From NCBI GenBank assembly GCA_018822845.1, contig JAHJJD010000018.1, forward strand, positions 16,607-80,606: a DNA stretch of 64,000 nucleotides, written 5' to 3'. Each line of letters begins with the position of its first letter. Positions within the stretch are counted from its first letter, which is position 1. Source of the DNA: Gammaproteobacteria bacterium. Lineage in GTDB: Bacteria > Pseudomonadota > Gammaproteobacteria > Thiotrichales > Thiotrichaceae. The notes below the pieces were generated by a model. That model had not been told where the DNA came from, searched no databases, and saw nothing but the letters and a program-made list of their open reading frames with translations. Below are positions 1 through 64,000 of the stretch, one piece after another. The position numbers and the translations under genes were made by a program.

Positions 1-1759
1 TACCACCCGCACCCGTTTCATACAAACCGCCGCCTTTCATCAAAGGTACGACAGACAACATTTTGGCACTGGTGCCCACTTCCATGATCGGGAACAGGTC
101 AGTCAGGTAGTCGCGCAAAATATTGCCGGTAACAGAAATCGTGCTCTTGCCACGAATAATACGTTCCAGACTGAAACGCATCCCGCGCAAGGGTGACATA
201 ATGCAAATATCAACATCGGTCAGGTCATGATCTTTCAGGTAGGTTTTAACCTTCTTGATTAGCTCATACTCATGCGGACGGTATTCATCCAGCCAGAACA
301 CCGCAGGCAATTGGGATTCACGCGCCCGTCTGACTGCCAGCCCCACCCAGTCACGCACTGGCAGGTCTTTGGTCTGACACATACGCCAGATGTCTCCGGC
401 TTCCACGCTTTGCTCAATCAAGACCTTGCCCTGATCGTCGACAATACGCGCCACGCCGTCTTCGGGAATTTCAAAGGTCTTGTCATGCGAACCGTATTCT
501 TCGGCTTTTTGCGCCATCAAACCGACGTTCGGCACAGTGCCCAGTGTCCGGGGGTCGAAAGAACCGTGGGTTTTACAGAAGTTAATGATCTCCTGATAAA
601 TACGCGCAAAGGTACTTTCCGGCATCACCGCCTTGGTATCTTTCAACTGACCTGCCGGGCCATACATTTTGCCGCCATTGCGGATCATGGCTGGCATTGA
701 TGCATCGACGATGACATGGTTCGGAGAATGCAGATTGGAAATGCCTTTGGCTGAATCCACCATCGCCAGTTCCGGGCGATGTTCGTAGCAGGCATGAATA
801 TCGCGCTCAATTTCTTCACGCAACGAGGTCGGCAGCGTGGCAATCTTTTCATACACACTGCTCATGCCGTTGTTGGGGTTGACACCCAGTTCCTTGAACA
901 ACTGAGCGTGTTTTTCAAACAGCTCTTTGTAGAAAATCTTGACGCAGTGACCGAACACAATCGGGTGCGAGACTTTCATCATGGTGGCTTTCACATGCAG
1001 CGAGAACATCACGCCCGTCTGCTTCGCGTCTTCGATCTGCTTTTCATAGAACTCGCACAGCGCTTTTTTGCTCATGAACATGCTGTCGATGATTTCGCCT
1101 TCCAGCAATGACACTTTCGGCTTGAGCACGATGGTTTTGCCGCTCTTGGTCACCAGATCCATGCTGACATCGCAAGCACGATCCAGCGTCAGGCACTTTT
1201 CACTGCTGTAGAAATCACCGTGATGCATGTGTGAAACGTGGGTGCGTGAAGCCTGGCTCCACTCCTTCATTTCATGCGGAAAGGTTTGGGCGTAACGCTT
1301 GACGGCGGCGGGTACGCGACGATCCGAGTTACCTTCACGCAGCACCGGGTTTACTGCACTGCCCAGCACTTTGGAGTAACGGCGCAGAATTTCTTTGTCT
1401 GTTTCTGTTTGCGGGTCTTCGGGGTAATCTGGCAGCGGGTAGCCTGCGGCCTGGAGTTCTTTGACAGTGGAGATCAGTTGCGGCACAGACGCACTAATAT
1501 TGGGCAGCTTGATAATATTGCTATCCGGTTCCTGCGTCAGTTGTGCCATGACCGCCAGCTCATCCGATACCTGTTGTTCTGCTGTCAGATAGTCAGAGAA
1601 CTCGGCAAGAGTACGGGCAGGCAAAGACAAATCACTTTTGCTGATCTCAATGCCCGCACCTGATGCAAAGGTGCGGATAATCGGTAGCAAGGAACAAGTC
1701 GCCAGCAGTGGCGCCTCATCAGTCAATGTGTAAATCACCTTTGGTGTTTCATTATTCAT
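1..1759 (-). CDS. icd: Monomeric NADP-dependent isocitrate dehydrogenase (5' part; gene runs off the window start)
   Basis: Missing from the ORF track because no stop lies in the window. Manual translation from ATG 1759 gives [28 protein letters not shown]...KLPNISAS...[19 protein letters not shown], the hallmark motifs of the monomeric IDH family. Confidence 0.95.
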
Positions 1760-1945
1760 CTGCAATTATTCCTGGAAGCGTTATTGTCTGACAATATTAT
1801 ATAAAACCCTTAATAATCGCCACAAAATCCGCACGAAGTAATGCAAATTGTCGACATTGTACTGTTTTGATGCTTTGTTGCGGCGCACATAAATATTCCT
1901 GTAATATTCTGACCTCTTTTCTTGGTTTTGTTGGATCATCAGGGT

Positions 1946-3697
1946 ATGGCAGGACAGGCTTTGCAAATCAATCACCTTGCACGTGGCATTGCCACCACCA
2001 TCCTGCAAGGCTTCAACCGTCACTTTGAAATTTTCCAGCGGATTACTGCCGGGGCGCGGCAACGCTTTGAAGATGCCGACTGGCAGGCTGTACAACTGGC
2101 TTCGCGCGAACGCATCGTGTTGTACGATCGCCGCATCAAGGAAACCATTGCGCTGGTGCGCGACCTGTACGAAATCAAGGAAATCGACCCGGAACTCTGG
2201 CGTGAAGTGAAACACTGCTACATGCGCATGCTGCTGGATCACCAGCAGCCGGAACTGGCGGAAACCTTCTATACCTCGGTATTTTGCCGCCAGTTTCCCC
2301 GCCAGTATTACACCAATAACTGGATATTCATCCGCAGCTCAATTTCAACGGAGTACATCGATTCCGAAGAAACCAGCTATGTCGCCTACTACCCGCACGC
2401 AATTGGCCTGCGTGAAGCCATTACCCGCATTCTGGATAACGCCGGTTTCACCCTGCCGTTTGAAAATCTGGAACGTGATTTCCGCAACATGTTCCGTTCG
2501 ATTGTCCAGCACTACCGAGGCAAGGCGGCGCGCAAGGCTCAACTGAACTTCCAGCTTTCCGTCATTCGTCACCCGTTTTTCCGCAACAAGGCGGCCTATA
2601 TCGTCGGGCGCATGATCAACGGGCGGGATGAAATCCCCTTCGCCCTGCCAATACTGAATAATGAAAAGGGCGGCCTGTATATCGATGCCCTGTTGCTGGG
2701 TGAAAAGCAGCTTTCCGTGGTATTCAGCTACTCACAGGCGTATTTCATGATGGAACATCAGGTGCCATCAGCAGTGACCTCATTCCTGCAAAAACTGTTG
2801 CCACGCCGCAATATGTCGGAACTGTATTCCGCCATCGGTTTGCACAAACAGGGCAAGTCGGCGTTTTACCGCGATTTCCTGCACCACCTGAAGCATTCCA
2901 GCGATGAATTCATCACCGCACCGGGGATACGCGGCATGGTCATGATGGTATTCACCCTGCCTTCCTACCCTTATGTGTTCAAGATCATCAAGGACAAGTT
3001 CGCGCCACAGAAAGAATTCACCCGCCAGCAGGTCGAGGAAAAATACCAGTTGGTCAAACGTCACGACCGGGTGGGGCGCATGGCCGACATGCTGGAATAT
3101 TCCAATGTCGCCCTGCCAGAAGAGCGTTTCGATCCAGACTTGTTGCAGGAACTGCGGGATGCCTGTGCCAGCAGCATCAGCTTTGATAGCGGCAACATCG
3201 TGTTCCGCCACGTCTATATGGAACGGCGCATGATTCCGCTGAACATGTTCATTGAAACAGCGGACGACGAAATCCTGGAACGGGTCATCGAAGACTACGG
3301 CAATGCCATCAAGCAACTGGCGGGCGCGAATATTTTCCCCGGCGACTTCCTTTACAAAAACTTCGGGGTTACGCAGTTGGGGCGGGTGGTGTTCTACGAC
3401 TACGACGAAATCAGCTACATGACGGAATGCAATTTCCGCAAGATTCCGCCGCCACGCTTCCCGGAAGACGAGTTCAGATCCGAACCGTGGTACTCAGTGG
3501 AACCGAACGACGTGTTCCCAGAAGAGTTTTCCACGTTCCTGCTGTCTACACCCAAAATCCGCAAGATTTTCATCAAGTACCATAAGGACTTGCTGGATTC
3601 CCGTTACTGGAAGCACAAGCAGGAAAATATCCAGGCGGGCATGTACGAAGACGTGTTTCCATACCCGCAGGAATTGCGTTTCAAACGCAAGGTCTGA
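1946..3697 (+). CDS. aceK: Isocitrate dehydrogenase kinase/phosphatase
   Basis: APGIRGMVMMVFTLP ATP-binding motif, IFPGDFLYKNFGVT and VVFYDYDEI motifs, PFFRNKAAY. ATG 1946 preferred over the track's TTG 1922. Confidence 0.95.
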   Translation: MAGQALQINHLARGIATTILQGFNRHFEIFQRITAGARQRFEDADWQAVQLASRERIVLYDRRIKETIALVRDLYEIKEIDPELWREVKHCYMRMLLDHQQPELAETFYTSVFCRQFPRQYYTNNWIFIRSSISTEYIDSEETSYVAYYPHAIGLREAITRILDNAGFTLPFENLERDFRNMFRSIVQHYRGKAARKAQLNFQLSVIRHPFFRNKAAYIVGRMINGRDEIPFALPILNNEKGGLYIDALLLGEKQLSVVFSYSQAYFMMEHQVPSAVTSFLQKLLPRRNMSELYSAIGLHKQGKSAFYRDFLHHLKHSSDEFITAPGIRGMVMMVFTLPSYPYVFKIIKDKFAPQKEFTRQQVEEKYQLVKRHDRVGRMADMLEYSNVALPEERFDPDLLQELRDACASSISFDSGNIVFRHVYMERRMIPLNMFIETADDEILERVIEDYGNAIKQLAGANIFPGDFLYKNFGVTQLGRVVFYDYDEISYMTECNFRKIPPPRFPEDEFRSEPWYSVEPNDVFPEEFSTFLLSTPKIRKIFIKYHKDLLDSRYWKHKQENIQAGMYEDVFPYPQELRFKRKV

Positions 3698-3702
3698 ACG
3701 GT

Positions 3703-4326
3703 TTAGCGGTATTCCACCAAATCATCGAGTGACTGGCGCAGGCGGGGCGTTTGTTCGCCTGCGCGATAGCCAAATGCTACGACAACGGCAACGCCATACT
3801 GCTGCGTGTCAACATCCAGCACCGCTTCCACGCCGGGCTTGGAGAAACCTTCAATTGGGCAGGAATCAATCCCCATACTGGCCGCGCCTGTCATCATGTT
3901 CGCCAGCGCCAGGTAACATTGCTTGGAACTCCAGGCAAAGGTATTGATGTAAGGCGCAATTTCAGTCTCGCTATGGGCAGCGTAACGCGCCAGATAAGCA
4001 TCCTGCGCATCCTGCGGCAGACCACGACGCCCGAACAGACGCTTGACGTAATCACTGCCCGGCTCCACCGCTGACGTTTTCGCCAGAATCACCACCACAT
4101 GACTGCTCTCGGTGATTTGCGGCTGGTTCCAGCAGGCTTCACGCAGTTTTCCGCGTAATTCAGGGGTTTGCACAACCACAAAATGCCAGTGCTCCATACC
4201 GAAAGAAGAAGGCGACAAACGCCCGAACTCCAGAATCTGCTGGAAATCCTCAGCGGGTATCTTGCGCTGTGGATCAAATTTCTTGCAGGCATGGCGGAAA
4301 GACATCGCTTGCATGAATGGCTGCAT
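3703..4326 (-). CDS. Nitroreductase family NAD(P)H-dependent flavin oxidoreductase
   Basis: RHACKKFD, LSPSSFGMEHWHF and GIDSCPIEGF motifs of the NfsB-like nitroreductase fold. Confidence 0.9.
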   Translation of the reverse strand: MQPFMQAMSFRHACKKFDPQRKIPAEDFQQILEFGRLSPSSFGMEHWHFVVVQTPELRGKLREACWNQPQITESSHVVVILAKTSAVEPGSDYVKRLFGRRGLPQDAQDAYLARYAAHSETEIAPYINTFAWSSKQCYLALANMMTGAASMGIDSCPIEGFSKPGVEAVLDVDTQQYGVAVVVAFGYRAGEQTPRLRQSLDDLVEYR

Positions 4327-4410
4327 AATGAAAACTCCTTAACTTAAACCGGGTTGGTAAATGCGCTACAGTATAGCTACTCCCTCACCGTCAGGAACAG
4401 GATATACAGA

Positions 4411-5139
4411 ATGATAACAGGATTATTCAAAGGCTTTGGTTACGTGTTTACCGGCCTGTCGCTCATCACCCAGAAAGGCATCCGCCCATTTGTACTGGTT
4501 CCGCTACTGATCAACATTGTGTTGTTTTCCGGCGGTATCTGGCTGGCGAAATCCCAGCTCGAATACTGGATGGCGCGCTTGTTGCCCGAATGGCTGTCAT
4601 GGCTGGAATGGCTGCTGTGGCCGGTGTTCGCCATCCTGATTTTCTTCGTAGTGTTTTACGTCTTTGCCATCGTCGCCAATATTCTGGCCGCGCCTTTCAA
4701 CTCTGTGCTGGCGGAAAAGGTGGAAGCCCGCCTCAACGGGCAACCGATTCCCGAATTTGCCGGATACAAAAGCCTGCCTGCACTGATTGTGCGCACTTTC
4801 CGTAGCGAACTGGGCAAGCTGTGGTATATGGGCAAATGGTTCTTGCTGTTGCTGATCCTGACCGTGATTCCGGGAGTCAATATTATCGCTCCCGTAGCAT
4901 GGACGTTGTTTGGGGCATGGATGCTGGCAATCGAATACGCCGACTACCCGATGGGTAACCATAACCTGTTTTTCAAAGATGAGTTGGCAGTCTTGAAGAA
5001 AAACCGCCCGGAAGCATTGGGGTTTGGCTGGTTGCTGTCGCTGATGACGGCGATTCCGGTACTGAATTTCCTGTCGATGCCAGTTGGCGTCGCGGGCGGC
5101 ACTGCGTTGTGGGTTAAGCGCTTGTCAAACAATCGCTAA
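4411..5139 (+). CDS. cysZ: Sulfate transporter CysZ (EI24 domain)
   Basis: GIRPFVLVPLLINI, NILAAPFNSVLAEKVE and EYADYPMGNH motifs; several TM helices. Start placed at ATG 4411. Confidence 0.88.
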   Translation: MITGLFKGFGYVFTGLSLITQKGIRPFVLVPLLINIVLFSGGIWLAKSQLEYWMARLLPEWLSWLEWLLWPVFAILIFFVVFYVFAIVANILAAPFNSVLAEKVEARLNGQPIPEFAGYKSLPALIVRTFRSELGKLWYMGKWFLLLLILTVIPGVNIIAPVAWTLFGAWMLAIEYADYPMGNHNLFFKDELAVLKKNRPEALGFGWLLSLMTAIPVLNFLSMPVGVAGGTALWVKRLSNNR

Positions 5140-5834
5140 GGCTTGCCAGCCATGCGCTCCTTGGTGGTCAGGGCAATCTTGTTGCGCAGGTAAACCGGCT
5201 GCGCCTCTTCCGGTGCTACGGCTTTGTCCGCCTGCCACCCGGCAACAGCCAGCGGCAACATGAATTCGGCAGCGGGTAATGATTCGGTATCGACACCCGT
5301 CAGCTTTCCGGCAAAACGTGCCTGCAAGGTATCCGCATAAGCTGACCAGCCGTGCCCGATGGCAAACCAGCCGTCGCTAGCGGGCATAGGCGCATCCGCC
5401 GGAGCACAAACCTGCTCTTCGCCCTGCAACTGCATCAAACCATCCTGCCAGACATATTGTCCCCAGTAGACTTCGCCCATGCGCGCATCCAGCGCAGCCA
5501 ACACCTGAACCGCACCGTGCTGCGCATATGCCTGCTGTGCCAGTGCAGCCAGCGTGGAAAGTGTAATCACCGGTTTGTCGGCAGCCATCGCCAAGCCTTG
5601 CGCGACGCCCACACCGATACGGATGCCGGTAAATGCACCCGGCCCTTGCCCGACAGCAATAGCATCCACATCCTGCAAACGCAGGCCAGCCGTAGACAAC
5701 ACTTTATCCACCATCGGCAGGATCAGTTGGGTATGCGCGCGCGGAGTCAGCTCAAATTCGCTGAAGCTTGCACCATCGGCATAAACAGCGGCGGAACAGG
5801 CTTCGGTTGAGGTATCAATGGCTAGCAGTTTCAT
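5136..5834 (-). CDS. tsaB: tRNA threonylcarbamoyladenosine biosynthesis protein TsaB (YeaZ)
   Basis: MKLLAIDTSTEACSAA start, GPGAFTGIRIG, LDARMGEVY and C-terminal PVYLRNK. The track's longer start overlaps yoaA. Confidence 0.95.
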   Translation of the reverse strand: MKLLAIDTSTEACSAAVYADGASFSEFELTPRAHTQLILPMVDKVLSTAGLRLQDVDAIAVGQGPGAFTGIRIGVGVAQGLAMAADKPVITLSTLAALAQQAYAQHGAVQVLAALDARMGEVYWGQYVWQDGLMQLQGEEQVCAPADAPMPASDGWFAIGHGWSAYADTLQARFAGKLTGVDTESLPAAEFMLPLAVAGWQADKAVAPEEAQPVYLRNKIALTTKERMAGKP

Positions 5835-7755
5835 CCGTATCTCTGGGGATGGGGGGTATGTTGTTGGCAAAAAACCGTTCCACAATTTCCAGCTTCTGGG
5901 TACGCGGCATACGCGGCAGACTATCGAGGAAAGTCTTGCCATAACTGCGGGTGCGTAAGCGTACATCGCAGATCATCAGCACACCCCGGTCATTTTCGTC
6001 ACGAATCAGGCGTCCAACCCCTTGCTTAAGGGTAATGACCGCCTGCGGAATCTGGTATTCGGCAAACGGATTGCCACCGCGTTGGCGGATGCTTTCCAGC
6101 CGCGCCTCCATCACCGGATCGTTGGGTGCTGCGAATGGCAACTTGTCAATAATAACACAGCTCAAGGCATCACCACGTACATCCACCCCTTCCCAGAAGC
6201 TGGCCGTACCCAGCAGCACGGCATTCCCCAACTGACGGAATTTTTCGATCATGTCGCGTTGTGGCGACTCCCCCTGGATCAGCAGCGGAAACTCAATCCG
6301 GTCATGCAACAGTTCTGCCGCCTCGTTAAGCGCCCGGTAGCTGGTGAACAGCATGAAGGTACGCCCGCCACAGGCATTGATTACCGGAATGGCAGCCTCT
6401 ACCAGCGCGGAGACAAAATCCTGATCCTGCGGCTCCGGCAAGTTGGCGGGCAAATACAACAACGAGTTGTGCCAGTAATCAAACGGGCTGTCGAGTTGCA
6501 AGGTTGCCGCCTTATCAAGCCCCATGCGCTGGTTGAAATGCTCAAAAGACTGCCCGACCGCCAACGTAGCGGACGTCATGACCCAGCTACAGGGCAATTC
6601 TTCCATGCACTTTTTGAACGGCACAGCCACATCCAGCGGCGTAGTGGTAATAGCGAAGCCACGGGTGAAAGTTTCAAACCACTGCACGCTATCCGGTGGT
6701 GGATTGTGTAAGCGCCCCAGCCGGATACGCTGTTCCAGCAGGCGAGCGTAACAGGATTCGAGCCCCTTGCTACGCTCGGCAGCATGTTCCAGCAGTGCCG
6801 CCAGCTCATCCATGCTGTCGCCCAGTTCCTGCAAGTGATTGACGATAGAAGGCTTGTTACGGATACGCGCCCAGGGCGCACGCTGACCCGGTGTATCCAT
6901 CGCCAGCCGCAGGTCCAGCACAGCCTTTTCCAGATGATCCAGCAATTCGCGGATTTGCGGCATGTCGGAGGCGCTCTCCAGCGCTTCCATCACGGTATCC
7001 CTTTTCAGATCAAGCAACTGACGGCTACTCAGGGTATCGCTGAAAAAGCTGGAAGCAATTTCCGGCAACTGATGTGCCTCATCCAGCACCACCACGTCCG
7101 CCATCGGCAGCAATTCACCGAACCCCTCCTCCTTGAGAGCCATGTCAGCGAAAAACAGGTGATGATTGACCACCACCAACCCTGCATCCTGCGCAGCACG
7201 GCGCGCCTTGACGACATGGCAATCCTGATAATCACCACATTCTGCACCCAGGCAGTTTTCGGTGGTGGAAGTCACCCTGCCCCAGATTTCGGCATCATGT
7301 GGAACGGCGGAAAGCTCGGCAATATCCCCCTTGATGGTCAGCTCCGACCAATCGCGGATACGGCGCAGCCAGGTGACGCTTTTGCGATCAGGCAAACGGC
7401 CTTCCGCGAGTGTGGTTTTCAGGCGATGAATACACAGATAATTGGCGCGCCCCTTGAGCAGGGCAGTTTTGACAGCGCTTTTCAACGCCTTGCGCACCAG
7501 TGGCAAATCCTTGTGGTAAAGCTGATCCTGCAAGGTTTTGCTGCCAGTGGAAATGATCACCCGCTCGTCACACAGTAGCGCCGGAGCAAGGTAGGCAAAC
7601 GTCTTGCCGACGCCAGTGCCAGCTTCAATGACCGCCGTACCATGCGTTTGCATGGTGGTCTGGATGGCCTTCAGCATGGCTTGCTGCTGGGGCCTGACCT
7701 GAAAGCCATCAATCAGTTGGGCGAAAGGCCCTGTTTCTCCCAGCAGGTCAAGCAT
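5815..7755 (-). CDS. yoaA: DinG/YoaA-family ATP-dependent DNA helicase (Fe-S)
   Basis: EAGTGVGKT Walker A, KGRANYLC, Fe-S cysteines (CLGAECGDYQDC), DEAH box, FWEGVDVRG and QGVGRLIR; adjacent to tsaB as in enterobacteria. Confidence 0.88.
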   Translation of the reverse strand: MLDLLGETGPFAQLIDGFQVRPQQQAMLKAIQTTMQTHGTAVIEAGTGVGKTFAYLAPALLCDERVIISTGSKTLQDQLYHKDLPLVRKALKSAVKTALLKGRANYLCIHRLKTTLAEGRLPDRKSVTWLRRIRDWSELTIKGDIAELSAVPHDAEIWGRVTSTTENCLGAECGDYQDCHVVKARRAAQDAGLVVVNHHLFFADMALKEEGFGELLPMADVVVLDEAHQLPEIASSFFSDTLSSRQLLDLKRDTVMEALESASDMPQIRELLDHLEKAVLDLRLAMDTPGQRAPWARIRNKPSIVNHLQELGDSMDELAALLEHAAERSKGLESCYARLLEQRIRLGRLHNPPPDSVQWFETFTRGFAITTTPLDVAVPFKKCMEELPCSWVMTSATLAVGQSFEHFNQRMGLDKAATLQLDSPFDYWHNSLLYLPANLPEPQDQDFVSALVEAAIPVINACGGRTFMLFTSYRALNEAAELLHDRIEFPLLIQGESPQRDMIEKFRQLGNAVLLGTASFWEGVDVRGDALSCVIIDKLPFAAPNDPVMEARLESIRQRGGNPFAEYQIPQAVITLKQGVGRLIRDENDRGVLMICDVRLRTRSYGKTFLDSLPRMPRTQKLEIVERFFANNIPPIPRDTDETASH

Positions 7756-7786
7756 CCCCAGCTCAGGCTCAATGTCGGCAAAGGAA

Positions 7787-8296
7787 CTAATTGAGCTGCT
7801 CCTGATAATATTCAGCCTTCGTTGCCATGCTGCTAGCCTGCTCATCATCGCCCTGACGCTTGTGCAGCTCGCTAAGTTTCAGCCATAAATCAGGATTCTC
7901 CGGCTCTATGCGCAAGGCACGCTCAATGGTCGCAGTTGCTGCGGCCAGCTTGCCCTGCCCGATTTCCGTGTCAGCCTGTTTGACCAAAGCGCGAGCAGCA
8001 GGTGAGGAGTCGTACTTTTTGACTTTATCAACTTCCAGCACTTCAGGTTCCTGCGCATCATCCGCGATACCCTGATCCTGCCGGTGTTGCAGCACTTCTA
8101 CCTTCGGCGCTGGCTCCTTGGGTAATGGCAAGGTACGGCTGACTGGCGCAGGCGCTTGCGGCGCTGGAGCAGGCTTCGCAGTGACAGGTGGCCGTGCGGC
8201 CTGGGCCTGGCTAGGCAGGACTTGGGAAACAGGCGCGCAGGCTGTCATGGCACTTGCGCCCAAAATAATTGCTATCCAGGTAATTTTCACTTTCAT
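7787..8296 (-). CDS. TPR-containing lipoprotein, LpoP-like PBP1B activator candidate
   Basis: Signal peptide ending SAMTAC, Pro/Ala linker and C-terminal TPR (AAATATIERALRIEPENPDLWLKLS); immediately downstream of mrcB, as lpoP is in Pseudomonas. Confidence 0.7.
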   Translation of the reverse strand: MKVKITWIAIILGASAMTACAPVSQVLPSQAQAARPPVTAKPAPAPQAPAPVSRTLPLPKEPAPKVEVLQHRQDQGIADDAQEPEVLEVDKVKKYDSSPAARALVKQADTEIGQGKLAAATATIERALRIEPENPDLWLKLSELHKRQGDDEQASSMATKAEYYQEQLN

Positions 8297-8307
8297 AACC
8301 ATGTTTC

Positions 8308-10731
8308 TTATTGCATCAGATTATCAATCCAATTGGATGGATCACTACTACGTGGCATCGGAACTGGTGCAGCAGCAGGAACCGCAGCCGGGGCTGATGG
8401 CTCTGCTACAGGCGCAGGCGGTGGCGCACAATAATGGGTTTTCTGCGGCTGGGTGCCCTTGATGAACGGCGTGCGCACAGACGAGCCACAAGCCGGATTA
8501 GCCCGCAAACCACTGGTCGGATCAATATTCACCCACACCATGCGGGAAGAAGTATCCTGTAGCGGTTTGGTTGGCAATACCCGGAACAAATCTTCCCACA
8601 CCTTCAAGGCACCTGTACCACCGGTCATGTTGGTAGGTTTGTTATCGTCACGCCCAACCCAGACAGTTGCAACATGCTGACCAGAGAATCCGGCAAACCA
8701 ACTGTCTTTCTTGTCGTTGGTCGTACCGGTTTTGCCAGCGACTTTTTTCCAGCTCGGCAGGACAGAGGATAATTCCTTGGCAGTCCCTTCACGGGTAATA
8801 TTATGCATGGCGTAAATCAGCAAATCAGTTGCTTCAGGGCTGGCAACCTGCTTGACCGTCAATGGATAACGGGTCAGCACCTTGCCTTGCAGGTTCATGA
8901 CGCTGCGAATGGCTTTCAGCGGTGAGTAAGAGCCTCCCGCCGCAATGCTCTGATACATCTGCTGCACATCAATCGGTGCCATTTCCAGTGCACCCAGCAA
9001 AATGGATGGGTATTCAGGTATTTTGGTACTGACACCAAGGCCATGCAAGGTATTGATTACCTTGTCCAGGCCAACATCTACCCCGATACGTACCGCTGGC
9101 GTATTACGCGACAAGGTAAGCGCTTTCAGCACAGTGATATAACCGATGTTACGGTGATCATAGTTGCGTGGCTGCCAATATTTGTTCCTGTCGATCTTGA
9201 CGGTAACAGGGCCATCGCTGACGCGGGTGCCAAGGTTGTACTTGCGTTTGTTTTCCAGCGCAGTCAGGTAAATGGCGGGCTTGACCAGCGAGCCAATCTG
9301 GCGCTGGGCAGTCAGGGCGCGATTGTAACCGGCGTAGCGTACATCGCGACTGCCGACGAGAGCCATTACCTCCCCCCCCTGCACACTACTGATAATCAGG
9401 GCACCATTGAGCATGCCCTTCTTGATGCGCTGGGAACGCTCAAGTTGCGCTACACGCTTTTGCAGAATGGTTTCCGCCGTCAACTGGACGATAGGATCCA
9501 TTGCAGTGAAAATCATCAGGCCAGCACTATGCACGTCTTCTTCCTTGTAATCGCGCTGCAATTGCTGCCGCACCAGATCAAGGTATGCCGGAAACGGGCT
9601 CGCGCCGGATGGTTTGTGCTCGCTGACGTCCAGGGACCGCTTGACCGCCTCCTGATACTCGGCTGCCGTGATGACCCCTTCCTTGTTCATTACCTGTAAC
9701 ACCAGATTGCGGCGTTCCAGAGCACGTTCAGGGAAACGGCGCGGATCGTAGTAGCCCGCACCCTTTGCCAGCCCGATCAGCATCGCAATCTGGTCGGATT
9801 TCAGTTCTTTTGCCTGGCGGTTGAAATAGAATTGCGCCGCCAGCCCGAAACCGTGGATGGCGCGATCGCCATCCTGCCCCAGATGGATTTCATTGAGATA
9901 CGCTTCCAGGATGTCTTTCTTGGGATAGTGCAACTCCAGCAGGAAGGCCATCATCGCCTCCTTGAGCTTGCGCTGCCAGCTACGTTCGTTGGTCAGGTAG
10001 AAGTTCTTGACCAACTGCTGGGTCAATGTGCTGCCGCCCTGCACGGTATGCCCCGCCTTGAGGTTGGCGACAACGGCACGGGCAATCGCCATCGGGTTGA
10101 CGCCCTGGTGCTCGTAAAATTTCTTGTCTTCCACCGCCAGCAGGCCACGAATCAGCAAGGGGGAAACTTCAGACTGCTTGACCAAAACCCGGTCTTCATT
10201 CTGACGTGGGTAAAAATTGCCGATCAGCACTGGCTCCAGACGCATCAGGTTCAGTGGATTCTTGCCGTCGGAGTAACCCAGAGAAGCAACCTTGCCATCC
10301 TTGACCGATACCTTGATGCTGCGGGCAGGCTCCATGTCATCCGCGAACTTGAAACCACGGGTATTGATCATGAAAGCATCACCCGTGCGACGGTATTGCC
10401 CCGTTTCCAGTGGATCGTCAACCTTGCGGTAGCCCAGCAGTTTCATCTCTTCTTCCAGATGATCGGCATAAAGCTGCTGGCCTTCATACATATCCAGCGG
10501 GCGGGCGAACACCCGTGCGGGGAGTTCCCAGCGTCTGCCCTCGAACTGGGTGCGTACCTTCTCGTCGAGTTGCATGGTGTAGACAATGCCTACCAGCAAA
10601 CCCAGCACAAGCACCACAAGGAACAGAATACGAAACACACGGCCAAACAGGGCGAGAACAAACCATGCCCCCTTGAAGAAACGCAACCACAGCGCTTCCT
10701 GTTGTGTTTCCTGACCAGCTTCCTGACTCAA
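8308..10731 (-). CDS. mrcB: Penicillin-binding protein 1B (transglycosylase/transpeptidase)
   Basis: N-terminal TM, UB2H region, EDKKFYEHQG and GGSTLTQQLVKN GT motifs, SLVK, SRN and KTGT TP motifs. Confidence 0.95.
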   Translation of the reverse strand: MSQEAGQETQQEALWLRFFKGAWFVLALFGRVFRILFLVVLVLGLLVGIVYTMQLDEKVRTQFEGRRWELPARVFARPLDMYEGQQLYADHLEEEMKLLGYRKVDDPLETGQYRRTGDAFMINTRGFKFADDMEPARSIKVSVKDGKVASLGYSDGKNPLNLMRLEPVLIGNFYPRQNEDRVLVKQSEVSPLLIRGLLAVEDKKFYEHQGVNPMAIARAVVANLKAGHTVQGGSTLTQQLVKNFYLTNERSWQRKLKEAMMAFLLELHYPKKDILEAYLNEIHLGQDGDRAIHGFGLAAQFYFNRQAKELKSDQIAMLIGLAKGAGYYDPRRFPERALERRNLVLQVMNKEGVITAAEYQEAVKRSLDVSEHKPSGASPFPAYLDLVRQQLQRDYKEEDVHSAGLMIFTAMDPIVQLTAETILQKRVAQLERSQRIKKGMLNGALIISSVQGGEVMALVGSRDVRYAGYNRALTAQRQIGSLVKPAIYLTALENKRKYNLGTRVSDGPVTVKIDRNKYWQPRNYDHRNIGYITVLKALTLSRNTPAVRIGVDVGLDKVINTLHGLGVSTKIPEYPSILLGALEMAPIDVQQMYQSIAAGGSYSPLKAIRSVMNLQGKVLTRYPLTVKQVASPEATDLLIYAMHNITREGTAKELSSVLPSWKKVAGKTGTTNDKKDSWFAGFSGQHVATVWVGRDDNKPTNMTGGTGALKVWEDLFRVLPTKPLQDTSSRMVWVNIDPTSGLRANPACGSSVRTPFIKGTQPQKTHYCAPPPAPVAEPSAPAAVPAAAPVPMPRSSDPSNWIDNLMQ

Positions 10732-10779
10732 GTTAGTTTCCTGCTATGATTATATTTTCGGGTCACAACGAGACACACC

Positions 10780-12354
10780 ATGTCCCTGAATACACCTGAC
10801 ACCCTGCTGGAATCAATGCGCAACCCCGCATTTTACCCGCATCCCGTGCATAATATACAAGTAATTCACACGCATATATCGACTGTTTTCCTGACTGGCG
10901 ATTTCGCCTACAAGATCAAAAAGCCCGTCAATTTTGGCTTTCTGGATTTTACACAATTGGCAGCGCGGAAACATTTCTGTGAGGAAGAATTGCGCTTAAA
11001 CCGCCGTCTTGCGCCTGATTTGTATCTGGATGTCGTACCTGTTTTACTCGATGATCATACCTACCGTCTAGGCCTTCCAGACTCTCATGAAAGCGCCCAC
11101 GTTGTCGAATACGCTGTCAGGATGCGGCAGTTCAATCCCGACCAACAGTTAGACAGGCTACTGGCAGCAGGTTCCCTTCCTGTGGAACGCATGGATGAAC
11201 TTGCCCGGCAAATAGCCAATTTTCACCAGAATATTGAAACCGTGCCTGCTGCCAGCCGGTTCGGTTTGCCGGAAAACGTGTTGTTGCCAATGCAACAGAA
11301 TTTCAACCTGTTGCGTCAGCACCTTGACGACCCGGCAAGCCTGGCGCGCCTGAGTGTACTGGAAAGTTGGACAAAACAGGAATATTCCCGTCTGCAAACC
11401 AGCTTGTTACAGCGCAAGCAGGAAAATCATATCCGCGCCTGCCACGGCGACATGCACCTTGGGAATATAGCCCTGGTTGCAGGCAAAATCACCATTTTCG
11501 ACGGAATCGAATTCAGCGATGATCTGCGCCAGATTGACACCGCCAGCGAAATTGCATTTCTGGTCATGGACTTGCATGATCGGGAAGCTCCCGCCTATGC
11601 CCATCGCCTGCTGAATATTTATCTTGAAACAAGCGGCGATTACGGATTGTTGGCTGTACTGAATTTCTACATTGTGTATCGTGCGCTGGTACGTGCCAAA
11701 GTCAACGCCCTGCGTCTTGGCCAGAATCCAACAGCAGCCGAACGGGCACAGGCACTGCAACACTGCAAGGCATACCTGAAACTGGCCGCTAATTACATTC
11801 AACCGACCAGACCTGCGCTGCTGATCACGCATGGCCTGAGTGGCTCCGGCAAATCATGGGGATGTCGCCCACTGGTGGAAACGCTCGGTTTCATCCAGCT
11901 TCGTTCCGACGTGGAGCGCAAGCGCCTGGCCGACATGAAAGCCACCGAACGCGATGCACAAGGGCTGGATCAGGGCATTTACAGTGCTGACATGAGCGCA
12001 CGCACCTATGGCAGGCTGGCTGACCTGACTGCATCCATCCTGCAAAGCGGGCATTCCGTCATCGTTGACGCCACCTTCCTGCAAGCAGAACAGCGCCAGC
12101 GTTTCCAGGAACTTGCCCGGCAATATCAGGCCGCATTCCTGATCCTGCGCTTTGATGCACCGCACACACAACTGGAAGCCAATATCCGTCAACGTCAGCA
12201 AACAAATAATGACGCTTCTGACGCCGATGTTGCTGTGCTGCACAAACAATTAGCCAGTTACAAACCATTGCAGGAAAACGAACCTTGTGTAACAGTTCGA
12301 TTCAACGAGTGTTTACCAATCGATACGATAGAATCGAGAATTAACCACTTGTAA
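10780..12354 (+). CDS. APH-like kinase domain fused to a P-loop (AAA_33) kinase
   Basis: HTHIS, KIKKPV, CHGDMHLGNI and FDGIEF in the N-terminal half; GLSGSGKS and IVDATFL in the C-terminal half. Confidence 0.85.
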   Translation: MSLNTPDTLLESMRNPAFYPHPVHNIQVIHTHISTVFLTGDFAYKIKKPVNFGFLDFTQLAARKHFCEEELRLNRRLAPDLYLDVVPVLLDDHTYRLGLPDSHESAHVVEYAVRMRQFNPDQQLDRLLAAGSLPVERMDELARQIANFHQNIETVPAASRFGLPENVLLPMQQNFNLLRQHLDDPASLARLSVLESWTKQEYSRLQTSLLQRKQENHIRACHGDMHLGNIALVAGKITIFDGIEFSDDLRQIDTASEIAFLVMDLHDREAPAYAHRLLNIYLETSGDYGLLAVLNFYIVYRALVRAKVNALRLGQNPTAAERAQALQHCKAYLKLAANYIQPTRPALLITHGLSGSGKSWGCRPLVETLGFIQLRSDVERKRLADMKATERDAQGLDQGIYSADMSARTYGRLADLTASILQSGHSVIVDATFLQAEQRQRFQELARQYQAAFLILRFDAPHTQLEANIRQRQQTNNDASDADVAVLHKQLASYKPLQENEPCVTVRFNECLPIDTIESRINHL

Positions 12355-12463
12355 AGGAAATACGCTGGTTCGTCCTAATTATGATCATAGTAATCAATGG
12401 CGTGCCGTACCGTCCCAATGGGTTAAGGTGCAGTATCAACAATGATTACATGGGGAGTACAAA

Positions 12464-13381
12464 ATGCATCTTAATCCGACATCACTACGCTGGCTCGCGG
12501 CCCTCTCCATCGGCCTTTCCACAGTTACGCTGGCCGATACCAAACTGACCTACACCGATTCCGGTTTTGGCCCGCAGGAACGGAAAACCGTCATCCAGAT
12601 CCACGGCGACAAGGTGCGCATGGAAGAAGCCGACAGCGGCATCTACACCCTGTACGACAATGGCAAGAAAGCCCTGTATACAGTCAATAGCAAAACCAAA
12701 CAGTTCATCGAAACCACGCCTGACAAAATCCGCGAACGCATGACCAAAGTGGTCGAAATGCAGAACCAGTTCAAGGAAGAAATGAAAAAGCAGATAGCCA
12801 GCATGCCGGAAGACCAGCGCAAAGTGCTGGAAGAACGTATGCAGCAAGCCGAGGAAGCCATGAAAGCGCCTCCGCCAGAAATGAAAATGGAAAAGACCGA
12901 ACGCAAGGAAACTGTAAGCGGCCTGGAATGTGGCATTTCCACCGTCAAAATGGCGGATCAGGCCGTGCGGGATGTCTGCATCGCGGGCAGCGACGCCATG
13001 GAATCCAGCGATCATCAGATGCTGATAACCATGTTTGAATACATGGACGGCATCGCCACGGAATCTGCCAAAGTACAGGGCGTCACGCCACCAGCGGAAG
13101 GTTCCGCCGCCGTCCACAAGGAAGGGCTGGCCCTGCGCATTCAGGCGCTGCCACAAGGCCCGCGCAGCGAACTCAGCGCCATCGGCAAGGATGCACTGAC
13201 CGACGCCGACTTTACGGTTCCAGCCGATTACGCCGAGTTTGAACCGAGTGCTGCACCACCGCCACAAGCGGCTCCAGCACCGGAGGCCCCGGCTCCAGCC
13301 GCCCAGGCAGGCAATCCTCCAACACCTGCCCCTATTCCGGCAGCACCAGTTGCTCCAACACCTGCCCCGGCAGCAAAATAA
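12464..13381 (+). CDS. Secreted DUF4412-like protein with Pro/Ala-rich tail
   Basis: Sec signal (ends TLA-D), beta-rich N-domain (KVRME...YTLYD), coiled-coil middle, DFTVPADY motif and low-complexity PA tail. Confidence 0.6.
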   Translation: MHLNPTSLRWLAALSIGLSTVTLADTKLTYTDSGFGPQERKTVIQIHGDKVRMEEADSGIYTLYDNGKKALYTVNSKTKQFIETTPDKIRERMTKVVEMQNQFKEEMKKQIASMPEDQRKVLEERMQQAEEAMKAPPPEMKMEKTERKETVSGLECGISTVKMADQAVRDVCIAGSDAMESSDHQMLITMFEYMDGIATESAKVQGVTPPAEGSAAVHKEGLALRIQALPQGPRSELSAIGKDALTDADFTVPADYAEFEPSAAPPPQAAPAPEAPAPAAQAGNPPTPAPIPAAPVAPTPAPAAK

Positions 13382-13396
13382 GCATCCTTCATATCT

Positions 13397-13422
13397 TACC
13401 CCCCTTTTCTCAGAGGGGGGTA
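13397..13422 (+). terminator. GC hairpin TACCCCCCT-N8-AGGGGGGTA after the DUF4412-like gene
   Basis: Perfect 9-bp stem 15 nt after the stop. The U-tract is short, so it may instead be a dispersed palindromic repeat. Confidence 0.5.
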
Positions 13423-13487
13423 TTTGCAGCAATCAATCGACTACCCTTATCATCCTTCGCTCCATGAAGACAGAATAAGGACTCCCC

Positions 13488-14531
13488 ATGCGGCCAGCGC
13501 ACCTCAACTCCATCCTTGACAAAGAATTCCTCGGCACGCTTGAAGGCCACCACACCCCGGTGATGCTGTGGGGGCCACCCGGCGTCGGCAAGTCGCAGAT
13601 CGTGGCGCAGGTAGGCATACGCCATACCGTTCCTGTCATCGACATCCGCCTGTCGCAGATGGAACCCAGCGACCTGCGCGGCATCCCCTTCCGCGACAAG
13701 GAACTGGTGGAATGGGCCATCCCTTCCATGCTGCCGGATGAAACACGTCATGGTGCGATGGGCATCCTGTTCCTGGATGAAATCACCTCTGCCGTGCCGA
13801 GTGTTTCCGCTGCTGCTTACCAATTGATCCTCGACCGGCGTTTGGGCGATTACCGCGTGCCGGATGGCTGGGCAATTTTCGCTGCGGGCAACCGGCAAGG
13901 CGACCGGGGCGTGACCTACACCATGCCCGCGCCGCTGGCCAACCGCTTTTCGCATTTCGAGGTAGACCTGAATCTGGATGACTGGGTGGCATGGGCTTAC
14001 AAAAACAATATCGACGAACGTATCATCGGCTTCCTGCGTTTCCGCCCGGAACAGTTGTTCAACTTCGACCCTGCGCACAACCCGGTAGCCTTCCCGACCC
14101 CGCGTTCGTGGGAATTTGCCCACCGTGCCCTGCAAAAATTTGGCGATTCACCCTCCTTGTTGCTGGGTACCTTGCAAGCCTGCGTTGGCCCCGCCGCCGG
14201 GATTGAGCTGAAAGCCTTTGTCGACAGCCTCGACCAGATGCCTGACCTCGACGCCATCCTGCGCGGCGAAGACATCAAAGCCCCCAAGGAAGTTGACTTG
14301 CAATACGCCGTCGCCTCCGCACTGGTCGGGCGCGCCATCCGTGCACGCGGCACTGCGGAAGCTGCCAGCACTTACGGACATATCCTCAACTACGCCAAGG
14401 CATTCCCGCTTAAGGAAATGGGCGTAATGCTGGTATCCGACATGCTGCGCGCAGTGGGGGACGAAATCTTCGGCATTCCAGAATTTGCACAATGGGCCCA
14501 CTCGATCGGGGACATCATGCTGTATGACTGA
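13488..14531 (+). CDS. MoxR-type AAA+ ATPase
   Basis: WGPPGVGKS Walker A, ILFLDEI Walker B, FAAGNR and PLANRF arginine finger, FPTPRSWE. Confidence 0.88.
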   Translation: MRPAHLNSILDKEFLGTLEGHHTPVMLWGPPGVGKSQIVAQVGIRHTVPVIDIRLSQMEPSDLRGIPFRDKELVEWAIPSMLPDETRHGAMGILFLDEITSAVPSVSAAAYQLILDRRLGDYRVPDGWAIFAAGNRQGDRGVTYTMPAPLANRFSHFEVDLNLDDWVAWAYKNNIDERIIGFLRFRPEQLFNFDPAHNPVAFPTPRSWEFAHRALQKFGDSPSLLLGTLQACVGPAAGIELKAFVDSLDQMPDLDAILRGEDIKAPKEVDLQYAVASALVGRAIRARGTAEAASTYGHILNYAKAFPLKEMGVMLVSDMLRAVGDEIFGIPEFAQWAHSIGDIMLYD

Positions 14532-15879
14532 TACCTCACTTACCGCGCCAAACATCAAGGCCATCGAAGACAAACTGGTCGCCGCCCGTACCCGACTGAT
14601 CCTGGACAAGCCATTTCTCGGCGCTTTGGTGCTGCGCCTGCCTTTGCAGGCGGCCAACCCTGCCTGGTGCCCAACCACCGGCACGGACGCCCGCAAGTTC
14701 TATTACAACCCCGAATACATCCAGGAATTACGCACGGAAGAAGCGCAATTCGTCCTCGCTCACGAAGCCCTGCATTGTGCCCTGTCGCACTTTGCCCGTC
14801 GCCAGCACCGCGTCAAGCACCGCTGGGATCTGGCCTGTGATTACGCCATTAACCCCATCCTGCTGGAGGACGGGCTAAAGCCACCACCCGGCATGATCAT
14901 GATGAAGGAATACGTCGGCATGTCCGCCGAGGAGATTTACCCTCTGCTTGACGACAACGACATGACCGAAACGATGGATCAGCACCTGTACGACAAGGAA
15001 GATAACCCATCCGAAGGCAGCGGGGACAAAAGCGAAAACCCGCTGGATAACCGCGCTTCGACTCCGCTCAGCGACCAACCGCAGGATAGCGAACAAGAGC
15101 CTGACAATTCCGGAGGATCCCGTTCCCTGAGCGCCTGCACTGAGCGAAGTCGAAGTGGAGTCGAAGGGAACAATACGGAACAGCAACAGGAGTTCGATGA
15201 ACAGGAAGCTGGTGGCGAACCTCCCCCGCCCCCACTCAGCCAACAGGAAGCCGACGACCTCAGCGTGCAATGGCAACAAAGGCTGGCAGGTGCTGCCCAG
15301 CAAGCGCAACAGGTAGGCAAGCTCAGTGGCGTGATGCGACGACTGGTGGAAGAACTGTTGCAACCGCGCCTGCCATGGCGCACTTTGCTAGCGCACTACA
15401 TGACTGCGGTGGCGCGGGATGATTACAGTTACACCCGTCCCTCCTCCCGACGTGGCGACCCGGCCATCTTTCCCACACTGAAAAGCCACCAGATCAATGC
15501 CGTCGTGGCGCTGGATGTGAGTGGTTCCGTGACCGACAAGGAATTGCAGGACTGTCTGTCAGAAATCAATGCCATCAAAGGCCAGGTACGTGCCACCGTA
15601 ACCCTGCTGGCCTGTGATTCGGCAGTAATCGAAGGTTTCCCGTTACGCTTTGAACCCTGGGAGGAAGCCACCCTGCCCCAACAAATGCCCGGCGGTGGCT
15701 CCACCGATTTCCGCCCGGTCTTCGAGTGGACGCAACAACAGGATCAGCCACCTGATATTCTGGTATATTTCACCGACGCCCAAGGGTACTTCCCCAAGGT
15801 GCAACCAAACTTTCCTGTCATCTGGCTGGTCAAAGGCAGATCACAGGTTCCATGGGGAACCCGTATTCAACTGAATTAG
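14524..15879 (+). CDS. DUF2201-type protein: HEXXH metallopeptidase-like domain, acidic linker and VWA domain
   Basis: LAHEALH motif, DYAIN, MIDAS DVSGS, GGGSTDFRP and YFTDA. Start overlaps the MoxR stop by 8 nt. Confidence 0.85.
   Translation: MTDTSLTAPNIKAIEDKLVAARTRLILDKPFLGALVLRLPLQAANPAWCPTTGTDARKFYYNPEYIQELRTEEAQFVLAHEALHCALSHFARRQHRVKHRWDLACDYAINPILLEDGLKPPPGMIMMKEYVGMSAEEIYPLLDDNDMTETMDQHLYDKEDNPSEGSGDKSENPLDNRASTPLSDQPQDSEQEPDNSGGSRSLSACTERSRSGVEGNNTEQQQEFDEQEAGGEPPPPPLSQQEADDLSVQWQQRLAGAAQQAQQVGKLSGVMRRLVEELLQPRLPWRTLLAHYMTAVARDDYSYTRPSSRRGDPAIFPTLKSHQINAVVALDVSGSVTDKELQDCLSEINAIKGQVRATVTLLACDSAVIEGFPLRFEPWEEATLPQQMPGGGSTDFRPVFEWTQQQDQPPDILVYFTDAQGYFPKVQPNFPVIWLVKGRSQVPWGTRIQLN
15055..15076 (-). 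repeat. REP-like palindromic element (GGTCGCTGAGCGGAGTCGAAGC on the minus strand) inside the VWA-peptidase linker
   Basis: Shares the CTGAGCGGAGTCGAAG core with the elements at 15122-15171 and 37872-37897; inverted relative to 15122-15171. Confidence 0.75.
15122..15171 (+). repeat. Nested REP-like element: GTTCCCTGAGCG[CCTGCACTGAGCGAAGTCGAAGTG]GAGTCGAAGGGAAC
   Basis: Removing the 24-nt inner copy restores a 26-nt element with terminal inverted repeats GTTCCCT/AGGGAAC. Translated in frame as SLSACTERSRSGVEG. Confidence 0.8.
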
Positions 15880-15895
15880 CAAGAAAAACCAGAAC

Positions 15896-16882
15896 ATGTT
15901 GTTATTTTCCCTCGCGATCATCATTGGCTTGGTGCTACTAGCCTGGAGTGCAGACCGCTTCGTGCTGGGTGCTGCCAACCTGGCCCGCCTGACAGGTATT
16001 TCACCACTGACGGTGGGAATGGTTGTTGTCGGTTTCGGCACATCCGCCCCCGAAATACTGGTTTCCATCATTGCAGCCCTGAATGGTGCGCCCGGTATGG
16101 CATTGGGAAATGCGGTCGGCTCCAACATCACCAATATCGCGCTGATTTTGGGCATTACCGCAGTTGTCACGCCCCTGGCCGTGCACTCCCGTATTGTCAA
16201 ACGTGAATTGCCAATCGTGCTGGGTGTTGGCATCTTTTCCTGGCTGCTGTTACGGGATGGCTACACCTCACAGCTGGATGGCTTCATCCTGCTAACCACA
16301 TTGGGAAGTTTGCTCGCATGGCTGGTTTACAGCACGAGGAAATCATTTTTTCTGGAGCCACTGACAGCCGAAATCACCGGAGAAGTGCAGGAAATGGGGG
16401 AAGGCCAGAGCATGAAAGCCGCCATTTTCTGGACAATCGCTGGCCTGATCCTGCTGATTATCAGCTCCCGCCTGCTGGTCTGGGGGGCAAGCGGCATTGC
16501 CACCGCATTTGGCATCAGCGACCTGATCATTGGCTTGACGATTGTGGCAATCGGCACCAGCCTGCCGGAACTGGCTGCCTCCATCACCAGCGCCCGCAAG
16601 GGTGAGGCAGACCTTGCTGTCGGCAATATCGTCGGCTCCAACCTGTTCAACAATCTGGCTGTCATCGGGCTACCCGCCATGCTTCACCCATTGGAAACGC
16701 CGCCGGATTTACTGACCCGCGACCTGCCCATCATGATCGGCTTGACATTACTGTTGATCCTGTTCAATTTCACCCCTCCGAAAAGCAATCTCATCACCCG
16801 TCCGGAGGGTGTGATCCTGCTGGCGGTTTTCGTCGGATACCAGATTTTGCTGTACATACAAAGCGTTCCAGGAGGAGCCTGA
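15896..16882 (+). CDS. Calcium/sodium antiporter (YrbG family)
   Basis: Two alpha repeats, GFGTSAPE/GNAVGSNI and AIGTSLPE/GNIVGSNL; upstream of kdsD as in E. coli. Confidence 0.92.
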   Translation: MLLFSLAIIIGLVLLAWSADRFVLGAANLARLTGISPLTVGMVVVGFGTSAPEILVSIIAALNGAPGMALGNAVGSNITNIALILGITAVVTPLAVHSRIVKRELPIVLGVGIFSWLLLRDGYTSQLDGFILLTTLGSLLAWLVYSTRKSFFLEPLTAEITGEVQEMGEGQSMKAAIFWTIAGLILLIISSRLLVWGASGIATAFGISDLIIGLTIVAIGTSLPELAASITSARKGEADLAVGNIVGSNLFNNLAVIGLPAMLHPLETPPDLLTRDLPIMIGLTLLLILFNFTPPKSNLITRPEGVILLAVFVGYQILLYIQSVPGGA

Positions 16883-16888
16883 AACACC

Positions 16889-17863
16889 ATGCCGCACCAC
16901 GCAAAAGACCTGCTGACACTGGCGAAAGCCGTCATCGATACTGAAATCGCTGCACTCAGCGCCCTGCCCGAACGGCTGGATGATGATTTCCTGCATGCCT
17001 GCGAAGCGATGCTTGCCTGCAAGGGACGGGTCATCGTGACTGGCATGGGCAAATCCGGCCACATTGGCAACAAGATTGCGGCAACACTGGCCAGCACCGG
17101 TACACCGGCCTTTTTCCTGCACCCTGGCGAGGCCAGCCACGGTGATCTGGGCATGATCGTGAATGGCGATGTGATCATTGCCCTGTCCAATTCCGGTACG
17201 AGTGAGGAAATCCTCTCGATCCTGCCCGTCATCCGGCGGCTGGATGTACGCATCATCGCCATGACCGGCAACCCGAATTCCGCGCTGGCGGAAGCCGCCG
17301 ACTTCCATATTTACACTGGCGCGGACAAGGAAGCCTGCCCGTTAGGGCTGGCACCCACTTCCAGCACTACGGCAGCATTGGTGATGGGCGATGCGCTGGC
17401 GGTCGCGCTGCTGGAAGCACGCGGTTTCACGGCAGAAGATTTCGCCCGCTCCCACCCCGGCGGACGGCTGGGCAAGCGCCTGTTGGTGCATGTGCGCGAC
17501 ATCATGCATACCGGTGATGATATTCCACAGGTACAACCTGATGTGCATTTGCAACAGGCCATTCTGGAAATGACCCGCAAAAAGCTGGGCATGACCGCGA
17601 TTACGGATGATTCCGGCAAGCTGCTCGGCATCTTTACCGATGGCGACCTGCGCCGCTCGTTTGAAAAAGGCCTGGGCTTGCAGGAACAACCTGTTTCTGC
17701 CTTCATGACGCCCAATTGCCGTAGTATTGACGGTAACAGCCTGGCGGTCGAAGCCCTCAACCTGATGCAGGAGCACGCCATTACCGTGCTGCCGGTCGTG
17801 CAGGACGGACGTGTTACCGGTATTATCCATATGCATGACCTTTTACGAGCAGGAATAGCCTGA
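16889..17863 (+). CDS. kdsD: Arabinose-5-phosphate isomerase
   Basis: SIS domain (TGMGKSGHIG, HPGEASHGDLG, PTSSTT) plus a CBS pair; HPGG motif. Confidence 0.95.
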   Translation: MPHHAKDLLTLAKAVIDTEIAALSALPERLDDDFLHACEAMLACKGRVIVTGMGKSGHIGNKIAATLASTGTPAFFLHPGEASHGDLGMIVNGDVIIALSNSGTSEEILSILPVIRRLDVRIIAMTGNPNSALAEAADFHIYTGADKEACPLGLAPTSSTTAALVMGDALAVALLEARGFTAEDFARSHPGGRLGKRLLVHVRDIMHTGDDIPQVQPDVHLQQAILEMTRKKLGMTAITDDSGKLLGIFTDGDLRRSFEKGLGLQEQPVSAFMTPNCRSIDGNSLAVEALNLMQEHAITVLPVVQDGRVTGIIHMHDLLRAGIA

Positions 17864-18414
17864 TGCACCCTTTCCACGACATACCTGACAGCGTGATACA
17901 ACGCGCCCGCAACACCCGACTGGTCATTTTCGACATTGACGGTGTGCTGACCGATGGCAGCCTGTTTTTCGACAATCAGGGACAGGAATACAAAGCGTTC
18001 AATTCCAAGGATGGCCACGGTATCCGCATGTTGCTGGAAGGCGGACTGGAAATGGCCCTGATCACCGGGCGGCAATCCGAACTGGTGTTGCACCGCGCCG
18101 ATAACCTGAAAATTCCGCGCGACCGTATCTGGCAGGGCTACCGCGACAAACGCCCGGCTTTCGCTGAGCTGCTGGCGAAAACTGGCCTCAAACCTGAAAA
18201 CGTTGCTTACGTCGGGGATGATGTGGTGGATTTGCCGGTCATGGCGCAAGCTGGTTTTGCCATTGCCGTAGGCGACGCGCATTACTACGTCAGGCAACAT
18301 GCCCACTGGACGACGCAGGCAAGCGGCGGGCGCGGTGCGGGGCGTGAAGTCTGTGAGCTGCTGCTGCACGCGCATGGCAAGCTGCAAGCCAAGCTGGAAA
18401 GCTACCTGACATGA
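17863..18414 (+). CDS. kdsC: KDO-8-phosphate phosphatase
   Basis: HAD motif FDIDGVLTDG, KDGHGI, GDDVVD and GGRGAGRE. Confidence 0.95.
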   Translation: MHPFHDIPDSVIQRARNTRLVIFDIDGVLTDGSLFFDNQGQEYKAFNSKDGHGIRMLLEGGLEMALITGRQSELVLHRADNLKIPRDRIWQGYRDKRPAFAELLAKTGLKPENVAYVGDDVVDLPVMAQAGFAIAVGDAHYYVRQHAHWTTQASGGRGAGREVCELLLHAHGKLQAKLESYLT

Positions 18415-18971
18415 AACGCACCCTCACGCTGATTGTTGCCCTGCTGCTGATCCTGCTGATTACCCGGCTGGAAGATTACCTTGGGCAGGTCAATATCGGC
18501 AGTCTGAGCATGGACAAGGATCAGATCGACTACTACCTGTCAGACTTTTCAGTCATGGCGATCACAGATGATGGCAGTGTCAAGTATGAACTGGCGGGAC
18601 GCCACCTTTCCCACTGGCAGACGCAAAAGCAAAGCCTGATCATCACCCCGCGTATCAAGGGGGCAGGAAGCACGCCTGATGAGCAGACGCGACTCAGCGC
18701 CGATGAAGCCCGCATCGATCAGACGACGCAACTGGCGGAACTGACTGGCAATGTCAGGATTCTAAAGCCAGAGCCGGGTAATCAGGGCGAATTAGACTTA
18801 AGCACTGATCATCTGAACTACAACATGCAAAGCCATGAAATTTCCACCGATGCTGTCGTTTCAATTACCAGCCCGTCCGGCACTATGCAATCCACCGGCC
18901 TGACAGGTAAACTGGACGAAGATTTACTGAGATTTGATTCCAATGTCCGCTCAATCTACAAAGTTAAATAA
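18411..18971 (+). CDS. lptC: LPS export protein LptC
   Basis: N-terminal TM plus beta-jellyroll; position between kdsC and lptA. Confidence 0.85.
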   Translation: MKRTLTLIVALLLILLITRLEDYLGQVNIGSLSMDKDQIDYYLSDFSVMAITDDGSVKYELAGRHLSHWQTQKQSLIITPRIKGAGSTPDEQTRLSADEARIDQTTQLAELTGNVRILKPEPGNQGELDLSTDHLNYNMQSHEISTDAVVSITSPSGTMQSTGLTGKLDEDLLRFDSNVRSIYKVK

Positions 18972-19500
18972 CAAGTTAAGCAATTATTTATGCTGCCTGT
19001 TGCTGACAGGCAGCGTATCAGTTGCACACGCACTGGATGCCGATGTCGAAAAGCCTGTCGAAATCGAGGCCGATACAGCCATTTTTGACCGCAATGCTGG
19101 CACCGCCAGCTACGACGGCGCGGTCATTATCAAGCAAGGAAGTCTGGAAATCCTCGCCACCCATGTCGACATCGTTGCTCCTGACAATGAAATTCAACAT
19201 ATCATCGCCACTGGCTCCCCGGTCAATTTCAAACAGGAGATGGACAATGGCAAACAGGCCATGGGCGAAGCCAGGGAGATGCAATACTTTATCAAGGAGA
19301 AACGCCTGACCCTGCAAGGTGATGCCGAACTCCAGCAGGACAAGGACATCCTGACAGGCCACTTCATGGAATACCTGACCGATACCGGAGAGTTGAAAGT
19401 CAACGGCAAGGGCGGTAAGTCAGGCCGTGTTTCCGCCGTCTTTTACCCGACAAATAAAGCGGCTCCCCAACCCGATGCCACTGAAAAAGATAAAAAATGA
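18943..19500 (+). CDS. lptA: LPS transport periplasmic protein LptA
   Basis: Signal peptide, [20 protein letters not shown] and GRVSAVFYP; start uncertain. Confidence 0.88.
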
Positions 19501-20222
19501 ACACACTCGCAGCCCGCAACCTGCAAAAAAGTTACAAGAAACGCCAGATACTCAAGGGTGTGGATCTACACGTCAACAACGCCGAAGTGGTTGGCCTGCT
19601 GGGGCCAAATGGTGCTGGCAAAACCACCTGTTTCTACATGATTGTCGGTCTGGTAGGCGCTGATTCGGGGCAAGTCCTGCTCAACGACAAGGACATCACT
19701 GCTGCCGCCATGCACGAACGCGCCCGCGAAGGCATCGGCTATCTGGCGCAGGAAGCCAGCATTTTCCGCAAACTGACGGTCGCGCAAAACATCATGGCCG
19801 TGCTGGAAATGCGCAAGGATCTGAACAAGGCGCAACGCCAGGACAAGGTGGACAGCCTGCTGGAAGAATTCCAGCTTACCCATCTACGTGACAGTCAGGG
19901 CATCAGCCTGTCCGGCGGGGAACGCCGTCGTGCCGAAATCGCCCGCGCGCTGGCCACCGAACCGGCATTCATCCTGCTGGACGAACCGTTTGCGGGTGTC
20001 GACCCCATTTCCGTGCTGGAAATCCAGAAGATTATCCGCCACCTGGTTGCCCGCAATATCGGTGTCCTCATTACCGACCACAATGTGCGCGAGACCCTTG
20101 GCATCTGCCACCGCGCTTACATCCTCAGCGAAGGCAAGATCCTGGTAGCGGGCACACCCGCAGAGATCCTCAACGATGAACAAGCCCGCCGCGTCTATCT
20201 GGGTGAAAACTTCACACTCTAA
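19497..20222 (+). CDS. lptB: LPS export ABC ATPase LptB
   Basis: [38 protein letters not shown] and YLGENFTL. Confidence 0.97.
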
Positions 20223-20342
20223 AGTCAGCCAACATTCACCTGGTCTGTAGCATCTTTGCACCACAGAACGATTGGAGTAGTATGAAGCCATGATTACTTG
20301 GCTTCATACACATGGCAGATACCAAAAGGAATAAGAATAAGA

Positions 20343-21815
20343 ATGCTTAAACAGGGATTCGACCTCAAGCTTGGTCAGACCTTATCCATGACCCCCCAGT
20401 TACAGCAGGCTATCCGCCTGTTGCAGTTGTCTTCGCTTGAGCTACAGACCGAAATACAACAGGCACTGGAAGAAAATCCCCTGCTTGAGCTGGCCGAAGA
20501 ATTCCCGGAAAACAGCGCCAACAATACCGACACACAACAGGATGTGGAAAAACCCGGAGCTGGTGAAGATTCCGACAGCAACAACGACATGCCCTCCCTT
20601 GATCAGGACATCCCCGATGACCTGAACCTGGATGCTGAATGGTCTGACATCTACGACACCCGCAGCAGCAACAGTGATGGTGGTGGCGACAACACCGGTT
20701 TCCTGGAAAACCAGGGGAGCGCTGATATTGCCTTGCTGGAACACCTGCTATGGCAAATCCGCCTGAGCAATCTCTCCTCCATCGACAAACAGATTGCCGA
20801 AGCATTGATCCGCTCACTGGATGAAGCTGGCTACCTATGCGACCCGCTCGAAGACATTTTCGAAATGCTCAGTCAGGAATTGCCCATTGAATTGGAAGAT
20901 ATCGAAGTTGTACTCAAATTCATTCAGCAACTCGACCCGGTAGGTGTTGGGGCTCGCGACCTGCGTGAATGCATGTTGCTGCAACTGGCTGGCTTGCCTG
21001 AAAGTCGGCTTTTGTACAAAACCCGACAACTGGTAGAAAAAAATCTGGACTTGCTGGAGCGGCGGGATTATAAAGAAATACAGAAGAGATTAAAAATAGA
21101 ACAAAGTGAACTGGAAGAAATGATATTGTTGCTGCGTAGCTTACAACCAAGGCCGGGGAGCGCGTATTCAGCATCTTCCACTGACTACATCGTGCCGGAT
21201 GTTTTCGTGCGCAAAATCAAGGGACAATGGGTGGTTTTACTAAATTCACAAGTTACCCCAAACCTGCAAATCAACCAGTTTTATGCTGAAATGGCAGGTC
21301 AGGTCAAAAACAACAATGACGCCAGTTACTTCAAGAATAACCTGCAACAGGCGCGCTGGCTGATCCGCAGCGTGGAAAGCCGTAATACCACCTTGCTGAA
21401 TGTCGCCAAAGCAATAGTTGAACGTCAGACCGCTTTCATGCAATATGGAGAACAGACCATGAAACCTTTGGTGCTCCGGGATATTGCAGAAGAGTTAGAA
21501 ATGCACGAATCTACCATCTCACGTGTGACAACCAACAAATACATGCACACCCCGCAAGGTGTTTTCGAACTCAAGTACTTTTTCTCCAGCCAGATCGATA
21601 CCGATACTGGCTCCAGTTGCTCATCAACCGCAATCCGCGCCATGCTCAAAAAGCTGATTGCCGATGAGAGTCCAACCTCACCACTCAGTGACAACCAGTT
21701 AACCAACCTGCTCAAACAGCAGGGTATCAATGTTGCGCGGCGCACAGTCGCGAAATACCGTGAAGCGATGTCCATCCCCTCATCCCATGAGAGAAAGACG
21801 TTGGTTCCGTGCTGA
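20343..21815 (+). CDS. rpoN: RNA polymerase sigma-54 factor
   Basis: MTPQLQQAIRLLQLS region I, HESTISR and the RpoN box ARRTVAKYRE. Confidence 0.97.
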   Translation: MLKQGFDLKLGQTLSMTPQLQQAIRLLQLSSLELQTEIQQALEENPLLELAEEFPENSANNTDTQQDVEKPGAGEDSDSNNDMPSLDQDIPDDLNLDAEWSDIYDTRSSNSDGGGDNTGFLENQGSADIALLEHLLWQIRLSNLSSIDKQIAEALIRSLDEAGYLCDPLEDIFEMLSQELPIELEDIEVVLKFIQQLDPVGVGARDLRECMLLQLAGLPESRLLYKTRQLVEKNLDLLERRDYKEIQKRLKIEQSELEEMILLLRSLQPRPGSAYSASSTDYIVPDVFVRKIKGQWVVLLNSQVTPNLQINQFYAEMAGQVKNNNDASYFKNNLQQARWLIRSVESRNTTLLNVAKAIVERQTAFMQYGEQTMKPLVLRDIAEELEMHESTISRVTTNKYMHTPQGVFELKYFFSSQIDTDTGSSCSSTAIRAMLKKLIADESPTSPLSDNQLTNLLKQQGINVARRTVAKYREAMSIPSSHERKTLVPC

Positions 21816-21901
21816 ACCATCCCTTTCATTGAAGCTCACCATTGCGGGTGACTCAGTGCAAGAGGTGGTTTCTCCAATGACCTGAAAACAGGAGCTTGCA
21901 A

Positions 21902-22234
21902 ATGCAATTAGAAATCACTGGTCATCATCTCGAAGTAACAGACTCCATGAGTACCTACATTCGTGAAAAGTCTGATCGCCTAAGGCGTCATTTCGACCAG
22001 GTAATGAACATCCATTTTATCCTGGAAGTTGAAAAGCAACGTCACAAGGCCGAAGCTACCCTGCATGTCAGCGGTAATCACATTTTCGCCGATGCCCATT
22101 CCGATGACATGTACGCAGCCATTGACTCCCTGACAGACAAACTGGATCGCCAGATTGTCAAACACAAGGAAAAACTGAAGAGCCATCATCGTCAGGAAGC
22201 CGTGCAGGTAGCAGCGGCAGTTTCAGCGGACTGA
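21902..22234 (+). CDS. hpf: Ribosome hibernation promoting factor
   Basis: MQLEITGHHLEVT...DMYAAID...LDRQIVKHKEK. Confidence 0.95.
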   Translation: MQLEITGHHLEVTDSMSTYIREKSDRLRRHFDQVMNIHFILEVEKQRHKAEATLHVSGNHIFADAHSDDMYAAIDSLTDKLDRQIVKHKEKLKSHHRQEAVQVAAAVSAD

Positions 22235-22239
22235 AATTC

Positions 22240-22716
22240 ATGGACATAACCTCCCTGCTTTCTCCCGAACGCATTGCTTGTGAAACGGAAGTTTCCAGCA
22301 AAAAACGCGCATTCGAGCGTCTGGCAGAAATGCTTGCCAGTGACCAGACCGAACTGGAACCTGAAGCTATTTTCGACGCACTTATCAATCGGGAAAAGCT
22401 TGGGAGCACTACCTTGGGGAATGGTGTAGCCATTCCCCATGCCTGCCGCCCCATCCACAGCCCGCGTGGAGCACTGCTGTTGCTGCAAGACGGCATCAAG
22501 ATGGATACGCCCGACAAGAAACCTGTACAACTGTTCATGGCCATCCTCGTTCCAACCGAAGAACAAAACGGCCACACCCACCTGATTACTGAACTGACCA
22601 GCATACTGCTGCAAAAATCCATGCTGGAACAGATTAGCCAATTCCATGAGCCAAAAACCGTCATGGATTATCTGGTCACATTGTTCAACCCTCCTGAACA
22701 ACGGTTTGCCGCCTGA
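22240..22716 (+). CDS. ptsN: PTS EIIA-Ntr
   Basis: REKLGSTTLGNGVAIPH with the phosphorylatable His; rpoN operon context. Confidence 0.9.
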   Translation: MDITSLLSPERIACETEVSSKKRAFERLAEMLASDQTELEPEAIFDALINREKLGSTTLGNGVAIPHACRPIHSPRGALLLLQDGIKMDTPDKKPVQLFMAILVPTEEQNGHTHLITELTSILLQKSMLEQISQFHEPKTVMDYLVTLFNPPEQRFAA

Positions 22717-22724
22717 GGATAGTC

Positions 22725-23591
22725 ATGCAGCAAATAGTCATCATCAGCGGCATGTCAGGAGCAGGTAAAAGTTTTGCCCTGCATACCCTTGAAGACAATG
22801 GTTACTATTGCATAGACAACCTCCCTTCACAGTTGCTGGAAGCATTGCTGGGAACTGCCCAGATTGCCCGCCAGCCTTACCTTGCCATCGGCATCGACAT
22901 ACGCGGCGGGCGCGACAGCCTGCTTGACACACCTGCCATCATCAGACGAATCCGCCAGCGTGTACCAAACACACAACTCGTGTATCTGTTTGCTGACCTT
23001 GAAATCCTGCGCAAGCGTTATAACGAAACCCGCCGCCGCCACCCTCTGGCAAGCGAAGCACAGGAACTCGACAAGGCCATTGCCCTCGAATCAACCCTGA
23101 TGGATCCGCTGGCGGAAGACGCTGACTTGCGCATTGACACTTCACATACCAGCGTATACGAACTCGGTCGCATGCTGAAAGCCCGTATCTGCATGGCAGG
23201 ATCGCAGCAGTTTTCCCTGATGTTTCAGTCGTTTGGTTTCAAGCATGAGGCCCCCACTGACTCGGATTACCTGTTTGATGTGCGCTGCCTGCCCAACCCT
23301 TACTGGGTGCCCGACCTGCGCACCCTGACCGGGAGGGATCCTGCCATCATCGAATGGCTGGAATCCCACGATGACGTTCAGCGGATGTACACGGACATAT
23401 GCGACTTCCTGACCCACTGGCTACCATCCAGTGACAGCACCTGCCAACGCGCCTACATGACGGTTTCCATTGGCTGTACAGGGGGACGACATCGCTCTGT
23501 TTATATTACCGAAAAACTCTATCAGCACTTCCGTGAACGGCTGGGCAACAATGTCATCTTGCGCCATCGCGAACTCAATTACGTGCGATAA
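22725..23591 (+). CDS. rapZ: RNase adapter RapZ (P-loop)
   Basis: SGMSGAGKS, DNLP, SFGFK, FDVRCLPNPYW and GCTGGRHRS. Confidence 0.95.
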   Translation: MQQIVIISGMSGAGKSFALHTLEDNGYYCIDNLPSQLLEALLGTAQIARQPYLAIGIDIRGGRDSLLDTPAIIRRIRQRVPNTQLVYLFADLEILRKRYNETRRRHPLASEAQELDKAIALESTLMDPLAEDADLRIDTSHTSVYELGRMLKARICMAGSQQFSLMFQSFGFKHEAPTDSDYLFDVRCLPNPYWVPDLRTLTGRDPAIIEWLESHDDVQRMYTDICDFLTHWLPSSDSTCQRAYMTVSIGCTGGRHRSVYITEKLYQHFRERLGNNVILRHRELNYVR

Positions 23592-23642
23592 AACCACTTT
23601 TTGTTGTTAGAATGGCCTCGCTCTCGCAGGGAGGTTGCGTCC

Positions 23643-25010
23643 ATGTCCATACTTTTAAATCAGCAAAACAGCGAACAACGTCTCAAAGCTATCGATGACG
23701 CAATCGATAGTGGTGCACTGTTTCAAGTGCAACGCACTCTCAACGCCATGCACCCGGCGGAAATCGCTGACATGCTCGAAGCCGCCCCACACGGGCGGCG
23801 TGAACTGATCTGGGAACTGGTCGAACAGGAAAACGAAGGCGAAGTCCTGATTGAGCTGAGCGAAGAAATTCGCAACAGTCTGGTCGAGGAGATGGATGCC
23901 GGGGAAATCCTCAACGCCATCAAGGATCTCGAATACGACGACATGGCAGATTTCCTGCAAGGTCTGCCGGATAAAATCATCCAGCAAACCCTGCAAGGTA
24001 TGGATCGCCAGGATCGTGTCCGGGTCGAAGCCGTCCTCGCCTACGACGAAGATACTGCTGGCGGCATCATGGATACCGAAACCATCACAGTGCGTGCCGA
24101 CGTGACGCTGGATGTGGTTATCCGTTACCTGCGTCGTCAAAAAGAACTCCCCACCCACACTGATAGCCTGATCGTCGTCAACCGGTACGACCACTACAAG
24201 GGCATTCTTTACATTGCCGACCTGTTGACAAAGCAGCCGGAAAAGACTGTCGGCGAGGTCATGTCCGAAGAGCTGGAAGGCATTCCCGCCAACATGCCAG
24301 CCCGACAAGTGGCCCGCCTGTTTGAAGACCGCAATCTGGTTTCTGCCCCGGTTGTCGATATGCAGGGCAAACTGGTTGGTCGTATTACCATTGACGACGT
24401 GGTCGACATCATTCGTGAAGAGGCCGAGCATTCTGTCATGAGCATGGCGGGCCTGGACGATGAGGAAGACCTGTTCGCGCCCATAATCGCCAGCTCCCGC
24501 CGCCGTGCAATCTGGCTGGGAACCAATCTGATTACAGCATTGCTGGCCGCCTGGGTCATCTCGCGCTTTGAAGGAGCCCTGGAAGCCAAGGTTGCACTGG
24601 CTTTCCTGATGGGTGTCATCCCCAGCATGGGCGGAGTAGCTGGCACACAAACACTGACCTTGGTCATTCGTGGCCTTGCCCTCGGCCAGTTAGGCAAATC
24701 AAATACCCGCACCCTGTTTGTCAAGGAGCTAATGGTCAGTCTGATCAACGGGTTATTGTGGGGAGTAGCCATTTTCGGCATTGCATATTTCTTCATGCAC
24801 GATGCAGCCATTGGCGTCGTAATCGGTATAGCCATGGTAATCAATCTGCTGGCTGCCGCCACTTCCGGCGTTTTCCTGCCAGTCATCATGCGCAGGTTCA
24901 ATATAGACCCGGCGCTCGCTGGCGGTGTAGTCCTGACCACTGTGACGGATGTGGTCGGGTTCGCAGCAGTGTTGTGGCTGGCAACACTGCTGCTTCCCTT
25001 TTTCCAGTAA
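23643..25010 (+). CDS. mgtE: Magnesium transporter MgtE
   Basis: N-domain (HPAEIAD), CBS pair (DTAGGIM), TM domain GGVAGTQT and DPALAGGVVLTTVTD; GGAGG RBS before ATG 23643. Confidence 0.95.
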   Translation: MSILLNQQNSEQRLKAIDDAIDSGALFQVQRTLNAMHPAEIADMLEAAPHGRRELIWELVEQENEGEVLIELSEEIRNSLVEEMDAGEILNAIKDLEYDDMADFLQGLPDKIIQQTLQGMDRQDRVRVEAVLAYDEDTAGGIMDTETITVRADVTLDVVIRYLRRQKELPTHTDSLIVVNRYDHYKGILYIADLLTKQPEKTVGEVMSEELEGIPANMPARQVARLFEDRNLVSAPVVDMQGKLVGRITIDDVVDIIREEAEHSVMSMAGLDDEEDLFAPIIASSRRRAIWLGTNLITALLAAWVISRFEGALEAKVALAFLMGVIPSMGGVAGTQTLTLVIRGLALGQLGKSNTRTLFVKELMVSLINGLLWGVAIFGIAYFFMHDAAIGVVIGIAMVINLLAAATSGVFLPVIMRRFNIDPALAGGVVLTTVTDVVGFAAVLWLATLLLPFFQ

Positions 25011-25019
25011 AAGCGGCCT

Positions 25020-26189
25020 CTAACGCCCGCCCTTGACCTGATTGCGGATCGCCTCACCCAGCAAATGCACCGTCATTGCATAGTAATTGCTATGGTTGTA
25101 GCGGGTAATGACGTAGAAATTGTGATAGCCAATCCAAGGCTCCTTGTAACCACCCGGAACAGTACTCAGAGCCAACAGATAAGCCTTGCTTTCAGGCTGA
25201 CCATAACGGGGGGTAATGCCCCGGTTTTGTAAGGCGGCAAGCGTATAACGGTTTTTGTAGCCATCCGGCATACTGGCGTAAACAGGGGAACTGACCGCTG
25301 CCGGTACTGCGACCATCCCGCCACGCTGCCAGCCATGTTTAGCAAAGTAATTGGCGATGCTGCCGATAGCATCGACCGGATTCCACAGGTCACGAATGCC
25401 GTCACCATCAAAATCTACTGCGAACGAGTGGAAACTACTCGGCATGAACTGCCCGTAACCCATGGCACCAGCAAAGGAACCCTTGGGTGCCAATGGATCC
25501 ATGCGTTCACTGCGGGTCATCAGCATGTAGTTTTTCAACTCATCGAAAAAGAAACGGCTACGGCGCTGATTGGTAATCGCTGATGTGGTAAGTGCGTCAA
25601 TCACACGGTGCTTGCCGAGGATGCGCCCCCAGCGGGTTTCCACGCCCATGATGCCGATAATGTATTCTGCCGGAATGCCAAACTGCTGCTCGGCGCGTTG
25701 CAGGTGGGAGCCATACTGTTGCCAGAACTGCGCACCACGCTGGATATTGGCAGAATTGACAAAACGGGAGCGGTAGGCATTCCAGCCTTTCGGACTGCCG
25801 GGATCGGAACTGGTGCTTGCCCATAATCTGGCGACATCATCCCGGTTACGCACCTGCGAGAAAACGCCATACAGGTAATTGCGGTTAAAGCCCTGGGTAC
25901 GTGCAAGATTCTCAATGAAAGCAATCAACTGCCCATTGCCAGCAAAATCCCCGCCCAAACCGGCTGCGGAATAGTTACCAACGCTACGCCCCCCGTAGCT
26001 GACAACCTTGGGCTGCTCATTGCCCCCCTGTTGCTTGGCCTGCGTCTGTTGACGTTGCTGACTTTGCTTGCTGACTTTGGCCGTGCTGTCGCCATCATCT
26101 GCCTTTTGTGGTGTCTGGCTGCATGCCCCCAAAGCCAACGCCAACACCCCCATACCCAAACGCACCCACACTCCCCTGAACAGACGCAT
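25020..26189 (-). CDS. mltB: Lytic murein transglycosylase B (lipoprotein)
   Basis: Lipobox LGAC, IIGIMGVETRWG, GSFAGAMGYGQFMPSS, VDFDGDG and ITRYNHSNYYA. Confidence 0.92.
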   Translation of the reverse strand: MRLFRGVWVRLGMGVLALALGACSQTPQKADDGDSTAKVSKQSQQRQQTQAKQQGGNEQPKVVSYGGRSVGNYSAAGLGGDFAGNGQLIAFIENLARTQGFNRNYLYGVFSQVRNRDDVARLWASTSSDPGSPKGWNAYRSRFVNSANIQRGAQFWQQYGSHLQRAEQQFGIPAEYIIGIMGVETRWGRILGKHRVIDALTTSAITNQRRSRFFFDELKNYMLMTRSERMDPLAPKGSFAGAMGYGQFMPSSFHSFAVDFDGDGIRDLWNPVDAIGSIANYFAKHGWQRGGMVAVPAAVSSPVYASMPDGYKNRYTLAALQNRGITPRYGQPESKAYLLALSTVPGGYKEPWIGYHNFYVITRYNHSNYYAMTVHLLGEAIRNQVKGGR

Positions 26190-26270
26190 CCACTCCTCCC
26201 GCAATTATCCTGGATTATCGAATTTAAAAACTAAAGTAATAGTCTAGCACGATTATTAAACATCGTAAAT

Positions 26271-26948
26271 TCAGAATGGCAAAACATTGGGGGCATCTTC
26301 GATCGGCACCATGTTGCCCGCCTCCTCCGCAAACGGTGGCACCTGATTGGCTATCGCGTCACTTACTGTAACCGGGTCTGGCGAACTAAAGGAAGGAAAG
26401 CGCCATCCGCCGGGCATGTACCCCATGTCATAAGGGGAATTAATCATTTTATCCCATACATCGCCGGTAAAATCCGTATAAAAATCAGGCCATATGTAGC
26501 GGGTGTCGCCCCAGGGATGAACTTCCTTCTTCTTTGGCTGTTGTGGAACAGGAGGGCGCGTCGCATAAGACATCATGCGATTTGCGGCATAGGGGTTGTA
26601 ATAACCCTGCGTATAGGGGTAACCATAAGCATACTGTTGCGCAGGGTAAGCATAGTTCCCATAGTAACCATATGGATACTGTTGCTGTGCGTAAGCCTGG
26701 GGGGGAAATTGCAGAGCACTTTGCCCTATTCCCGGATATTGCATCTGGCTGGTCGTGGGACTCTGCGGTGGAAATGTCAACGTCTGGACAGGGGCAGCCG
26801 TTGCAGGCGGCGCTGTACCCCCCCCGGTACTCGTCCTGACTCCCGGCATTAGACCCAGTGCCTCTGATGCATTGGTGTTTTCTTCTGCCTGCGATGCCCC
26901 TGCAACCAGCAATATCGCCAGTAGCAGGCTGCCTTGTAATTTTTTCAT
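26271..26948 (-). CDS. Secreted Tyr/Gly/Pro/Gln-rich hypothetical protein
   Basis: Signal peptide (ASQA-E), a low-complexity YPYGYYGNYAYP...YGYPYTQGYYNPY block and a W/P-rich C-terminal region. Confidence 0.7.
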   Translation of the reverse strand: MKKLQGSLLLAILLVAGASQAEENTNASEALGLMPGVRTSTGGGTAPPATAAPVQTLTFPPQSPTTSQMQYPGIGQSALQFPPQAYAQQQYPYGYYGNYAYPAQQYAYGYPYTQGYYNPYAANRMMSYATRPPVPQQPKKKEVHPWGDTRYIWPDFYTDFTGDVWDKMINSPYDMGYMPGGWRFPSFSSPDPVTVSDAIANQVPPFAEEAGNMVPIEDAPNVLPF

Positions 26949-27023
26949 GAATCCGTTACTCAGTAAGAACCTGTAGCGGAAAGAATAACAGAAAGCCTTG
27001 GGCGCAGTAATATCCCGCCCTGC

Positions 27024-28202
27024 TCAGAGCGCCTCCCGAATAGCCTGCATGATGGGCCGCCGTTGCCCTTCCGGCTGATCCGGGCGGTAATCCAGTTGCA
27101 TGCTCCAGAGCATCAGCCCCCCCAACCCCATGCCTTGCATGTATTGCACTTTTTCAGCAACAGAACGTTCATCATTGAATGAAACAAACATGTCTTCGGC
27201 ATCATCGGGCTTGTCGATTTTCAGATAGGGCACTCTGGCTGATTCATCCCAGTGGTAATATTCAGGCTGGTAATACTTCTGCAACAAAATGGCGTAACTT
27301 TCCTTGGGCACACCAGGCGATGTCATGTAGTGGCGGGGTTTTTCACTCCATGTCTGACGCGGTTCGGAAACACCACCGATCCACAGGCGGGTTTCGAGGT
27401 TGACGCCCAGACCAAGTTTACTGCGCGACAAACCAACCCCCTGACAGGATTTCACTTCACGATCAACGGAAGCGACCGATTTGGAAGTACCTGCGTAAAC
27501 ATCCTTGCCACTGTAAAGCGCGGAATCGTGCCAGGTCATATCCTCCCAGGTACCGGCCATGTCGTAGAGCATCAGGTTGATCTGGTCAAACTTGTCTTCC
27601 AGTCCTTTAACCGCTACACAGTCACGCCCCATGATGGCGACCATCAACAAAGGGCGCGGAGCCAGCGGCGGCTTATACGGCTGTATCGCTGCATGAAGTT
27701 CGTTGATGAAAGCAACATAACCGGGGTTGCCTTCCTTTTCCTTGCCCCATTCCGTCAGTGGTTCAAGGTCTACATCAACACCGTCATAACCCTCCTGCAT
27801 TATGGCTACGACGCCCTGAACCAGTTTTTTTCTGGCATCAGGATTATCGACAGCAGCCTGATAAGTGGTAATCCAGCCACTAATGCCCAACAACAAGGGC
27901 ACGCCTTGCTGATGCGCTTCACGGATGGCGGCAGCACGATTTTCAGGAGTGATATGATTGGGGGCGGGATTGAGGCTGCCATCAGGTTCCACGGTCATGG
28001 AATTGTGCACGGCATGCGTCAGCATCTTCCAGTCCGCCGGTTCCATGAAAGGTATCAGCCCTCCCCCTGCCTGCGCATAGGCTGGAATGTATCCGGTGAC
28101 CCATGGCTTTTCCGCCTTGGCATTACAGGCAGGCAGAGAACACAGTGATACTGTCAGCATCAACCAGCCCACTAGTGAAAGACAACTTTTATTTCTGAAC
28201 AT
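27024..28202 (-). CDS. Glycoside hydrolase family 18 (chitinase-like), exported
   Basis: Catalytic DxxDxDxE motif (YDGVDVDLE), NLMLYDMAG, SFNDERS and LGGLMLWSM; N-terminal signal ending LPAC. Confidence 0.88.
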   Translation of the reverse strand: MFRNKSCLSLVGWLMLTVSLCSLPACNAKAEKPWVTGYIPAYAQAGGGLIPFMEPADWKMLTHAVHNSMTVEPDGSLNPAPNHITPENRAAAIREAHQQGVPLLLGISGWITTYQAAVDNPDARKKLVQGVVAIMQEGYDGVDVDLEPLTEWGKEKEGNPGYVAFINELHAAIQPYKPPLAPRPLLMVAIMGRDCVAVKGLEDKFDQINLMLYDMAGTWEDMTWHDSALYSGKDVYAGTSKSVASVDREVKSCQGVGLSRSKLGLGVNLETRLWIGGVSEPRQTWSEKPRHYMTSPGVPKESYAILLQKYYQPEYYHWDESARVPYLKIDKPDDAEDMFVSFNDERSVAEKVQYMQGMGLGGLMLWSMQLDYRPDQPEGQRRPIMQAIREAL

Positions 28203-28272
28203 TTTCTATCCCTTTATTGGGCGAAACCCAACCCTATATAGTATTTTTTATTTTCTATATCAGAATTTATAG

Positions 28273-29109
28273 TCAATTCGACAAATGTTTTTTTCTATTC
28301 TGGATAATTATAACTTCTCTGCTGCGGGTTTTGGAGCGAAAGTAATCGCTGTTTCCGTAAAACGCCCTGTCATCATTTTCCCACCAACCGGGCACACCCA
28401 GCAGTGGAAAAGGATTCAGGCAAACAGGAGCGTATAAACCGCCCTCCCGCAACATTTCGGCAATCATGCCATCAAGGCATGCTTGCTGAGCTGCAAGTGG
28501 CTGACTGAAAAAACCCGCATCCACCTCTACCAGCAACGTATGGGCTGTCACGCCCACATAAGGCGTCAGCAACTTTTCCAGCATGGCATGACCAATCATG
28601 TAGCAGCCAATTTCCTCTCCCCATGCTGCCCGTTCCTGCCAGAACAATGGCTCCCAGGCAAAATCCAGCACGTATTGCAACAGCTCACGCCGGGTAGCGG
28701 CAATGATTACGCCGCTTTCATCCAGAATGGTCAGGGCATCACGCTGCGGGGTACGCTTTTTACCCTGCCGCTCCATATCCACCGCATGCAGGGCATTGAT
28801 CTGCACCTTGGTCTGCGGAAACAGCCCCCACATCAGCGCATTGAAGAAGTCATGCCAGTTAGGACGGGTGGAAACGATGCCATGCTGGAAAATCCGTTCC
28901 TCGTAGTAAAGCCCGGAGTATGGCAGGGTATGATCCTGCGGGAGAAAATGGATTGGTTTACCCGATTGCGCGCACAACCCTTCCGGCAATATATCGGTCA
29001 GGGCTGCGCAGGCAGGCCAGTCAACAGACTCCGGCCAGCAACGGACATCTTGCAGCTGCCGAAAACCAGGATGCAGGCTTTCGAAAGCAGCATTCCATAT
29101 GTCAGGCAT
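28273..29109 (-). CDS. DUF3025 family protein
   Basis: YYEERIF, VSTRPNWHDFFNALMW, RDALTILDESG, GHAMLEK and PFPLLGVPGW motifs. Confidence 0.8.
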   Translation of the reverse strand: MPDIWNAAFESLHPGFRQLQDVRCWPESVDWPACAALTDILPEGLCAQSGKPIHFLPQDHTLPYSGLYYEERIFQHGIVSTRPNWHDFFNALMWGLFPQTKVQINALHAVDMERQGKKRTPQRDALTILDESGVIIAATRRELLQYVLDFAWEPLFWQERAAWGEEIGCYMIGHAMLEKLLTPYVGVTAHTLLVEVDAGFFSQPLAAQQACLDGMIAEMLREGGLYAPVCLNPFPLLGVPGWWENDDRAFYGNSDYFRSKTRSREVIIIQNRKKHLSN

Positions 29110-29115
29110 GGGGAA

Positions 29116-32100
29116 TTAGCCCACCCATACCCGTGCATTACGGAACATACGCAGCCATGCGCCATCCTCAACCAGCTCATCCGGCCTCCACGAATGCTGC
29201 ACGGCGCGGAACAAGCGCTCAGGATGCGGCATCATGATGGTGAAGCGCCCATCGGCAGTGGTCAAACCGGTAATGCCCAGCGGCGAACCGTTCGGATTTT
29301 CCGGGTAATGTTCAGTCGCATTGCCGTAATTGTCGACATAACGCAGGCCAACCAGCCCCTCCGCCAGCACACTTCCCGGCGCAACGTCTGCGTCGAACAC
29401 CGCACGGCCTTCGCCATGCGCCACTGCAATCGGCATCCGCGAACCTTCCATGCCTTGCAGGAACAGCGAGGGTGATTTCAGCACTTCTACGGCGGAGTAG
29501 CGCGCCTCGAACTGCTCGGAACGGTTGCGGTAGAAACGCGGCCAGTGCGTAGCACCGGGAATCATGTCGCGCAACTGCGAGAACATCTGGCAGCCATTGC
29601 ACACGCCCAACCCGAAGGAATCTTCACGCGCAAAGAAAGCAGCAAATTCGTCGCTGGCCTTCGGGTTCATCAGGATGGTTTTCGCCCAGCCGCCACCTGC
29701 GCCCAGCACGTCGCCGTAGGAGAAGCCGCCGCACGCCACCAACCCCTTGAAATCTTTCAGGCTGACACGACCGCTGATGATGTCGGTCATGTGTACGTCA
29801 ATGGTCTTGAAACCAGCACGGTCGAACGCCGCCGCCATTTCCACCTGGCCGTTCACGCCCTGTTCGCGCAGAATCGCCATCGCCGGGCGTACACCGGTAT
29901 TGATGTAAGGCGCGGCCACATCCTCATCCGGGTCAAATTTCAGGTCAAACGGCAAACCGGGGTCAGCCGCATCGTCCAGCCGCTCAAATTCCTGCGCAGC
30001 GCAATCGGCGTTGTCGCGCAGCGCCTGCATCCTGCAACTGGTTTCTGCCCAGATTTTCTGCAATGCAGCGCGTGGCGCGCGGTAGACTTCTGCGTGGCCG
30101 AAGCTCAGCACCAGCTCATCGGTGTCGTTGAGTTCGCCAAAGACATGAGTGTAATGCCCCAGCCCGGCTTCACGGAACACTTCAAGCACCGTGTCGGTGT
30201 CGCAATGACGCACCTGCAAGACTGCGCCCAGTTCTTCGCTAAACAGGGCGGGCAGCAATTGTCCAGCCAGTTCGCCGATACAGGCGGTGATACCCACATG
30301 CCCGGCGAAACTCATTTCTGCCAGCGTCGCCAACAGGCCACCGTCAGAACGGTCGTGATAAGCCAGAATCAGGTTTTCATCACGCAAATCCTGGATGGTG
30401 TCGAAAAACGCCCTGAAGGCATCCGGGTTGTCCAGATCGGGTGGGTAATGACCAACCTGTCCGTAAACCTGCGCCAGCGCGGAAGCCGCCAAACGGTTTT
30501 TACCCTTGCCCAGATCAACCAGAATCAGGTCGGTATCACCCTTGTCGGTATGCAACTGCGGCGTCAGGGTCTTGCGGATGTCCTGCACCGGGGCAAATGC
30601 CGATACAATCAACGACAGCGGCGCGGCCATTTCACGCTCTTCGCCATCCTGCTGCCAGACGGTTTTCATCGACAGTGAATCCTTGCCGACCGGAATGGCC
30701 AGACCGAGGCGCGGGCACAGATCTTCACCAACGGCCTTGACCGTATCGAACAGGGCAGCGTCTTCGCCGGGGTAGCCTGCCGCTGCCATCCAGTTGGCAG
30801 AAAGGCGGATGTTGCGCAGGTCAGCAATATCCGCCGCCGCAATATTGGTCAGCGCCTCACCAATCGCCATGCGCCCGGAAGCTGCCGGATTCACCAGCGC
30901 AATCGGGGTACGCTCGCCCAGTGCCATCGCTTCACCAAAGTTGCTGGTGTAATCGGTGGAAGTCACCGCCACATCTGCAACCGGAACCTGCCACGGCCCG
31001 ACCATCTGGTCACGCACCACCATACCTGTTACCGAGCGGTCACCGATGGTAATGAGGAAGGATTTGGAAGCGACCGTCGGCAAACGCAATACACGCTCGA
31101 TCGCATCAGCGACATCAATACCTGACAGGTCAATTTCCGGCTTGTGGAAGGTCTGGTGATGCACGTCGCGCAGCATCTTGGGCGGCTTGCCCAGCAGCAC
31201 GTTCATCGGCAGGTCGACTGGGTTATTGTCGAACAGGGAATCACCAACCAGCAATTGCTGCTCCTCGGTCGCCGTACCGACTACTGCGTAGATGGCGCGT
31301 TCGCGTTCGCACAGGGCACGGAAGGTATCGAGACGCTCTTCGGCAATCGCCAGCACATAGCGTTCCTGTGATTCGTTGCTCCAGATTTCCATCGGCGACA
31401 TGCCCGGCTCATCATTGGGCACGGTACGCAACTCAATCCGCCCGCCACGTCCGGCGTCGTTGATGATTTCCGGGATGGCGTTAGAAATGCCGCCTGCACC
31501 CACGTCGTGGATGGAAAGGATCGGGTTGTCAGCACCCAACGCCACACAGCGGTCGATGACCTCCTGGCAACGGCGCTGCATTTCAGGGTTACCACGCTGT
31601 ACCGAAGCGAAATCGAGATTTTCCGCACTGGTGCCACTGGCCATGGAGGAAGCAGCACCGCCACCCAGGCCAATCAGCATCACCGGGCCGCCCAGCACCA
31701 CGATCGGGGTACCTTCCGGCAGCGGGTTCTTTTCGATGTTACCTTCGCGGATGTTACCCACGCCACCCGCCAGCATGATCGGCTTGTGGTAGCCGCGCAG
31801 TTCTATGCCGCGCGCGCCGGGAGCCTGCATTTCAAAAGTACGGAAATAGCCCGTGATGTTGGGGCGACCAAATTCGTTGTTGAAAGCCGCCGCACCAATC
31901 GGCCCTTCCAGCATGATGTCGAGGGCGGAAACAATGCGCCCCGGCTTGCCGAAGTCGTGCTCCCACGGCTGCTCGTAGCCCGGAATACGCAGGTTGGACA
32001 CCGAGAAACCGCATAAACCCGCTTTCGGCTTGGAACCGTTACCGGTCGCGCCTTCATCACGGATTTCACCACCGGAACCGGTCGCCGCACCAGGGAATGG

Positions 32101-33009
32101 GGAAATCGCGGTCGGGTGGTTGTGGGTTTCCACCTTCATCAGGATATGAACCGGTTCGTTGGTGTAGTGGTATTCGCCCGTGTTGACATCAGTGAGGAAG
32201 CGGGTCGCCAGCGGGCCTTCGATAACTGAGGCGTTGTCCTTGTAGGCGGAAAGAATGCCTTCCGGCGCGTGCTGGTAAGTGTTGCGGATCATGCCGAACA
32301 GCGATTTGGGCTGTTCCTGCCCATCAATGATCCAGTCGGCGTTGAAAATCTTGTGACGGCAGTGTTCCGAGTTGGCCTGCGCGAACATCATCAGTTCCAC
32401 ATCAGTCGGGTTGCGCCCCAGTTCAGCGTAGTTTTCGGCGAGATAATCGATTTCATCCGGGGAAAGTGCCAAACCCCATTCGCTATTGGCTTTGGCCAGC
32501 GCGGCGGCGGCATCATTGGAAATATCGACGTAGCGTAATGACGCAGGCTCAGCCTCGCTGAACAACACGACAGCATCCTGCATGTCAGCCAGCACCATTT
32601 CGGTCATGCGATCATGCAACAGGGCGGCAATCTGGCCACGTTGCGCGTCCGACAGCGTGGAAACGCTTTGCACATCGTAGGCAATGCCGCGTTCGATCCG
32701 CTCCACCATGGTCAGGCCGCAGTTGTGGGCAATGTCACTGGCCTTGCTCGACCAGGGAGAAATCGTTCCGGGACGCGGGGTAACAAGGAACAGGGTACCA
32801 CTAAAATCGTGGCTGCCCTGCCGTTCCTCATAGGTCAGCAGGGTTTGCAAGCGGGCTTGCTCTTCTGCACTCAACTCGCGGCTGGTGCGCACGAAATGCG
32901 TGTATTCGGCTTGCAGGCCAGTGACCGCAGGCACGGCGGCTCGCAGCGCGCTCAACAGCTTGTTGCGGCGGAAATCGGAAAGGGCAACACTACCGGGGAG
33001 GATCAGCAT
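29116..33009 (-). CDS. purL: Phosphoribosylformylglycinamidine synthase (large single-chain form)
   Basis: [39 protein letters not shown], glutaminase GVCNGCQ and MMPHPER. Confidence 0.98.
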
Positions 33010-33186
33010 AGGGTTCTACCAATAGGGCAGTTCATCAAGGAAGGTATGATAGCGGAAAGCTGCGCCGGGGTGTAGACAAGCAAGGTTTTGCAGCACCAAT
33101 CGTTTCACACGGCAACAACCTGGCGTGCGTCACAGCATCGCCATCCATGCTAGACTCAGACCATAACCAGCAAACAGGCCACCATG

Positions 33187-34731
33187 ATGCAGCGTAAATC
33201 CTTACCCATCGGTATCCAGACCTTCAGCGAAATCCGCCGTGACAATCACTATTACGTGGACAAAACCCATCTGGCGGTAAAACTGGCAAAAGAAGGCAAG
33301 CATTATTTCCTCTCCCGCCCGCGCCGCTTCGGCAAAAGCCTGTTCCTCGACACCCTGAAAGAGCTGTTTGAAGGCAATGAACCGCTGTTTGAGGGGCTGG
33401 CCGCACATGCCCCATGGGACTGGTCAGTGCAATACCCGGTGCTACGCTTCAGCTTCGGCGGGGAAAACTTCCGCCAAACGCCAAGCCTGGCAGAAACGCT
33501 GGACGCACAACTGAGCCTGCTTGAAAATCAGCACCAGTTACCTCCGCAGGTGGATAGCATCAGTGGCCGGTTTGCCCACCTGATTGTGAAACTCCGCCAG
33601 CAAGCCGGACAGCCTGTAGTTATCCTGATCGACGAGTACGACAAACCAATTCTGGATGCCTTACTGCACCCTGAGGTCGCCCGCGCCAACCGTGATTTCC
33701 TGCGCGGGTTTTACGGTAACCTCAAGGACTACGACGCACACATCAAATTCAGCTTCCTGACCGGCGTCAGCAAGTTTTCCAAGGTAAGCCTGTTTTCCGG
33801 CCTGAACAACCTGTATGACCTGACCCTGATCCCCGATTACGCCACCATTTGCGGCTATACCGATCGTGATATTGATACAGTGTTCGCGCCGGAATTACCG
33901 GGGCTGGAACGGAACGCCATCCGCGAGTGGTACAACGGCTATCACTGGCTGGGGGAAGGCGTCTACAACCCGTTCGACATTTTGCAGCTATTCAAAAACC
34001 GTACTTTCAAAAGCTACTGGTTTGAAACCGGCACGCCTGCCTTTCTGGTGGATTTACTGTTTCAGCGCCAAATCCCTAGCCTGAAACTGGGGGAAATGAT
34101 CAGCAGCAGCAGCATGTTATCCAGCTTTGATGTGGACGACATCACCACCGAAGCCTTGTTATTCCAGACCGGCTACCTGACCATTCTCAAGGAGGAAAAT
34201 CTCGGCGGACAATACTTCTACACACTCGGCTACCCCAACCGCGAGGTGTACCAAAGCCTGAATGAATCACTGTTATCGGTACTGGTAAAAGACAAATCGC
34301 AACAGGCACTGCAAAGCACGCAATTATATCGCCTGCTGGAAGCCAATAATTTTGAGGGGCTGAAACAGCTTTTCCACCGCTTCTTTGCCAGCATCCCCTA
34401 CCACTGGTATACCAAAAACGACATCCAGAGCTACGAAGGTTATTACGCCTCGGTGTTTTATTCCTACTTCGCCTCCCTAGGATTAAAGGTAACACTGGAG
34501 GACATTACCAACCTCGGGCGCATTGACATGACCCTGACGTTTAATGGGCAGGTATATATCTTTGAATTCAAAGTGGTGGAAATGGCACCTGAAGGCAAGG
34601 CATTGCAACAGATCAAGGACAAGGCATACGCGGACAAATACCGTGGCCTGCAACAACCCATTCACTTGATCGGGGTGGAATTCAGCAAGGCATCACGCAA
34701 TATCGTCGGGTTTGTGGTGGAACAGGCATGA
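33187..34731 (+). CDS. AAA-ATPase-like protein with a C-terminal PD-(D/E)XK nuclease domain
   Basis: LPIGIQTF, YVDKT, RPRRFGKS Walker A, ILIDEYDKP Walker B, YNPF; GRIDM...IFEFK nuclease motif. Confidence 0.9.
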   Translation: MQRKSLPIGIQTFSEIRRDNHYYVDKTHLAVKLAKEGKHYFLSRPRRFGKSLFLDTLKELFEGNEPLFEGLAAHAPWDWSVQYPVLRFSFGGENFRQTPSLAETLDAQLSLLENQHQLPPQVDSISGRFAHLIVKLRQQAGQPVVILIDEYDKPILDALLHPEVARANRDFLRGFYGNLKDYDAHIKFSFLTGVSKFSKVSLFSGLNNLYDLTLIPDYATICGYTDRDIDTVFAPELPGLERNAIREWYNGYHWLGEGVYNPFDILQLFKNRTFKSYWFETGTPAFLVDLLFQRQIPSLKLGEMISSSSMLSSFDVDDITTEALLFQTGYLTILKEENLGGQYFYTLGYPNREVYQSLNESLLSVLVKDKSQQALQSTQLYRLLEANNFEGLKQLFHRFFASIPYHWYTKNDIQSYEGYYASVFYSYFASLGLKVTLEDITNLGRIDMTLTFNGQVYIFEFKVVEMAPEGKALQQIKDKAYADKYRGLQQPIHLIGVEFSKASRNIVGFVVEQA

Positions 34732-34824
34732 TGCCGTAATGGATGACGACGAAGCCAATCTGGGGTAATGTTCAGCAAACAGGTCGCTTATGGCCTGAAT
34801 TATTTTGGCTAACAGGCTTGTCGC

Positions 34825-34938
34825 ATGAGCTACGAATATTCCGAAGACGCCTTGGTGGAGGAAGCCGCCGAAGAAATCCTGCTGGATTATCAGTGGAAGG
34901 TGGTAAAAGCCTGGCATAGCGAAACCTTTTCCCTGTGA
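34825..34938 (+). pseudogene. N-terminal relic (37 codons) of a type I restriction enzyme R subunit (HsdR-like)
   Basis: Manual translation MSYEYSEDALVEEAAEEILLDYQWKVVKAWHSETFSL* resembles the (Y)SEDxLVEx(P/A)A...L..W.....ETF start typical of HsdR. It ends just before the START gene's stop. Recognised from memory, not by search. Confidence 0.6.
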
Positions 34939-34944
34939 ATCCCG

Positions 34945-35604
34945 CTACTTCACCTCAATTGACCTGATCTCTTCCTCACTGAATCTGGCGTCGCGGTATT
35001 TGGGTTCTTTTACCACCTCGCGCAGGTTTTGCAGGGTCTTGAAAACCGATTCGGCCATATGGTCATTGCTGGGGCCATTAAATGGCGCTTGCGGATTGGC
35101 CTGGATCTGGTAGCTGACCCGTACATGACCTGGGCTGACCTGCTGGAAAACCCATGAACCCTGCAAATCCAGCACGCGGGTACGCCCCGGCTGCACTGGC
35201 GCATGATTTTCCCTGCCCCTCAGGTTGATAACGATAGTGCCTTGCTTGCGCTTGTAGCGAACTGTGGAATAGATATACATATCCCGGTCTTGCAGCGGGA
35301 AAGGCGAATCCAGCACGCTGTATGCAATACGTTCAGATGGGTTCAGGGTAGCCACCAGCCGCCCTTCCTTGCAGGCATGCACCCAGCGCGGACAGGCTTC
35401 GACATCCTTAAGCAACGCCACCAGCGCATCCAGCGTCGTTTCGGTTTCGACTACGCCTCTGGTGGTTTCATGTGGGGAGCCGGTTTGCTGCTGTTGTACC
35501 AGAATACCATCCTCATTCTGCCTGACCACCCAACCGCCTTCATCGGCATATGTCAGGTTCAGCGATAACAGCAACAGGCAACAGACGGCAATGAACGTTT
35601 TCAT
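34945..35604 (-). CDS. Exported START-domain lipid-binding protein
   Basis: Signal peptide, W(V)VRQNEDGI, CPRWVHAC, SPFPLQDRDM and GSWVF...VSYQ; GAAGGAG RBS before ATG 35604. Confidence 0.8.
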   Translation of the reverse strand: MKTFIAVCCLLLLSLNLTYADEGGWVVRQNEDGILVQQQQTGSPHETTRGVVETETTLDALVALLKDVEACPRWVHACKEGRLVATLNPSERIAYSVLDSPFPLQDRDMYIYSTVRYKRKQGTIVINLRGRENHAPVQPGRTRVLDLQGSWVFQQVSPGHVRVSYQIQANPQAPFNGPSNDHMAESVFKTLQNLREVVKEPKYRDARFSEEEIRSIEVK

Positions 35605-35717
35605 GATGACTCCTTCTGCATTGCGCAGGAATAACTGCGAATACCGGGATTTATCATTCATGAGAACACATTGCTGTAAGCGGGTTCCGACGATATGTCG
35701 GACTCTTGATACAAGTG

Positions 35718-35847
35718 GAAAAAGAGAACGCCCACGGCAAATATAAGGGGAGGAGGAGTGAGAAACCTTATGTTTGCTGCCGTGGGCGCTTGCAGTGGTT
35801 CTACGCTAGGAGGAGGAGAGAGGAAGAGAACCATTTGTGCTGCAATG
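35718..35847 (-). ncRNA. Putative small RNA: two hairpins, each looping out CUCCUCCUCC, ending in a Rho-independent terminator
   Basis: Hairpin 1 pairs UUGCAG/CUGCAA and UGGUUCU/AGAACCA. Hairpin 2 pairs CGCCCACGGC/GCCGUGGGCG and AUAAGG/CCUUAU and is followed by UCUCUUUUU. There is an upstream promoter and no convincing ORF. Ends are estimated. Confidence 0.7.
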
Positions 35848-35853
35848 CAACAG

Positions 35854-35882
35854 ATATTATGTTTATTCGCACGGCTGGACAA
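35854..35882 (-). promoter_or_regulatory. sigma70-type promoter for the putative sRNA (TTGTCC-N17-TAATAT)
   Basis: -35 at 35882-35877 and -10 at 35859-35854, 17-nt spacer, pointing into the hairpin region. Confidence 0.55.
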
Positions 35883-35903
35883 GCTACTATTTCTCAACCA
35901 AAT

Positions 35904-35920
35904 GGTTAGAAAAACTAACC
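35904..35920. promoter_or_regulatory. LysR-type operator GGTTAG-N5-CTAACC
   Basis: Perfect dyad containing T-N11-A, centred about 65 nt upstream of the predicted sRNA start, the canonical position of an LTTR recognition site; 4 nt behind the LysR stop codon. Confidence 0.65.
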
Positions 35921-35924
35921 CGAA

Positions 35925-36878
35925 TCACAACATCTGAGCTGCCGCTTCTGCTTTCAGCCAATCCACAAAAGCCTCCACTGCGGGCTGGTTCGCCTCTACA
36001 GTCTGCGGGCGCATCACGTAATAAGCCTGTTCCAGCGGCATTGGCAGATCAAACGGAATGCACAGCTTCCCGGCCTCAATATCCAGTTGCGCCAGATGAT
36101 TGAGGCTGAGCAACACGCCCTGCCCGTCCACCGCTGCATCCAGTGCCAACGCTACGTGATTAAAATGTAATCCCCGGTTAGCCTTGACGCCCTCAATACC
36201 CTGCAATTCCAGCCACATTGACCAGTCCGGACGCCCGACATAAGCGGTATCGTCATGCAGCAAGGTATGAAACACCAGATCTTCGGGCTTTTTCAACGGA
36301 TGCGGGTGCGAGTCGCTAACCAGTTCAGGGCTGCATAATGGCACAACCATCACGGGAAACAGCTTTTCCTCCCGGACACTGGATAAACGGCTGGAGCCGA
36401 AGCGGATGATGACATCAATGCCATGCTGAAGAAAAAAGCTTTCCATGCTCTTTTTTTCCAGCGGAAAATCAGCGTCCACCAGGCTTGCGTCACTGCTGAT
36501 CTGCATATCGATGTCAGGGTGGTGCTGGGAAAAGCGGTGCAGGCGCGGCACCAGCCATTTGGAAGCAAAGGAAGGCGCAGTCCAGACCGTGATACTTTCC
36601 GCTGGTCTTGCACCCCGCATCAGGCTGACCGCTTCCGCCAGACTGTCGAACCCTGCCCGTAGCTTGGGCAGGGCAGCTTCCGCCCCCCCAGTCAGGACAA
36701 GTCTCCTGCTCTTGCGCTCAATCAGGGTTAAGCCCAGGAAATCCTCCAGATATTTGATCTGGTGACTGATGGCTGCACGGGTCACATTGAGTTCTTCCGC
36801 CGCCCTGGTAAAGCTCAGGTGGCGAGTAACAGCCTCAAAGGCGCGCAAGGCGTTCAACGGTGGTAATTGTTGTGACAT
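35925..36878 (-). CDS. GcvA-family LysR transcriptional regulator
   Basis: LPPLNALRAFEAVTRHLSFTRAAEELNVT HTH, SFASKWLVPRLHRF, LLHDD...W..W and AAVDGQGV. Confidence 0.9.
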   Translation of the reverse strand: MSQQLPPLNALRAFEAVTRHLSFTRAAEELNVTRAAISHQIKYLEDFLGLTLIERKSRRLVLTGGAEAALPKLRAGFDSLAEAVSLMRGARPAESITVWTAPSFASKWLVPRLHRFSQHHPDIDMQISSDASLVDADFPLEKKSMESFFLQHGIDVIIRFGSSRLSSVREEKLFPVMVVPLCSPELVSDSHPHPLKKPEDLVFHTLLHDDTAYVGRPDWSMWLELQGIEGVKANRGLHFNHVALALDAAVDGQGVLLSLNHLAQLDIEAGKLCIPFDLPMPLEQAYYVMRPQTVEANQPAVEAFVDWLKAEAAAQML

Positions 36879-36940
36879 GATATGATGATGTCTTGGCTGT
36901 ATTTATCGGCCAACAGCTTAGCACCATTCACGACATTGCG

Positions 36941-37360
36941 ATGACTATTTACCAACAGATTTTAAGCATCCCGACACAGGGACGCGGCACTTACAACATT
37001 ACCGCCAAAGTGGATGACAGTATCCACCAGAGTGGTATCAAGACGGGCTTGTGCCATGTATTCATCCATCACACCAGCGCATCGCTGATTATCACCGAAA
37101 ACGCCGACCCGGATGTGCGCCGCGACCTGGAAACCATCCTCAAACGCCTTGCTCCTGACGGCGACCCCAGCTACCGCCACACGGATGAGGGGATCGATGA
37201 TATGTCAGCACATGTGCGCTGTATGCTAACCAATACGGATGTAACTATCCCCGTCACACGCGGGCAAAGCGCATTGGGTACGTGGCAGGGCTTGTATCTC
37301 TACGAACACCGGGCAGGACGCTTCCAGCGCAAGCTGACCATAACCATTTCTGGGGAATGA
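36941..37360 (+). CDS. yjbQ: YjbQ/UPF0047 family protein
   Basis: HTSASL, NADPDVRRDL, HTDEGIDDMSAH and LGTWQGLYLYEHR. Confidence 0.9.
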   Translation: MTIYQQILSIPTQGRGTYNITAKVDDSIHQSGIKTGLCHVFIHHTSASLIITENADPDVRRDLETILKRLAPDGDPSYRHTDEGIDDMSAHVRCMLTNTDVTIPVTRGQSALGTWQGLYLYEHRAGRFQRKLTITISGE

Positions 37361-38755
37361 TCATTTCCCCCGCACCTTCTCGCGGTAGAACAGGTTCCAG
37401 GTATCAAACGGGTAAATCTTGCCGTTCGGCTCGACGAAATGCGTACACGACCGTTTTACCGAGCCGATGTCAAAATCGTATTTGTCCATGAACGCCATGA
37501 TGACGATGCGGAATACATTGTCGTAAGTCAGCCCCTCACTCTGGATGCGCGGCAAGCAACACAGCATGGTTTGCAGGTTATCGGTGGTCTGTTCACTGCA
37601 CGCATCCAGCGAAAATAGTTTGAGGAAAGCATCTTTCAATCCGGCACTTTTTTCAAAGGTAATGGTGTTGTCCACGCCCTTGAGCAGCTCTTCACGCGGC
37701 AGCAAACCCGTTACCGGCACGATTTCCCCGCCCATTTTAATGCCGTAGCCGATAGAAATGTTTTCCGGGTGACACGGCAGCGGGATCATGTCGGTATCGC
37801 CAAACGGGTTGTCGGCCTCGACGATGCGGGTGCGGATTTCACTCAGGGTAATCCTGTGTTGGCTTCGACTCGCTCCCTGAGCAGAGTCGAAGGGAACCTC
37901 ATTGCGTCCTGCATCTTGTACCGGCTGGAAAGTAATGCCACGCACGCACTTCCACTGTTGGGCAAACTGGATGATCTCGCCGATTTCATCGTCATTCACC
38001 CCCTTGCGGATCACGCACACCAGCGTAGTGGAAATATTGTGCTGTTCCAGCTTTTCCAGCGCTTGCTGGCGGATATTGCGCATATCCTGCCCGCGAATAT
38101 TTTGTAGCGCCGCAGCCTTGAGCGAATCGAATTGCAAGTAGACCTCGAAACCCGGCTTGAGGCTGGCGAGGTCTTCCACCAAATGTGGGTCACGCGCAAT
38201 GCGGATGCCATTGGTATTGAGCATCAAATGGCGGATCGGGCTGGCCTTCAGGCGGCGTAAAATATCCATCAACTGCGGATGCAAGGTCGGTTCGCCACCA
38301 GACACTTGCACCAGATCGGGCTGCTGTTCGCTGGCCAGCAGGGTTTGCAACATGATTTCAAGGTCTTCCATGCTGCGTGGATTACCCATGCCGGGCGCAG
38401 AATTGGCGAAACATACCGGACAGTGCATATTACATTCGTCGATAATTTCAAACAGCGCCAGACAGGAATGCTGTTCATGATCAGGACACAGGCCGCAGTC
38501 GTGCGGGCAACCCTGCTTGATTTCGGTCTGGAAAGCCTCCGGCATGTCGCCCGGTTTCAGGTATTCCTTGCAGCGCTTGTAATAGTCGATGTCGGTGGAA
38601 ATCAGGGTCTTTTGCACGCCGTGTTCCGCGCAACGCTTCTGGTAATACACATTGCCGTGCTGGAACAGGATTTTGGCAGGCACGACCGTGAGGCATTCTT
38701 CACACAGTGATTGTGTCTGGCCGTAGAAAATGTAGGGACGGGCTTTGTTGCTCAA
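37361..38755 (-). CDS. Radical SAM enzyme of the Tes/GDGT-MAS (MJ0619)-like family
   Basis: N-terminal CEEC...CAEH metal site, GCPHDCGLCPDH auxiliary motif, CNMHCPVC radical-SAM triad, VSGGEPTLHP, LNTNG, VYLQFD, C-terminal KRSCTHF...YPFD. The TTG start at 38755 overlaps the upstream TGA (TTGA coupling). Confidence 0.85.
   Translation of the reverse strand: MSNKARPYIFYGQTQSLCEECLTVVPAKILFQHGNVYYQKRCAEHGVQKTLISTDIDYYKRCKEYLKPGDMPEAFQTEIKQGCPHDCGLCPDHEQHSCLALFEIIDECNMHCPVCFANSAPGMGNPRSMEDLEIMLQTLLASEQQPDLVQVSGGEPTLHPQLMDILRRLKASPIRHLMLNTNGIRIARDPHLVEDLASLKPGFEVYLQFDSLKAAALQNIRGQDMRNIRQQALEKLEQHNISTTLVCVIRKGVNDDEIGEIIQFAQQWKCVRGITFQPVQDAGRNEVPFDSAQGASRSQHRITLSEIRTRIVEADNPFGDTDMIPLPCHPENISIGYGIKMGGEIVPVTGLLPREELLKGVDNTITFEKSAGLKDAFLKLFSLDACSEQTTDNLQTMLCCLPRIQSEGLTYDNVFRIVIMAFMDKYDFDIGSVKRSCTHFVEPNGKIYPFDTWNLFYREKVRGK
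37861..37897 (+). repeat. REP-like element (GCTCCCTGAGCAGAGTCGAAGGGAAC plus a partial inverted copy) in frame inside the radical SAM gene
   Basis: Two mismatches from the reconstructed 26-nt element at 15122-15171; encodes VPFDSAQGASRS on the minus strand. Confidence 0.75.
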
Positions 38756-39084
38756 TGGAAATTGCTCCCTGACAGACTCATCAGTATCACCACACAACTA
38801 CCCAGTGCCAGAAAATACATCAGCCCCGTTCCACCCAACAGCATCAGCATGGATTTGGAAAAAGGCTTGGCCGTATCCAGAAACCACTTCAGTGACACCC
38901 CGTGGATTGCCGCCTGAATCAATGCTGGTAGCAGCAAAATACCCATGGAATCTGTCAAGGTTGCACCCAACAATATAATGACCGGAGTCAGCAAAATAAC
39001 CCACAGCAACCAGAAAATTACTTTCTGCCCTACTGTGCGGGGCTCGACTGGGGAAGCAACTGTTTCGACGGAATTGTCAGCCAT
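38752..39084 (-). CDS. Small multi-pass membrane protein with a C-terminal LALGSC motif
   Basis: 110 aa with about three hydrophobic segments. Start overlaps the Lgt-like stop by 8 nt and stop overlaps the radical SAM start. Confidence 0.75.
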   Translation of the reverse strand: MADNSVETVASPVEPRTVGQKVIFWLLWVILLTPVIILLGATLTDSMGILLLPALIQAAIHGVSLKWFLDTAKPFSKSMLMLLGGTGLMYFLALGSCVVILMSLSGSNFH

Positions 39085-39778
39085 GAGTTTTCCTTGTTGT
39101 TAGCAGCATCCGCCCAGCATAGCCGATCAGCAACAAACACAACAACTGGAACAGATTGATAGAGTAGAAAACTGAGGAATAGGGCTTGATGAATTCCCAA
39201 ATAAAACGTTGCCACGAGTAAACCATAACAAACACATAAAAGCCCTGGGCCTGCCAAAACAACGGATTGCGCGGATAACGCATTAGCAAGACAGTCAGAA
39301 ATACCAGCATGGTCAGACTTTCATACAATTGCACCGGATGCCGCTTTACTCCATCACCGAAATCCACACCCCACGGCAGGCTGGTTTCCGTACCATAGGT
39401 GAAATCCGGCAGGCCTGCGAGGAAGCAGCCTACCCGCCCAACTGCAATCAACATGATCAGACCGGGGACGAAATACAGGCCAGTGGATCGGCGGATTCCG
39501 GCGAAGTGCTTGAAGGTTTCCGCCGCCACAATCGCACCAAACACACCACCCAACATACTTTTGGCGATACCGTCTTGCCCCGACAGGTGCAGATTGAGCG
39601 TACCGAACAACGTACTGCCGACAACCAACCCCAGCAGCAAAGCCAGCAGATAATAATGATGCTGAGAGGTCTCTGTAATCCCCGCCGGACGCTGCAATCC
39701 ATACTTGCGCCGGAACCATAGGCTCACCAATACGCCACTTGCCAGCGCCAACAAATCAAAAATGAAGTGAAGCAGCAT
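39077..39778 (-). CDS. Atypical prolipoprotein diacylglyceryl transferase (Lgt-family paralogue)
   Basis: GRVGCFLAG, LPWGVDFGDG..RHPVQLYES and RFIWEFIK motifs of the Lgt family. The usual GGxSxHGG segment reads IAKSMLGG. Confidence 0.85.
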   Translation of the reverse strand: MLLHFIFDLLALASGVLVSLWFRRKYGLQRPAGITETSQHHYYLLALLLGLVVGSTLFGTLNLHLSGQDGIAKSMLGGVFGAIVAAETFKHFAGIRRSTGLYFVPGLIMLIAVGRVGCFLAGLPDFTYGTETSLPWGVDFGDGVKRHPVQLYESLTMLVFLTVLLMRYPRNPLFWQAQGFYVFVMVYSWQRFIWEFIKPYSSVFYSINLFQLLCLLLIGYAGRMLLTTRKTHG

Positions 39779-39822
39779 GAATCACGCCAACTGGAAATGG
39801 ATAAGTTTGAGTTTTCCCCATA

Positions 39823-39975
39823 TCAGCGGTTGGCAGGCTGAGGAGGCGTTTCCGCAGAAGCAGGCGGCTCGACCGGACGTGAATTATTACTATATGGCAA
39901 ACCGGAACAACCCAGCGCAATCCAGACAGCAACAACTCCGGCGGCAACCCAGACAAAGTGTTTGATATTAACCAT
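39823..39975 (-). CDS. Unannotated 50-aa lipoprotein-like peptide
   Basis: MVNIKHFVWVAAGVVAVWIALG-CSGLPYSNNSRPVEPPASAETPPQPANR*: basic N-region, hydrophobic h-region, Cys23 after IALG, and GGAGG 7 nt upstream. Below the ORF-track length cut-off. Confidence 0.7.
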   Translation of the reverse strand: MVNIKHFVWVAAGVVAVWIALGCSGLPYSNNSRPVEPPASAETPPQPANR

Positions 39976-39981
39976 GACGCA

Positions 39982-39999
39982 CCCTCCTTTTCAGGAGAG
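39982..39999 (-). promoter_or_regulatory. Hairpin CUCUCCU-GAAA-AGGAGGG sequestering the Shine-Dalgarno of the 50-aa ORF
   Basis: 7-bp stem with a GNRA tetraloop; the 3' arm is the RBS. Confidence 0.5.
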
Positions 40000-40069
40000 T
40001 ATATATGTAAAATGCCTGCCGGACACTTAAACCAGACAGGCAAGCCCAATCAACACACTCACAACAAAA

Positions 40070-40369
40070 CTAGAAAGAAATATAAGAAAGCAGGCCGACC
40101 TGAGCCAGATAAGGCAGCACAATGACGCTCAGCCCCAACCAGCGCAACATGCCATTCATGGAACAGGTAGCCTTGATAAACTGGAACCACAATGTCATCA
40201 GTAATAAAATTTGTGAAACAGCTACCGACGTTGATAATGCCCGAGCTGAAGCATCAATGGATAAAATGGGATTTGAAAAGAAATTAACAACGACAAACAA
40301 ACTACCTAAAAGCCACAATGCAATAAAAGTGGCTTTTTCCCCAAACGAATAATGATAACGGTAAAACAT
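40070..40369 (-). CDS. Small hydrophobic membrane protein (hypothetical)
   Basis: 99 aa, about three TM segments, GAGGG RBS, AT-rich codons. Confidence 0.6.
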   Translation of the reverse strand: MFYRYHYSFGEKATFIALWLLGSLFVVVNFFSNPILSIDASARALSTSVAVSQILLLMTLWFQFIKATCSMNGMLRWLGLSVIVLPYLAQVGLLSYISF

Positions 40370-40638
40370 CTGACCCTCTCTCGACTACGCTAACACCTTC
40401 ACAACAGCGCGGCCCCAGGACAGGACTATTCAAAGCAGGAACAATTTTGAATCAAATAGATAAAACCCGTGCAGCATGCCCATCCACCAACATCCCCTGG
40501 AAACAACCTGCCCTTGATTCAAAGCCAGTTCAGTGCTTCACTCCAGCCTCACCCCAGCCCATACATTCATTTTACATTAATTTATTCTATATTCAATCAA
40601 TATAATATAATTGGTTGATTTTTATTCAAAAACCCGTA

Positions 40639-41544
40639 TCAATAAGCCAGAAGACGTTTGACGCTTAAAACACCCTTTTCCAGTTGTGCCAGACCAATAA
40701 ATTCACCCACCTCTGTGTAAATTTTCATTAACTGACAATCAGTTTGTTCTGGATAGCACAATCGCTGCCCCTGCCGCAAACGCAAGATCTGGGCCTCATC
40801 CAGAACCATGGAAGGCAATCCGGTCAGAGCCTCGTCCATTGGCATCAAAGCAGCATCCAGCACCTCCCGCCCCTGTTCCGCCAATGCTCTTAATGCTTCC
40901 AGCGAATACATCACATGCCCTTCAAAAGGGGAAACCGATTCGCGCCGCAACATGGTGACATACGCGCCACATCCAATAGCTTCACCAATATCTTCCACTA
41001 GCGAACGGATATAAGTACCCTTGCTGCACACTACATCCAGCGTCAGGGTATTTTCAGTGCGCTCCAGCACTGTCAGGGAGTGAATAGTCACAGCGCGCGC
41101 TTCACGCTCCACTTCCACGCCTTTGCGGGCAAGCTTGTAGAGCGGCTGACCATCCTTCTTCAAAGCGGAATACATGGGTGGAACCTGCCGGATTCCCCCC
41201 CGAAAACCATTCAAAATGGTTTCCAGTTCCACAGTGGGAAGTGGTGGTATCGGGCGGGGATTAATCATTTCACCCTCGGCATCGCCAGTCGTACTGACCA
41301 TGCCCAGCGTAGCTATCGTCACATAATGCTTGTCGGAATCCAGCAGGAAAGCAGAGACTTTGGTCGCCTCACCAAAACAGACCGGCAACATGCCAGTAGC
41401 CAGCGGGTCAAGGCTGCCGGTATGCCCTGCCTTTTCCGCTGCAAACAGAAAACGGGCATCCTGTAATGCCTTGTTGCTGGACACGCCCAAGGCTTTATCC
41501 AGCAGCAGGATACCGTTTAATGGACGGAATTTACGACGCCCCAA
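40639..41544 (-). CDS. truB: tRNA pseudouridine(55) synthase
   Basis: KAGHTGSLDPLATG, QVPPMYSALK and CSKGTYIRSL. Confidence 0.97.
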   Translation of the reverse strand: MGRRKFRPLNGILLLDKALGVSSNKALQDARFLFAAEKAGHTGSLDPLATGMLPVCFGEATKVSAFLLDSDKHYVTIATLGMVSTTGDAEGEMINPRPIPPLPTVELETILNGFRGGIRQVPPMYSALKKDGQPLYKLARKGVEVEREARAVTIHSLTVLERTENTLTLDVVCSKGTYIRSLVEDIGEAIGCGAYVTMLRRESVSPFEGHVMYSLEALRALAEQGREVLDAALMPMDEALTGLPSMVLDEAQILRLRQGQRLCYPEQTDCQLMKIYTEVGEFIGLAQLEKGVLSVKRLLAY

Positions 41545-41547
41545 AAC

Positions 41548-41958
41548 TCAATCACCGTCAGGCTGGGGATCAGCATCAACAGCATCGGCGTGACGGTCAG
41601 AAGCCACTGCCTTGTCTATCAGGCTGGAAAGTGCATTCCCGCGTGACTGGGTATCGTCGTAGAAAAAATGCAGTGCTGGCGTCATGCGCAGTTTCAGCAG
41701 ATGCCCCAGCTCACGCCGCAGGAAACCGGCAGCATGATTGAGCGCTTCCTGAATCTCCTGGCCATGTTCTGGCTGGAGCACATCAAACCATACCTTGGCG
41801 TGGGCAAAGTCTTTGGAAACTTCGACATCCAGCAAAGTCACCATACCCACACGTGGGTCTTTCACCCGGTCACGAATGAGGATGGCAAGATCGCGGCGGA
41901 GTTGTTCTGCTACCCGCTCGGTACGCGCAAATCCGTGCTGGGCATGATGGTGCGCCAT
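41548..41958 (-). CDS. rbfA: Ribosome-binding factor A
   Basis: RTERVAEQLRRDLA, DPRVGMVT and LRMTPALHFFYD. Confidence 0.95.
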   Translation of the reverse strand: MAHHHAQHGFARTERVAEQLRRDLAILIRDRVKDPRVGMVTLLDVEVSKDFAHAKVWFDVLQPEHGQEIQEALNHAAGFLRRELGHLLKLRMTPALHFFYDDTQSRGNALSSLIDKAVASDRHADAVDADPQPDGD

Positions 41959-41960
41959 GA

Positions 41961-44822
41961 CTAGATCTTCCTCGCGACTTCAATACGTTCATAACATTCG
42001 ATCTGGTCACCTGCACGCACATCAGTGTAGTCCTTGATGGCGATACCACACTCGGTACCCATCTGGACTTCCTTGACATCATCACGGTGACGGCGCAGTG
42101 ATTCGAGTTCACCCTCGTAAATGACCACGTTGTCGCGCAGCACGCGGATCGGGTTGCCACGACGCACTGCGCCATCGATAACCAGACAGCCAGCTACCTG
42201 GCCGAAACCGGATGCACGGAACACGTCGCGGACTTCCGCGATACCGACGAAGACTTCGCGGACTTCCGGCGACAGCAGGCCACTCATGGCTTCCTTCACA
42301 TCATTCACGACATCGTAAATGATGCTGTAATAACGGATTTCGACGCCGCCTTCAGAAGCCGACCGGCGCGCAGTGGCATCAGCACGCACGTTGAATGCAA
42401 CAATGATGGCCTTGGAAGCTGCCGCCAGATCAACGTCGCTTTCATTGATGCCGCCAACGCCGGAAGACACGACGCGCACTTCAACCTCATCAGTAGAAAG
42501 TTTGAGCAGTTCGCCACGGATGGCTTCCACACTGCCCTGCACATCTGCCTTGACCAACAGGTTGACCTGGGCGCGGGAACCAGCCTGCATCTGACTGAAC
42601 AGGTTATCCAGCTTGGCGCTGCTTTGGGCGGCGAAACGGCTGTCACGCTGCTTCTCACGGCGCAACTCGGCAATTTCACGCGCTTTGCGCTCATCATTGA
42701 GCACGACCACTTCGTCACCGGCTTCGGGGGCCGCAGACAAACCCAGTACTGCTACTGGAATGGATGGGCCTGCTTCTCTTACCGGACGACCCGTTTCATC
42801 GAACATCGCCCGTACACGCCCGTATTCGGAACCGCACAGAATCAGGTCGCCCTTGCTCAGGGTTCCGCTACGCACCAGCACGGTAGCAACAGCGCCACGA
42901 CCCTTTTCCACACTGGCTTCGATGACGTTGCCAGCGGCGGGCGCATCGACCGGGGCTTTCAACTCCTGAACTTCCGCCACCAGCAAAAGTGTTTCCAGCA
43001 ATTCGTCGATGCCTTCGCCAGTCTTGGCGGAAACCTTGGCGACAGGCACATCACCGCCCCATGCTTCAGTCAGGACATCGTACTGGGAAAGCTCGGTAAG
43101 CACCTTCTCCGGGTCAGCTTCCGGCTTGTCGATCTTATTGATGACCACGACCATCGGCACACCGGCTGCTTTCGCATGCTGGATGGCTTCCCTGGTTTGT
43201 GGCATGACGCCATCATCTGCGGCTACAATCAGGATAACGATGTCCGTTACCTGGGCACCACGGGCGCGCATTTTGGTAAAGGCTGCGTGACCCGGTGTAT
43301 CCAGGAAAGTAACCGTACCATGGTCGGTATCAACGTGGTATGCGCCAATATGCTGGGTAATACCACCCGCTTCGCCTGCTGCAACGCGCGTTTTGCGGAT
43401 GTAATCCAGCAGTGAGGTTTTACCGTGGTCAACGTGGCCCATGATGGTAACAACCGGTGGACGCGGCTTTTCTTCATATTCCACATCGGAATCTATCATG
43501 GCAGCCAGCATCGTAGCATCGTCCATTTCCTGCATAGGCTTGGCTTTATGACCCAGTTCTTCCGTCACCAGAATGGCAGTATCCTGATCAATGGACTGGT
43601 TGATGGTCATCATCATGCCCATTTTCATCATGGCCTTGATGATGTCAGTTGCACGAATGGCAAGTTTCTGCGCAAGGTCGGAAACCACGATTGTCGGTGG
43701 AATTTCAATCTCACGAATCACTGGCGCAGTCGGCTTTTCAAAGCCATGTTTGGCGGTGGCTGCACGCTGGTCTGGCTTGTTGAACTCGCGGCGTCCGCCT
43801 TTCTTTTTGCCCTGACGGCTGGCACCCGAAACATGCAATTCTTCACGGTCACGCCCACCTGTCTTGCCCTTGGCAGGTTTGCTGCGGACAACTTTTTTGT
43901 CCGCAGATTTATCCGCTGAAAACTCTTCACCCCGAACCACTGGTGCTGCTTTGACTTCTTCTTCACTAGGGGTAGCAGTAGCGATAACGGTACGCGGCGC
44001 AAGTGAGGGCTTGGGTTTTGGCTTTAGCTTGGAGGGGCGACGCTTCAGCGTAGCAGCTGCCTCTTCCCTTGCCGCAGCAGCCACAGCTTCGCGCTGCTCC
44101 ATCGCAGTTGGCTTATCAGCCTCTTCATTACTGGCAATACTTTTGGCAACAGGCTCAGCAGCGGGCTTAACAGGCGTCTCTGCCGGAGGGGCTGCTTTTG
44201 CAACAGGTGCTTCCGGTTCGACTGCTTTCTGTTCGACAGGAGCCGTTTCTGGCTGCGGCGCTGGTTGTGCCACTGGCTCAAGCACGACTGGTTCTTCTTC
44301 TACTGGCTGCAACACTTCCACGACGGGTTTGGTTTCTTCCGGCACGTTCTTGTTGCGCTGCTGCTCCATGCGTCGGGCTTCCAGATTGCGGCGTTCCTGC
44401 TCTCCTTTCTGGATCGCTGCTTCACGCGCTTTGCGCTCAGCGGTCATTTGCCGCGCCAGTTCCTCGCTCCGGCTGGAACCTTCCGTTACGCCTGAACTCA
44501 TGGCTGGGCGGGATTCTGATGTCTGGGACGTATTGAAACTTTTCTTGCGTCTGACTTCGACACTGACGGTTTTACCGCGCCCGGCTCCAACCGTCATTTC
44601 ACTGGTGGAACGGCGTTTCAAGGTAATCTTGCCACCGCCAGCTGGCTGGCTGCCAACCTGCGAACCCTGGCGAATATGCGCCAGCAGTGTCAGTTTCTGC
44701 GCGTCTGTGATCCATGCGTCAGGGCCGTCGACTTCAATACCCGCGTCCTGCAATTGTTTCAACAGAACTTCAACGGGAGCGTTGACAATCTCGGCAAGTT
44801 TTTTGACTGCTATATCCGACAT
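41961..44822 (-). CDS. infB: Translation initiation factor IF-2
   Basis: [25 protein letters not shown] and KADVQGS. Confidence 0.98.
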
Positions 44823-44843
44823 ACTACTCTTCCTCCCGCAGAA

Positions 44844-46343
44844 TTAACTTTCTGCATTATTCTCATCCGCAAACCAAGGGGCGCGCGCTGTCATGATCAG
44901 ACTGGCGGCGCGTTGTTCATCAATGCCGGTAATTTCCATCAATTCATCAACTGCCTGTTCTGCCAAATCTTCCATTGTACAGACACCCGCAGTAGCAAGC
45001 TTGAAAGCCAGTTCATCATCCATGCCGTCCATATGCAGCAGGTCTTCAGCTGGCAAATGGGTGTCCTGGGAAATGGCCTGAGACAGAAGCGCGGTTTGGG
45101 CGCGATCACGCAATTCATTAATGATGTTTTCGTCGAAGCCTTCAATTTCCATGAACTCTTCGATCGGTACGTAAGCAACTTCTTCCAGTGTGGAAAAGCC
45201 TTCGTCCACCAGAATGGTAGCAACTTCTTCATCCACGTCCAGTTTTTCCCTGAACAGGTTAACGATGGCCTGTTGTTCTGCCAGGGTCTTGGCTTCGGCT
45301 TCCTCCACACTCATGACGTTGAGTGTCCAGCCCGTCAATTCGCTGGCGAGACGCACATTCTGACCACCGCGACCAATGGCCTGCGACAGCTTGTCTGCAT
45401 CGACACCGATGTCCATGGTTCTGGTTTCTTCGTCAACCACGATGGAAAGTACTTCCGCCGGGGCCATTGCATTCATGACGTAGGTGGCGATGTCATCATT
45501 CCACAGCACGATGTCAACACGTTCCTTGCCGCCCAGTTCGTTGGTCACGGTCTGGATACGGGAACCACGCATGCCGACACAAGCTCCGATCGGGTCGATA
45601 TTGGGCAGATTGGCACGCACGGCAACTTTCGCGCGGGAACCGGGATCACGGGCGGCACCCATGATGTCAATCATTTCCTGACTGACTTCCGGCACTTCCA
45701 GTTTCATCAGCTCGATCAGGAAATTGACATCCGCGCGGCTGATGATCATTTGCGGGCCACGCACATCCTGGCGAATTTCCTTGAGGTAGCCACGTACACG
45801 TGCGCCGGTATGCAGCATGTCTCCGGGAATCATTTCTTCGCGTGGAATGAATGCTTCCGCATTTTCACCCAGATCCAGTATGGTGCCCTTGCGGTCTGCC
45901 CGCTTGACCACACCCATGATCAACTGGCCAATCCGGTCACGGAAAGCGGAAACCACTTTCTCCCGCTCGGCTTCGCGCACCTTGGCAACGATAACCTGCT
46001 TGGCGGTCTGAGCTGCGATGCGCCCGAATTCAACGGAAGCAATCGGCTCTTCAATGTACTCGCCGATCTGTGCATCCAGCCCGCGATTTTTGGCATAGCT
46101 TTGCAATATCTGGCGCTCGGGGCTCTCGAATTCAGGGTCTTCATCATCAACGACCAACCAGCGGCGATATGTTTCATAGTCGCCGGTCTGACGGTTGACC
46201 GAGACGCGAACATCCATATTCATGCCATAACGTTTGCGGGTAGCCATAGCCAAGGCAGTTTCGACGGCCTGAAAAATCAGTTCCTTGCCAACATTCTTTT
46301 CATTTGATACAGCATCAACAACATAGAGAATTTCTTTATTCAT
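44844..46343 (-). CDS. nusA: Transcription elongation factor NusA
   Basis: FGRIAAQTAKQ, S1 and KH domains (ARDPGSRAK, AIGRGGQNVRLAS) and the AR domains. Confidence 0.98.
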   Translation of the reverse strand: MNKEILYVVDAVSNEKNVGKELIFQAVETALAMATRKRYGMNMDVRVSVNRQTGDYETYRRWLVVDDEDPEFESPERQILQSYAKNRGLDAQIGEYIEEPIASVEFGRIAAQTAKQVIVAKVREAEREKVVSAFRDRIGQLIMGVVKRADRKGTILDLGENAEAFIPREEMIPGDMLHTGARVRGYLKEIRQDVRGPQMIISRADVNFLIELMKLEVPEVSQEMIDIMGAARDPGSRAKVAVRANLPNIDPIGACVGMRGSRIQTVTNELGGKERVDIVLWNDDIATYVMNAMAPAEVLSIVVDEETRTMDIGVDADKLSQAIGRGGQNVRLASELTGWTLNVMSVEEAEAKTLAEQQAIVNLFREKLDVDEEVATILVDEGFSTLEEVAYVPIEEFMEIEGFDENIINELRDRAQTALLSQAISQDTHLPAEDLLHMDGMDDELAFKLATAGVCTMEDLAEQAVDELMEITGIDEQRAASLIMTARAPWFADENNAES

Positions 46344-46816
46344 GCGTGTTTACCGCCCTTGCGCTGAGGTCGAATATCCAAAACCAGTCTCCCGCGATCA
46401 ATGATGTCATACGGGATTTCATACGTATTACCCTCTACCTGCATGGTGACTTTCTCATCATCCACGGCAAGCAGTTTGCCAACGAAATTGCGTCGTTTTT
46501 CCACTGGCAGCCGGGTTCTGACTTTAATCTGCTTACCAATATAACAGGCATAATGGGCAGGAATGAATAGCACCCGATCCATGCCGGGGGAAGATACTTC
46601 AAGAATATAGGCAACCGGAATGAGGTCTTCCACATCAAGCGCTGCACTCAACTGATTACTGACCTTCCCACAATCATCCACCGTGATGCCATTTTCGGAA
46701 TCAATGAAGATGCGCAACAAGGCGCTTTCCTGCTGCGGGCGGTATTCATACCCCCACAGATCGTAACCGAGCCCGGTTACCGTTGTGTTAATCAGCGTAT
46801 CCAGTTGTTCCTGCAT
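46340..46816 (-). CDS. rimP: Ribosome maturation factor RimP
   Basis: LRIFID...GITVDDC, YILEVSSPGMDR. Real start is ATG 46816; the track's start lies inside the tRNA. Confidence 0.95.
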   Translation of the reverse strand: MQEQLDTLINTTVTGLGYDLWGYEYRPQQESALLRIFIDSENGITVDDCGKVSNQLSAALDVEDLIPVAYILEVSSPGMDRVLFIPAHYACYIGKQIKVRTRLPVEKRRNFVGKLLAVDDEKVTMQVEGNTYEIPYDIIDRGRLVLDIRPQRKGGKHA

Positions 46817-46849
46817 ACTTTTTTCGTACCTTTCCATATGGCAGATAAT

Positions 46850-46879
46850 AAAAAAGCCCCTGTATAGGGGCCTTTTTTT
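46850..46879 (-). terminator. Intrinsic terminator/attenuator between tRNA-fMet and rimP
   Basis: GCCCCT-N4-AGGGGC stem flanked by A and T tracts on both sides. Confidence 0.75.
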
Positions 46880-46882
46880 ATT

Positions 46883-46959
46883 TGGTAGCGGGGGCAGGAT
46901 TTGAACCTGCGACCTTCGGGTTATGAGCCCGACGAGCTGCCAGACTGCTCCACCCCGCA
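46883..46959 (-). tRNA. metY: Initiator tRNA-fMet (CAT)
   Basis: 77-nt cloverleaf TGCGGGGTGGAGCAG...GGGCTCATAACCC...TTCAAATCC...ACCA with three G-C pairs in the anticodon stem and an unpaired 1:72. Confidence 0.97.
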
Positions 46960-47024
46960 TCAGAGGTGTGCACTATAGAGAAAACCGGCTTGCCTTGCAA
47001 GGGCTATATCACCAGATTATGAAA

Positions 47025-47315
47025 TTAGCGGGCGTAACGGTAAATAAAGCCCGGAAACGCAAACACCAGAAACAAGGATAACGTGACAGCATAGAACTCC
47101 CAGTCCTGCGCATGTGCCGCCCCCATGGCGCGCTGCTCCAGCAACAAGGCCATGATGCCAACCACAAAATACAGTGCGAACCATTCCACCAACCGCATCC
47201 AGGCCGACTTTTTCTCACATTGCAGGATCAGGAAACAACGCTGACTCAACCATGGCAGGTTGGCCAATAAAAAAGCAATGGCAAGAAACCCCCATTGCAG
47301 TACCGGTAAACTCAT
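47025..47315 (-). CDS. DUF2818-family membrane protein downstream of nuoN
   Basis: LANLPW, RLVEW, QDWEFYAVT and FPGFIYRY; ATGA overlap with the nuoN stop. Confidence 0.8.
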   Translation of the reverse strand: MSLPVLQWGFLAIAFLLANLPWLSQRCFLILQCEKKSAWMRLVEWFALYFVVGIMALLLEQRAMGAAHAQDWEFYAVTLSLFLVFAFPGFIYRYAR

Positions 47316-48751
47316 AAATGACTTGCGACCATTGCTGCTGAACAAATACCCATCAGGGCGCTTGGGAAGATGCCCAGCACCACCATGAGCACACCATTTA
47401 CACTGATCAGCACATTAAAATCAAGTTCTGCATTGATTGGATCGCTATTATCCGGCTTGTCGAAATACATCATCTTGATCGCGCGCAGGTAGTAGAACGC
47501 CCCGATAACCGACATGACCACCATGAACACGGCTGGCCACAGGTAACCAGCCTGCATGACTGCCTGAATGATCGACAGCTTGGCGTAGAAGCCAACAGTT
47601 GGCGGAATGCCCGCCATGGAGAACAGCAACAGCATCATGATGAAGGCATACCAAGGGTTGCGCTCGTTCAAACCCTTGATGTCATCCAGCGTTTCAGCCT
47701 CGAAACCTTCCTTGCCCAACAGCACCAGAATCGCGAAGCCACCTGCCGCCGTCATGGCATAGGTAATGGTATAGAACAGCGCCGCACTGTAACCTTCGGT
47801 AGAACCACTCAAGGCACCCAGCAGAATGAAGCCCATGTGCGCAATGGTCGAATACGCAAACATGCGTTTCAGATTGAATTGTGCAATCGCTATCAGGTTA
47901 CCGAGGAATACCGACAGCAAACCAAACACCAGCAACATTTGCGCCCAGGCAGGGTTGGCCAGACCAACAGACTCGGCCAACACACGCAGCAACATGGCCA
48001 GCGCGGCCACTTTTGGCACGCTTCCCAGGAACATGGTAACGGCAGTAGGTGCACCCTGATAGACATCAGGTACCCACATGTGGAAAGGCACTGCACCAAA
48101 CTTGAAGGCAATACCGGCAACCACGAAGACCAGCGCGAACAGTAACGGCAGGTTCGTCATCACCTGTTGCCCGCTGACGTAAGCAGCAACACCGGCAATA
48201 TCCAGCCTGCCACTCAAGCCATAGAGTATGGAGAAACCGTACAGCAACAAGCCAGAGGCAATCGCACCCAATACAAAATACTTCATCGCCGCTTCGCTTG
48301 AACGTCCGTCATCACGGTTGAACGCCACCAGCGTGTACATGGATAGTGCCAATAATTCCAGCCCCAGATAAATCACCAGCAGGCTGTTGGCCGAAGCCAT
48401 CACCATCATGCCCAACACCGCGAACAAGGCCAGCAGGAAGAATTCACTCTTCCAGAGATTCTTGTCCTTCAAATATTTACGGGCATAGACGAAAACACCG
48501 GCAGCCAGCAGCAAGATACTGATTTTGAGCACGCTCCCCAGATCGTCACGCACATACATGTCATTCAGGCCAGTGATTTTCTCACCACCCAAACGGCTGT
48601 AAACAAGCAGGGCTGTCGCCAGCAGGGCCACCTGTGACAGCAAGTACGTCACCATCCGGCAATCTTCTTTCAGGAACAAGTCGATCAGCAAAATAAGGCA
48701 GATCGTGCAAAGCAGGAAAATTTCCGGGGTCGCAATTGCAATGTTGACCAT
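47312..48751 (-). CDS. nuoN: NADH-quinone oxidoreductase subunit N
   Basis: SSEAAMKYFVLGA, FKFGAVPFHMWVPDVY, KRMFAYSTIAH; TAATG overlap with nuoM. Confidence 0.95.
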   Translation of the reverse strand: MVNIAIATPEIFLLCTICLILLIDLFLKEDCRMVTYLLSQVALLATALLVYSRLGGEKITGLNDMYVRDDLGSVLKISILLLAAGVFVYARKYLKDKNLWKSEFFLLALFAVLGMMVMASANSLLVIYLGLELLALSMYTLVAFNRDDGRSSEAAMKYFVLGAIASGLLLYGFSILYGLSGRLDIAGVAAYVSGQQVMTNLPLLFALVFVVAGIAFKFGAVPFHMWVPDVYQGAPTAVTMFLGSVPKVAALAMLLRVLAESVGLANPAWAQMLLVFGLLSVFLGNLIAIAQFNLKRMFAYSTIAHMGFILLGALSGSTEGYSAALFYTITYAMTAAGGFAILVLLGKEGFEAETLDDIKGLNERNPWYAFIMMLLLFSMAGIPPTVGFYAKLSIIQAVMQAGYLWPAVFMVVMSVIGAFYYLRAIKMMYFDKPDNSDPINAELDFNVLISVNGVLMVVLGIFPSALMGICSAAMVASHL

Positions 48752-50346
48752 TATAGGCATCCTCCCACCAGAGCTCCGACACATGCCTTGCTTTGCAAAG
48801 CCTGCATTAACAGGTTCTCAATTGACACTTCCATAACATCCGTCAGTGGTTGTGGCCATAAGCCCAGAAGCAAGACGGCTCCAGCCAGCAACGCCAGCAT
48901 GATGAACTCCCGTTGGTTGATGTCCTGCAACTCGGCTACCTCACCATTCCTGATGTCGCCGAACATGACCCGCTTCACCAGCCACAAGGTATAGGCCGCC
49001 CCAACAATCAGGGTAGTTGCCGCCAGTATCGCCACCCACACATTGGCCTTGAAGCTGGCCAGAATCACCATGAATTCACCAACGAAACCCGACGTTCCCG
49101 GCAAACCGGTATTGGCCATAGCGAACAGCACGTAAAAAGCTGCAAACATCGGCATCCGGTTGACCACACCACCATAGGCATTGATGTCTCGGGTATGCAT
49201 CCGGTCATACAACACCCCGATACAAAGGAACATCGCGCCGGAAATGAAACCATGCGACACCATCTGCACCATGCCACCCTGCATTGCCAGAATGGCACTA
49301 TCAAAACGGCCATCTGCCATCTGCGCAGCCAGATCGAAAGGTACGCCCTCAGGTGCTACCCGGTCACCGATGACATAGCGGGCAATACCATAAACGGCAA
49401 AGAAACCCAGCGTCACAAACCCCATGTGCGCGATGGAAGAATACGCCACCAGCTTTTTCATGTCCTGTTGCACCAGCGCTACGAAGCCTATATACACAAT
49501 CGCAGTCAGGGACAGGAGCATCACCAGCCAGTCAAGCTGAGCCGCCGCATCCGGCACAATTGGCAGCGCAAACCGCAGGAATGCGTAGCCACCCACTTTC
49601 AGGGTAATTGCCGCCAGAATGACCGAACCACCCGTAGGCGCTTCGACGTGCGCATCCGGCAACCAGGTATGCACCGGCCACATAGGCACTTTCACCCCAA
49701 ACGCCAGCAAAAAGGACAGGAATATCAGTATCTGTGGCGTAAGCTCGATTGGCTGCTTGTGCAGATCCGCAACCGCAAAACTTCCGCCAAGCTGATACAG
49801 GTAGATCAGGCTGATCAACAGGAAAACCGAACCAAAGAAGGTATACAGGAAAAACTTGATACTGGCGTAAACCCGGCGCGGGCCACCCCAGATACCGATG
49901 ATCAGGAACAGCGGAATCAGCATGCCTTCAAAGAAGATATAGAACAGCATGGCATCCAGTGAAACGAACACACCATTGACCAGCCCTTCCATGATCAGAA
50001 AAGCAGCCATGTACTGGGAAATCCGGTAGGTAATGACTTCCCAACCAGCAATGACCACCAACACCGTGATGAACGTATTCAGCAAGATCAACGGCATGGA
50101 AATACCATCAACACCCAGATGGTAATTAATCCTGAAAGTCTCTACCCAAGGCAACAGCTCTACAAACTGCATGTTGGCCGTTGTCGCATCAAAGCCGGTA
50201 TATAGCGGCAGGCTGAGCAAAAATGTCAGCGCAGCAATTCCCAGCGCAAACTGTTTGGCACCAAAACGGTCACCAACAATTAACACCCCGATACCACCGA
50301 CGATGGGCAGCCAGATCAGAAAACTCAGTAATGGCAAATCAAGCAT
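48751..50346 (-). CDS. nuoM: NADH-quinone oxidoreductase subunit M
   Basis: LGVDGIS, FFEGMLIP, VKVPMWPVHTWLPDAHVEAPT and KKLVAYSS. Confidence 0.97.
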   Translation of the reverse strand: MLDLPLLSFLIWLPIVGGIGVLIVGDRFGAKQFALGIAALTFLLSLPLYTGFDATTANMQFVELLPWVETFRINYHLGVDGISMPLILLNTFITVLVVIAGWEVITYRISQYMAAFLIMEGLVNGVFVSLDAMLFYIFFEGMLIPLFLIIGIWGGPRRVYASIKFFLYTFFGSVFLLISLIYLYQLGGSFAVADLHKQPIELTPQILIFLSFLLAFGVKVPMWPVHTWLPDAHVEAPTGGSVILAAITLKVGGYAFLRFALPIVPDAAAQLDWLVMLLSLTAIVYIGFVALVQQDMKKLVAYSSIAHMGFVTLGFFAVYGIARYVIGDRVAPEGVPFDLAAQMADGRFDSAILAMQGGMVQMVSHGFISGAMFLCIGVLYDRMHTRDINAYGGVVNRMPMFAAFYVLFAMANTGLPGTSGFVGEFMVILASFKANVWVAILAATTLIVGAAYTLWLVKRVMFGDIRNGEVAELQDINQREFIMLALLAGAVLLLGLWPQPLTDVMEVSIENLLMQALQSKACVGALVGGCL

Positions 50347-50374
50347 GTGTATTTCCAGGTAAAACCAACGGAGC

Positions 50375-52363
50375 CTAGAAGAACAGGAACCAGGTAATCA
50401 TCAACAGGATTCCCACTACCATCGAAAATGCATAGTGGTACAGATAGCCGGTCTGAACTTGTCGCGTCACACCCGCGAACCACTCAACCGCCTTGGCCGA
50501 ACCATTCACGACCAGACCGTCGATGATCAGACGTTCGCCCAGCGACCACAGACCATTCCCCAGATTGAGTGAACCCTTGGCGAACACTTTCTGGTTGAAA
50601 TCATCCATGTAGTACTTGTTGTCCAGCAGGGAATGCAACCAGCGGAACTTGTTGTAAGCCCAGTCGGCAATGGAATCATTTTTCATATAGATGTACCAGG
50701 CAGCCGCCAGACCAGACATAGCCAGCCAGAATGGCGGAGCCATCAGGCCATGCAGGATGAAACCGACCACACCATGATACCCATGGCTGATTTCCTCAAT
50801 CGCCAGATGGGAAGACAACCACCCTTTCAAACCAGGGTCGAACTGATGCGCTGAGTCATTCACATGAATGGCATCCTTGAAAAAGTCGCCCACCACCATC
50901 GGGTCCAGCAGATAACCGGCAAACACCGACGGAATTGCCAGCATGATCAGTGGCACAGTCACAACCCAGGGCGATTCGTGCAAATGATGCATGGTATGGT
51001 CATCCATGCGCTCTTCCCCATGGAACACCAGGAAAAACATGCGGAAACTGTAAAATGCCGTCACAAACACACCCAGCAACACCAGCACATAGGCATAGCC
51101 CGCAGCCGCCAGATGGGACTCATGCACGGCTTCGATGATCAAATCCTTGGAGAAGAAACCCGAGAATCCGGGGAAACCGATCAAGGCCAACGAGCCTACC
51201 AGCGATGTCCAGTAGGTAATTGGCATGTATTTTTTCAACCCGCCCATCTTGCGAATGTCCTGCTCATGGTGCATGGCAATGATCACGGAACCTGCCGCCA
51301 GGAACAGTAGCGCCTTGAAGAACGCATGCGTCATCAGGTGGAACACTGCCGCCGAGTAAGCCGAAGCCCCCAGCGCCACCGTCATGTAACCAAGCTGGGA
51401 CAGCGTGGAATACGCCACCACCCGCTTGATGTCATTTTGCACAATACCAATCAATCCCATGAAGAATGCAGTCGTCGCACCAATCACCAGAATCACATTC
51501 AGCGCCGTATCAGACATTTCAAAGATAGGTGACATGCGCGCCACCATGAAAATGCCCGCTGTCACCATGGTCGCCGCATGGATCAGGGCCGAAATCGGCG
51601 TGGGGCCTTCCATCGAATCCGGCAGCCAAACATGCAGTGGAACCTGGGCAGACTTGCCCATCGCGCCGATGAACAACAGGATGGCGATGAACGTCACTAC
51701 ATTCCATTTGATACCGGGCAGAACTTCCAGATCGGAACCGGTAAACTCATGGATACGCTCGAACACCTGCACATAATCCAGCGTACCGCAATACATCAGG
51801 ATCGCAGCAATCCCCAGCAGGAAGCCAAAGTCACCGACACGGTTGACCAGAAATGCCTTCATGTTGGCGTAAATTGCCGTCTCTTTCTTGTACCAGAACC
51901 CGATCAGCAGGTAGGACACCAGGCCCACAGCCTCCCAACCGAAGAACAACTGCATGAAGTTATTACTCATGACCAGCATCAGCATGGAGAAGGTGAACAA
52001 CGAAATGTAACTGAAAAAGCGCTGATAACCGGGATCATCATGCATATAGCCGATGGTGTAGATATGCACCATCAGGGAAACGAAGGTCACCACCAGCATC
52101 ATCATCACGGTCAGGTTATCGAGCAGGAACCCGACCTCAAAATGGATGTTGCCAACCACCGCCCACGTGTACACCGGGCCATTGAAACTATTGCCGTTGA
52201 AGATGACATCATTCGCCACCACCACCGACAGCAGGAAAGCCGCCGCCACGCCCAGGATCGTGATCCAGTGCGCCCCCCCGCGCCCGACTTTCCAGCCGAA
52301 CAGCCCTGCAACGACCGCCCCGAGCAAAGGCGCAAGTGGAATTGCCAGATAAATCGCTTCCAT
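50375..52363 (-). CDS. nuoL: NADH-quinone oxidoreductase subunit L
   Basis: FFGWEAVGL, GKSAQVPLHVWLPDSMEGPTP and HAFFKALLFL. Confidence 0.97.
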   Translation of the reverse strand: MEAIYLAIPLAPLLGAVVAGLFGWKVGRGGAHWITILGVAAAFLLSVVVANDVIFNGNSFNGPVYTWAVVGNIHFEVGFLLDNLTVMMMLVVTFVSLMVHIYTIGYMHDDPGYQRFFSYISLFTFSMLMLVMSNNFMQLFFGWEAVGLVSYLLIGFWYKKETAIYANMKAFLVNRVGDFGFLLGIAAILMYCGTLDYVQVFERIHEFTGSDLEVLPGIKWNVVTFIAILLFIGAMGKSAQVPLHVWLPDSMEGPTPISALIHAATMVTAGIFMVARMSPIFEMSDTALNVILVIGATTAFFMGLIGIVQNDIKRVVAYSTLSQLGYMTVALGASAYSAAVFHLMTHAFFKALLFLAAGSVIIAMHHEQDIRKMGGLKKYMPITYWTSLVGSLALIGFPGFSGFFSKDLIIEAVHESHLAAAGYAYVLVLLGVFVTAFYSFRMFFLVFHGEERMDDHTMHHLHESPWVVTVPLIMLAIPSVFAGYLLDPMVVGDFFKDAIHVNDSAHQFDPGLKGWLSSHLAIEEISHGYHGVVGFILHGLMAPPFWLAMSGLAAAWYIYMKNDSIADWAYNKFRWLHSLLDNKYYMDDFNQKVFAKGSLNLGNGLWSLGERLIIDGLVVNGSAKAVEWFAGVTRQVQTGYLYHYAFSMVVGILLMITWFLFF

Positions 52364-52367
52364 TCCC

Positions 52368-52673
52368 TTACCCCTTCATCGAATCAAGTTCTTGGACATT
52401 GATCGTGCGCCGGTTACGGAATAGCGTAACCAGGATCGCCAGACCAATCGCCGCTTCCGCCGCCGCCACCGTCAGGATGAAGAACACAAACACCTGCCCG
52501 GCCATATCCCCCAGATAATGGGAGAAAGCGATAAAGTTCAGATTCACCGACAATAGCATCAACTCGATGCACATCAGCAGGATCAACATATTCTTGCGGT
52601 TCAGGAACATGCCCGCCACGCTGATGGAAAACAGCAACGCAGCAACAATCAGGAAGTGTGACAAAGGAATCAT
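52368..52673 (-). CDS. nuoK: NADH-quinone oxidoreductase subunit K
   Basis: LMCIELML and [12 protein letters not shown]. Confidence 0.97.
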
Positions 52674-53272
52674 GCTTCTTTCCCGCTCCTTTCAGCCTTC
52701 ATTTTCACCAGACGGACGCGATCCTCCCTGCGTACCTGCACCTGCTGACTGATGTCCTGTTTCCGGGCATCAGGGCGGCGGCGCAAGGTCAGCACAATCG
52801 CAGCAATGATCGCCACGACCAGAATGACAGCAGCAATCTCGAATGGATATACATAATCGGTATACAGAATTTCACCCAGCGCTTCCGTGTTGTTGGCTGG
52901 CGCTGGCGCTGCTGGCTGGGTAGCCCCAAACGGCCCGCTTTGCAGCACCAGAATCATTTCCACTGCCACCACGGCGGCCACCAGCAAGCCAACCGGCAAA
53001 TACCGCGCAAACCCCTCCTTCAACAGGTCAAGGTTCAAGTCCAGCATCATGATGACAAACAGGAACAGCACCATGACCGCCCCCACGTACACCAGTACCA
53101 GCACGATGCCGAGGAATTCCGCTTCCAGCAGCAACCACAAGGCGGCACTGGTAAAAAAGCTCAGTATCAGGCACAGCGCTGCGTAGATCGGGTTGCGCAC
53201 TGTCACCATCCCCGCTGCCGCTATTACCAGCACTCCGGCGAAGAGATAAAAGATGATCTGCTCAAATGTCAT
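52670..53272 (-). CDS. nuoJ: NADH-quinone oxidoreductase subunit J
   Basis: [25 protein letters not shown] and YVYPFE. Confidence 0.97.
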
Positions 53273-53293
53273 GCTTGGGTATACTCCCCTGCC

Positions 53294-53785
53294 TTAACGG
53301 TACGGTGCGTCGGCTGCTTTCATTTTGGCGATTTTCTCTTCGTACTTGTCGCCAACTGCCAGCAGTTTGTCTTTGGTCATGATGTTCTCACCGCGATTTT
53401 CGAAGTGGTACTCGAAAATATCGGTTTCGACAATGGCATCTACCGGGCAGGCTTCCTCACAGAAACCGCAGTAAATACACTTGAACATGTCGATGTCATA
53501 GCGCGTGGTACGACGTGTGCCGTCCGGGCGCTCTTCCAGCTCAATGGTAATCGCCAGCGCCGGGCAAACCGCTTCGCACAGCTTGCAGGCAATGCAGCGC
53601 TCTTCCCCGTTAGGGTAGCGGCGCAAGGCATGATGCCCCCGGAAACGCGGCGAAATCGGCGTTTTCTCTTCCGGGTACTGAATCGTAAACTTGCAGTCAA
53701 ACAAGTACTTGCCTGTTACGCTCATGCCTTTCATCAACTCTTGCAGGCTGAACGTTTTGAGATAATGTTTCAGATTGAAACCCAT
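53294..53785 (-). CDS. nuoI: NADH-quinone oxidoreductase subunit I
   Basis: Two ferredoxin motifs, [12 protein letters not shown] and [12 protein letters not shown]. Confidence 0.97.
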
Positions 53786-53795
53786 ATCGGCCTCC

Positions 53796-54866
53796 TTACA
53801 GCCACGGCTGCCAGCCAAGGGCCACTGCCAGACCCTCGCCGAAAATCCACACCAGCGTCACCGGGATCAGCACTTTCCAGCCCAAGCGCATGATCTGGTC
53901 ATAGCGATAGCGCGGGAAAGTGGCGCGGAACCAGAAAAACAGCAGCATGAAGAACGATGCCTTCAACAGCAGCCAGTGAATGCCGTTACCAAAGAACAAC
54001 CCGATAACAGGCGTCTCGGTCAGGAATGTCAAACCCTGGAACGGCGACAACCAGCCACCCAGGAACATCAGCGCGGTCAGCGCAGAAATCAGCCACATAT
54101 TGGCGTATTCCGCGAGGAAGAAAATCGAGAACGCCATACCGGAATATTCCACATGGAAACCCGCCACGATCTCGGATTCGCCCTCCGCGACATCGAAGGG
54201 CGCACGGTTGGTTTCCGCCACCCCGGAAATGAAATACACCAGGAACAGACCAAACAGCGGCCACACAAACCAGCTAAAGATGCTGCCGGACTGTGCCATC
54301 ACGATGTCGCCCAAGTTCAGGCTGCCGGATGCCATCAGCACCCCGACCAGCGCAAAACCCATGGCAATTTCGTAGGAAACCATCTGCGCCCCGATACGCA
54401 GGGCAGACAGTTGCGCGTACTTGGAGTTGGATGCCCAGCCCGCAAGGATAACGCCGTAGACCCCCAATGAAGTCAGCGCCAGCAGGAACAGCAAACCGGC
54501 ATTCACATTCGCCAGCACCATGCCATCATCGAACGGGATCACCGCCCAGGCCGCAAACGCAGGCCCCATCGCCAGCAACGGCGCAATCAGGAACAGGAAC
54601 CGGTTGGATTTGGCCGGAATCACGATTTCCTTGAAAATCAGCTTGAACATGTCCGCAAACGGCTGCAACAAGCCCTTGAAACCAACCCGGTTCGGCCCCA
54701 GACGTACCTGCATGTAACCGATGATCTTGCGCTCAGCGTAAGTCGCGTAAGCCACCAGCAGGATCAGCGGCAGCACGATCGCCACGATCTTGAGCACGAT
54801 CACCACCAGCAGCGCCATCCAGTCAGGCAGGAAGCTGGATAACAGGTTGTTTAAAAATTCGACCAT
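53796..54866 (-). CDS. nuoH: NADH-quinone oxidoreductase subunit H
   Basis: [39 protein letters not shown] and TFPRYRYDQ. Confidence 0.97.
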
Positions 54867-54869
54867 AGC

Positions 54870-57194
54870 TTACCCCGCCTTCACTATCTGGATAGAACCG
54901 AATGCCGCGCCCAGCACACTGGATACCTCGATACCGGACTGCAAGCCTGCGCAACCTGCCGGGATGCCTGCATCCACTTGTGCAGGCAGCGTGATGGAAA
55001 CACCGTTTTGCGTTACCTTGACGCTATCGCCTGCCGTGACGCCCAACTTGTCCGCATCTGCCGGATTCAGGCTGACTGCCGCTTCCGGCATCATTGCCTG
55101 CAAGGCTTTGGCGCGGCGCACCAACGGGTCAACCCGGTACATTTCCACATCGCCGATGCGCTGGAATTCATCGGAAGAGGGCGTATGCAATACGCCCCTA
55201 CCATCCCCCGTAGGGGCGTATTGCATACGCCCCTCTGCGGAATAGGCATTGTTGCAGACTTCAGCGCCATGCAGTTCCAGCTTGAGTTCGGCGGCAATTT
55301 CTTCGGTCGTTACCCAGTCAAACTCAGGCACACCGGCATTATTGCCCAGTACACGCAAAATTTTCCAGGTCGGACGCGCATCACCCAATGGCTCGGCCGC
55401 ACCCTTGAAATGCTGCCAATGGCCTGTGGCATTGACGAACGTGCCAGACGTTTCAGCAAATGTGGTTCCCGGCAGCAGCACGGTGGCGTACTTGCGGGTT
55501 GTGTCATCGGCAAACGGCGCAATCACGATCACGTTGTCCGCAGCAAAAAATGCCTGCATCGCCTGTTGCGGATTGGCGAAATCACCCAGTTCCGCGTTCA
55601 GCAGCACGAAGGTGCGGGTATTATCGTGCAGCACTTCAGCGACCGGCACACCCGCCTGCTTAAGTTCGCGGCCTGCGGACAGGCGGTGTGGAACGACACC
55701 AGCAATCCATGCCCCGACGCTGTTGGCGCTTTCCGCCAGATAACCGAATTTCGCACCGGTCTGTTTGGCAATCTCGCTAGCCAAGGCACGCAGGGCGGCA
55801 AAATCAGGATGCTGGTTTGCCACATTGCCCAGCAGTACCACGGCATTTTCAGCGTCTTTCAACGCCCGCATGGTGGGGTTGCTGGCGTCACTGGCAATCG
55901 CAGCAAGGGTTTGCAGCATATCTGCCGGAGCGACTGCCTGCTGGTCTACGTCGTAGTTGAAGTCGAAAGCGCGTGGATTCAGCGCCATCACTTTCGCACC
56001 TTTCAACGCCGCCTTGCGGATGCGATGGTTCAGCAGCGGCTGTTCCTGACGCACGTTGGAACCAATCAGGAATACGGCGTTCTGTTGTTCCAGGTCGGCG
56101 ATTTCCATACCCAGATACGGGCACACTGGCGCGGCGTTCTGGTCACTGAAATCGGCCTGGCGCAGACGGTGGTCAATATTACGGATATTGAGGCCGCGCA
56201 TCAGCCGCTGGAACAGGTAGAGTTCTTCCAACGTGGAATTGGCGCTTGCCAATGCCGCCGTTTGCGTGGCATCAGCCGTGTTCAGGATGGCGGCAGTCGC
56301 TTCCAGCGCCTGTTGCCAGCTCACTTCCTGCCATTGGCCATTACGCTTGAGCATCGGCCTGGTGATGCGGTCAGCGCTGTTGATGCCTTGGTAGCTGAAA
56401 CGGTCGCGGTCGGAAATCCAGCACTCGTTGACAGCTTCGTTGTCACGCGGCACGGCACGCACCACTTCCTTGCGGAAGGTATGAATACTGATGTTGGAGC
56501 CGACGCAATCATGCGGGGCAATTGAATCGTGCGCCACCATTTCCCACGCCCGTGCTGTGTAGCGAGATGGTTTCGCGGTCAACGCACCCACAGGGCAAAT
56601 GTCAATTACGTTGCCAGAGAGTTCAGATTTAAGCGATTTCTCGATGTACGTGCCGATTTCAAGGCGGTCGCCACGCCCTACTCCACCCATTTCACGCATC
56701 CCGGCAATTTCGTCGCCGAAGCGCACACAGCGGGTGCACTGGATGCAGCGGGTCATTTCGGTTTCAATCAGCGGGCCGATGTCCTTGTCTTTCACCACCC
56801 GCTTGATTTCGGCGTATTGGGATTTGCTGCTACCGTAAGCAACGGATACGTCCTGCAATTCACACTCACCACCCTGGTCGCAGATTGGGCAGTCCAGCGG
56901 ATGATTGATCAGCAGGAATTCCATGATGCCTTTCTGTGCATCCTTGGCTTTCTGCGAGCGTGTCCAGAATTTCATCCCTGCGTTGACGGGTGTGGCGCAA
57001 GCTGGAACAGGCTTCCAGGACTTTTCCATTTCCACCAGACACATGCGGCAGTTGGCGGCGATCGACAGTTTCTTGTGGTAACAGAAACGCGGGATGCTTA
57101 TCCCGTTGTCATCAGCCACTTCAATCAGCATCGCGCCCTTGCGTGCCTGCACTGGCTGGTCGTTAATCTCGATTGTGACGAATTCTTCTGCCAT
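54870..57194 (-). CDS. nuoG: NADH-quinone oxidoreductase subunit G (carries an in-frame REPIN insertion)
   Basis: N1b, N5 and N4 cysteine motifs (RFCYH...CRMC, HPLDCPICDQGGEC, CIQCTRC, CPVGAL). Confidence 0.97.
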   Translation of the reverse strand: MAEEFVTIEINDQPVQARKGAMLIEVADDNGISIPRFCYHKKLSIAANCRMCLVEMEKSWKPVPACATPVNAGMKFWTRSQKAKDAQKGIMEFLLINHPLDCPICDQGGECELQDVSVAYGSSKSQYAEIKRVVKDKDIGPLIETEMTRCIQCTRCVRFGDEIAGMREMGGVGRGDRLEIGTYIEKSLKSELSGNVIDICPVGALTAKPSRYTARAWEMVAHDSIAPHDCVGSNISIHTFRKEVVRAVPRDNEAVNECWISDRDRFSYQGINSADRITRPMLKRNGQWQEVSWQQALEATAAILNTADATQTAALASANSTLEELYLFQRLMRGLNIRNIDHRLRQADFSDQNAAPVCPYLGMEIADLEQQNAVFLIGSNVRQEQPLLNHRIRKAALKGAKVMALNPRAFDFNYDVDQQAVAPADMLQTLAAIASDASNPTMRALKDAENAVVLLGNVANQHPDFAALRALASEIAKQTGAKFGYLAESANSVGAWIAGVVPHRLSAGRELKQAGVPVAEVLHDNTRTFVLLNAELGDFANPQQAMQAFFAADNVIVIAPFADDTTRKYATVLLPGTTFAETSGTFVNATGHWQHFKGAAEPLGDARPTWKILRVLGNNAGVPEFDWVTTEEIAAELKLELHGAEVCNNAYSAEGRMQYAPTGDGRGVLHTPSSDEFQRIGDVEMYRVDPLVRRAKALQAMMPEAAVSLNPADADKLGVTAGDSVKVTQNGVSITLPAQVDAGIPAGCAGLQSGIEVSSVLGAAFGSIQIVKAG
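55176..55236. repeat. REPIN: inverted doublet of GTAG-tagged REPs (GTAGGGGCGTATTGCATACGCCCC) inside nuoG
   Basis: 26/27-nt arms around an 8-nt spacer. Each arm is itself palindromic and starts with GTAG. Read as EGRMQYAPTGDGRGVLHTPS in NuoG. Confidence 0.85.
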
Positions 57195-57197
57195 GGT

Positions 57198-58478
57198 TTA
57201 CCCCTTCGCCACCATACTACGCCCGTGCTTGACGTAGTATTCAAATTCTTCGCGGAAATGCTTGACGAAACTCCACACCGGCATCGCCGCCGCTTCACCG
57301 AGTGCGCAGATCGAGCGCCCTTCGATATTGTGGGAAATCTCTTCCAGCCGCGTGACATCTTCCATCTTGCCCTTGCCTTCCACAATGCGGGTCAGCATCC
57401 GGTACAACCAGCCAGTGCCTTCACGGCATGGCGTGCACTGCCCGCAGGATTCGGAGAAGTAGAAGCGCGAAATGCGTTGCAGCACCTTCACCATGTCGGT
57501 GGTGTCATCCATCACGATCACCGCACCGGAACCGAGGTAGGAACCTGCCTTGGCGATGGTGTCGTAATCCATGGTCAGCCCCATCATCACGTCGCCGGGT
57601 AGTACCGGTACGGAAGAACCACCGGGGATAACGGCTTTCAGTTTGCGTCCGTTACGCACACCGCCTGCCAATGCCAGCAATTCAGGAAACGGCATTCCCA
57701 TCGGGATCTCGAAGTTGCCCGGATTGTTCAGATGGCCGGACATGGAAAACAGCTTTTCACCACCGGAATTCTTCACGCCCAAATCGGCAAACCACTTGCC
57801 GCCGTTGCGCAGAATGACCGGAATGGAAGACAGCGTTTCGGTATTGTTGATGGTAGTCGGGCGACCATACAGGCCGAAGCTGGCCGGGAATGGCGGCTTG
57901 AAACGTGGCTGGCCTTTTTTGCCTTCCAGCGATTCCAGCAACGCGGTTTCTTCGCCGCACACATACGCACCAGCACCCAGCGTGCCGTACAGGTCGAAAT
58001 CAACCCCGGAACCCTGAATGTTCTTGCCCAGCAAGCCCATCTCGTAGGCTTCTTTCACCGCCTGCTCGAAACGGATGAAAGGCTCATCCATGAACTCACC
58101 ACGCATGTAGTTGTAGCCAACCGTTGCGCCGATGCTGTACCCGGCAATCGCCATGCCTTCCACCAGTGCGTGCGGGTTGAAGCGCAGGATGTCGCGGTCT
58201 TTACAGGTACCCGGTTCCGATTCGTCCGAATTGCAGACAATGTATTTCTGCCCCGGCATGTTGCGTGGCATGAAGCTCCACTTCATGCCGGTGGGGAAAC
58301 CCGCACCGCCACGGCCACGCAAGCCGGAATCCTTGATTTCTTCAATCACATTTTCGGCGGGCGTCTTTTCAGCCAGAATCTTTTTCCACGACTGATAACC
58401 GCCGACCTTGAGATAGCTTTCCAGCGTGTGTGACTGGTCGCCGAATTGTTTGGTGATGAAACAGACCTGATTTGCCAT
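57198..58478 (-). CDS. nuoF: NADH-quinone oxidoreductase subunit F
   Basis: [36 protein letters not shown] and [12 protein letters not shown]. Confidence 0.97.
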
Positions 58479-58482
58479 GTGC

Positions 58483-58989
58483 TTACTCCAGTCCGTCCAG
58501 AATCTCATCCACTTTTTCCGGGGTGAGATGGGTGTGGTACACGTGGTTGACCTGCATCATTGGCGCGCTGCTGCATGCAGCCAGACACTCCTCTTCCACC
58601 TTGAGGAAGAACTTGCCATCCGCAGTGGACTCGCCCAGCTTGATACCAAGTTTGTTTTCAACATGGCTGAGGATTTGGTCGGAACCGCACAACATGCAGG
58701 AAACATTGGTGCAGACGGAAATGCTGTATTTCGCTGCCGCTTTCTGGTCGAGCTCGTACATGGAGTAGAAACTGGCGACTTCGTACACGGCGATTTCCGG
58801 CAGGCCGAGGTAGTCGGCAACTGCATCCATTTTTTCGCGTGACAGGTAATGGTCTTCATGCATGACGGCACGTAAGGCGGCCAGCAACGCAGACTGCTTT
58901 TTGTCATCAGGATAGCGCTTGAGCCAGCTATCGATTTCCTCACGCTCGTGATGGCTGAGCAGGGCGCTTTTGCGTTTGAGTTCAGTCAT
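58483..58989 (-). CDS. nuoE: NADH-quinone oxidoreductase subunit E
   Basis: [18 protein letters not shown] and [10 protein letters not shown] 2Fe-2S ligands. Confidence 0.96.
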
Positions 58990-60242
58990 CAGCGGTCAAC
59001 CTCCCCGAATACGATGTCTTGTGTGCCGATAATGGCTACCGCATCCGCCAGCATATGGCCTTTGGACATTTCATCCATGCCGGACAGGTGCGCAAAACCG
59101 GGAGCACGGATTTTCAGGCGGTATGGCTTGTTGGCTCCGTCGGACACGATGTAGCAGCCAAATTCGCCTTTCGGATGTTCGACCGCTGCATAGGCTTCGC
59201 CCTCTGGCAAACAGTAGCCTTCAGTCATCAGTTTGAAATGCTGGATCAGCGCTTCCATATCCTGCTTCATATCGGCGCGTTTGGGTGGTGCAATCTTGCT
59301 GTCTTCCAGCATGACCGGCCCTGGATTGACCCGCAGCCAGTCGATGCATTGGCGGATGATCCGGTTGGACTGGCGCATTTCTTCGATCCGCACCAGATAA
59401 CGATCGTAGCTGTCGCCCTGTACGCCAACTGGAATGTCGAAATCCATCTTGTCATAGGCAGCATACGGCTGTTTCTTGCGCAAATCCCACTCAACCCCAG
59501 AACCACGCAGCATCGGACCAGTGAAACCCATTTGCAGGGCACGCTCCGGTGATACCACACCGATACCAACCAGACGCTGCTTCCAGATACGGTTGTCGGT
59601 CAGCAGGGTTTCGTATTCATCCACATGACCGGGGAAACGGTTGGTGAAGTCTTCCAGAAAGTCCAGTAGTGAGCCGTCGCGGTTGGCGTTGAGGCGCTTG
59701 GCCTCAGCTTCGGAACGGAAACGGGTCGCTTCAAATTGCGGCATGGAATCCGGCAGGTCACGGTAGACGCCACCCGGACGATAATAGGTTGCGTGCAAAC
59801 GTGCGCCTGAGACGGCTTCATATGCATCCATCAGGTCTTCGCGCTCACGGAAGGCATACAGGAACATGGTCATTGCACCCACATCCAACCCATGCGCACC
59901 GATCCACAACAAGTGATTGAGAATACGGGTAACTTCGTCGAACATGGTACGGATGTAGAGGGCGCGTTCCGGGGCGGTAATCCCCAGCAGTTTTTCGATC
60001 GCCAGCACGTAGCCATGTTCATTGCACATCATCGACACGTAGTCGAGACGATCCATGTAACCGATGCTTTGGTTGTACGGTTTGCTTTCCGCCAGTTTCT
60101 CGGTACCACGGTGCAGCAGGCCAATATGCGGGTCGGCGCGGACGATGGTTTCACCGTCCATTTCCAGCACCAGACGCAACACACCGTGCGCAGCCGGGTG
60201 AGCCGGACCAAAGTTCAGCGTAAAGTTGCGAATTTCAGGCAT
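58989..60242 (-). CDS. nuoD: NADH-quinone oxidoreductase subunit D
   Basis: [29 protein letters not shown] and DIVFGEVDR. Confidence 0.97.
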
Positions 60243-60955
60243 TAGTCATCACGCTCCTCTGCCGGGGAGAATCGTTTGTCGGCACGGATGGTGCGCGGCA
60301 CCAACACTCGCGGCTCGATGGATACAGGCTCATAGATCACCCGCTTCTGCTCAGCGTCGTAGCGCATTTCCACTTGCCCGATCAGCGGGAAGTCCTTGCG
60401 GAACGGATGCCCGACGAAACCGTAGTCGGTCAGAATGCGGCGCAAGTCAGGGTGGCCACTGAACATGATGCCGAACAGGTCGAAAGCTTCACGCTCGTAC
60501 CAATTGGCGGAACTCCAGATGTCAACCAGGGATGGCACAACAGGAAAATCATTGTCTTCACACCAGGTACGCACACGAATACGCATATTGCGGCTAACCG
60601 ACAGCAGGTGGATCACAACGGCGAAACGCTTGCCCCTTGCTTCCGGCTGTTCTTCCTGTCCGGCAAAGTCAAACGGATCGGCATCATCAACCTGTACTGC
60701 GCGGCTGAAGCCGCTACGGGTAGCTGTGGTGACATCCCATTCCGCATCACCAAAGGTGAGATAATCGACCCCGCACAGATCAATCAACTGGGTGCAATCA
60801 AGCATTTTGTTGTGGCGCAGAAAACGGGCAACTTCCAGCCACTGATCGACAGGTACTTCCAGCGTCAACTCGTTCAATGCAAGTTTGGTTGCTGACAGTT
60901 TGTCGCCCAGCCCTTCCTGTAGGTAATCCCGGATGAATTCGAGTGATACAGTCAT
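60242..60955 (-). CDS. nuoC: NADH-quinone oxidoreductase subunit C
   Basis: [23 protein letters not shown] and HPFRKDFPL. Confidence 0.97.
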
Positions 60956-60958
60956 GAA

Positions 60959-61435
60959 TTATCGCGCTATGGTGTTGGTTCGACGGATTTTGTTCTGCAA
61001 CTGGATGATCCCATACAGCAGGGCTTCAGCAGTTGGTGGACACCCCGGCACATAAATGTCGACCGGAATGATGCGGTCGCAACCGCGCACCACTGCATAG
61101 GAATAATGGTAATAACCGCCCCCATTGGCGCAGGAACCCATCGAAATCACCCAGCGAGGCTCTGCCATCTGGTCATACACCTTGCGCAGAGCCGGAGCCA
61201 TTTTGTTGGTCAGCGTACCCGCCACAATCATGACGTCAGACTGGCGCGGACTTGGGCGAAACACGATACCAAAGCGGTCAAGGTCGTAGCGGGCAGCACC
61301 TGCATGCATCATTTCCACTGCGCAACAGGCCAGACCGAAAGTCATCGGCCACAGTGAGCCAGTACGCGCCCAGTTGATCAGCTTATCGGCAGTTGTGGTA
61401 ACAAAGCCTTTTTCCAAAACGCCTTCTACTCCCAT
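60959..61435 (-). CDS. nuoB: NADH-quinone oxidoreductase subunit B
   Basis: [17 protein letters not shown] and VPGCPPT. Confidence 0.97.
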
Positions 61436-61782
61436 TCCAACGCCCCTTTTTTCCACTCGTAGATAAAACCGACAATCAGGATAGTCAGGAAAACGCCCAT
61501 GGCGACGATGCCAAACACACCAATCGTGTCGAGCACGACAGCCCAGGGAAACAGAAAAGCAATTTCGAGATCGAAGATGATGAAAAGAATCGCAACCAGA
61601 TAGTAACGCACATCGAATTTGATGCGTGAATCTTCAAACGCGGGAAAGCCGCACTCAAACGGCGAGTCTTTCTCGGCATCTGGTCGGCGCGGGCCTGCCA
61701 GCAAACCCAACCCCAGCAACACTATTGCCAAAGCAAAGCCAACTGCCAGAAACACGAGAACAGGAAGGTATTCTCCTAGCAT
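61426..61782 (-). CDS. nuoA: NADH-quinone oxidoreductase subunit A
   Basis: [23 protein letters not shown] and EWKKGALEW. Confidence 0.97.
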
Positions 61783-61967
61783 AGTAACTCCTGGTGCAAA
61801 CCGTTAGTGCCTCTCTCTCACTTCCGGTTATCTATCGTAATGATCACAAACCCACACAGTTTGTGTCATTGTTCGTTCTCACCTGAATATAACGGTGCAT
61901 CAACGACAGATTAACTCCCCAAAGTGGGTATTGTCAGCGTTTTACCAAAAATTAGCCAGAAAAACAA

Positions 61968-61996
61968 AAGGCCCGTTGCATCATGCAACGGGCCTT
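61968..61996 (-). terminator. Intrinsic terminator after tRNA-Leu
   Basis: Perfect 13-bp stem AAGGCCCGTTGCA/TGCAACGGGCCTT followed on the minus strand by TTGTTTTT. Confidence 0.85.
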
Positions 61997-62003
61997 ACGT
62001 ATA

Positions 62004-62088
62004 TGGTACCGACGACCGGACTCGAACCGGTACAGCTTTCGCCACTACCCCCTCAAGATAGCGTGTCTACCAATTCCACCACGTCGGC
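62004..62088 (-). tRNA. tRNA-Leu (GAG)
   Basis: 85-nt class II cloverleaf GCCGACGTGGTGGAATTGGTAGAC...CTTGAGGG...GTTCGAGTCC...ACCA; downstream of secG. Confidence 0.97.
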
Positions 62089-62112
62089 AAAGCAGGCGGG
62101 CATCTTACTCCA

Positions 62113-62607
62113 CTATTTGTTTTCTTGCACGGTTTTTTCGTCACTTGCAGGCTTGTCTTCGCCAGCAGGAGCTGCTTTTTCCTCGGAAGCAGGCGCTGGT
62201 GGAACATCAGACGCGCCATCCGTACCAGCCGGAGCAGGAGGCACATCAGACTTGACCGCATCGCTACCCGGTACTGGCGGAACATCGCCAACCGGCGCTG
62301 CCGGGGCTGTTTCTGCCTGGCTTTCAGTCTGAACCGCAGAGCCACCCATGATACTACCTACATCATTAATGGTGCGGCCTGACGCCAAAAACGCCAGCGC
62401 AATCGAGTTCAGGAAAAATACCGTCGCCAGAATCGCCGTAGTGCGGCTCAGAAAATTGGCAGAGCCACGCGAGCCAAAGACTGTGCCTGAGGCACCACTA
62501 CCAAAAGCCGCGCCTGCATCAGCGCCCTTGCCCTGTTGCATCAGCACCAACACAATGATGCCGACGGAAATGACGATCTGGATAATCAGTAAAACATTAT
62601 ACAACAT
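62113..62607 (-). CDS. secG: Preprotein translocase subunit SecG with a long acidic Pro/Ala tail
   Basis: LVLMQQGKGADAGAAFGSG and NFLSRTTAILA. Confidence 0.96.
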   Translation of the reverse strand: MLYNVLLIIQIVISVGIIVLVLMQQGKGADAGAAFGSGASGTVFGSRGSANFLSRTTAILATVFFLNSIALAFLASGRTINDVGSIMGGSAVQTESQAETAPAAPVGDVPPVPGSDAVKSDVPPAPAGTDGASDVPPAPASEEKAAPAGEDKPASDEKTVQENK

Positions 62608-62617
62608 AGAGTTTTAA

Positions 62618-63376
62618 TTAACCTTGATTACCGGCTTTGCAAATGGCCAGGAATTCCTGTGCATCCAGTGATGCACCACCAATCAAGCCACCGTCAATAT
62701 CCGGCATAGCGAACAATTCAGCGGCATTCGCGCCTTTTACGCTGCCACCATACAAAATTTGCACTTTTGCCGCGACTGTTTCATTCAGCCCGGCAAGCTT
62801 GCCACGAATAAATGCATGCACATCCTGCGCCTGTTGCGGAGATGCAGTCTTGCCAGTTCCGATAGCCCAGACAGGCTCGTAGGCAATCACACCATCCAGC
62901 AAAGCTTCCACACCTTCCAGCGCAATCACTGCATCCAGTTGGCGCGCAACCACCTGCTCGGTAACGCCACCTTCACGCTCTTCCAGCGTTTCGCCGACAC
63001 ACAGGATCGGCTTCAAACCGTGTTTGCGAGCGGCGGCAAACTTGCGGGCAGTGTCCTCATCCTTTTCACCGTACAACGCACGGCGCTCGGAGTGGCCGAC
63101 AATGGCATATTCACAGCCGAATTCGTTCAGCATCGGGCCGGAAACTTCGCCGGTAAATGCGCCTGAATCCTGATCCGCGATGTCCTGGGAGCCCAGGCCG
63201 ACCTGGCTGCCCGCCAGCAGACCCTGCGTCAAGGGAATGTAAACATAAGGTGCGCAGACAGCCACACCAACGTTATCAATACCATCCAGACCAGCCAGAA
63301 TACCACTGACCAATGTCTCGATACTTGCTCTGGAACCATTGAGTTTCCAGTTACCTGCCACCAGTTTTTGACGCAT
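62618..63376 (-). CDS. tpiA: Triosephosphate isomerase
   Basis: [28 protein letters not shown] and VGGASL-type motif (IGGASL). Confidence 0.98.
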
Positions 63377-63452
63377 GATTTCACCTCTCCTCTAAGCAAG
63401 GGCGAAAGATTACCTGCATAAGCCCCGGAAATCAATCACCCAGCCGGACAGG

Positions 63453-64000
63453 TCAGGCTGCAGCACGCACTGCACTGGCTATATCTTCGGCCAGTTGCGC
63501 AGTCTCTGCCATATCCTCACCTTCCACCATGACGCGGATCAGCGGCTCGGTGCCTGAAGCACGCAACAGCACCCGGCCACGATTACCGAGTTGCTGCTCA
63601 ACCTGCCGAACGACATCCTGAATACCAGCCACCTCATCCAGATTAATTTTTTGCCGGGTCGGCACATTGATCAGGGTCTGCGGGTATTTGGTCATGACGG
63701 ATTTCAGATCATTCAGTGACCTGCCGGAAGTGCGCATGGCCTTCAGTACCTGCAAGGCAGCGATGATGCCATCACCCGTCGTAATGTGATCACGCACGAT
63801 AATATGCCCGGAAGACTCCCCGCCGAGAATACAGCCATGCTGGTTCATTTGCTCAAGCACGTAACGGTCGCCGACCTTGGCACGGTAAAATGGCACATCC
63901 AGTGATTGAATGCACTTTTCCAGACCGAGGTTACTCATCAGCGTACCAACCACACCACCATGCAGGCTTCCTTCCCAGTGACGATAATGGGCAATGATTG
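63453..64000 (-). CDS. glmM: Phosphoglucosamine mutase (3' part; gene starts beyond the window)
   Basis: VVGTLMSNLGLE, KVGDRYV, GGESSGH, TTGDGI and RASGTEPLIRVMVE; frame stays open to the window edge. Confidence 0.95.
   Translation of the reverse strand, partial: IIAHYRHWEGSLHGGVVGTLMSNLGLEKCIQSLDVPFYRAKVGDRYVLEQMNQHGCILGGESSGHIIVRDHITTGDGIIAALQVLKAMRTSGRSLNDLKSVMTKYPQTLINVPTRQKINLDEVAGIQDVVRQVEQQLGNRGRVLLRASGTEPLIRVMVEGEDMAETAQLAEDIASAVRAAA

What the first reader, a model, noticed from the sequence alone, without database searches (positions are those of the whole stretch)
1..3697. aceK is divergently paired with a monomeric isocitrate dehydrogenase
Seen: the gene sharing a 186-nt divergent spacer with aceK encodes the monomeric IDH family, with the isocitrate-binding Ser of [16 protein letters not shown] at codon 134. 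Known: characterised AceK substrates are homodimeric E. coli-type ICDs, and in Pseudomonas aeruginosa the monomeric IDH is the isoenzyme not controlled by AceK. Inference: either this AceK phosphorylates a monomeric IDH, which would be a new substrate class, or the pair is only co-regulated at the TCA/glyoxylate branch point while the true substrate lies elsewhere.
Basis: partly seen in the sequence, partly recalled or inferred. Interest (0 to 1): 0.55.

Follow-up and report, generated by a model that had tools for sequence, protein, structure and literature searches.

The report
aceK paired with odd monomeric IDH
In this Thiothrix genome the kinase gene aceK does sit back-to-back with a single-chain isocitrate dehydrogenase gene, but the kinase's usual two-chain target is encoded elsewhere, so the neighbour is most likely a co-regulated, kinase-insensitive isoenzyme, one whose cofactor pocket looks NAD-type rather than NADP-type.

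Summary
aceK (1946-3697, +) and a monomeric IDH gene, here called idh1 (1759 down to beyond the window start, -), are divergent across a 186-nt spacer, and Ser134 lies in [16 protein letters not shown].

- The genome also has an E. coli/P. aeruginosa-type dimeric icd with the phospho-serine kept. A second, canonical monomeric idh2 follows it.
- Across 81 Thiotrichaceae genomes aceK tracks the dimeric ICD, not the monomeric IDH.
- No aceK genome with a monomeric IDH as its only IDH was found.
- idh1 has no insert relative to P. aeruginosa IDH, which AceK does not phosphorylate in vitro.
- AceK's substrate-recognition loop is unchanged compared with sister genera that lack idh1.

New points:
- idh1 belongs to a derived clade in which the NADP-specifying Lys588/His589/Arg600 are Val/Leu/Ser. 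This predicts NAD or dual cofactor use.
- The spacer carries two conserved palindromes of the type ATTGTCGACAAT. The same motif marks mqo-aceA, an actP-like permease operon and a GntR/FCD-prpBC operon. aceK and idh1 therefore belong to a C2/C3-assimilation regulon.
- In sister genera aceK's divergent partner is a short NAD-type Iso_dh gene.

This is moderately interesting.

The parts
1..1759 (-). idh1: monomeric (type III) isocitrate dehydrogenase, N-terminal 586 codons. The gene runs on beyond the window start to C125:16098 and is 756 aa in all.
   Evidence: PF03971 and TIGR00178. Full length. Substrate and metal residues are intact, while AvIDH Lys588/His589/Arg600 are Val590/Leu591/Ser602.
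1760..1945 (.). 186-nt divergent control region between idh1 and aceK.
   Evidence: Alignment of nine Thiothrix species shows conserved islands in otherwise variable sequence.
1783..1795 (.). Palindrome 1, ATTGTCTGACAAT (ATTGT-N3-ACAAT): a GntR-type operator candidate.
   Evidence: The half-sites are invariant in 9 species. The site is unique in the genome.
1847..1858 (.). Palindrome 2, ATTGTCGACATT: one mismatch from ATTGTCGACAAT.
   Evidence: Conserved in 9 species, and exact in 4 of them. The exact motif occurs 3 times in the genome against 0.16 expected, before GntR/FCD-prpBC, mqo-aceA and an actP-like operon. The same targets recur in 5 other genomes.
1874..1909 (+). Conserved block TTTGTTGCGGCGCACATAAATATTCCTGTAATATT just upstream of aceK: probably the aceK promoter or another protein site.
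   Evidence: Near-invariant in the nine-species alignment. No function was tested.
1946..3697 (+). aceK: bifunctional isocitrate dehydrogenase kinase/phosphatase, 583 aa, single copy.
   Evidence: The FYDYDE catalytic motif is kept, and 21 of 27 residues of the substrate-recognition loop are identical to E. coli (my count from the printed alignment).

Best explanation
aceK and idh1 form a conserved divergent two-gene unit of Thiothrix sensu stricto. It is driven from one 186-nt control region with two GntR-type palindromic operators. The same operators mark the isocitrate lyase (mqo-aceA), acetate-permease-like and methylcitrate (GntR/FCD-prpBC) operons. The unit is therefore induced as part of C2/C3 assimilation. 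AceK's substrate is the E. coli/P. aeruginosa-type homodimeric NADP-ICD encoded on another contig (C79:10104-11360, Ser115), not idh1. idh1 is an AceK-insensitive isoenzyme from a derived clade of monomeric IDHs that has lost the 2'-phosphate-binding Lys588/His589/Arg600 (now Val/Leu/Ser), so it probably uses NAD+ or both cofactors.

Proposed working: on acetate-type substrates AceK switches off the NADP-ICD so that isocitrate reaches isocitrate lyase. The co-induced idh1 carries the residual oxidative flux with a different cofactor.

Shown here: gene identities, copy numbers, co-occurrence, the residue changes, and the conserved operators with their shared targets. Inferred: the kinase target, the cofactor preference, the identity of the regulator, and the physiological logic.
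For: Alternative substrate present:
- The dimeric icd scores NF005425 768 bits.
- It aligns without a gap over residues 3-418 to P. aeruginosa ICD 5M2E, with GGGIRSLN Ser115 kept. That enzyme is phosphorylated at Ser115 by AceK (PMC10574006).
- aceA and glcB are present.

Phyletic pattern in 81 family genomes:
- aceK occurs only in the five genera that have dimeric ICD.
- It was not found in three genera (24 genomes) that have monomeric IDH but no dimeric ICD.
- Four aceK+ genomes at least 92% complete have no monomeric IDH.

Class-level sample:
- 25 of 33 aceK+ genomes have no monomeric IDH.
- 30 have an ICD-type gene, and in 10 of them it lies beside aceK.

No sign of retargeting:
- idh1 aligns with a net length difference of one residue to PaIDH 6G3U, which AceK does not phosphorylate.
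- The AceK recognition loop is the same with and without the idh1 neighbour.

Cofactor pocket:
- The alignment to 1ITW is gapless and gives K588V, H589L, R600S.
- The changes are invariant in all idh1 orthologues.
- His589 and Arg600 are the NADP determinants (PMC4360740, PMC8287583).
- The Leu-type IDHs form a supported clade nested among NADP-type ones.

Co-regulation.
Against: - No experiment exists for this organism, and adjacency to a kinase is a classical hint of a functional link.
- The monomeric IDH mimics the dimer's active-site cleft, and Ser134 is the structural equivalent of Ser113, so phosphorylation is not physically absurd.
- Co-inducing an insensitive IDH together with the kinase that shuts off ICD looks counter-productive unless idh1 has low isocitrate affinity or is allosterically controlled. 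That was not tested.
- Ser rather than Asp at position 600 does not repel NADP, so the cofactor call is uncertain.
- The one-mismatch operator hits are only about 3.5-fold above expectation, so some listed regulon members may be chance.
- The regulator assignment rests on one autoregulatory-looking site plus one gene order (G037).
Confidence: 0.7

Rival explanations
1. AceK phosphorylates the monomeric IDH1 at Ser134 (alone or in addition to the dimeric ICD). Monomeric IDHs would then be a new AceK substrate class, and the divergent pair a kinase-substrate cassette.
For: The adjacency is conserved in 8 of 9 closest species loci, plus the window. Ser134 is equivalent to the phospho-serine site. 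In sister genera the same position beside aceK is held by a short NAD-type Iso_dh, a class that AceK can phosphorylate in Stenotrophomonas (PMC12707098). aceK may therefore tend to sit beside substrates.
Against: P. aeruginosa and A. baumannii monomeric IDHs are not phosphorylated. idh1 has no insert relative to PaIDH. The AceK recognition loop is identical to that of relatives without idh1. aceK never occurs with a monomeric IDH as the only IDH, whereas monomer-only genera lack aceK. aceK persists in Thiothrix species that lack idh1 or have it elsewhere.
Confidence: 0.06
2. The adjacency is a neutral product of genome rearrangement. aceK and idh1 are independently regulated and functionally unrelated beyond sharing a pathway.
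For: The flanking genes are unrelated housekeeping genes. The pairing is confined to one genus and is broken in some of its species (G025, G060). The promoter scan is not above chance.
Against: Two operator palindromes in the spacer are conserved across nine species while the surrounding sequence diverges. The same 12-mer is found upstream of aceK in 13 sister-genus loci and upstream of idh1 even where aceK is not adjacent (G025). It marks aceA and other C2/C3 genes in six genomes.
Confidence: 0.1
3. The co-regulation and the ICD target hold, but idh1 is still an ordinary NADP-specific IDH, a plain redundant paralogue as in Pseudomonas. The Leu/Ser changes would be compensated by neighbouring basic residues.
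For: idh1 is about 70% identical to NADP-type enzymes. Lys650 and Arg652 flank position 651, and there is no acidic residue at position 602. All databases label the clade NADP-dependent.
Against: His589 and Arg600 are reported as absolutely conserved in monomeric NADP-IDHs, and swapping them flips specificity in both directions (PMC4360740, PMC8287583, PMC10574006). The first motif, GTAPVL, resembles the Campylobacter NAD-IDH motif GTAPML, which I read from the mutagenesis primers quoted in PMC4360740. In the family genomes sampled, every genome with a Leu-type IDH also keeps an NADP-type IDH.
Confidence: 0.14

Closest known systems
Pseudomonas aeruginosa / P. putida branch point: ICD (dimeric, AceK-controlled), IDH (monomeric, AceK-insensitive), AceK, ICL
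   Same: The same set of enzymes is present: dimeric NADP-ICD with Ser115, monomeric IDH, one AceK, ICL and malate synthase G. The ICD is almost collinear with PaICD. As in Pseudomonas, icd and a monomeric idh are neighbours (icd-idh2 on C79).
   Different: Here there are two monomeric IDHs. aceK is paired with one of them instead of standing alone. That copy has lost the NADP-specificity residues, and the pair shares an operator with aceA.
E. coli aceBAK operon and AceK-ICD phosphorylation switch (PDB 3LCB/3LC6)
   Same: AceK has the same two domains, the catalytic DYDE motif and a largely conserved substrate-recognition loop. aceK is transcriptionally tied to isocitrate lyase, here through a shared operator rather than one operon.
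   Different: aceK is not in an operon with aceA or aceB. Malate synthase is the G type and lies elsewhere. The regulator is probably GntR/FCD-type, not IclR.
Monomeric NAD+-specific IDHs of Campylobacter (CaIDH, CcIDH; PMC4360740)
   Same: Leu stands at the His589 position within a GTAP(V/M)L motif, and Arg600 is lost.
   Different: Ser rather than Asp stands at position 600. idh1 is about 70% identical to NADP-type enzymes and nests among them in the tree, whereas CaIDH is under 50% identical and treated as a separate, ancestral subgroup. This would be an independent change of the pocket. Cofactor use here is untested.
Stenotrophomonas / Xanthomonas AceK acting on a short type I NAD-IDH (PMC12707098)
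   Same: It shows that AceK partners vary and that an aceK genome can also hold a monomeric IDH that is not the reported substrate.
   Different: This genome has no short Iso_dh at all: only leuB and icd were found. Its sister genera do have one, and it lies directly beside aceK.

Membership tests
AceK (isocitrate dehydrogenase kinase/phosphatase) | Regulatory domain plus kinase/phosphatase domain, full length, above the curated equivalog cut-off | tested here: met
   PF20423 378 bits and PF06315 408 bits. NF002804 829 bits against a cut-off of 488.
AceK (isocitrate dehydrogenase kinase/phosphatase) | Catalytic Asp477 motif and substrate-recognition loop (E. coli residues 484-510; residue numbers from memory) | tested here: met
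   FYDYDE is kept. The loop is 21/27 identical to E. coli in the printed alignment (my count) and conserved in the family.
AceK (isocitrate dehydrogenase kinase/phosphatase) | Phosphorylates and dephosphorylates an IDH | not testable with these tools
   Needs an enzyme assay.
Monomeric (type III) isocitrate dehydrogenase | Single chain of about 740 aa matching TIGR00178/PF03971, with the isocitrate and metal ligands | tested here: met
   756 aa. TIGR00178 1022 bits on the partial protein. Ser134, Asn137, Arg141, Arg147, Lys257, Asp352, Tyr422, Arg549 and Asp550 are all present.
NADP-specific monomeric IDH (AvIDH type) | His589 and Arg600 (with Lys588) binding the 2'-phosphate | tested here: not met
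   They are Val590/Leu591/Ser602 in a gapless alignment to 1ITW, and invariant in orthologues. idh2 has Lys/His/Arg.
Monomeric NAD-specific IDH (Campylobacter type) | Leu at position 589 and Asp at position 600; a separate subgroup under 50% identical to NADP-type enzymes | tested here: not met
   Leu is present, but position 600 is Ser. The protein nests within NADP-type IDHs. It may work like an NAD-IDH but is not a member of that subgroup.
AceK substrate of the E. coli ICD type (applied to the dimeric icd on C79) | Phospho-serine in GGGIRSLN and an AceK recognition segment of proteobacterial length, without the Bacillus-type insertion | tested here: met
   Ser115 is kept. The alignment over residues 3-418 to PaICD 5M2E, a proven substrate, has no gap. 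The ARS is defined in PMC3521221.
AceK substrate (applied to idh1) | A P-loop and ARS-like elements recognised by AceK | tested here: not met
   PaIDH2 is reported to lack both and is not phosphorylated. idh1 differs from PaIDH 6G3U by a net single residue in length, so it has gained no such element. This is indirect and based on sequence only.

The most novel reading that the evidence does not exclude
In Thiotrichaceae aceK is hard-wired, through a shared GntR-type operator, to an NAD-linked IDH isoenzyme. That isoenzyme is a short NAD-type Iso_dh in Thiolinea and related genera and was replaced non-orthologously in Thiothrix sensu stricto by a monomeric IDH that independently lost its NADP determinants. 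Induction of the unit would then swap the cofactor at the isocitrate branch point (NADP-ICD phosphorylated off, NAD-IDH expressed) rather than only throttle flux. The more radical reading, that AceK itself phosphorylates the monomeric enzyme, is not excluded, but I put it near 0.06.
Probability: 0.35. Interest if true: 0.6.

Novelty: new variant of a known kind. Interest (0 to 1): 0.42.

Why it matters
The AceK/ICD switch is the textbook case of bacterial metabolic control by phosphorylation. This locus does not overturn it, because the classical substrate is present. It does show a lineage in which the kinase gene is transcriptionally coupled to a second, probably kinase-blind IDH with an altered cofactor pocket. 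If IDH1 is NAD-linked, a whole gammaproteobacterial clade now annotated as NADP-dependent (Thiothrix, Cocleimonas-like genomes, Sedimenticolaceae and Chromatiaceae MAGs) is mislabelled. That would bear on redox budgets in models of sulfur-oxidising mixotrophs, and it would be a second, independent NADP-to-NAD shift within monomeric IDHs. The conserved 12-bp operator also gives a testable regulon for acetate and propionate use in Thiothrix, a genus relevant to activated-sludge bulking.

Tried and rejected
- I looked for a regulator gene next to the pair and found none. The flanks are a nitroreductase, CysZ, TsaB-like, a DinG-type helicase, YgfZ-like and a PpiC-type rotamase.
- The sigma-70 and terminator scan of 1700-4400 gave counts no higher than shuffles. 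I discarded it as evidence.
- I tried reading the conserved block at 1874-1909 as a sigma-54 promoter by eye. The GG/GC spacing does not fit.
- I considered Arg649 (Pro651 in idh1) as a fourth cofactor marker. I dropped it because canonical NADP-type IDHs of the family also vary there.
- Literature searches for Thiothrix IDH or glyoxylate enzymology and for a GntR-type PrpR operator returned nothing usable.
- Searches of earlier scan notes found nothing on this locus.
- I made no structure prediction or complex modelling: the tools fold single chains only, which would not test kinase-substrate docking.
- The quick tree (LG+G4, SH-aLRT only, midpoint root) has several long-branch Leu-type outliers (P0063, P0088, P0067). 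I therefore do not claim a single origin for all Leu-type IDHs.
Full report
**1. What is there**

The window is G000:C125:16607-80606 of a 4.0-Mb, 99%-complete Thiothrix-type genome. The nearest aceK relatives are Ca. Thiothrix singaporensis, T. caldifontis and T. fructosivorans, at 85-87% identity.

- On the - strand a frame runs from 1759 off the window start. It is a monomeric IDH: PF03971 985 bits, TIGR00178 1022 bits against a cut-off of 950.
- From the whole contig the gene is C125:16098-18365 and encodes 756 aa. I call it idh1.
- [16 protein letters not shown] starts at residue 133, so its Ser is residue 134.
- On the + strand, 1946-3697 encodes a 583-aa AceK: PF20423 + PF06315, NF002804 829 bits, and 527 bits to E. 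coli AceK 3LC6.
- The ATG at 1946 is invariant in nine species, so the spacer 1760-1945 is 186 nt.

**2. Is there another candidate substrate?** Yes.

- PF00180 finds two genes in the genome.
- One is leuB. The other (C79:10104-11360, 418 aa) is an E. coli-type NADP-ICD: NF005425 768 bits, TIGR00183 719 bits.
- This ICD aligns over residues 3-418 without a gap to P. aeruginosa ICD 5M2E, with GGGIRSLN Ser115 kept.
- PaICD is phosphorylated at Ser115 by both PaAceK and EcAceK. The P. aeruginosa monomeric IDH is not, and the authors ascribe this to its lack of a P-loop and an AceK recognition segment (PMC10574006).
- Sixty-one nucleotides downstream of icd, on the same strand, lies a second monomeric IDH. 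This idh2 is 749 aa and 69% identical to idh1, aligned without gaps.
- Isocitrate lyase (C114:2188-3522) and malate synthase G (C52) are present.
- aceK is single-copy.

**3. Phyletic pattern**

Family sample: 81 Thiotrichaceae genomes from eight genera.
- aceK is present in g1 (14/15 plus the window genome), g3 (3/3), g4 (11/15), g5 (15/15) and g7 (7/8).
- It was not found in g2 (0/10), g6 (0/3) or g8 (0/11).
- A dimeric ICD above the TIGR00183 cut-off is present in every genome of g1, g4, g5 and g7 and in 2/3 of g3. It is in none of g2, g6 or g8, although most genomes of those three genera carry a monomeric IDH.
- The only aceK+ genome without a dimeric ICD is 85% complete (G019).
- aceK+ genomes without any monomeric IDH exist: G027, G057, G076 and G079.

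Class sample: 33 further aceK+ genomes from 29 families.
- 25 have no monomeric IDH.
- 30 have an ICD-length Iso_dh gene, and in 10 of them it lies directly beside aceK.
- Two genomes of one unnamed family have instead a short Iso_dh, plus a monomeric IDH 3-4 kb from aceK. This is the gene set of Stenotrophomonas/Xanthomonas, where the short NAD-IDH is the AceK substrate (PMC12707098).
- One genome is ambiguous.
- I found no genome in which aceK coexists with a monomeric IDH as the only IDH.

**4. How conserved is the adjacency?**

- Among 80 aceK loci from species representatives, a divergent monomeric idh lies beside aceK in 8 of the 9 loci with at least 84% aceK identity (Thiothrix sensu stricto).
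- It lies beside aceK in none of the 19 loci at 69-77% identity (other 'Thiothrix', Thiolinea, Thiofilum), and in none of the Arenicellales loci.
- In the genome search sample of the genus, the pair is adjacent in 9 of 16 genomes. idh1 lies elsewhere in two (G025, G060) and is absent in five.
- Independently, some Rhodocyclaceae have aceK divergent from a monomeric idh that is followed at once by the dimeric icd (L066, L071, L072, L075). Others have aceK divergent from icd alone.
- Adjacency of aceK to a monomeric idh therefore recurs, but a dimeric icd is present in every such genome I could check (beside it in those four Rhodocyclaceae loci).

**5. No sign of retargeting**

- idh1 aligns to solved monomeric IDHs essentially end to end. 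Against PaIDH 6G3U it covers 7-739 versus 2-733, and against AvIDH 1ITW 4-739 versus 2-737. It has therefore gained no recognition element.
- The AceK substrate-recognition loop is 21/27 identical to E. coli's (my count from the printed alignment).
- The loop is letter-for-letter the same in the window and in sister-genus loci that lack idh1, such as L019 and L025.

**6. idh1 is not an ordinary NADP-IDH**

- A gapless alignment to 1ITW puts Val590/Leu591/Ser602 at AvIDH Lys588/His589/Arg600. All substrate and metal ligands are intact.
- His589 and Arg600 are described as absolutely conserved in monomeric NADP-IDHs.
- The natural Campylobacter NAD-IDHs have Leu/Asp there, and swapping the pair reverses specificity (PMC4360740; PMC8287583). 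A P. aeruginosa IDH L589/I600 mutant also shifts towards NAD.
- The motif GAGGTAPVLVKQLLEENHLSWDS is invariant in every idh1 orthologue.
- idh2 and the Rhodocyclaceae aceK-adjacent IDHs have the canonical SAPKH...LRWDS motif.
- A region-targeted search shows that T-x-L...S variants are common in Gammaproteobacteria, and those that carry a source name are labelled NADP-dependent or simply isocitrate dehydrogenase.
- In a quick ML tree of 64 sequences, 23 of them form a supported clade (SH-aLRT 99) nested among NADP-type enzymes.
- Within the family genomes sampled, the Leu-type copy never stands alone. It always accompanies an NADP-type monomer or the dimeric ICD.
- I infer NAD+ or dual specificity. 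Ser instead of Asp at position 600 keeps this uncertain.

**7. Co-regulation**

The nine-species alignment of the spacer shows three conserved islands:
- ATTGTCTGACAAT (1783-1795);
- ATTGTCGACATT (1847-1858), which is exact ATTGTCGACAAT in four species;
- a 35-nt block next to aceK.

The exact 12-mer occurs three times in the genome against 0.16 expected:
- 15-27 nt before the likely start of a GntR/FCD regulator that heads prpB-prpC;
- about 90 nt before mqo, which is followed by aceA, with a one-mismatch site just before aceA;
- before a DUF4212 + SSF (actP-like) operon.

One-mismatch sites precede an E2-lpd operon (two sites), nqrA, and phaC/cysJ-like genes. These are only about 3.5-fold over expectation, so I treat them as candidates.

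In five other complete Thiothrix genomes the exact 12-mer occurs only 3-4 times, and the reversed control pattern not at all. It falls:
- before mqo-aceA in 4 of 5;
- before the actP-like operon in all 4 that have it;
- in the aceK-idh1 spacer (G031, G069);
- before idh1 alone where aceK is elsewhere (G025);
- before aceK alone where idh1 is absent (G037).

In G037 aceK is followed on the same strand by the GntR/FCD regulator and prpB. The same exact palindrome lies upstream of aceK in 13 sister-genus loci. It was not found in the Arenicellales, Rhodocyclaceae, Arsukibacterium, Alishewanella or Rheinheimera loci tested. aceK and idh1 are thus each members of a conserved C2/C3 regulon. The regulator assignment is an inference.

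**8. The sister-genus partner**

In T. eikelboomii, Thiolinea disciformis and relatives, the gene divergent from aceK is a 345-aa Iso_dh-family protein.
- Its best, sub-threshold matches are to NAD-IDH models.
- It is closest to IDH3-alpha-type NAD-IDHs.
- It keeps the S-x-N, Tyr, Lys and Asp ligands and has the NAD-type GTAPDIAGK motif.
- The window's genome has no such gene.

The slot beside aceK is therefore held by an NAD-type IDH-like gene in the wider family, and by the Leu/Ser monomeric IDH in Thiothrix sensu stricto.

**9. Verdict**

The exciting reading (a new AceK substrate class) is unlikely, at about 0.06. The pair is best read as a co-regulated unit of the acetate/propionate regulon. 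AceK acts on the distant dimeric ICD, and idh1 serves as a kinase-blind isoenzyme that is probably NAD-linked or dual. The system works like the Pseudomonas ICD/IDH/AceK/ICL branch point, with a new gene arrangement, an extra IDH paralogue and an altered cofactor pocket.

Noticed in passing
L021:4691-5728 (-) and L027:4696-5736 (-); also G005:C13, G013:C15, G021:C17, G028:C27, G034:C5, G040:C24, G046:C19, G063:C41, G077:C24: In sister genera (T. eikelboomii, Thiolinea disciformis and others) aceK is divergently paired with a 345-aa Iso_dh-family gene that reaches no curated equivalog. It has NAD-type GTAPDIAGK and intact isocitrate-type ligands. Since AceK phosphorylates a short NAD-IDH in Stenotrophomonas (PMC12707098), this could be a true kinase-substrate pair.
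   Followed up: partly
G000:C79:10104-13670 (L088:6104-9670): fumarate hydratase, then icd (dimeric), then idh2 (canonical monomeric NADP-type), all on one strand with 61 nt between icd and idh2. The genome thus has three IDH genes. The same icd-idh2 tandem is in G055, and a divergent icd / Leu-type idh pair is in G058.
   Followed up: partly
P0013-P0068; tree: A widespread gammaproteobacterial clade of monomeric IDHs (Cocleimonas, Sedimenticolaceae, Chromatiaceae, Methylophaga and many MAGs) has Leu at the His589 position and Ser/Cys/Gln at the Arg600 position, yet is annotated NADP-dependent. Two members (P0015, P0048) have Leu but keep Arg600.
   Followed up: partly
G000:C59:97861, C114:347 and 1907, C61:18794, C35:37114 and 37167, C93:5266 and 5701, C13:34376: The ATTGTCGACAAT operator family marks the GntR/FCD-prpB-prpC, mqo-aceA and DUF4212+SSF permease operons. 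With one mismatch it also marks E2-lpd, nqrA and phaC/cysJ-like promoters. This is a candidate central-carbon regulon of Thiothrix with a PdhR/FadR-like box.
   Followed up: partly
L066, L071, L072, L075 (Rhodocyclaceae); L055, L064, L067, L068, L070: Betaproteobacterial loci with aceK divergent from a canonical monomeric idh, followed directly by the dimeric icd. In related genomes aceK is divergent from icd alone.
   Followed up: partly
G043:C1:1873151-1873920: In one complete Thiothrix genome the AceK kinase domain matches in two overlapping pieces in different frames, which suggests a frameshifted aceK. That genome has no monomeric IDH but keeps the dimeric ICD.
   Followed up: no
G037:C1:707907-711140: The gene order is palindrome, aceK, GntR/FCD regulator, prpB, all on one strand, in a Thiothrix species that lacks idh1. 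This physically links aceK to the methylcitrate regulator.
   Followed up: partly
L007:5698-6015 and L008:5695-6015: Ca. T. singaporensis and strain SCUT-1 carry an insertion of about 100 nt in the aceK-idh1 spacer. It displaces the second palindrome but keeps it intact.
   Followed up: no

What the first reader, a model, noticed from the sequence alone, without database searches (positions are those of the whole stretch)
35718..36878. Probable LysR-controlled small RNA with twin anti-Shine-Dalgarno loops (GcvB/AbcR-like module)
Seen, on the minus strand directly behind a GcvA-family LysR gene: a perfect LysR dyad, then a sigma70 promoter, then an ~130-nt RNA with two stable hairpins whose loops both display CUCCUCCUCC, ending in a GC-rich stem plus U-tract. 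Known: E. coli GcvA activates the sRNA GcvB; alphaproteobacterial AbcR sRNAs (CU-rich anti-SD loops, controlled by the LysR protein VtlR/LsrB) and 'cuckoo' RNAs (CCUCCUCCC loops) repress mRNAs by pairing at ribosome-binding sites. This sequence does not look like GcvB to me. Inference: an undescribed gammaproteobacterial LTTR-sRNA regulon that silences GGAGGAG-type RBSs, probably of amino-acid or transport genes.
Basis: partly seen in the sequence, partly recalled or inferred. Interest (0 to 1): 0.85.

Follow-up and report, generated by a model that had tools for sequence, protein, structure and literature searches.

The report
GcvA-controlled anti-Shine-Dalgarno small RNA of Thiothrix
Behind a GcvA-type regulator gene, this sulfur bacterium (Thiothrix) encodes a conserved, undescribed small RNA of about 130 nt whose two loops mimic the ribosome's mRNA-docking sequence, and the same regulator-type promoter also drives DUF1127 mini-protein genes in related genera.

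Summary
On the minus strand, 35719-35848, lies a structured RNA of about 130 nt. It has two hairpins with CUCCUCCUCC loops; the second hairpin is also the terminator. A covariance model finds it in 26 of 27 other Thiothrix-genus genomes. Of 30 base pairs, 18 show compensatory changes, and both loops are invariant. No Rfam family matches: ar14 scores 18.7 bits against a cut-off of 58.8, and GcvB gives no hit.

The upstream LysR gene is a true GcvA homologue (222.9 bits to E. coli GcvA, NCBIfam GcvA model passed). The dyad GGTTAG-N5-CTAACC is a variant of the GcvA box ATTAG-n5-CTAAT. It sits at about -65 from the inferred start, with a degenerate second box at -43, as at E. coli gcvB. In seven genomes the RNA lies away from the regulator gene and the dyad stays with the RNA. 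The one genus genome lacking the RNA also lacks the regulator.

The same promoter occurs in 5 of 8 genera of the family. There it drives other CU-rich sRNAs and DUF1127 small-protein genes, a pairing known from alphaproteobacteria.

I class it as a new variant of a known kind.

The parts
35925..36878 (-). GcvA-type LysR regulator gene (317 aa). It is the only GcvA-subfamily member in the genome.
   Evidence: Pfam HTH_1 plus LysR_substrate. NCBIfam GcvA subfamily 306.8 bits, above the 288 cut-off. PDB 8y6u_H, E. coli GcvA, 222.9 bits over residues 1-315. The next paralogues reach only 28-34% identity, over the first ~135-210 residues.
35904..35920 (-). IR1: perfect dyad GGTTAG-N5-CTAACC. This is the proposed high-affinity GcvA box, centred at 35912, about -65 from the inferred start.
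   Evidence: Unique in the genome. Sequence-conserved across 42 sites in 5 genera. It travels with the sRNA when the LysR gene is elsewhere. It has the same format and position as ATTAG-n5-CTAAT at gcvB (PMC5002191).
35883..35897 (-). IR2: degenerate second box (TTGAG-AAATA-GTAGC), centred at 35890, about -43, abutting the -35 element.
   Evidence: Fixed 22-bp offset from IR1 in all 42 sites. A27 and T35 were not specified in the search pattern, yet both are invariant 42/42.
35877..35882 (-). -35 element TTGTCC
   Evidence: (C)TTGT is conserved in all sites.
35854..35859 (-). -10 element TAATAT, with a 17-bp spacer
   Evidence: A TAnnnT hexamer sits at the same place in most of the orthologues inspected by eye (one reads TAATAA). 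The element is below the threshold of the consensus scan.
35719..35848 (-). Small RNA, about 126-130 nt. The 5' end is inferred to lie at 35846-35848.
   Evidence: Fold z = -5.2. Consensus structure with 18 of 30 pairs compensatory. CM hits in 26 of 27 other genus genomes. No conserved ATG. No Rfam family.
35797..35832 (-). Hairpin 1 (stem GGUUCU/AGAACC) with a 24-nt loop carrying CUCCUCCUCCUAGC. The CU motif is at 35809-35818.
   Evidence: Five of the 8 stem pairs show compensatory changes. The loop core is invariant in 23 sequences.
35729..35789 (-). Hairpin 2, which is also the Rho-independent terminator. Lower stem GCGCCCACGGCA/UGCCGUGGGCG, upper stem, and a 17-nt loop UUUCUCACUCCUCCUCC. 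The CU motif is at 35749-35758.
   Evidence: Twelve of 16 pairs show compensatory changes. The loop core CUCCUCC is invariant.
35719..35728 (-). U-rich tail (UUCUCUUUUU)
   Evidence: A T-rich tail follows the stem in all homologues.
35839..35850 (-). Invariant 5' motif TTGCATTGCAGC. UUGCAG may pair with CUGCAA (35790-35795) as helix P1. A DNA-level operator role is not excluded.
   Evidence: CATTGC is invariant. Three of the 4 core P1 pairs never vary, so covariation does not prove the helix. The same motif lies in the promoter spacer of related DUF1127 promoters.

Best explanation
The region 35719-35848 (minus strand) encodes a trans-acting small RNA of a new family, found in Thiothrix and in a sister genus.

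Transcription. The RNA is transcribed from its own weak sigma-70 promoter. That promoter depends on the GcvA-type LysR regulator encoded just upstream. The regulator binds a strong inverted repeat (GGTTAG-N5-CTAACC) centred near -65 and a degenerate one near -43. It then recruits RNA polymerase, as E. coli GcvA does at gcvB.

Structure and action. The RNA folds into two hairpins that display invariant CUCCUCCUCC loops; the second hairpin is also the terminator. These loops copy the anti-Shine-Dalgarno end of 16S rRNA. They most likely pair with extended GGAGGAGG-type ribosome-binding sites of selected mRNAs, blocking translation initiation. An Hfq gene is present, so Hfq may help.

Wider regulon. 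Across the family, the same regulator and promoter also control other CU-rich sRNAs and DUF1127 small proteins.

Shown: conservation, covariation, invariant loops, the identity of the regulator, the motif architecture, and co-occurrence of regulator and motif.
Inferred: transcription start, regulator binding, activation, mRNA pairing, and target identity.
For: RNA reality:
- Fold z = -5.2.
- BLAST homologues in 22 of 27 genus genomes; the CM finds 26 of 27, including four sequences not used to build it, at 68-100 bits.
- 94.8% of cells are paired, 18 of 30 pairs carry compensatory changes, and 0 of 500 shuffles reach this. Slid controls give 34-49% paired.
- Both loop cores are invariant while the stems vary.

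Own promoter:
- In seven genomes the RNA, dyad and promoter lie away from the LysR gene, behind an ABC-transporter operon in the one such locus examined.
- In six of these the LysR orthologue was found elsewhere, about 600 kb away where both lie on one contig. No dyad follows the gene there.

Regulator link:
- The regulator is a GcvA homologue. By my count from the alignment, about 73% of the first 63 residues (the HTH region) are identical.
- The published GcvA boxes ATTAG-n5-CTAAT lie at -65 and -43 of gcvB (PMC5002191). Here the boxes are GTTAG-n5-CTAAC at about -65 and a degenerate box 22 bp downstream.
- The dyad is unique in the genome.
- G013 lacks the RNA, the dyad and the regulator together.
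- In genus g4 the promoter motif occurs in exactly the 8 genomes that have the regulator (one of them a truncated 188-residue match next to its dyads) and in none of the 16 without it.
- The motif is at background level outside the family: 3 of 398 genomes, against 15 hits of the reversed control.

Mechanism:
- CUCCUCC is the complement of the SD core.
- The cuckoo/CcsR/NfeR1 RNAs have the same design and are described as anti-SD RNAs (PMC4615179, PMC8034643).
- Hfq is present, 79% identical to E. coli Hfq.
- Only 14 of 3899 predicted translation-initiation regions carry GGAGGAGG.
- The CBS-domain gene with a 13-nt match keeps an AGGAGGA(G/A)-type extended SD in most orthologues.
Against: - There is no transcript evidence at all. 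The 5' end is therefore only inferred from the promoter.
- The promoter is weak and the consensus scan does not call it.
- The LysR stop lies 4 nt from the dyad, and the dyad itself scores as a weak terminator-like hairpin. Read-through from LysR followed by processing could contribute to the RNA.
- Target prediction by duplex energy is unspecific, because any G-rich leader scores well. The retained strong SD of the CBS gene could simply reflect high expression. It is also fairly strong in G013, which lacks the RNA.
- Helix P1 is not supported by covariation.
- The regulator-motif co-occurrence is phylogenetically clustered, so the counts are not independent events.
Confidence: 0.72

Rival explanations
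1. The RNA is real, but it acts mainly by binding or titrating a protein rather than by pairing with ribosome-binding sites. Possible partners are a DUF1127/CcaF1-type RNA-binding protein, ribosomal protein S1 or another pyrimidine-binding protein.
For: The same promoter type drives DUF1127 genes in related genera. Rhodobacter CcaF1, a DUF1127 protein, binds RNA and affects maturation of the CcsR RNAs (PMC8034643). Repeated identical motifs in loops are typical of protein-sponge RNAs.
Against: No DUF1127 ORF was detectable in this genome, yet the RNA is fully conserved. The motif is the exact complement of the SD core. RNAs of the same design in alphaproteobacteria are described as anti-SD regulators.
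Confidence: 0.12
2. The RNA is a small RNA as described, but the conserved dyad is bound by a regulator other than the adjacent GcvA homologue. Alternatively the GcvA homologue represses rather than activates.
For: Binding is untested. A second conserved motif (TGCAnTGCA) near the start site hints at another factor. In seven genomes the RNA is not next to the regulator gene.
Against: The box has the format and positions of known GcvA boxes. The HTH is about 73% identical to E. coli GcvA. Phyletic co-occurrence and co-loss link the two. A site at -65 and -43 upstream of a weak promoter is the classical activation geometry.
Confidence: 0.1
3. The RNA has no promoter of its own. It is the processed 3' UTR of the LysR mRNA, and the dyad is the LysR terminator.
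For: The dyad starts 4 nt after the LysR stop and is flagged as terminator-like. There is no other terminator between LysR and the RNA.
Against: In seven genomes the RNA, the dyad and the -35/-10 region lie away from LysR, and no dyad follows the relocated LysR genes that were found. The dyad is conserved in sequence rather than by covariation. The spacing to -35 is fixed in 42 sites.
Confidence: 0.04
4. The element is a cis-acting leader or attenuator of the downstream START-domain gene, or a non-functional CCT microsatellite.
For: It lies upstream of the next gene on the same strand (start at about 35604). The (CCU)n copy number varies between species.
Against: A strong terminator follows the RNA. 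The downstream gene is not conserved: a START-domain gene occurs only here, and a convergent NUDIX gene, whose 3' coding end is conserved across most relatives, lies there instead. Covariation and invariant loops exclude neutral repeats.
Confidence: 0.02

Closest known systems
Cuckoo RNAs (CcsR1-4 / RSs0680, alpha-r14 / NfeR1; Rfam RF02344 ar14, RF02791 CcsR1)
   Same: Both have a modular design of adjacent hairpins with loops that display a CCUCCUCC-type anti-Shine-Dalgarno motif, ending in a terminator. In this copy, loop 2 contains CCUCCUCCC exactly. Both are linked to DUF1127 small-protein genes: in alphaproteobacteria by co-transcription (CIN1), here by sharing one promoter type and by tandem arrays in genus g4.
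   Different: No sequence or CM homology: ar14 scores 18.7 bits against a cut-off of 58.8, and CcsR1 gives no hit. Cuckoo RNAs were found only in alphaproteobacteria among 2680 genomes. The present RNA is single-copy, has its own LTTR-type promoter rather than an RpoH-type one, and its second module doubles as the terminator. This genome has no DUF1127 gene.
GcvA-GcvB module of Enterobacteriaceae, Pasteurellaceae and Vibrionaceae (Rfam RF00022)
   Same: In both, a GcvA-type LTTR gene lies next to an sRNA gene. Inverted-repeat boxes of the form xTTAG-n5-CTAAx lie at about -65 and -43 of the sRNA promoter (one search compared). The sRNA ends in a Rho-independent terminator, and Hfq is present.
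   Different: The RNA is unrelated to GcvB. There is no hit in the window, and the best genome hit is 15.4 bits against a cut-off of 42. Its seed is CU-rich and presented in loops, not a G/U-rich linear R1 region. The gene is in tandem downstream of the regulator, or unlinked, rather than divergent. gcvTHP here is preceded by a glycine riboswitch.
VtlR/LsrB regulon of Brucella and Rhizobiales (AbcR2 sRNA plus DUF1127 proteins)
   Same: In both, a LysR-type regulator encoded near an sRNA gene activates that sRNA together with several DUF1127 small-protein genes (PMC12595884). This is the same regulon composition as inferred here for the family.
   Different: Orthology of the regulators was not tested. 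This regulator is clearly GcvA-type. AbcR RNAs are a different family, and no Rfam hit was found here. The reported binding motif (CAATGCAGCCATGCA) differs from the GGTTAG dyad, although a TGCAnTGCA motif of unknown role does occur in these promoters.

Membership tests
Cuckoo RNA family (ar14 / CcsR) | Two to four adjacent hairpins, each with a CCUCCUCCC loop motif | tested here: met
   There are two hairpins. The loops carry CUCCUCCUCCUAGC and CUCCUCCUCCCC in this copy; the genus-invariant core is CUCCUCC. The motif is a variant: CCUCCUCCC is present only in loop 2 of this copy.
Cuckoo RNA family (ar14 / CcsR) | Score at or above the Rfam gathering threshold for RF02344 or RF02791 | tested here: not met
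   ar14 scores 18.7 bits (E = 0.31) against a cut-off of 58.8. CcsR1 gives no hit at E <= 10.
Cuckoo RNA family (ar14 / CcsR) | Adjacency to or co-transcription with a DUF1127 ORF (CIN1 subgroup), with an alphaproteobacterial host | tested here: not met
   The host is gammaproteobacterial (Thiothrix). No DUF1127 ORF was found in this genome. The link to DUF1127 exists only at the family level, through the shared promoter.
GcvB sRNA (RF00022) | Match to the GcvB covariance model | tested here: not met
   No hit in the window. The best hit in the whole genome is 15.4 bits against a cut-off of 42.
GcvB sRNA (RF00022) | Promoter with GcvA boxes at about -65 and -43, next to gcvA | tested here: met
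   IR1 is centred at 35912 and IR2 at 35890, relative to an inferred start at about 35847. The published boxes are in PMC5002191. Orientation is tandem, not divergent. The start site is inferred, not measured.
GcvA subfamily of LysR regulators (the upstream gene) | NCBIfam NF008352 above its cut-off, and full-length similarity to E. coli GcvA | tested here: met
   306.8 bits against 288. PDB 8y6u_H, GcvA: 222.9 bits, residues 1-315 aligned to 1-295.
GcvA subfamily of LysR regulators (the upstream gene) | Control of the glycine-cleavage operon gcvTHP | tested here: inconclusive
   gcvTHP (contig C33) is preceded by a glycine riboswitch, RF00504 at 67.2 bits. No GGTTAG-type box occurs elsewhere in the genome. 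Absence of regulation is not shown.
Trans-acting, Hfq-type base-pairing sRNA | Discrete primary transcript, Hfq association, and pairing with target mRNAs | not testable with these tools
An Hfq gene is present. Targets are only predicted.
VtlR/LsrB regulon | Regulator orthologous to VtlR/LsrB | not tested
The similarity is in regulon composition only.

The most novel reading that the evidence does not exclude
In Thiotrichaceae the GcvA orthologue no longer serves gcvB/gcvTHP. Instead it heads a dedicated post-transcriptional regulon of anti-Shine-Dalgarno sRNAs and DUF1127 small proteins. A LysR-type regulator plus DUF1127 plus anti-SD sRNA triad is also seen in alphaproteobacteria, as VtlR-AbcR2-DUF1127 and CcaF1-CcsR. 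The triad would then be an old, conserved regulatory unit of Proteobacteria, and GcvB would be one lineage-specific replacement of the RNA partner.
Probability: 0.4. Interest if true: 0.78.

Novelty: new variant of a known kind. Interest (0 to 1): 0.64.

Why it matters
- It adds an undescribed sRNA family with strong comparative support, in a group (filamentous sulfur oxidisers important in wastewater bulking) for which I found no sRNA literature.
- It extends cuckoo-like anti-SD RNAs beyond the alphaproteobacteria, the only group in which the 2015 census found them.
- It links three separately studied systems through one promoter motif: GcvA/GcvB, DUF1127 small proteins, and anti-SD sRNAs. 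No paper in the searchable library mentions GcvA and DUF1127 together.
- This yields a directly testable prediction. A GcvA-type protein should bind GGTTAG-N5-CTAACC and switch on both RNA and DUF1127 effectors.
- It also offers a natural system for asking what DUF1127 proteins and anti-SD RNAs do together.

Tried and rejected
- Rfam at gathering and at E <= 10: no family explains the RNA. The related loci of other genera have no hit either.
- Coding potential: the spurious 79-aa ORF 35658-35897 runs through the RNA. The homologues have no conserved ATG (five have none) and they differ by indels that are not multiples of three. Rejected.
- Multi-copy repeat: BLAST and the CM find one copy per genome. 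The only other hits are a weak 3'-UTR hairpin on contig C9 and a second weak hit in G004.
- Exact-pattern scan of 185,579 species genomes: all true hits were Thiothrix or unnamed MAGs of that genus. The 11 hits in other phyla failed the CM.
- The conserved block downstream of the RNA in relatives looked like a second RNA. It is the 3' coding end of a convergent NUDIX gene.
- Genome-wide search for further GcvA-type boxes: TTAG-N5-CTAA occurs 10 times, which I estimate is no more than chance would give. None is upstream of gcvT.
- Target prediction with RNAduplex on 3899 crude gene starts is dominated by G-rich REP-like leaders and is not discriminating. One candidate was checked across the genus with a suggestive but not decisive result.
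- Earlier-findings look-ups by place and by sequence returned nothing for this genome.
Full report
**What is in the sequence**

The minus strand of 35718-36878 carries a 317-aa LysR-type ORF at 35925-36878. Four nucleotides after its stop lies the perfect dyad GGTTAGTTTTTCTAACC, at 35904-35920.

The following elements come next:
- a conserved block GTTGAGAAATAGTAGC;
- a -35-like TTGTCC (35877-82);
- a 17-bp spacer;
- a -10-like TAATAT (35854-59);
- a region that folds far better than shuffles, at -40.4 kcal/mol with z = -5.2.

The decamer CTCCTCCTCC occurs twice in the 64-kb window. Both copies are here and both lie in predicted loops; chance expectation is 0.07.

The second loop sits on the long GC-rich stem that is followed by UUCUCUUUUU. 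Hairpin 2 is therefore also the terminator.

The consensus promoter scan lists nothing, because the hexamers match only 8 of 12 positions. That fits an activator-dependent promoter.

**Is it a real RNA gene?**

The window belongs to a 4.0-Mb draft genome of the genus Thiothrix. The public record titles of the homologous loci show this, and the closest relative is Ca. T. moscowensis.

BLAST finds the stretch in 22 of 27 other genomes of the genus, at 71-89% identity.

A MAFFT alignment of 23 sequences (A1) gives an RNAalifold consensus of 30 pairs.
- On that alignment 94.8% of cells are standard pairs.
- Eighteen pairs show changes on both sides.
- None of 500 column shuffles reaches any of the five measures.
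- Sliding the 3' partners by 1-3 columns drops pairing to 34-49%.

The stems of hairpin 1 and of both tiers of hairpin 2 covary. The loop cores, CTCCTCCTCCT and CTCCTCC, are invariant.

A covariance model built from A1 (R1) finds the RNA in 26 of 27 other genus genomes. Four of these sequences were not used to build it (68-100 bits).

The RNA is single-copy. No ATG is conserved, and indels break any reading frame.

I consider the RNA gene established by comparative evidence.

**Is it a known RNA?**

No Rfam family reaches its threshold anywhere near it.

With permissive settings the best relevant hit is alphaproteobacterial ar14, a cuckoo RNA. It scores 18.7 bits against a gathering score of 58.8.

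GcvB gives no hit in the window. Its best score in the whole genome is 15.4 bits against 42.

An exact-pattern scan of one genome per 185,579 species returned 26 loci. The 15 that the model confirms are all Thiothrix or unnamed MAGs of that genus.

The cuckoo census screened 2680 genomes and found such RNAs only in 78 alphaproteobacteria (PMC4615179). I found no paper on Thiothrix sRNAs.

**The regulator and the dyad**

The ORF passes NCBIfam's GcvA subfamily model, at 306.8 bits against a cut-off of 288.

Its closest solved structure is E. coli GcvA (8y6u), at 222.9 bits over the full length. The next hit, AmpR, scores 55 bits. By my count from the alignment, the first 63 residues, which hold the DNA-binding helix-turn-helix, are about 73% identical.

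It is the only such protein in the genome.

Phylogenetic footprinting of gcvA-gcvB regions has defined two GcvA boxes, 5'-ATTAG-n5-CTAAT-3'. They are centred at -65 and -43 from the gcvB start, and the first is the better conserved (PMC5002191).

Here the perfect box GTTAG-n5-CTAAC is centred at 35912. With a start 6-8 nt after the -10 element (about 35847), that centre falls at -65.

A degenerate box, TTGAG-AAATA-GTAGC, is centred 22 bp downstream, at -43. It abuts the -35 element.

**Does the dyad belong to the RNA or to the LysR gene?**

The LysR orthologue lies directly upstream of the RNA in 20 of 27 loci.

In the other seven genomes the RNA sits elsewhere with the dyad and promoter intact, behind a polar amino-acid ABC-transporter operon in the one such locus I examined. 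In six of these seven the regulator gene is found elsewhere, roughly 600 kb away where both lie on one contig, and no dyad follows it.

The dyad is therefore a promoter element of the RNA. It is not the LysR terminator.

The dyad is unique in this genome.

G013 is a complete single-contig genome and the one genus member without the RNA. It also lacks the regulator and the motif.

**The module is family-wide and includes DUF1127 genes**

I searched the 107 genomes of the family for GGTTA-N6-CT-N-ACC-N20-24-CTTGT.
- The search gave 42 distinct sites in 33 genomes of 5 of 8 genera.
- The reversed control pattern gave 8 hits.
- All sites have the same spacing, although the pattern allowed five.
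- Two unspecified positions of the second box are invariant in 42 of 42 sites.

Outside the family the motif is at background level. It occurs in 3 of 398 genomes of the class, while the reversed control gives 15 hits.

In genus g4 the motif occurs in exactly the eight genomes that have the regulator (in one, G077, a truncated match lying beside its dyads). None of the sixteen genomes without the regulator has it.

These promoters drive two kinds of product.
- **Other CU-rich sRNAs.** They have a different body but carry CUUCCUCCUCCUUUU or CCAUCUCCUCCUUGG next to a terminator (g4, g2). In g5 some are two-hairpin versions like the Thiothrix RNA.
- **Short ORFs that Pfam assigns to DUF1127.** They score 39.8, 34.4, 23.2 and 17.8 bits against a cut-off of 23.3.

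In g4 these units form tandem arrays beside the regulator gene.

Two Thiothrix species have a second such promoter in front of a DUF1127 gene. The present genome has none detectable.

**Comparison with known systems**

- In Rhodobacter the cuckoo RNAs CcsR1-4 are made from the 3' UTR of ccaF1, a DUF1127 gene whose product binds RNA (PMC8034643).
- In Brucella the LysR regulator VtlR activates the sRNA AbcR2 and three DUF1127 proteins (PMC12595884).
- The Thiotrichaceae regulon has the same composition, but a GcvA-type regulator and a GcvB-type promoter.
- In this genome gcvTHP is preceded by a glycine riboswitch (RF00504, 67.2 bits).
- No paper in the library mentions DUF1127 and GcvA together.
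- An earlier unchecked note of this scan reports a GcvA-like LysR gene next to a DUF1127 gene with a cuckoo-like RNA tail in the alphaproteobacterium Reyranella. I did not test it.

**Mechanism**

The invariant loops are the complement of an extended Shine-Dalgarno sequence. Hairpin presentation of such loops is the design of RNAs described as anti-SD regulators. Hfq is encoded. The most likely action is therefore occlusion of ribosome-binding sites.

Only 14 of 3899 crudely called gene starts carry GGAGGAGG in the right place.

Leaders with 12-13 nt of contiguous complementarity to loop 1 belong to:
- a CBS-domain protein;
- an acyl-CoA synthetase;
- a small membrane protein.

Leaders with shorter matches include a thiolase and a TRAP-transporter small permease.

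Orthologues of the CBS gene keep an AGGAGGA(G/A)-type extended site in most species. This does not separate sRNA targeting from a need for strong translation. Targets therefore remain open.

**Verdict**

It is a new sRNA family of a known functional design, under a known type of regulator. Its link to DUF1127 genes is, as far as I could find, unreported.

Transcription, binding and pairing all remain to be shown experimentally.

Noticed in passing
window 35839-35850 (-); loci L125, L127, L129, L132, L134, L136, L137: The motif TGCA-n-TGCA(A/G)C is invariant at the inferred 5' end of the Thiothrix RNA. In related DUF1127 and sRNA promoters of genus g5, and at the second Thiothrix sites, it lies inside the -35/-10 spacer. 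It resembles the reported Brucella VtlR motif CAATGCAGCCATGCA. It may be a second operator.
   Followed up: partly
alignment A1; window 35803-35826 and 35749-35765: The number of CCU repeats in both loops varies between species, from 3 to about 9 (G006 loop 1). This is always by slippage of the triplet, while the flanks stay fixed.
   Followed up: no
own genome C9:44751-44859 (-), locus L060 (outside the window): There is a second CU-loop hairpin (loop CUCCUCCUCUCCUCUCUCUAGCUA), then AAUCCUCCAUU and a terminator. It lies directly after the stop of a gene encoding an alanine/lysine/glutamate-rich repetitive protein. It is a possible 3'-UTR-derived relative (R1 19.7 bits).
   Followed up: partly
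own genome C33:38747-43900 (-), locus L172: gcvT-gcvH-gcvP is preceded by a glycine riboswitch (RF00504, 67.2 bits). No GcvB is present in the genome. The GcvA homologue seems uncoupled from its classical targets.
   Followed up: yes
own genome, many intergenic regions (for example upstream of C33:29560, C25:65375, C121:22457 on the strands given); none in the window: There is an abundant REP-like G-rich palindromic repeat (CCCCCTCTCCCCTTGAGGGAGAGGGGGCTGGGGGGTGAGGGGTA and variants) in gene leaders. It dominates duplex-energy target predictions for the CU-rich RNA.
   Followed up: no
locus L065 (G002), taken as an example of the seven genomes where the RNA is not behind LysR: In this locus the RNA lies directly behind a polar amino-acid ABC-transporter operon (permease plus ATPase). 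It is convergent with a NUDIX hydrolase gene.
   Followed up: partly
window 36879-36941: The regulator gene is divergent from a UPF0047 (YjbQ-like) gene, with only about 62 bp between the start codons. This neighbour is conserved in only 5 of 20 loci.
   Followed up: no
window 35658-35897 (-): A 79-aa TTG ORF runs through the RNA. It is an artefact of the stop-poor CU-rich sequence, and gene callers may annotate it as a hypothetical protein.
   Followed up: yes
G004:C1:61233-61383 (-): There is a second, weak match to the RNA model (30.5 bits) in one Thiothrix genome. It may be a diverged paralogue.
   Followed up: no
window 46886-46959 (-) and 62007-62088 (-): Two tRNA genes, the only Rfam matches at gathering score in the window.
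   Followed up: no

What the first reader, a model, noticed from the sequence alone, without database searches (positions are those of the whole stretch)
37361..40369. Tes-like radical SAM + Lgt paralogue + small lipoprotein/membrane proteins: a candidate lipid cross-linking or lipoprotein-tailoring system
Seen: five co-oriented genes (99-aa membrane protein, 50-aa lipoprotein-like peptide, Lgt-like transferase, 110-aa membrane protein, radical SAM); the last three are coupled by 8-nt and 4-nt overlaps. The radical SAM has the N-terminal CxxC...CxxH site and the GCPxDCGLCxxH motif of the archaeal tetraether synthase family. Known: Tes/GDGT-MAS (MJ0619) forms C-C bonds between unactivated lipid tails; Lgt transfers diacylglyceryl from phosphatidylglycerol to a lipobox Cys; bacterial Tes homologues are largely uncharacterised. 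Inference: the operon lipidates a dedicated small protein and then joins or cyclises acyl tails, producing macrocyclic or membrane-spanning anchors, or uses the protein as a lipid carrier for making membrane-spanning lipids. I know of no such pathway described in Gammaproteobacteria.
Basis: partly seen in the sequence, partly recalled or inferred. Interest (0 to 1): 0.9.

Follow-up and report, generated by a model that had tools for sequence, protein, structure and literature searches.

The report
Lgt paralogue, Tes-like enzyme, cysteine microproteins
This Thiothrix-like bacterium carries a tightly coupled gene set (an extra, altered copy of the enzyme that puts lipid anchors on proteins, a relative of the archaeal enzyme that welds lipid tails together, and small membrane proteins with one conserved cysteine) that recurs in many bacterial phyla, has no published description I could find, and probably makes an unknown lipid-protein modification.

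Summary
Five co-oriented minus-strand genes lie at 37361-40369, with 8-nt and 4-nt overlaps and the stated Cys/His motifs.

The core is a conserved three-part module:
- **Lgt paralogue.** It keeps R143, R239, E202, Y235 and E243. It always has Y26H and N146C, and it lacks H103.
- **Radical SAM enzyme.** It has the full GDGT-MAS/Tes architecture (Foldseek TM 0.81 to 7TOM, all metal-site residues kept). It scores below the Tes and TrsS family cut-offs and sits in a separate bacterial clade.
- **Small 2-3-TM proteins.** Here these are the 110-aa and 99-aa paralogues. Family members carry a lipobox-like Cys motif at the outer end of an in-to-out helix.

Evidence for coupling:
- The Lgt paralogue adjoins the radical SAM gene in 88 of 89 loci with enough flank, across at least seven phyla.
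- The two genes occur in exactly the same 11 of 401 sampled Pseudomonadota genomes.
- At least 57 protein clusters are Lgt-rSAM fusions.
- The microprotein HMMs hit almost only next to the pair.

The 50-aa lipoprotein is a genus-level accessory.

Function is untested. The most likely reading is S-lipidation of the microprotein Cys plus radical tailoring of lipid tails.

The parts
37361..38755 (-). Radical SAM enzyme of the Tes/GDGT-MAS superfamily (464 aa from TTG 38755; an alternative TTG at 38797 gives 478 aa). It has a rubredoxin-like Zn/Fe ribbon, an N-terminal auxiliary 4Fe-4S site, a CX3CX2C radical SAM site and C-terminal conserved cysteines.
   Evidence: PF23545 and PF04055. NCBIfam TrsS 294 bits (cut-off 490) and Tes 275 bits (cut-off 450). 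7TOL matches at E 3e-61. C18, C21, C42, H45, C83, C87, C90, H93, H96, C98, C108, C112, C115, C328, C399, C400, C437 and H439 are invariant in 91/91. AF2 pLDDT 82; Foldseek 7TOM E 1e-37, TM 0.81.
38752..39084 (-). 110-aa, 3-TM microprotein with motif Cys97 (LALGSC-VVILMSLSGSNFH) at the outer end of the last helix. It is the most likely acceptor or partner of the enzymes. It overlaps the Lgt paralogue gene by 8 nt and the radical SAM gene by 4 nt.
   Evidence: Family HMMs hit only next to the enzyme pair. Cys column 61/62, with Gly at -2 in 59/61. An independent HMM finds it genome-wide at E 3e-5. No Pfam or NCBIfam match. Only 9 close relatives, all unnamed.
39077..39778 (-). Lgt paralogue (233 aa, 7 predicted TM helices, no large head domain). 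It keeps R143, H196, P197, Y201, E202, Y235, R239 and E243. It has Y26H, N146C and R246K, an acidic residue at the E151 equivalent, and no H103.
   Evidence: PF01790 E 4.5e-21. Below the TIGR00544 cut-off. Residue counts over 84 paralogues. Invariant H4, R115, C118, R191 and K198. The family profile hits only 5AZB in the PDB, E 8.8e-13. AF2 pLDDT 94 with seven helices. A canonical Lgt lies elsewhere in the genome.
39823..39975 (-). 50-aa small lipoprotein-like peptide (signal peptide, lipobox IALGC, Pro-rich tail). It is a genus-level accessory of the module.
   Evidence: AAGGAGG Shine-Dalgarno sequence 7 nt upstream. Homologues with WLALGC-S-LPY-NN-RPVEPP lie directly upstream of the module in G001, G009 and G023, the last at a different genomic site. 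Absent from the module in other phyla.
40070..40369 (-). 99-aa, 3-TM paralogue of the microprotein family. It lacks the motif Cys but has a conserved Cys in KATCS at the inner end of helix 3.
   Evidence: An independent HMM finds it at E 3e-4 genome-wide. A 60%-identical homologue sits in the same position in G001.
40370..40638 (-). AT-rich intergenic region between truB and the module. It is the likely promoter region of the five-gene unit.
   Evidence: GC 0.43-0.45. Two sigma-70-like matches at 40629-40602 and 40596-40569, but the total number of matches in the region is not above the shuffled expectation.

Best explanation
This is a dedicated membrane module that modifies lipid and protein together. 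It has three coupled parts.

1. The small 3-TM proteins insert N-in/C-out. Their last helix plus the G-[GS]-C motif then mimics a lipoprotein signal peptide with a lipobox, and the Cys sits near the outer leaflet. The 110-aa protein carries motif Cys97. The 99-aa paralogue lacks the motif Cys.

2. The Lgt paralogue has its remodelled active site in the same outer half of the membrane. It still has the residues that hold the phosphatidylglycerol diacylglyceryl/phosphate group. It most likely transfers a glyceryl-lipid unit to that Cys as a thioether.

3. The cytoplasmic radical SAM enzyme sits on the cytoplasmic C-terminus of the Lgt paralogue, and in many lineages is fused to it. It has all four metal sites of GDGT-MAS. 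It most likely uses 5'-deoxyadenosyl radicals and its C-terminal auxiliary cluster to functionalise an unactivated carbon of a lipid tail, by C-C coupling or cyclisation, or possibly by C-S bond formation. It could act on the donor lipid before transfer or on the protein-bound lipid.

Shown: the gene anatomy, the conserved residues, the fold, and the linkage, co-occurrence and fusion.

Inferred: the topology, the acceptor Cys, the lipid donor, the radical chemistry and the product.
For: Linkage:
- The Lgt paralogue is adjacent to the radical SAM gene in 88 of 94 loci. Five of the six exceptions are cut by a contig end.
- The loci come from Alpha- and Gammaproteobacteria, Bacillota, Bacteroidota, Planctomycetota, Acidobacteriota, Gemmatimonadota and Obscuribacterales.
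- More distant homologues at 38-48% identity also have an Lgt paralogue and small proteins beside them.

Co-occurrence:
- In 401 evenly drawn genomes of the phylum, both genes occur in the same 11 genomes and are adjacent in all 11. The other 390 have neither (Fisher p 1e-21).
- In 41 relatives: both 12, radical SAM gene only 2 (75%-complete assemblies, gene at a contig edge), Lgt paralogue only 0, neither 27.

Fusion: at least 57 clusters of single proteins carry PF01790, PF23545 and PF04055 together.

Lgt paralogue: R143, R239, E202, Y235, E243 and H196-P197 are kept in 84/84 or nearly so. Seven helices, pLDDT 94.

Radical SAM enzyme: all GDGT-MAS metal-site residues are invariant. TM 0.81 to 7TOM, against 0.37 for the next radical SAM enzyme.

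Microproteins:
- 94 + 17 HMM hits lie adjacent on the same strand, against 1 elsewhere in the flanks.
- They occur in 1-4 tandem, diverged copies.
- One Cys column is present in 61/62, with Gly at -2 in 59/61 and a Leu-rich stretch before it.
- In this genome the family occurs only at this locus.
Against: - H103 of the HGGL motif is essential in E. coli Lgt and is proposed to bind the lipobox peptide. It is replaced by V, L, E or A in all paralogues. N146 is replaced by Cys. The chemistry may therefore differ from Lgt.
- The published view of the M. smegmatis member with the same signature (MSMEG_5408) is 'presumed low Lgt activity'.
- The motif Cys and the Lgt-type active site lie near the outer leaflet, while the radical SAM domain is cytoplasmic. 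How one lipid is handled by both is unexplained.
- The middle part of the radical SAM enzyme (residues ~306-412) corresponds to the region between the two stretches that align to GDGT-MAS. It does not align to GDGT-MAS by sequence and is modelled with low confidence.
- The equivalent of the labile Met439 ligand is kept in only 36/91 family members.
- Exceptions to linkage: one locus (L081) has no adjacent Lgt paralogue, and one genome (G013) has the two genes 810 kb apart. A few loci show no recognisable microprotein. The 99-aa paralogue lacks the motif Cys.
- There are no expression, lipid or protein mass data.
Confidence: 0.55

Rival explanations
1. A lipid-only pathway. The Lgt paralogue binds or presents a phospholipid, or helps move one head group across the membrane, for the Tes-like enzyme. 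The pair makes a modified membrane lipid such as a macrocyclic or membrane-spanning diacyl lipid. The small proteins are scaffolds, regulators or chaperones, not substrates.
For: The radical SAM enzyme has the complete GDGT-MAS architecture. The two enzymes are the universally conserved and fused parts, whereas microproteins vary in number, position and sequence and were not recognised at a few loci. Loss of H103 argues against peptide-Cys alkylation. Bacterial Tes homologues have been proposed as makers of membrane-spanning lipids.
Against: The single conserved Cys in a lipobox-like context, in the orientation of a lipoprotein signal peptide, is hard to explain for a mere scaffold. Tandem diverged copies look like substrates. 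No other lipid-biosynthesis gene is conserved nearby. Many host genera are not known, to my knowledge, for membrane-spanning lipids.
Confidence: 0.2
2. A RiPP-like lipopeptide pathway. The small proteins are precursors. The radical SAM enzyme modifies the peptide itself, for example with a thioether or other cross-link at or near the Cys. The Lgt paralogue lipidates it, and cleavage (for example by signal peptidase II) releases a short lipopeptide from the C-terminal tail.
For: Multiple tandem, fast-evolving small genes sit next to a radical SAM enzyme. In the 3-TM type the Cys lies 4-16 residues from the C-terminus, with G, S or A at -1 as signal peptidase II prefers. A recurrent C-terminal NFH/NVH/HIH ending appears in this window and in Bacteroidota.
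Against: The enzyme is not of the SPASM/twitch peptide-maturase type, and its closest structure is a lipid enzyme. No protease, leader-recognition domain or exporter is conserved nearby. In Alphaproteobacteria the Cys is in the first helix with 40-60 residues after it, and -1 is often Leu. The Cys-bearing segment is predicted to face away from the cytoplasmic enzyme.
Confidence: 0.12
3. The Lgt paralogue has become an acyl-transfer or deacylating enzyme. It would use the family-specific His4 / Cys118 / Asp-Glu125 set (replacing Y26, N146 and E151) as a catalytic triad. It would remodel acyl chains of a glycerolipid that the radical SAM enzyme then modifies, or has already modified.
For: The three substitutions are invariant or nearly so and occur together. 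The same combination is reported for a divergent Lgt subgroup. In E. coli Lgt, Y26, N146 and E151 all line the central cavity next to the bound lipid's ester groups. A thioether enzyme intermediate would be a dead end, whereas a thioester is transferable (chemical reasoning).
Against: R143 and R239 and the rest of the diacylglyceryl pocket are retained, which equally fits Lgt-type chemistry. This reading does not explain the conserved microprotein Cys by itself.
Confidence: 0.08
4. Nothing special: a redundant second Lgt for ordinary lipoproteins that happens to lie next to an unrelated radical SAM gene, or a pterin methylase as the old 'HMPTM' annotation implies.
For: Database names given by sources include '7,8-dihydro-6-hydroxymethylpterin dimethyltransferase'. 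A 50-aa classical lipoprotein lies in the operon. Residual lipoprotein labelling in M. smegmatis lacking its main Lgt has been attributed to the second homologue.
Against: Perfect co-occurrence, adjacency across at least seven phyla and at least 57 fusion clusters exclude a chance neighbourhood. The pterin methylase assignment of MJ0619 could not be corroborated by the authors of the GDGT-MAS structure.
Confidence: 0.03

Closest known systems
Lgt, phosphatidylglycerol:prolipoprotein diacylglyceryl transferase (E. coli; PDB 5AZB/5AZC; Pfam PF01790; TIGR00544)
   Same: Same Pfam family. It is the only PDB hit of the paralogue profile (E 8.8e-13). Seven TM helices with the same predicted N-out/C-in topology. 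R143, H196-P197, Y201, E202, Y235, R239 and E243 are conserved. The likely partner Cys sits in a lipobox-like context after a hydrophobic helix.
   Different: 233 aa against 291 aa, with the periplasmic head domain reduced to a short beta region. H103 of HGGL is lost. The paralogue has Y26H, N146C and R246K in all members, and a paralogue-specific cytoplasmic motif (E87, K90, S-T-G100). It scores below the TIGR00544 cut-off. It is always paired with, or fused to, a radical SAM enzyme. The genome has a separate canonical Lgt.
GDGT-MAS / Tes, archaeal tetraether lipid synthase (MJ0619; PDB 7TOL/7TOM; NCBIfam NF045702)
   Same: The whole-protein fold (TM 0.81, 28% identity). The rubredoxin-like CX2CX20CX2H site with identical spacing. 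The N-terminal auxiliary cluster motif GCPxDCGLCxxH. The CX3CX2C site. Conserved C-terminal cysteines, and in this window the equivalent of the labile Met ligand.
   Different: 275 bits against a cut-off of 450, with only the first ~300 and last ~50 residues aligning by sequence. It falls in a separate bacterial clade. The host has no archaeal lipids to my knowledge. It is obligately linked to an Lgt paralogue and Cys microproteins, which archaeal Tes is not reported to have. The Tes model rings only in archaeal control genomes.
MSMEG_5408, second Lgt homologue of Mycobacterium smegmatis (Tschumi et al. 2012, as cited in PMC13251419 and bioRxiv 10.1101/2025.01.07.631728)
   Same: It is reported to carry Y26H and N146C, the signature that is invariant in this paralogue family. 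It is non-essential and its function is unknown.
   Different: The literature treats it as a weak or redundant Lgt. The papers I could read mention no link to a radical SAM enzyme or to small Cys proteins. I did not examine its genomic neighbourhood myself.
TrsS radical SAM (seleno)protein (NCBIfam NF045646)
   Same: It is the best-scoring NCBIfam model and matches over the full length (residues 27-470).
   Different: 294 bits against a cut-off of 490. There is no in-frame TGA or selenocysteine here. TrsS itself is uncharacterised, being only listed in a selenoprotein review.
Mss, bacterial membrane-spanning lipid synthase of Thermotoga (Sahonero-Canavesi et al. 2022)
   Same: It is a bacterial radical SAM enzyme that couples two acyl tails tail-to-tail. 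That shows such chemistry exists on bacterial fatty-acyl lipids.
   Different: It is not a Tes homologue according to its authors. It is found in anaerobes, and no Lgt paralogue or microprotein partner is described.

Membership tests
Lgt (prolipoprotein diacylglyceryl transferase) | Match to Pfam PF01790 above the gathering score | tested here: met
   75.7 bits against 24.9. The profile of 45 paralogues hits only 5AZB in the PDB, E 8.8e-13.
Lgt (prolipoprotein diacylglyceryl transferase) | Equivalog-level score (TIGR00544 / NF000778) | tested here: not met
   33.9 bits against 118.9, and 44.7 against 334. The genome's canonical Lgt scores 282 bits on PF01790 against 74.5 for this copy.
Lgt (prolipoprotein diacylglyceryl transferase) | Essential R143 and R239 and the diacylglyceryl pocket (E202, Y235, E243) | tested here: met
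   R143 84/84, R239 84/84, E202 82/84, Y235 83/84, E243 as E or D in 84/84. Roles from PMC4728403.
Lgt (prolipoprotein diacylglyceryl transferase) | H103 of the HGGL motif (essential; proposed peptide-binding and thiol-activating site) | tested here: not met
   V 33, L 24, E 16, A 8, and no His, in 84 paralogues. G104 is kept. H103 essentiality.
Lgt (prolipoprotein diacylglyceryl transferase) | Signature motif G142-R-L-G-N146-F-I-N-G-E151-L-W-G154, and Y26 | tested here: not met
   N146 is Cys in 84/84. Y26 is His (H4 invariant). There is a three-residue insertion, with an acidic D/E near the E151 position.
Lgt (prolipoprotein diacylglyceryl transferase) | Seven-TM fold like 5AZB | tested here: inconclusive
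   The AF2 model has pLDDT 94 and seven helices. Foldseek against the PDB returned no significant hit and did not list 5AZB.
Lgt (prolipoprotein diacylglyceryl transferase) | Transfers diacylglyceryl from phosphatidylglycerol to a lipobox Cys | not testable with these tools
   Only candidate acceptors were found: the motif Cys of the microproteins and the lipobox of the 50-aa protein.
Tes / GDGT-MAS tetraether synthase | NCBIfam NF045702 equivalog cut-off | tested here: not met
   274.8 bits against 450, in two stretches. The model passes its cut-off only in M. jannaschii, S. acidocaldarius and M. acetivorans controls, and in none of 8 bacterial genomes that carry the module.
Tes / GDGT-MAS tetraether synthase | Four metal sites: rubredoxin-like CX2CX20CX2H, N-terminal cluster (3 Cys + His), CX3CX2C, and a C-terminal auxiliary cluster | tested here: met
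   C18, C21, C42 and H45 with identical spacing; C83, C87, C90 and H93; C108, C112 and C115; all 91/91. C328, C399, C400 and C437 are invariant, but their assignment to the C-terminal cluster is inferred. The Met439 equivalent (M420) is present here but in only 36/91.
Tes / GDGT-MAS tetraether synthase | Overall fold | tested here: met
   Foldseek 7TOM E 1.3e-37, TM 0.81/0.76 over ~500 columns. The next hit has TM 0.37.
Tes / GDGT-MAS tetraether synthase | Orthology (same clade as archaeal Tes) | tested here: not met
   In the FastTree on 281 columns, the Lgt-linked core clade is separate from the MAS fragment and from a Tes-like paralogue in the same acidobacterial genome that has no Lgt neighbour. 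Support values were not inspected, and only a fragment of MAS was available.
Tes / GDGT-MAS tetraether synthase | C-C coupling of two saturated lipid tail termini | not testable with these tools
   No biochemical or lipid data.
TrsS radical SAM (seleno)protein | NF045646 cut-off and selenocysteine | tested here: not met
   293.8 bits against 490. The ORF is open with no in-frame TGA.

The most novel reading that the evidence does not exclude
The module makes a new kind of post-translational modification. A small membrane protein would be thioether-linked through its motif Cys to a glycerolipid whose tails have been radical-coupled, giving a macrocyclic lipid or one joined to a lipid of the opposite leaflet (in effect a protein-anchored membrane-spanning lipid). 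Alternatively, the Tes-like enzyme would forge a direct C-S bond between a lipid tail and a cysteine. The fused Lgt-rSAM enzymes would then be machines that work on one lipid from both faces of the membrane.
Probability: 0.3. Interest if true: 0.9.

Novelty: categorically new. Interest (0 to 1): 0.8.

Why it matters
- Bacterial Tes homologues have been known since 2022 but have no assigned function. They have been invoked, without proof, as sources of brGDGT and other membrane-spanning lipids used in palaeoclimate proxies. This analysis shows that a large bacterial branch of that superfamily is bound to an Lgt paralogue and Cys microproteins. That redirects the question from bulk membrane lipids towards a protein-linked lipid, and gives a compact three- to five-gene cassette that can be tested directly.
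- It offers an explanation for the puzzling 'second Lgt' with Y26H/N146C noted in M. smegmatis and in recent Lgt surveys.
- If the product is a lipid cross-linked on a protein, it would be a new protein lipidation chemistry in bacteria. It would also be a new use of radical C(sp3) chemistry.

Tried and rejected
- **phmmer of the Lgt paralogue against the PDB** found no Lgt. Only the family profile did.
- **Foldseek of the high-confidence Lgt-paralogue model** gave no significant hit. I treat this as a limit of the method on helical bundles, not as evidence.
- **Search for further conserved neighbours** by all-against-all clustering of flank ORFs found none. The apparent extra families were antisense ORFs in high-GC DNA or lineage-specific synteny.
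- **Promoter and terminator scans** were not above the shuffled expectation.
- **TrsS literature** gave only a table entry.
- **Tschumi et al. 2012 (PMC3416517)** is not held, so the MSMEG_5408 statements come from citing papers.
- **Twenty nearest 50%-identity representatives** were scanned to find labelled Tes or TrsS members for the tree. None passes either cut-off. The tree was therefore anchored only on the MAS fragment printed.
- **Rejected: the 50-aa lipoprotein as the dedicated substrate.** It is restricted to some genomes of this genus.
- **Rejected: the 'HMPTM' pterin methylase annotation.** The authors of the GDGT-MAS structure could not corroborate it.

Full report
**1. Observation**

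The window comes from a Thiothrix-like gammaproteobacterium. Close homologues of the radical SAM protein are named Thiothrix, Thiolinea or Thiotrichaceae.

On the minus strand, directly downstream of nusA-infB-rbfA-truB, lie five co-oriented ORFs:
- 40070-40369 (99 aa)
- 39823-39975 (50 aa)
- 39077-39778 (233 aa)
- 38752-39084 (110 aa)
- 37361-38797 (478 aa from the first TTG)

The 233-aa and 110-aa genes overlap by 8 nt. The radical SAM gene most likely starts at the TTG at 38755, for two reasons:
- An AGGGAG Shine-Dalgarno sequence lies 9 nt upstream.
- Relatives align only from residue 14-15.

Pfam assigns LGT (PF01790, E 4.5e-21) to the 233-aa protein. It assigns the HMPTM-type zinc ribbon (PF23545) plus Radical_SAM (PF04055) to the last protein. 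The three small proteins match nothing in Pfam or NCBIfam.

**2. The radical SAM enzyme**

Its best NCBIfam models are TrsS (294 bits, cut-off 490) and Tes (275 bits, cut-off 450), so it belongs to neither equivalog.

Against solved structures, the only strong sequence hit is GDGT-MAS (7TOL, E 3e-61). The match covers residues 13-306 and 412-462.

Lloyd et al. 2022 (PMC9433317) define the GDGT-MAS cofactor sites as follows:
- a rubredoxin-like site, C9X2C12X20C33X2H36
- an N-terminal cluster bound by three Cys and a His
- the CX3CX2C site
- a C-terminal cluster with a labile Met ligand

In 91 family members, these residues are invariant:
- C18, C21, C42 and H45, with the same spacing as the rubredoxin-like site
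- C83, C87, C90, H93, H96 and C98
- C108, C112 and C115
- C328, C399, C400, C437 and H439

The Met equivalent (M420) is present here but in only 36/91.

An AlphaFold2 model built on 46 sequences has pLDDT 82, with residues ~364-407 at low confidence. It superposes on 7TOM/7TOL with E 1e-37 and TM 0.81. The next radical SAM structure reaches only TM 0.37.

The enzyme therefore shares the whole architecture of the tetraether synthase. It is still not an orthologue:
- The Tes model passes its cut-off only in three archaeal control genomes, and in none of eight bacterial genomes that carry this module.
- One acidobacterial genome has both a fuller Tes-like paralogue without an Lgt neighbour and the Lgt-linked one.
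- In a FastTree on the shared 281 columns, the Lgt-linked sequences form their own core clade. This clade is apart from the MAS fragment. It is also apart from a clade of methyltransferase-, nucleotidyltransferase/HD- and DUF5714-fused relatives.
- None of the twenty nearest 50%-identity representatives reaches the Tes or TrsS cut-off.

**3. The Lgt paralogue**

The genome has a canonical Lgt on another contig, scoring 282 bits on PF01790 against 74.5 bits for this copy.

I aligned the paralogue with E. coli Lgt and 84 family members.
- Kept: R143 (84/84), H196, P197, Y201, E202, Y235, R239 (84/84) and E243 (as E or D).
- Changed in all members: N146 to Cys, R246 to Lys, and Y26 to His.
- An acidic residue sits near the E151 position.
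- H103 of the HGGL motif is replaced by V, L, E or A.

In the E. coli structure paper (PMC4728403):
- R143, E202, Y235 and R239 form the pocket for the diacylglyceryl glycerol.
- N146 and E151 belong to the same hydrogen-bond network.
- Y26 touches the sn-2 ester.
- H103 is essential and is proposed to bind the lipobox peptide.

The lipid-binding half of the active site is therefore retained, and the acceptor-handling half is remodelled.

A 2026 survey of Lgt (PMC13251419) noted a distant subgroup with N146C and E151C/D. [quoted passage not shown] It does not mention radical SAM enzymes.

The family profile hits only 5AZB in the PDB (E 8.8e-13). The AlphaFold2 model has pLDDT 94 and seven helices, with a short beta region where the head domain would be. 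Foldseek failed to retrieve any significant match.

The positive-inside rule gives the same N-out/C-in topology as Lgt. This places the conserved residues in the outer half of the membrane and the C-terminus in the cytoplasm. The exception is a paralogue-specific cytoplasmic motif (E87, K90, S-T-G100). This topology is my inference from the sequence.

**4. Linkage of the two enzymes**

- **Adjacency.** A pattern scan of one genome per species returned 599 relatives. The best 80 loci come from Alpha- and Gammaproteobacteria, Bacillota, Bacteroidota, Planctomycetota, Acidobacteriota, Gemmatimonadota and Obscuribacterales. I added the loci from the genus. An HMM of the paralogue then finds it next to the radical SAM gene in 88 of 94 loci, usually overlapping it. 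Five of the six exceptions have less than 330 bp of upstream DNA.
- **Distant homologues.** Homologues at 38-48% identity also have an adjacent LGT gene, in varying order. One at 41% identity instead has a methyltransferase neighbour.
- **Co-occurrence in the phylum.** In 401 genomes drawn evenly from the phylum (212 genera), the radical SAM family and the paralogue occur in exactly the same 11 genomes. They are adjacent in all 11. The probability by chance is 1e-21, ignoring phylogeny.
- **Co-occurrence among relatives.** Among 41 relatives the counts are both 12, radical SAM gene only 2 (75%-complete assemblies with the gene at a contig edge), paralogue only 0, and neither 27.
- **An unlinked case.** One complete genome (G013) has both genes 810 kb apart, so co-occurrence survives loss of adjacency.
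- **Fusions.** At least 57 protein clusters are single polypeptides with LGT followed by the zinc ribbon and the radical SAM domain. They include Tepidisphaeraceae and Verrucomicrobiota.

**5. The small proteins**

Halothiobacillus has one ~108-aa membrane protein upstream of the pair, and Methylovulum has four in tandem.

An HMM built only from those five proteins finds exactly two ORFs among all 54,553 stop-to-stop ORFs of this genome. They are the 110-aa protein (E 3e-5) and the 99-aa protein (E 3e-4).

In other phyla, 70-120-aa proteins with 2-4 predicted TM helices lie immediately downstream of the radical SAM gene or between the two enzyme genes.

Clustering gives two families:
- one with 72 proteins from 47 loci
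- one with 16 proteins from 15 loci

Their HMMs hit 94 and 17 ORFs adjacent on the same strand, and only one ORF elsewhere in the up to 6-kb flanks on either strand. By HMM, 77 of 94 loci have at least one copy. Most of the rest show one by eye or lack flanking DNA.

One alignment column is Cys in 61/62. Around it:
- Gly at -2 in 59/61
- Gly or Leu at -1
- Pro, Ser or Thr at -3
- a Leu-rich stretch before it

The second family has [AS]-[AT]-C-[FS]-G.

The Cys is either in the first helix (hairpin type, Alphaproteobacteria) or 4-16 residues from the C-terminus (3-TM type, as here). In both types, basic residues precede the helix. The helix therefore runs from inside to outside like a lipoprotein signal peptide, with the Cys near its outer end (inference from sequence).

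In the window, the 110-aa protein carries the motif (LALGSC, Cys97) and ends in NFH, like several Bacteroidota members. The 99-aa paralogue lacks this Cys but has a conserved Cys in KATCS.

**6. The 50-aa protein and the local context**

The 50-aa ORF has a strong Shine-Dalgarno sequence and a lipobox that fits the PROSITE rule. It has homologues directly upstream of the module in three other genomes of the genus. One of these lies at a different chromosomal site. It is absent from the module elsewhere, so I treat it as a genus-level accessory and a possible second substrate.

Within the genus, the module is present in about half of the genomes and at different locations.

Between this genome and G001, the radical SAM protein is 93-95% identical. 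TruB is 75% identical and the Lgt paralogue 75%. The radical SAM protein is 87% identical to that of Halothiobacillus and 84% to that of Methylovulum. This points to very strong constraint and probably horizontal transfer.

**7. Mechanism**

My best reading is given in the Best explanation section. The evidence shows that the three components are functionally coupled. It does not show what they make.

The main difficulty is geometric:
- The motif Cys and the Lgt-type site face the outer leaflet.
- The radical SAM domain is cytoplasmic.
- The fusions nevertheless tie that domain to the cytoplasmic end of the Lgt paralogue.

Two readings fit this geometry:
- The radical enzyme tailors the donor lipid in the inner leaflet, and the product is handed to the transferase.
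- The complex acts on a lipid that spans the membrane.

A second open point is the invariant His/Cys/acidic trio that replaces Y26, N146 and E151. It could mean acyl-transfer chemistry through a thioester rather than Lgt chemistry.

**8. Literature and earlier notes**

Full-text searches found papers on Tes, Mss, Gms and Lgt, but none that links an Lgt paralogue to a radical SAM enzyme or to small Cys proteins. Bacterial Tes homologues are described as uncharacterised candidates for membrane-spanning lipid synthesis.

Earlier AI notes of this scan report the same module in at least eight other genomes and reach similar readings. I treated them as leads only.

**9. Limits**

- Genes in the fetched loci were called with a crude ORF finder.
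- Start codons of small genes are uncertain.
- Topology is inferred by eye from charge distribution.
- The tree used only a fragment of GDGT-MAS, and branch support was not examined.
- There is no transcript, protein or lipid evidence.

Noticed in passing
window 33184-35661: A 515-aa AAA-ATPase_like + PD-(D/E)XK (PDDEXK_9) protein and a 238-aa secreted-looking START-domain (lipid-binding fold) protein lie between purL and the LysR gene. In the closest relative (G001) LysR lies about 340 bp from purL, so these two genes look like a local insertion.
   Followed up: partly
window 36893-37360 (+) and 35925-36878 (-): A YjbQ/UPF0047 gene lies convergent to the radical SAM gene. A YjbQ-family gene is found in the same position in G001, G009 and G023. 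In G023 it is only 43% identical and at another chromosomal site, so it may travel with the module in this genus.
   Followed up: partly
window 37361-38755 versus 40639-41544: The radical SAM protein is 93-95% identical between this genome and G001, while TruB next door is 75% identical. The same enzyme is 87% identical in Halothiobacillus diazotrophicus and 84% in Methylovulum psychrotolerans. This suggests unusually strong constraint and/or recent horizontal transfer among Gammaproteobacteria.
   Followed up: partly
window 40000-41000: GC content drops to 0.43-0.45 with strong skew over the 99-aa gene and the intergenic region after truB, against 0.52-0.60 around it.
   Followed up: no
L014:3867-5309 (Methylovulum psychrotolerans): Four tandem, diverged ~110-aa microprotein genes, all ending in a GGC motif, precede the Lgt paralogue. 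This is the largest array seen.
   Followed up: partly
G013:C1:1276447-1277814 and G013:C1:2089338-2090033: In this complete genome of the same genus, the radical SAM gene and the Lgt paralogue are 810 kb apart. A 203-aa protein of unknown family lies upstream of the radical SAM gene.
   Followed up: partly
P0261, P0263, P0238 (representative proteins); L117: Other branches of the same radical SAM superfamily are fused or adjacent to class I methyltransferases, to a MobA-like nucleotidyltransferase plus HD domain, or to DUF5714. The superfamily has several undescribed functional contexts besides the Lgt-linked one.
   Followed up: partly
L120:3001-5408: In one metagenomic locus the module is followed by an ArsP_1 permease and a Sulf_transp/ICMT-PEMT fusion (isoprenylcysteine carboxyl methyltransferase family). 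The microprotein there ends in Cys-Tyr, reminiscent of CaaX-type processing.
   Followed up: no
L108 (G041:C10:93312-94871): Paracidobacterium acidisoli carries a second, 696-aa Tes-like paralogue that matches the Tes model over its full length (328 bits, still below the cut-off). No Lgt paralogue lies within the 1.5-kb flanks.
   Followed up: partly

What the first reader, a model, noticed from the sequence alone, without database searches (positions are those of the whole stretch)
39823..39975. Unannotated 50-aa lipoprotein-like ORF directly upstream of the Lgt paralogue
Seen: strong GGAGG at 7 nt, an n-region (KH), a 16-residue h-region, IALG-C, and a 28-residue Pro-rich polar mature part. 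It is missed by the ORF track. Inference: a natural dedicated substrate for the adjacent Lgt paralogue; its slightly non-canonical lipobox (Ala at -3) could explain the need for a private transferase. After processing it would be mostly lipid anchor, like a ribosomally made lipopeptide.
Basis: partly seen in the sequence, partly recalled or inferred. Interest (0 to 1): 0.75.

Follow-up and report, generated by a model that had tools for sequence, protein, structure and literature searches.

The report
Small lipoprotein gene heading Lgt-paralogue operon
The 50-codon reading frame is a real, selected gene for a tiny lipoprotein-type peptide found only in Thiothrix. It always sits at the head of an undescribed operon that pairs a second, altered copy of the lipoprotein-lipidating enzyme Lgt with a relative of the archaeal lipid-tail-joining enzyme Tes, so it is a good test substrate for a possibly new protein-lipidation system.

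Summary
GGAGG lies 7 nt before the ATG. The n-region is MVNIKH, the h-region has 16 residues, the lipobox is IALG-C, and the Pro-rich mature part has 28 residues.

It is a real gene. Seven orthologues give pairwise dN/dS of 0.12-0.28 at near-saturated dS. SD, length and the motif LA[LM]GCS are kept.

The family is tiny, 14 clusters among 5.8 billion proteins, and in practice restricted to Thiothrix. There it always sits in the Lgt-paralogue/Tes-like radical SAM operon, in three gene orders and three genomic settings. In one order it is the only small protein present.

It is not a general part of that operon. About 75 of 80 species-level loci lack it. They carry other small membrane proteins, each with one invariant Cys after a hydrophobic helix.

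So the reading "partner, perhaps substrate, of the Lgt paralogue" is partly supported, but only by synteny. The argument "odd lipobox needs a private transferase" is not supported. ALGC-type boxes occur in the genome's other predicted lipoproteins, and canonical Lgt, LspA and Lnt are all present. The paralogue also lacks H103, the HWYG segment that holds Y26, N146 and E151.

No expression data could be obtained. Interest is moderate to high.

The parts
39823..39975 (-). P0001: 50-aa lipoprotein-type precursor. Signal peptide aa 1-22; lipobox I-A-L-G-C; Cys23 = 39909-39907; mature peptide aa 23-50.
   Evidence: sequence. (dN/dS 0.12-0.28). (invariant W9, A20, G22, C23, S24). (passes the strict lipoprotein rule).
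39982..39989 (-). Shine-Dalgarno AAGGAGGG; the GGAGG ends 7 nt before the ATG.
   Evidence: SD-like sequences stand before all 9 homologues.
39973..40007 (-). Predicted hairpin that pairs the SD with upstream ACUCUCCU. A possible translational control element; status uncertain.
   Evidence: -19 kcal/mol for the 71-nt stretch folded (window 40030-39960), z = -2.6. The anti-SD sequence is also present in L003 and L005 but not in the other gene order.
40070..40369 (-). P0006: 99-aa three-helix membrane protein of the cluster's small TM family. This copy has lost the C-terminal Cys motif.
39077..39778 (-). P0002: Lgt paralogue, 233 aa, seven predicted helices.
   Evidence: PF01790, 75.7 bits. (far below the TIGR00544 cut-off). 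(canonical Lgt lies elsewhere in the genome). (motif comparison). (AF2 model, pLDDT 87.7).
38752..39084 (-). P0007: 110-aa membrane protein of the same small TM family, with the conserved C-terminal helix motif LALGSC.
37361..38755 (-). Tes/GDGT-MAS-like radical SAM enzyme. The TTG start overlaps the P0007 stop (TTGA).
   Evidence: Radical_SAM, Zn_ribbon_HMPTM. (TrsS 294 bits and Tes 275 bits, both below cut-off). (start codon).

Best explanation
P0001 is a translated, Thiothrix-specific micro-lipoprotein precursor. It acts as a lineage-specific third component of a conserved membrane module: an Lgt paralogue, a Tes-like radical SAM enzyme, and small proteins that each carry one invariant Cys.

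Shown: the gene is under purifying selection. It has a complete Sec/lipobox-type signal. It stays with the enzyme pair through rearrangements.

Inferred: the N-in signal helix places Cys23 at the periplasmic face of the inner membrane. The Cys of the module's other small proteins should sit in the same place. There its thiol receives a glycerolipid, from the Lgt paralogue, from the housekeeping Lgt, or from both. The paralogue keeps the diacylglycerol-pocket residues R143, Y235, R239 and E243 but has a remodelled acceptor side. The Tes-like enzyme then alters the lipid tails. A 27-31-residue Pro-rich lipopeptide would be left on the membrane.
For: - Real gene: dN/dS 0.12-0.28; conserved SD and length; invariant LA[LM]GCS.
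- Linkage in the own genus: every orthologue of 57% identity or more whose contig reaches far enough lies directly upstream in the operon. Three orders are seen: TM(no Cys)-P0001-Lgt-like-TM(Cys)-rSAM next to truB; P0001-TM-Lgt-like-rSAM; and P0001-Lgt-like-rSAM with a TTGA overlap and no TM gene.
- In G088 the TM gene is cut down to a 44-aa remnant without the Cys.
- The enzyme pair is adjacent in 77 of 78 informative loci.
- Small ORFs with a hydrophobic helix followed by [GSAL]-C make up 9.4% of nearby same-strand small ORFs, against 0.3-1.0% in controls. They form several unrelated families, often in tandem copies.
- The paralogue keeps R143, Y235, R239 and E243 (residue roles from PMC4728403).
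Against:
- P0001 is missing from most modules, including 7 of 12 module-bearing genomes of its own genus. It is therefore dispensable for the module.
- Its lipobox is ordinary and canonical Lgt, LspA and Lnt are present. No private enzyme is needed.
- The paralogue lacks H103 and Y26, which are essential in E. coli Lgt. It may not lipidate Cys at all.
- Weak homologues (40% identity) lie beside mtgA in genomes without the paralogue.
- In sister genome G092 an unrelated small lipoprotein fills the same slot. That could mean the 5' end of the operon simply collects passenger genes.
Confidence: 0.45

Rival explanations
1. P0001 is an ordinary small lipoprotein. It is lipidated by the housekeeping Lgt, cleaved by LspA and N-acylated by Lnt. 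With Ser at +2 it would probably be sent to the outer membrane. In the operon it is either a passenger or a non-substrate accessory of the module, such as a periplasmic tether or assembly factor.
For: - The lipobox lies within the genome's normal range.
- The full canonical pathway is present.
- The family is patchy even within the genus, and an unrelated small lipoprotein can fill the same slot.
- Weak homologues occur without the module.
- The paralogue lacks H103 and Y26.
Against: - The association with the enzyme pair survives three rearrangements.
- There is translational coupling, and one gene order has P0001 as the only small protein.
- The first 15 or so mature residues are strongly conserved (CS.LPYSNN.RPVEPP), which points to a specific partner.
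Confidence: 0.33
2. P0001 is an uncleaved single-pass micro-membrane protein and a structural subunit of the enzyme complex. It would mimic the last helix of the TM family. Its Cys would serve as a ligand or in redox chemistry, not as a lipidation site.
For: - hhalign places the P0001 helix and Cys on the TM family's last helix and Cys.
- An internal start in the L010 TM protein passes the lipoprotein rule.
- In the other small-protein families the Cys is followed by hydrophobic residues, so cleavage there is unlikely.
Against: - The hhalign match is not significant (probability 2.5%).
- In P0001 the Cys is followed by a polar, Pro-rich tail and an invariant Ser. This is the typical layout of a cleaved lipoprotein.
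Confidence: 0.12
3. P0001 is a RiPP-type precursor whose peptide, not a lipid, is modified by the radical SAM enzyme.
For: It is a small ORF next to a radical SAM gene, and in other lineages the small proteins come in tandem copies.
Against: - The enzyme belongs to the lipid-acting Tes/GDGT-MAS/HMPTM group, not to the SPASM peptide maturases.
- P0001 has an export signal and a single Cys.
- No protease or exporter gene is in the cluster.
Confidence: 0.05
4. P0001 is not translated. The conservation would then reflect an RNA or DNA element.
For: There are no expression data. A hairpin covers the SD.
Against: Synonymous sites are near saturation while the amino-acid sequence, the frame, the length and the SD are kept.
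Confidence: 0.03

Closest known systems
Classical bacterial lipoprotein precursors, in particular micro-lipoproteins such as E. coli entericidins EcnA/EcnB and LptM (YifL) (from my own knowledge)
   Same: N-terminal n-h-lipobox signal with Cys at +1. The mature part is very short, polar and Pro-rich. Ser at +2.
   Different: No sequence relation: no Pfam or NCBIfam match. The genome has its own LptM-like 37-aa ORF elsewhere, with CGNKGPLY. P0001 is encoded inside an Lgt-paralogue/radical SAM operon.
Lgt, phosphatidylglycerol:prolipoprotein diacylglyceryl transferase (E. coli, PDB 5AZB; PMC4728403)
   Same: The neighbouring P0002 is in Pfam LGT. It matches the genome's own Lgt at 98.4% probability by hhalign. 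It has seven predicted helices and keeps R143, Y235, R239, E243 and the RHPxQLYE motif.
   Different: H103 of HGGL is replaced by Leu. N146 is replaced by an invariant Cys. E151 is not kept. The HWYG segment with Y26 is absent. It scores far below the Lgt equivalog cut-offs.
Tetraether synthase Tes / GDGT-MAS (MJ0619; NCBIfam NF045702; PMC8941075, PMC9433317)
   Same: The operon's radical SAM enzyme shares the Zn-ribbon plus radical SAM architecture and scores 275 bits against the Tes model. Bacterial Tes homologues are known but have no assigned function.
   Different: It is below the equivalog cut-off of 450 bits. The host is a bacterium with ester lipids. The enzyme is always paired with an Lgt paralogue, a link absent from every paper the five literature searches returned.

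Membership tests
Bacterial lipoprotein precursor (PROSITE PS51257-type signal) | K/R in the n-region, an uncharged h-region, the lipobox [LIVMFWSTAG]2-[LIVMFYSTAGCQ]-[AGS]-C, and the Cys at position 15-35. | tested here: met
   K5; 16-aa h-region; I-A-L-G-C with Cys at 23. It passes both the loose and the strict rule scripts. The lipobox is invariant in 9 homologues.
Bacterial lipoprotein precursor (PROSITE PS51257-type signal) | S-diacylglyceryl Cys and signal peptidase II cleavage, shown by globomycin sensitivity or mass spectrometry. | not testable with these tools
   No proteomic or labelling data. SignalP and LipoP are not available here.
Bacterial lipoprotein precursor (PROSITE PS51257-type signal) | The host has Lgt, LspA and Lnt. 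| tested here: met
   Lgt on C86 at 282 bits. LspA on C73 at 139 bits. Lnt on C65 at 280 bits.
Lgt (functional prolipoprotein diacylglyceryl transferase), tested for the neighbour P0002 | Membership of the LGT sequence family. | tested here: met
   PF01790 at 75.7 bits against a cut-off of 24.9. hhalign to the genome's own Lgt: 98.4%, E = 7e-15.
Lgt (functional prolipoprotein diacylglyceryl transferase), tested for the neighbour P0002 | Catalytic residues R143 and R239, with Y235 and E243. | tested here: met
   R115, R191, Y187 and E195 are invariant in 17 paralogues and align to these residues (roles from PMC4728403).
Lgt (functional prolipoprotein diacylglyceryl transferase), tested for the neighbour P0002 | The H103GGL motif (essential; proposed site for binding the lipobox peptide) and Y26. 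| tested here: not met
   SFHGG aligns to SMLGG, so His is replaced by Leu. The HWYG segment is deleted (essentiality).
Lgt (functional prolipoprotein diacylglyceryl transferase), tested for the neighbour P0002 | The signature motif G142-RLGNFINGELW-G154 with E151. | tested here: not met
   The paralogue has GRVGCFLAGLPDFTYG. N146 is replaced by the invariant C118, and no acidic residue stands at the E151 position; the nearly invariant D125 lies nearby.
Lgt (functional prolipoprotein diacylglyceryl transferase), tested for the neighbour P0002 | The seven-helix Lgt fold. | tested here: inconclusive
   The AF2 model has seven helices and a pLDDT of 87.7. Foldseek against the PDB gave no match at E <= 0.001 and did not retrieve 5AZB.
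Third component (small Cys protein) of the Lgt-paralogue/Tes-like radical SAM module | Encoded on the same strand inside or next to the enzyme pair. | tested here: met
Third component (small Cys protein) of the Lgt-paralogue/Tes-like radical SAM module | A hydrophobic helix preceded by K/R and ending in small residue(s) plus one invariant Cys. | tested here: met
   P0001 ends KH-h16-LGC. Compare AFGGC and ALGSC and PSGLC and LPGGC.
Third component (small Cys protein) of the Lgt-paralogue/Tes-like radical SAM module | Sequence homology to the other small proteins of the module. | tested here: not met
   hhalign of the P0001 family against the TM family: probability 2.5%.
Third component (small Cys protein) of the Lgt-paralogue/Tes-like radical SAM module | The Cys is modified by the module. 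| not testable with these tools
   Needs mass spectrometry with and without the enzymes.

The most novel reading that the evidence does not exclude
The operon encodes a protein-lipidation system that has not been recognised before. A specialised Lgt paralogue would attach a glycerolipid to the Cys of dedicated micro-proteins, and a Tes-like radical SAM enzyme would then join or remodel the lipid tails. P0001 would be the one variant shaped like a classical cleavable lipoprotein. That would make it the simplest natural substrate for showing the chemistry: a ribosomally made lipopeptide of about 27 residues.
Probability: 0.25. Interest if true: 0.85.

Novelty: new variant of a known kind. Interest (0 to 1): 0.6.

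Why it matters
Hundreds of bacterial "Tes homologues" have no known function, and they have been proposed as makers of the brGDGT lipids used in climate reconstruction (PMC8941075). In the 78 informative loci studied here, all but one pair such a homologue with an altered Lgt. Most that were checked also carry small proteins with a single Cys. This points to work on a lipid-protein conjugate, not on free membrane lipids.

P0001 is the most tractable handle on that question. It is a 50-aa precursor with a standard export and lipobox signal. Its N-terminal lipid could be compared by mass spectrometry with and without each enzyme.

If the paralogue turns out to be irrelevant to it, P0001 is just a new genus-specific micro-lipoprotein.

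Tried and rejected
- Pfam and NCBIfam scans of P0001, and of the small TM proteins, gave nothing above threshold.
- phmmer of P0002 against PDB sequences gave nothing. Only a profile reached 5AZB, at E = 2.6e-6.
- Foldseek of the AF2 model of P0002 gave no significant match.
- I tested whether P0001 derives from the TM family's last helix. hhalign aligns Cys to Cys, but at 2.5% probability, so this counts as a resemblance only.
- I tested for a single origin of P0001 on an Lgt-like tree of 21 family genomes. The tree is unresolved within the genus: 4 changes on the drawn tree, at least 2 forced by supported branches. G089 is uninformative because its contig starts inside the cluster.
- No sigma-70 promoter was found directly upstream of P0001. 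The only candidates lie upstream of P0006.
- The E-values of the distant homologues P0016 and P0018 are circular, because near-identical sequences were in the query profile. Their independent support is (E about 6e-6, 40% identity).
- Earlier notes of this scan describe the same module in other genomes. I read them after I had reached the same view, and I do not count them as evidence.

Full report
**1. The observation**

The ORF lies on the minus strand, 39975..39823. It encodes MVNIKHFVWVAAGVVAVWIALGCSGLPYSNNSRPVEPPASAETPPQPANR.
- AAGGAGGG stands at 39989-39982, so GGAGG ends 7 nt before the ATG.
- The n-region is MVNIKH, the h-region has 16 residues, and the lipobox is I-A-L-G-C, with Cys23 at 39909-39907.
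- The mature part has 28 residues, 7 of them Pro.

The ORF ends 44 nt before the Lgt-like gene (39778-39077).

The lipobox pattern alone is weak evidence. A loose PROSITE-like rule is met by 70 of about 6,400 SD-preceded short ORF starts in this genome. A strict rule leaves 11 short ORFs in 4 Mb.

**2. It is a real gene**

A search of 5.8 billion proteins found the exact sequence already on record, plus two 50-aa relatives. A profile search found 14 clusters in all. One is annotated as a hypothetical protein of Ca. Thiothrix moscowensis.

Seven orthologues from the window, metagenome contigs and genus genomes were aligned by codon.
- Pairwise dN/dS is 0.12-0.28 while dS is 0.8 to above 2.
- Length stays at 49-54 aa.
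- An SD precedes every copy.
- W9, A20, G22, C23 and S24 are invariant. The start of the mature part, CS.LPYSNN.RPVEPP, is strongly conserved.

This excludes a chance ORF and an RNA-only element. No Pfam or NCBIfam family matches.

**3. The setting in the window**

Downstream of infB-rbfA-truB, the minus strand carries five genes.

| Gene | Coordinates | Product |
|---|---|---|
| P0006 | 40369-40070 | 99-aa membrane protein |
| P0001 | 39975-39823 | 50-aa lipoprotein-type precursor |
| P0002 | 39778-39077 | Lgt paralogue |
| P0007 | 39084-38752 | 110-aa membrane protein |
| rSAM | 38755-37361 | Tes/GDGT-MAS-like radical SAM enzyme; its TTG start overlaps the P0007 stop as TTGA |

The genome also has a canonical Lgt, an LspA and an Lnt elsewhere. 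P0002 is therefore a true extra copy.

**4. Distribution of P0001**

The Lgt paralogue has more than 568 relatives among species-representative genomes. They include Thiothrix and Thiolinea, Methylovulum, Gallionella, Thiodiazotropha, Sulfurovum and many Alphaproteobacteria. The radical SAM gene follows it directly in 77 of 78 informative loci.

P0001 is far rarer.
- Only L008 among the 80 loci has it.
- Among 107 genomes of the family, 22 have the paralogue and 5 of these have P0001. All 5 are in the window's own genus.

**5. Within Thiothrix the link is tight**

Three gene orders occur.
- (a) truB | TM(no Cys)-P0001-Lgt-like-TM(Cys)-rSAM: the window, L003 and L005.
- (b) P0001-TGAtATG-TM(Cys)-Lgt-like-rSAM, in a different genomic neighbourhood: L087-L090 and L106.
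- (c) P0001-Lgt-like-rSAM, with a TTGA stop/start overlap and no TM gene at all, behind a PDDEXK_9 gene: L100-L102.

In G088 the TM gene is reduced to a 44-aa remnant. The association thus survives rearrangement, and P0001 can be the only small protein of the operon.

Two observations point the other way.
- Sister genomes G096 and G092 have nearly identical enzymes but differ in this slot. G092 (like L007) carries an unrelated 63-65-aa Cys-rich lipoprotein there, and homology resumes 16 nt before the TM gene.
- Weak homologues (40% identity) lie beside mtgA in a genus that lacks the paralogue.

**6. A general third component**

Every lineage examined carries small membrane proteins next to the enzyme pair, each with one invariant Cys at the end of a hydrophobic helix.

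| Lineage | Small protein | Motif |
|---|---|---|
| Gamma- and Betaproteobacteria | about 107-aa family, 1-4 tandem copies | P[LF][IV]AFGGC or LALGSC |
| Alphaproteobacteria | two unrelated families downstream of the radical SAM gene, again in tandem copies | LxPSGLC[TS]G and LLLPGGCF |
| Campylobacterota | about 100-aa proteins | IFSC or IFVC |

A motif scan finds such ORFs in 9.4% of nearby same-strand small ORFs, against 0.3-1.0% in controls.

Reading the charges by the positive-inside rule, the Cys lies at the periplasmic end of an N-in helix preceded by K/R. This is my inference. It is the same geometry as a lipobox Cys. P0001 fits this class by shape but not by homology (hhalign 2.5%). 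It is the only variant with a polar tail after the Cys, that is, the only one shaped like a cleavable lipoprotein.

**7. The paralogue's active site**

The comparison used E. coli Lgt (5AZB) and the genome's own Lgt. Residue roles come from PMC4728403.
- Kept and invariant: R143, Y235, R239, E243 and RHPxQLYE. These form the diacylglycerol pocket and the catalytic pair.
- Changed: H103 of the HGGL motif is Leu. The HWYG segment with Y26 is absent. N146 is an invariant Cys. E151 is not kept.

H103, Y26 and E151 mutants are inactive in E. coli, and HGGL was proposed as the site that binds the lipobox peptide. The paralogue therefore probably binds a glycerolipid but treats its acceptor differently. 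It should not be filed as a working Lgt.

The AF2 model has seven helices and a pLDDT of 87.7. Foldseek found no significant PDB match.

**8. The "odd lipobox" argument**

Among this genome's own predicted lipoproteins, Ala at -3 occurs in 7 of 90 (loose rule) or 3 of 50 (strict rule), and Leu at -2 in 7 of 90 or 2 of 50. One strict-rule candidate has ALAC. The box is within the normal range, so it does not call for a private transferase.

**9. Verdict**

P0001 is a genuine gene for a micro-lipoprotein-type peptide, specific to Thiothrix and functionally tied to the module. I put about 45% on it being an acceptor or partner of the module. I put about 33% on it being an ordinary lipoprotein made by the housekeeping pathway that merely rides in, or assists, the operon. 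The remainder goes to an uncleaved subunit, a RiPP-type precursor, or no product.

Five searches of the literature library found no description of the pairing of an Lgt paralogue with a Tes-like enzyme. Bacterial Tes homologues are only hypothesised to make brGDGTs.

Earlier notes of this scan describe the same module in other genomes. They agree with what I found independently, but they are not evidence.

Noticed in passing
Window 38752-39084 and 40070-40369 (minus strand); loci L006-L021; own genome C63:5684-6052: A family of three-helix membrane proteins of about 100-135 aa, present in 1-4 tandem copies beside the Lgt-like gene. The C-terminal motif [AF]xG[GS]C is nearly invariant. The window's upstream copy, P0006, has lost the Cys. 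A third paralogue (PFIAVVGC) lies elsewhere in the genome, next to a desaturase-like ORF.
   Followed up: partly
L023-L074, downstream of the radical SAM gene (for example L023:7079-7357, L059:7275-7484): Alphaproteobacterial clusters carry two unrelated families of two-helix mini-proteins, in 1-4 tandem copies. Their invariant motifs are PSGLC and LLPGGC. No Pfam or NCBIfam family matches.
   Followed up: partly
Window 39973-40007 (minus strand): A 9-bp hairpin pairs the Shine-Dalgarno sequence of P0001 with upstream ACUCUCCU (-19 kcal/mol for the 71-nt stretch folded, z = -2.6). The anti-SD sequence is also present in L003 and L005 but not in the other gene order. It may control translation.
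   Followed up: partly
L007:3157-3354; L114 (G092), about 1000-1150: An unrelated 63-65-aa Cys-rich lipoprotein (lipobox LVGC; CPDGS...CEF..CP) sits exactly where the sister genome G096 has P0001. Homology between the two genomes resumes 16 nt before the TM gene.
   Followed up: partly
Window 35925-36878 (minus strand) and 36893-37360 (plus strand); L003, L100, L106: A GcvA-like LysR regulator follows the radical SAM gene in all Thiothrix arrangements, usually with YjbQ as well. It may regulate the operon. FA_desaturase and NUDIX genes flank the clusters in L100 and L106.
   Followed up: no
Window 38752-38755; L100:5156-5159: TTGA stop/start overlaps with TTG start codons join P0007 to the radical SAM gene in the window, and P0001 to the Lgt-like gene in L100. 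The first-ATG/TTG ORF listing over-extends the radical SAM gene to 38797.
   Followed up: yes
Own genome C15:16232-16346 (outside the window): A 37-aa LptM/YifL-like micro-lipoprotein (LLAGC-GNKGPLYMP). This shows that P0001 is not the genome's LptM.
   Followed up: no
L078: The only informative locus in which an Lgt-paralogue match (partial, residues 43-221) has no radical SAM gene within 2.7 kb downstream.
   Followed up: partly
L001:1474-2262 (own genome C86): The canonical Lgt of this genome is only 262 aa and has a short head region. A small head is therefore not what sets the paralogue apart.
   Followed up: yes
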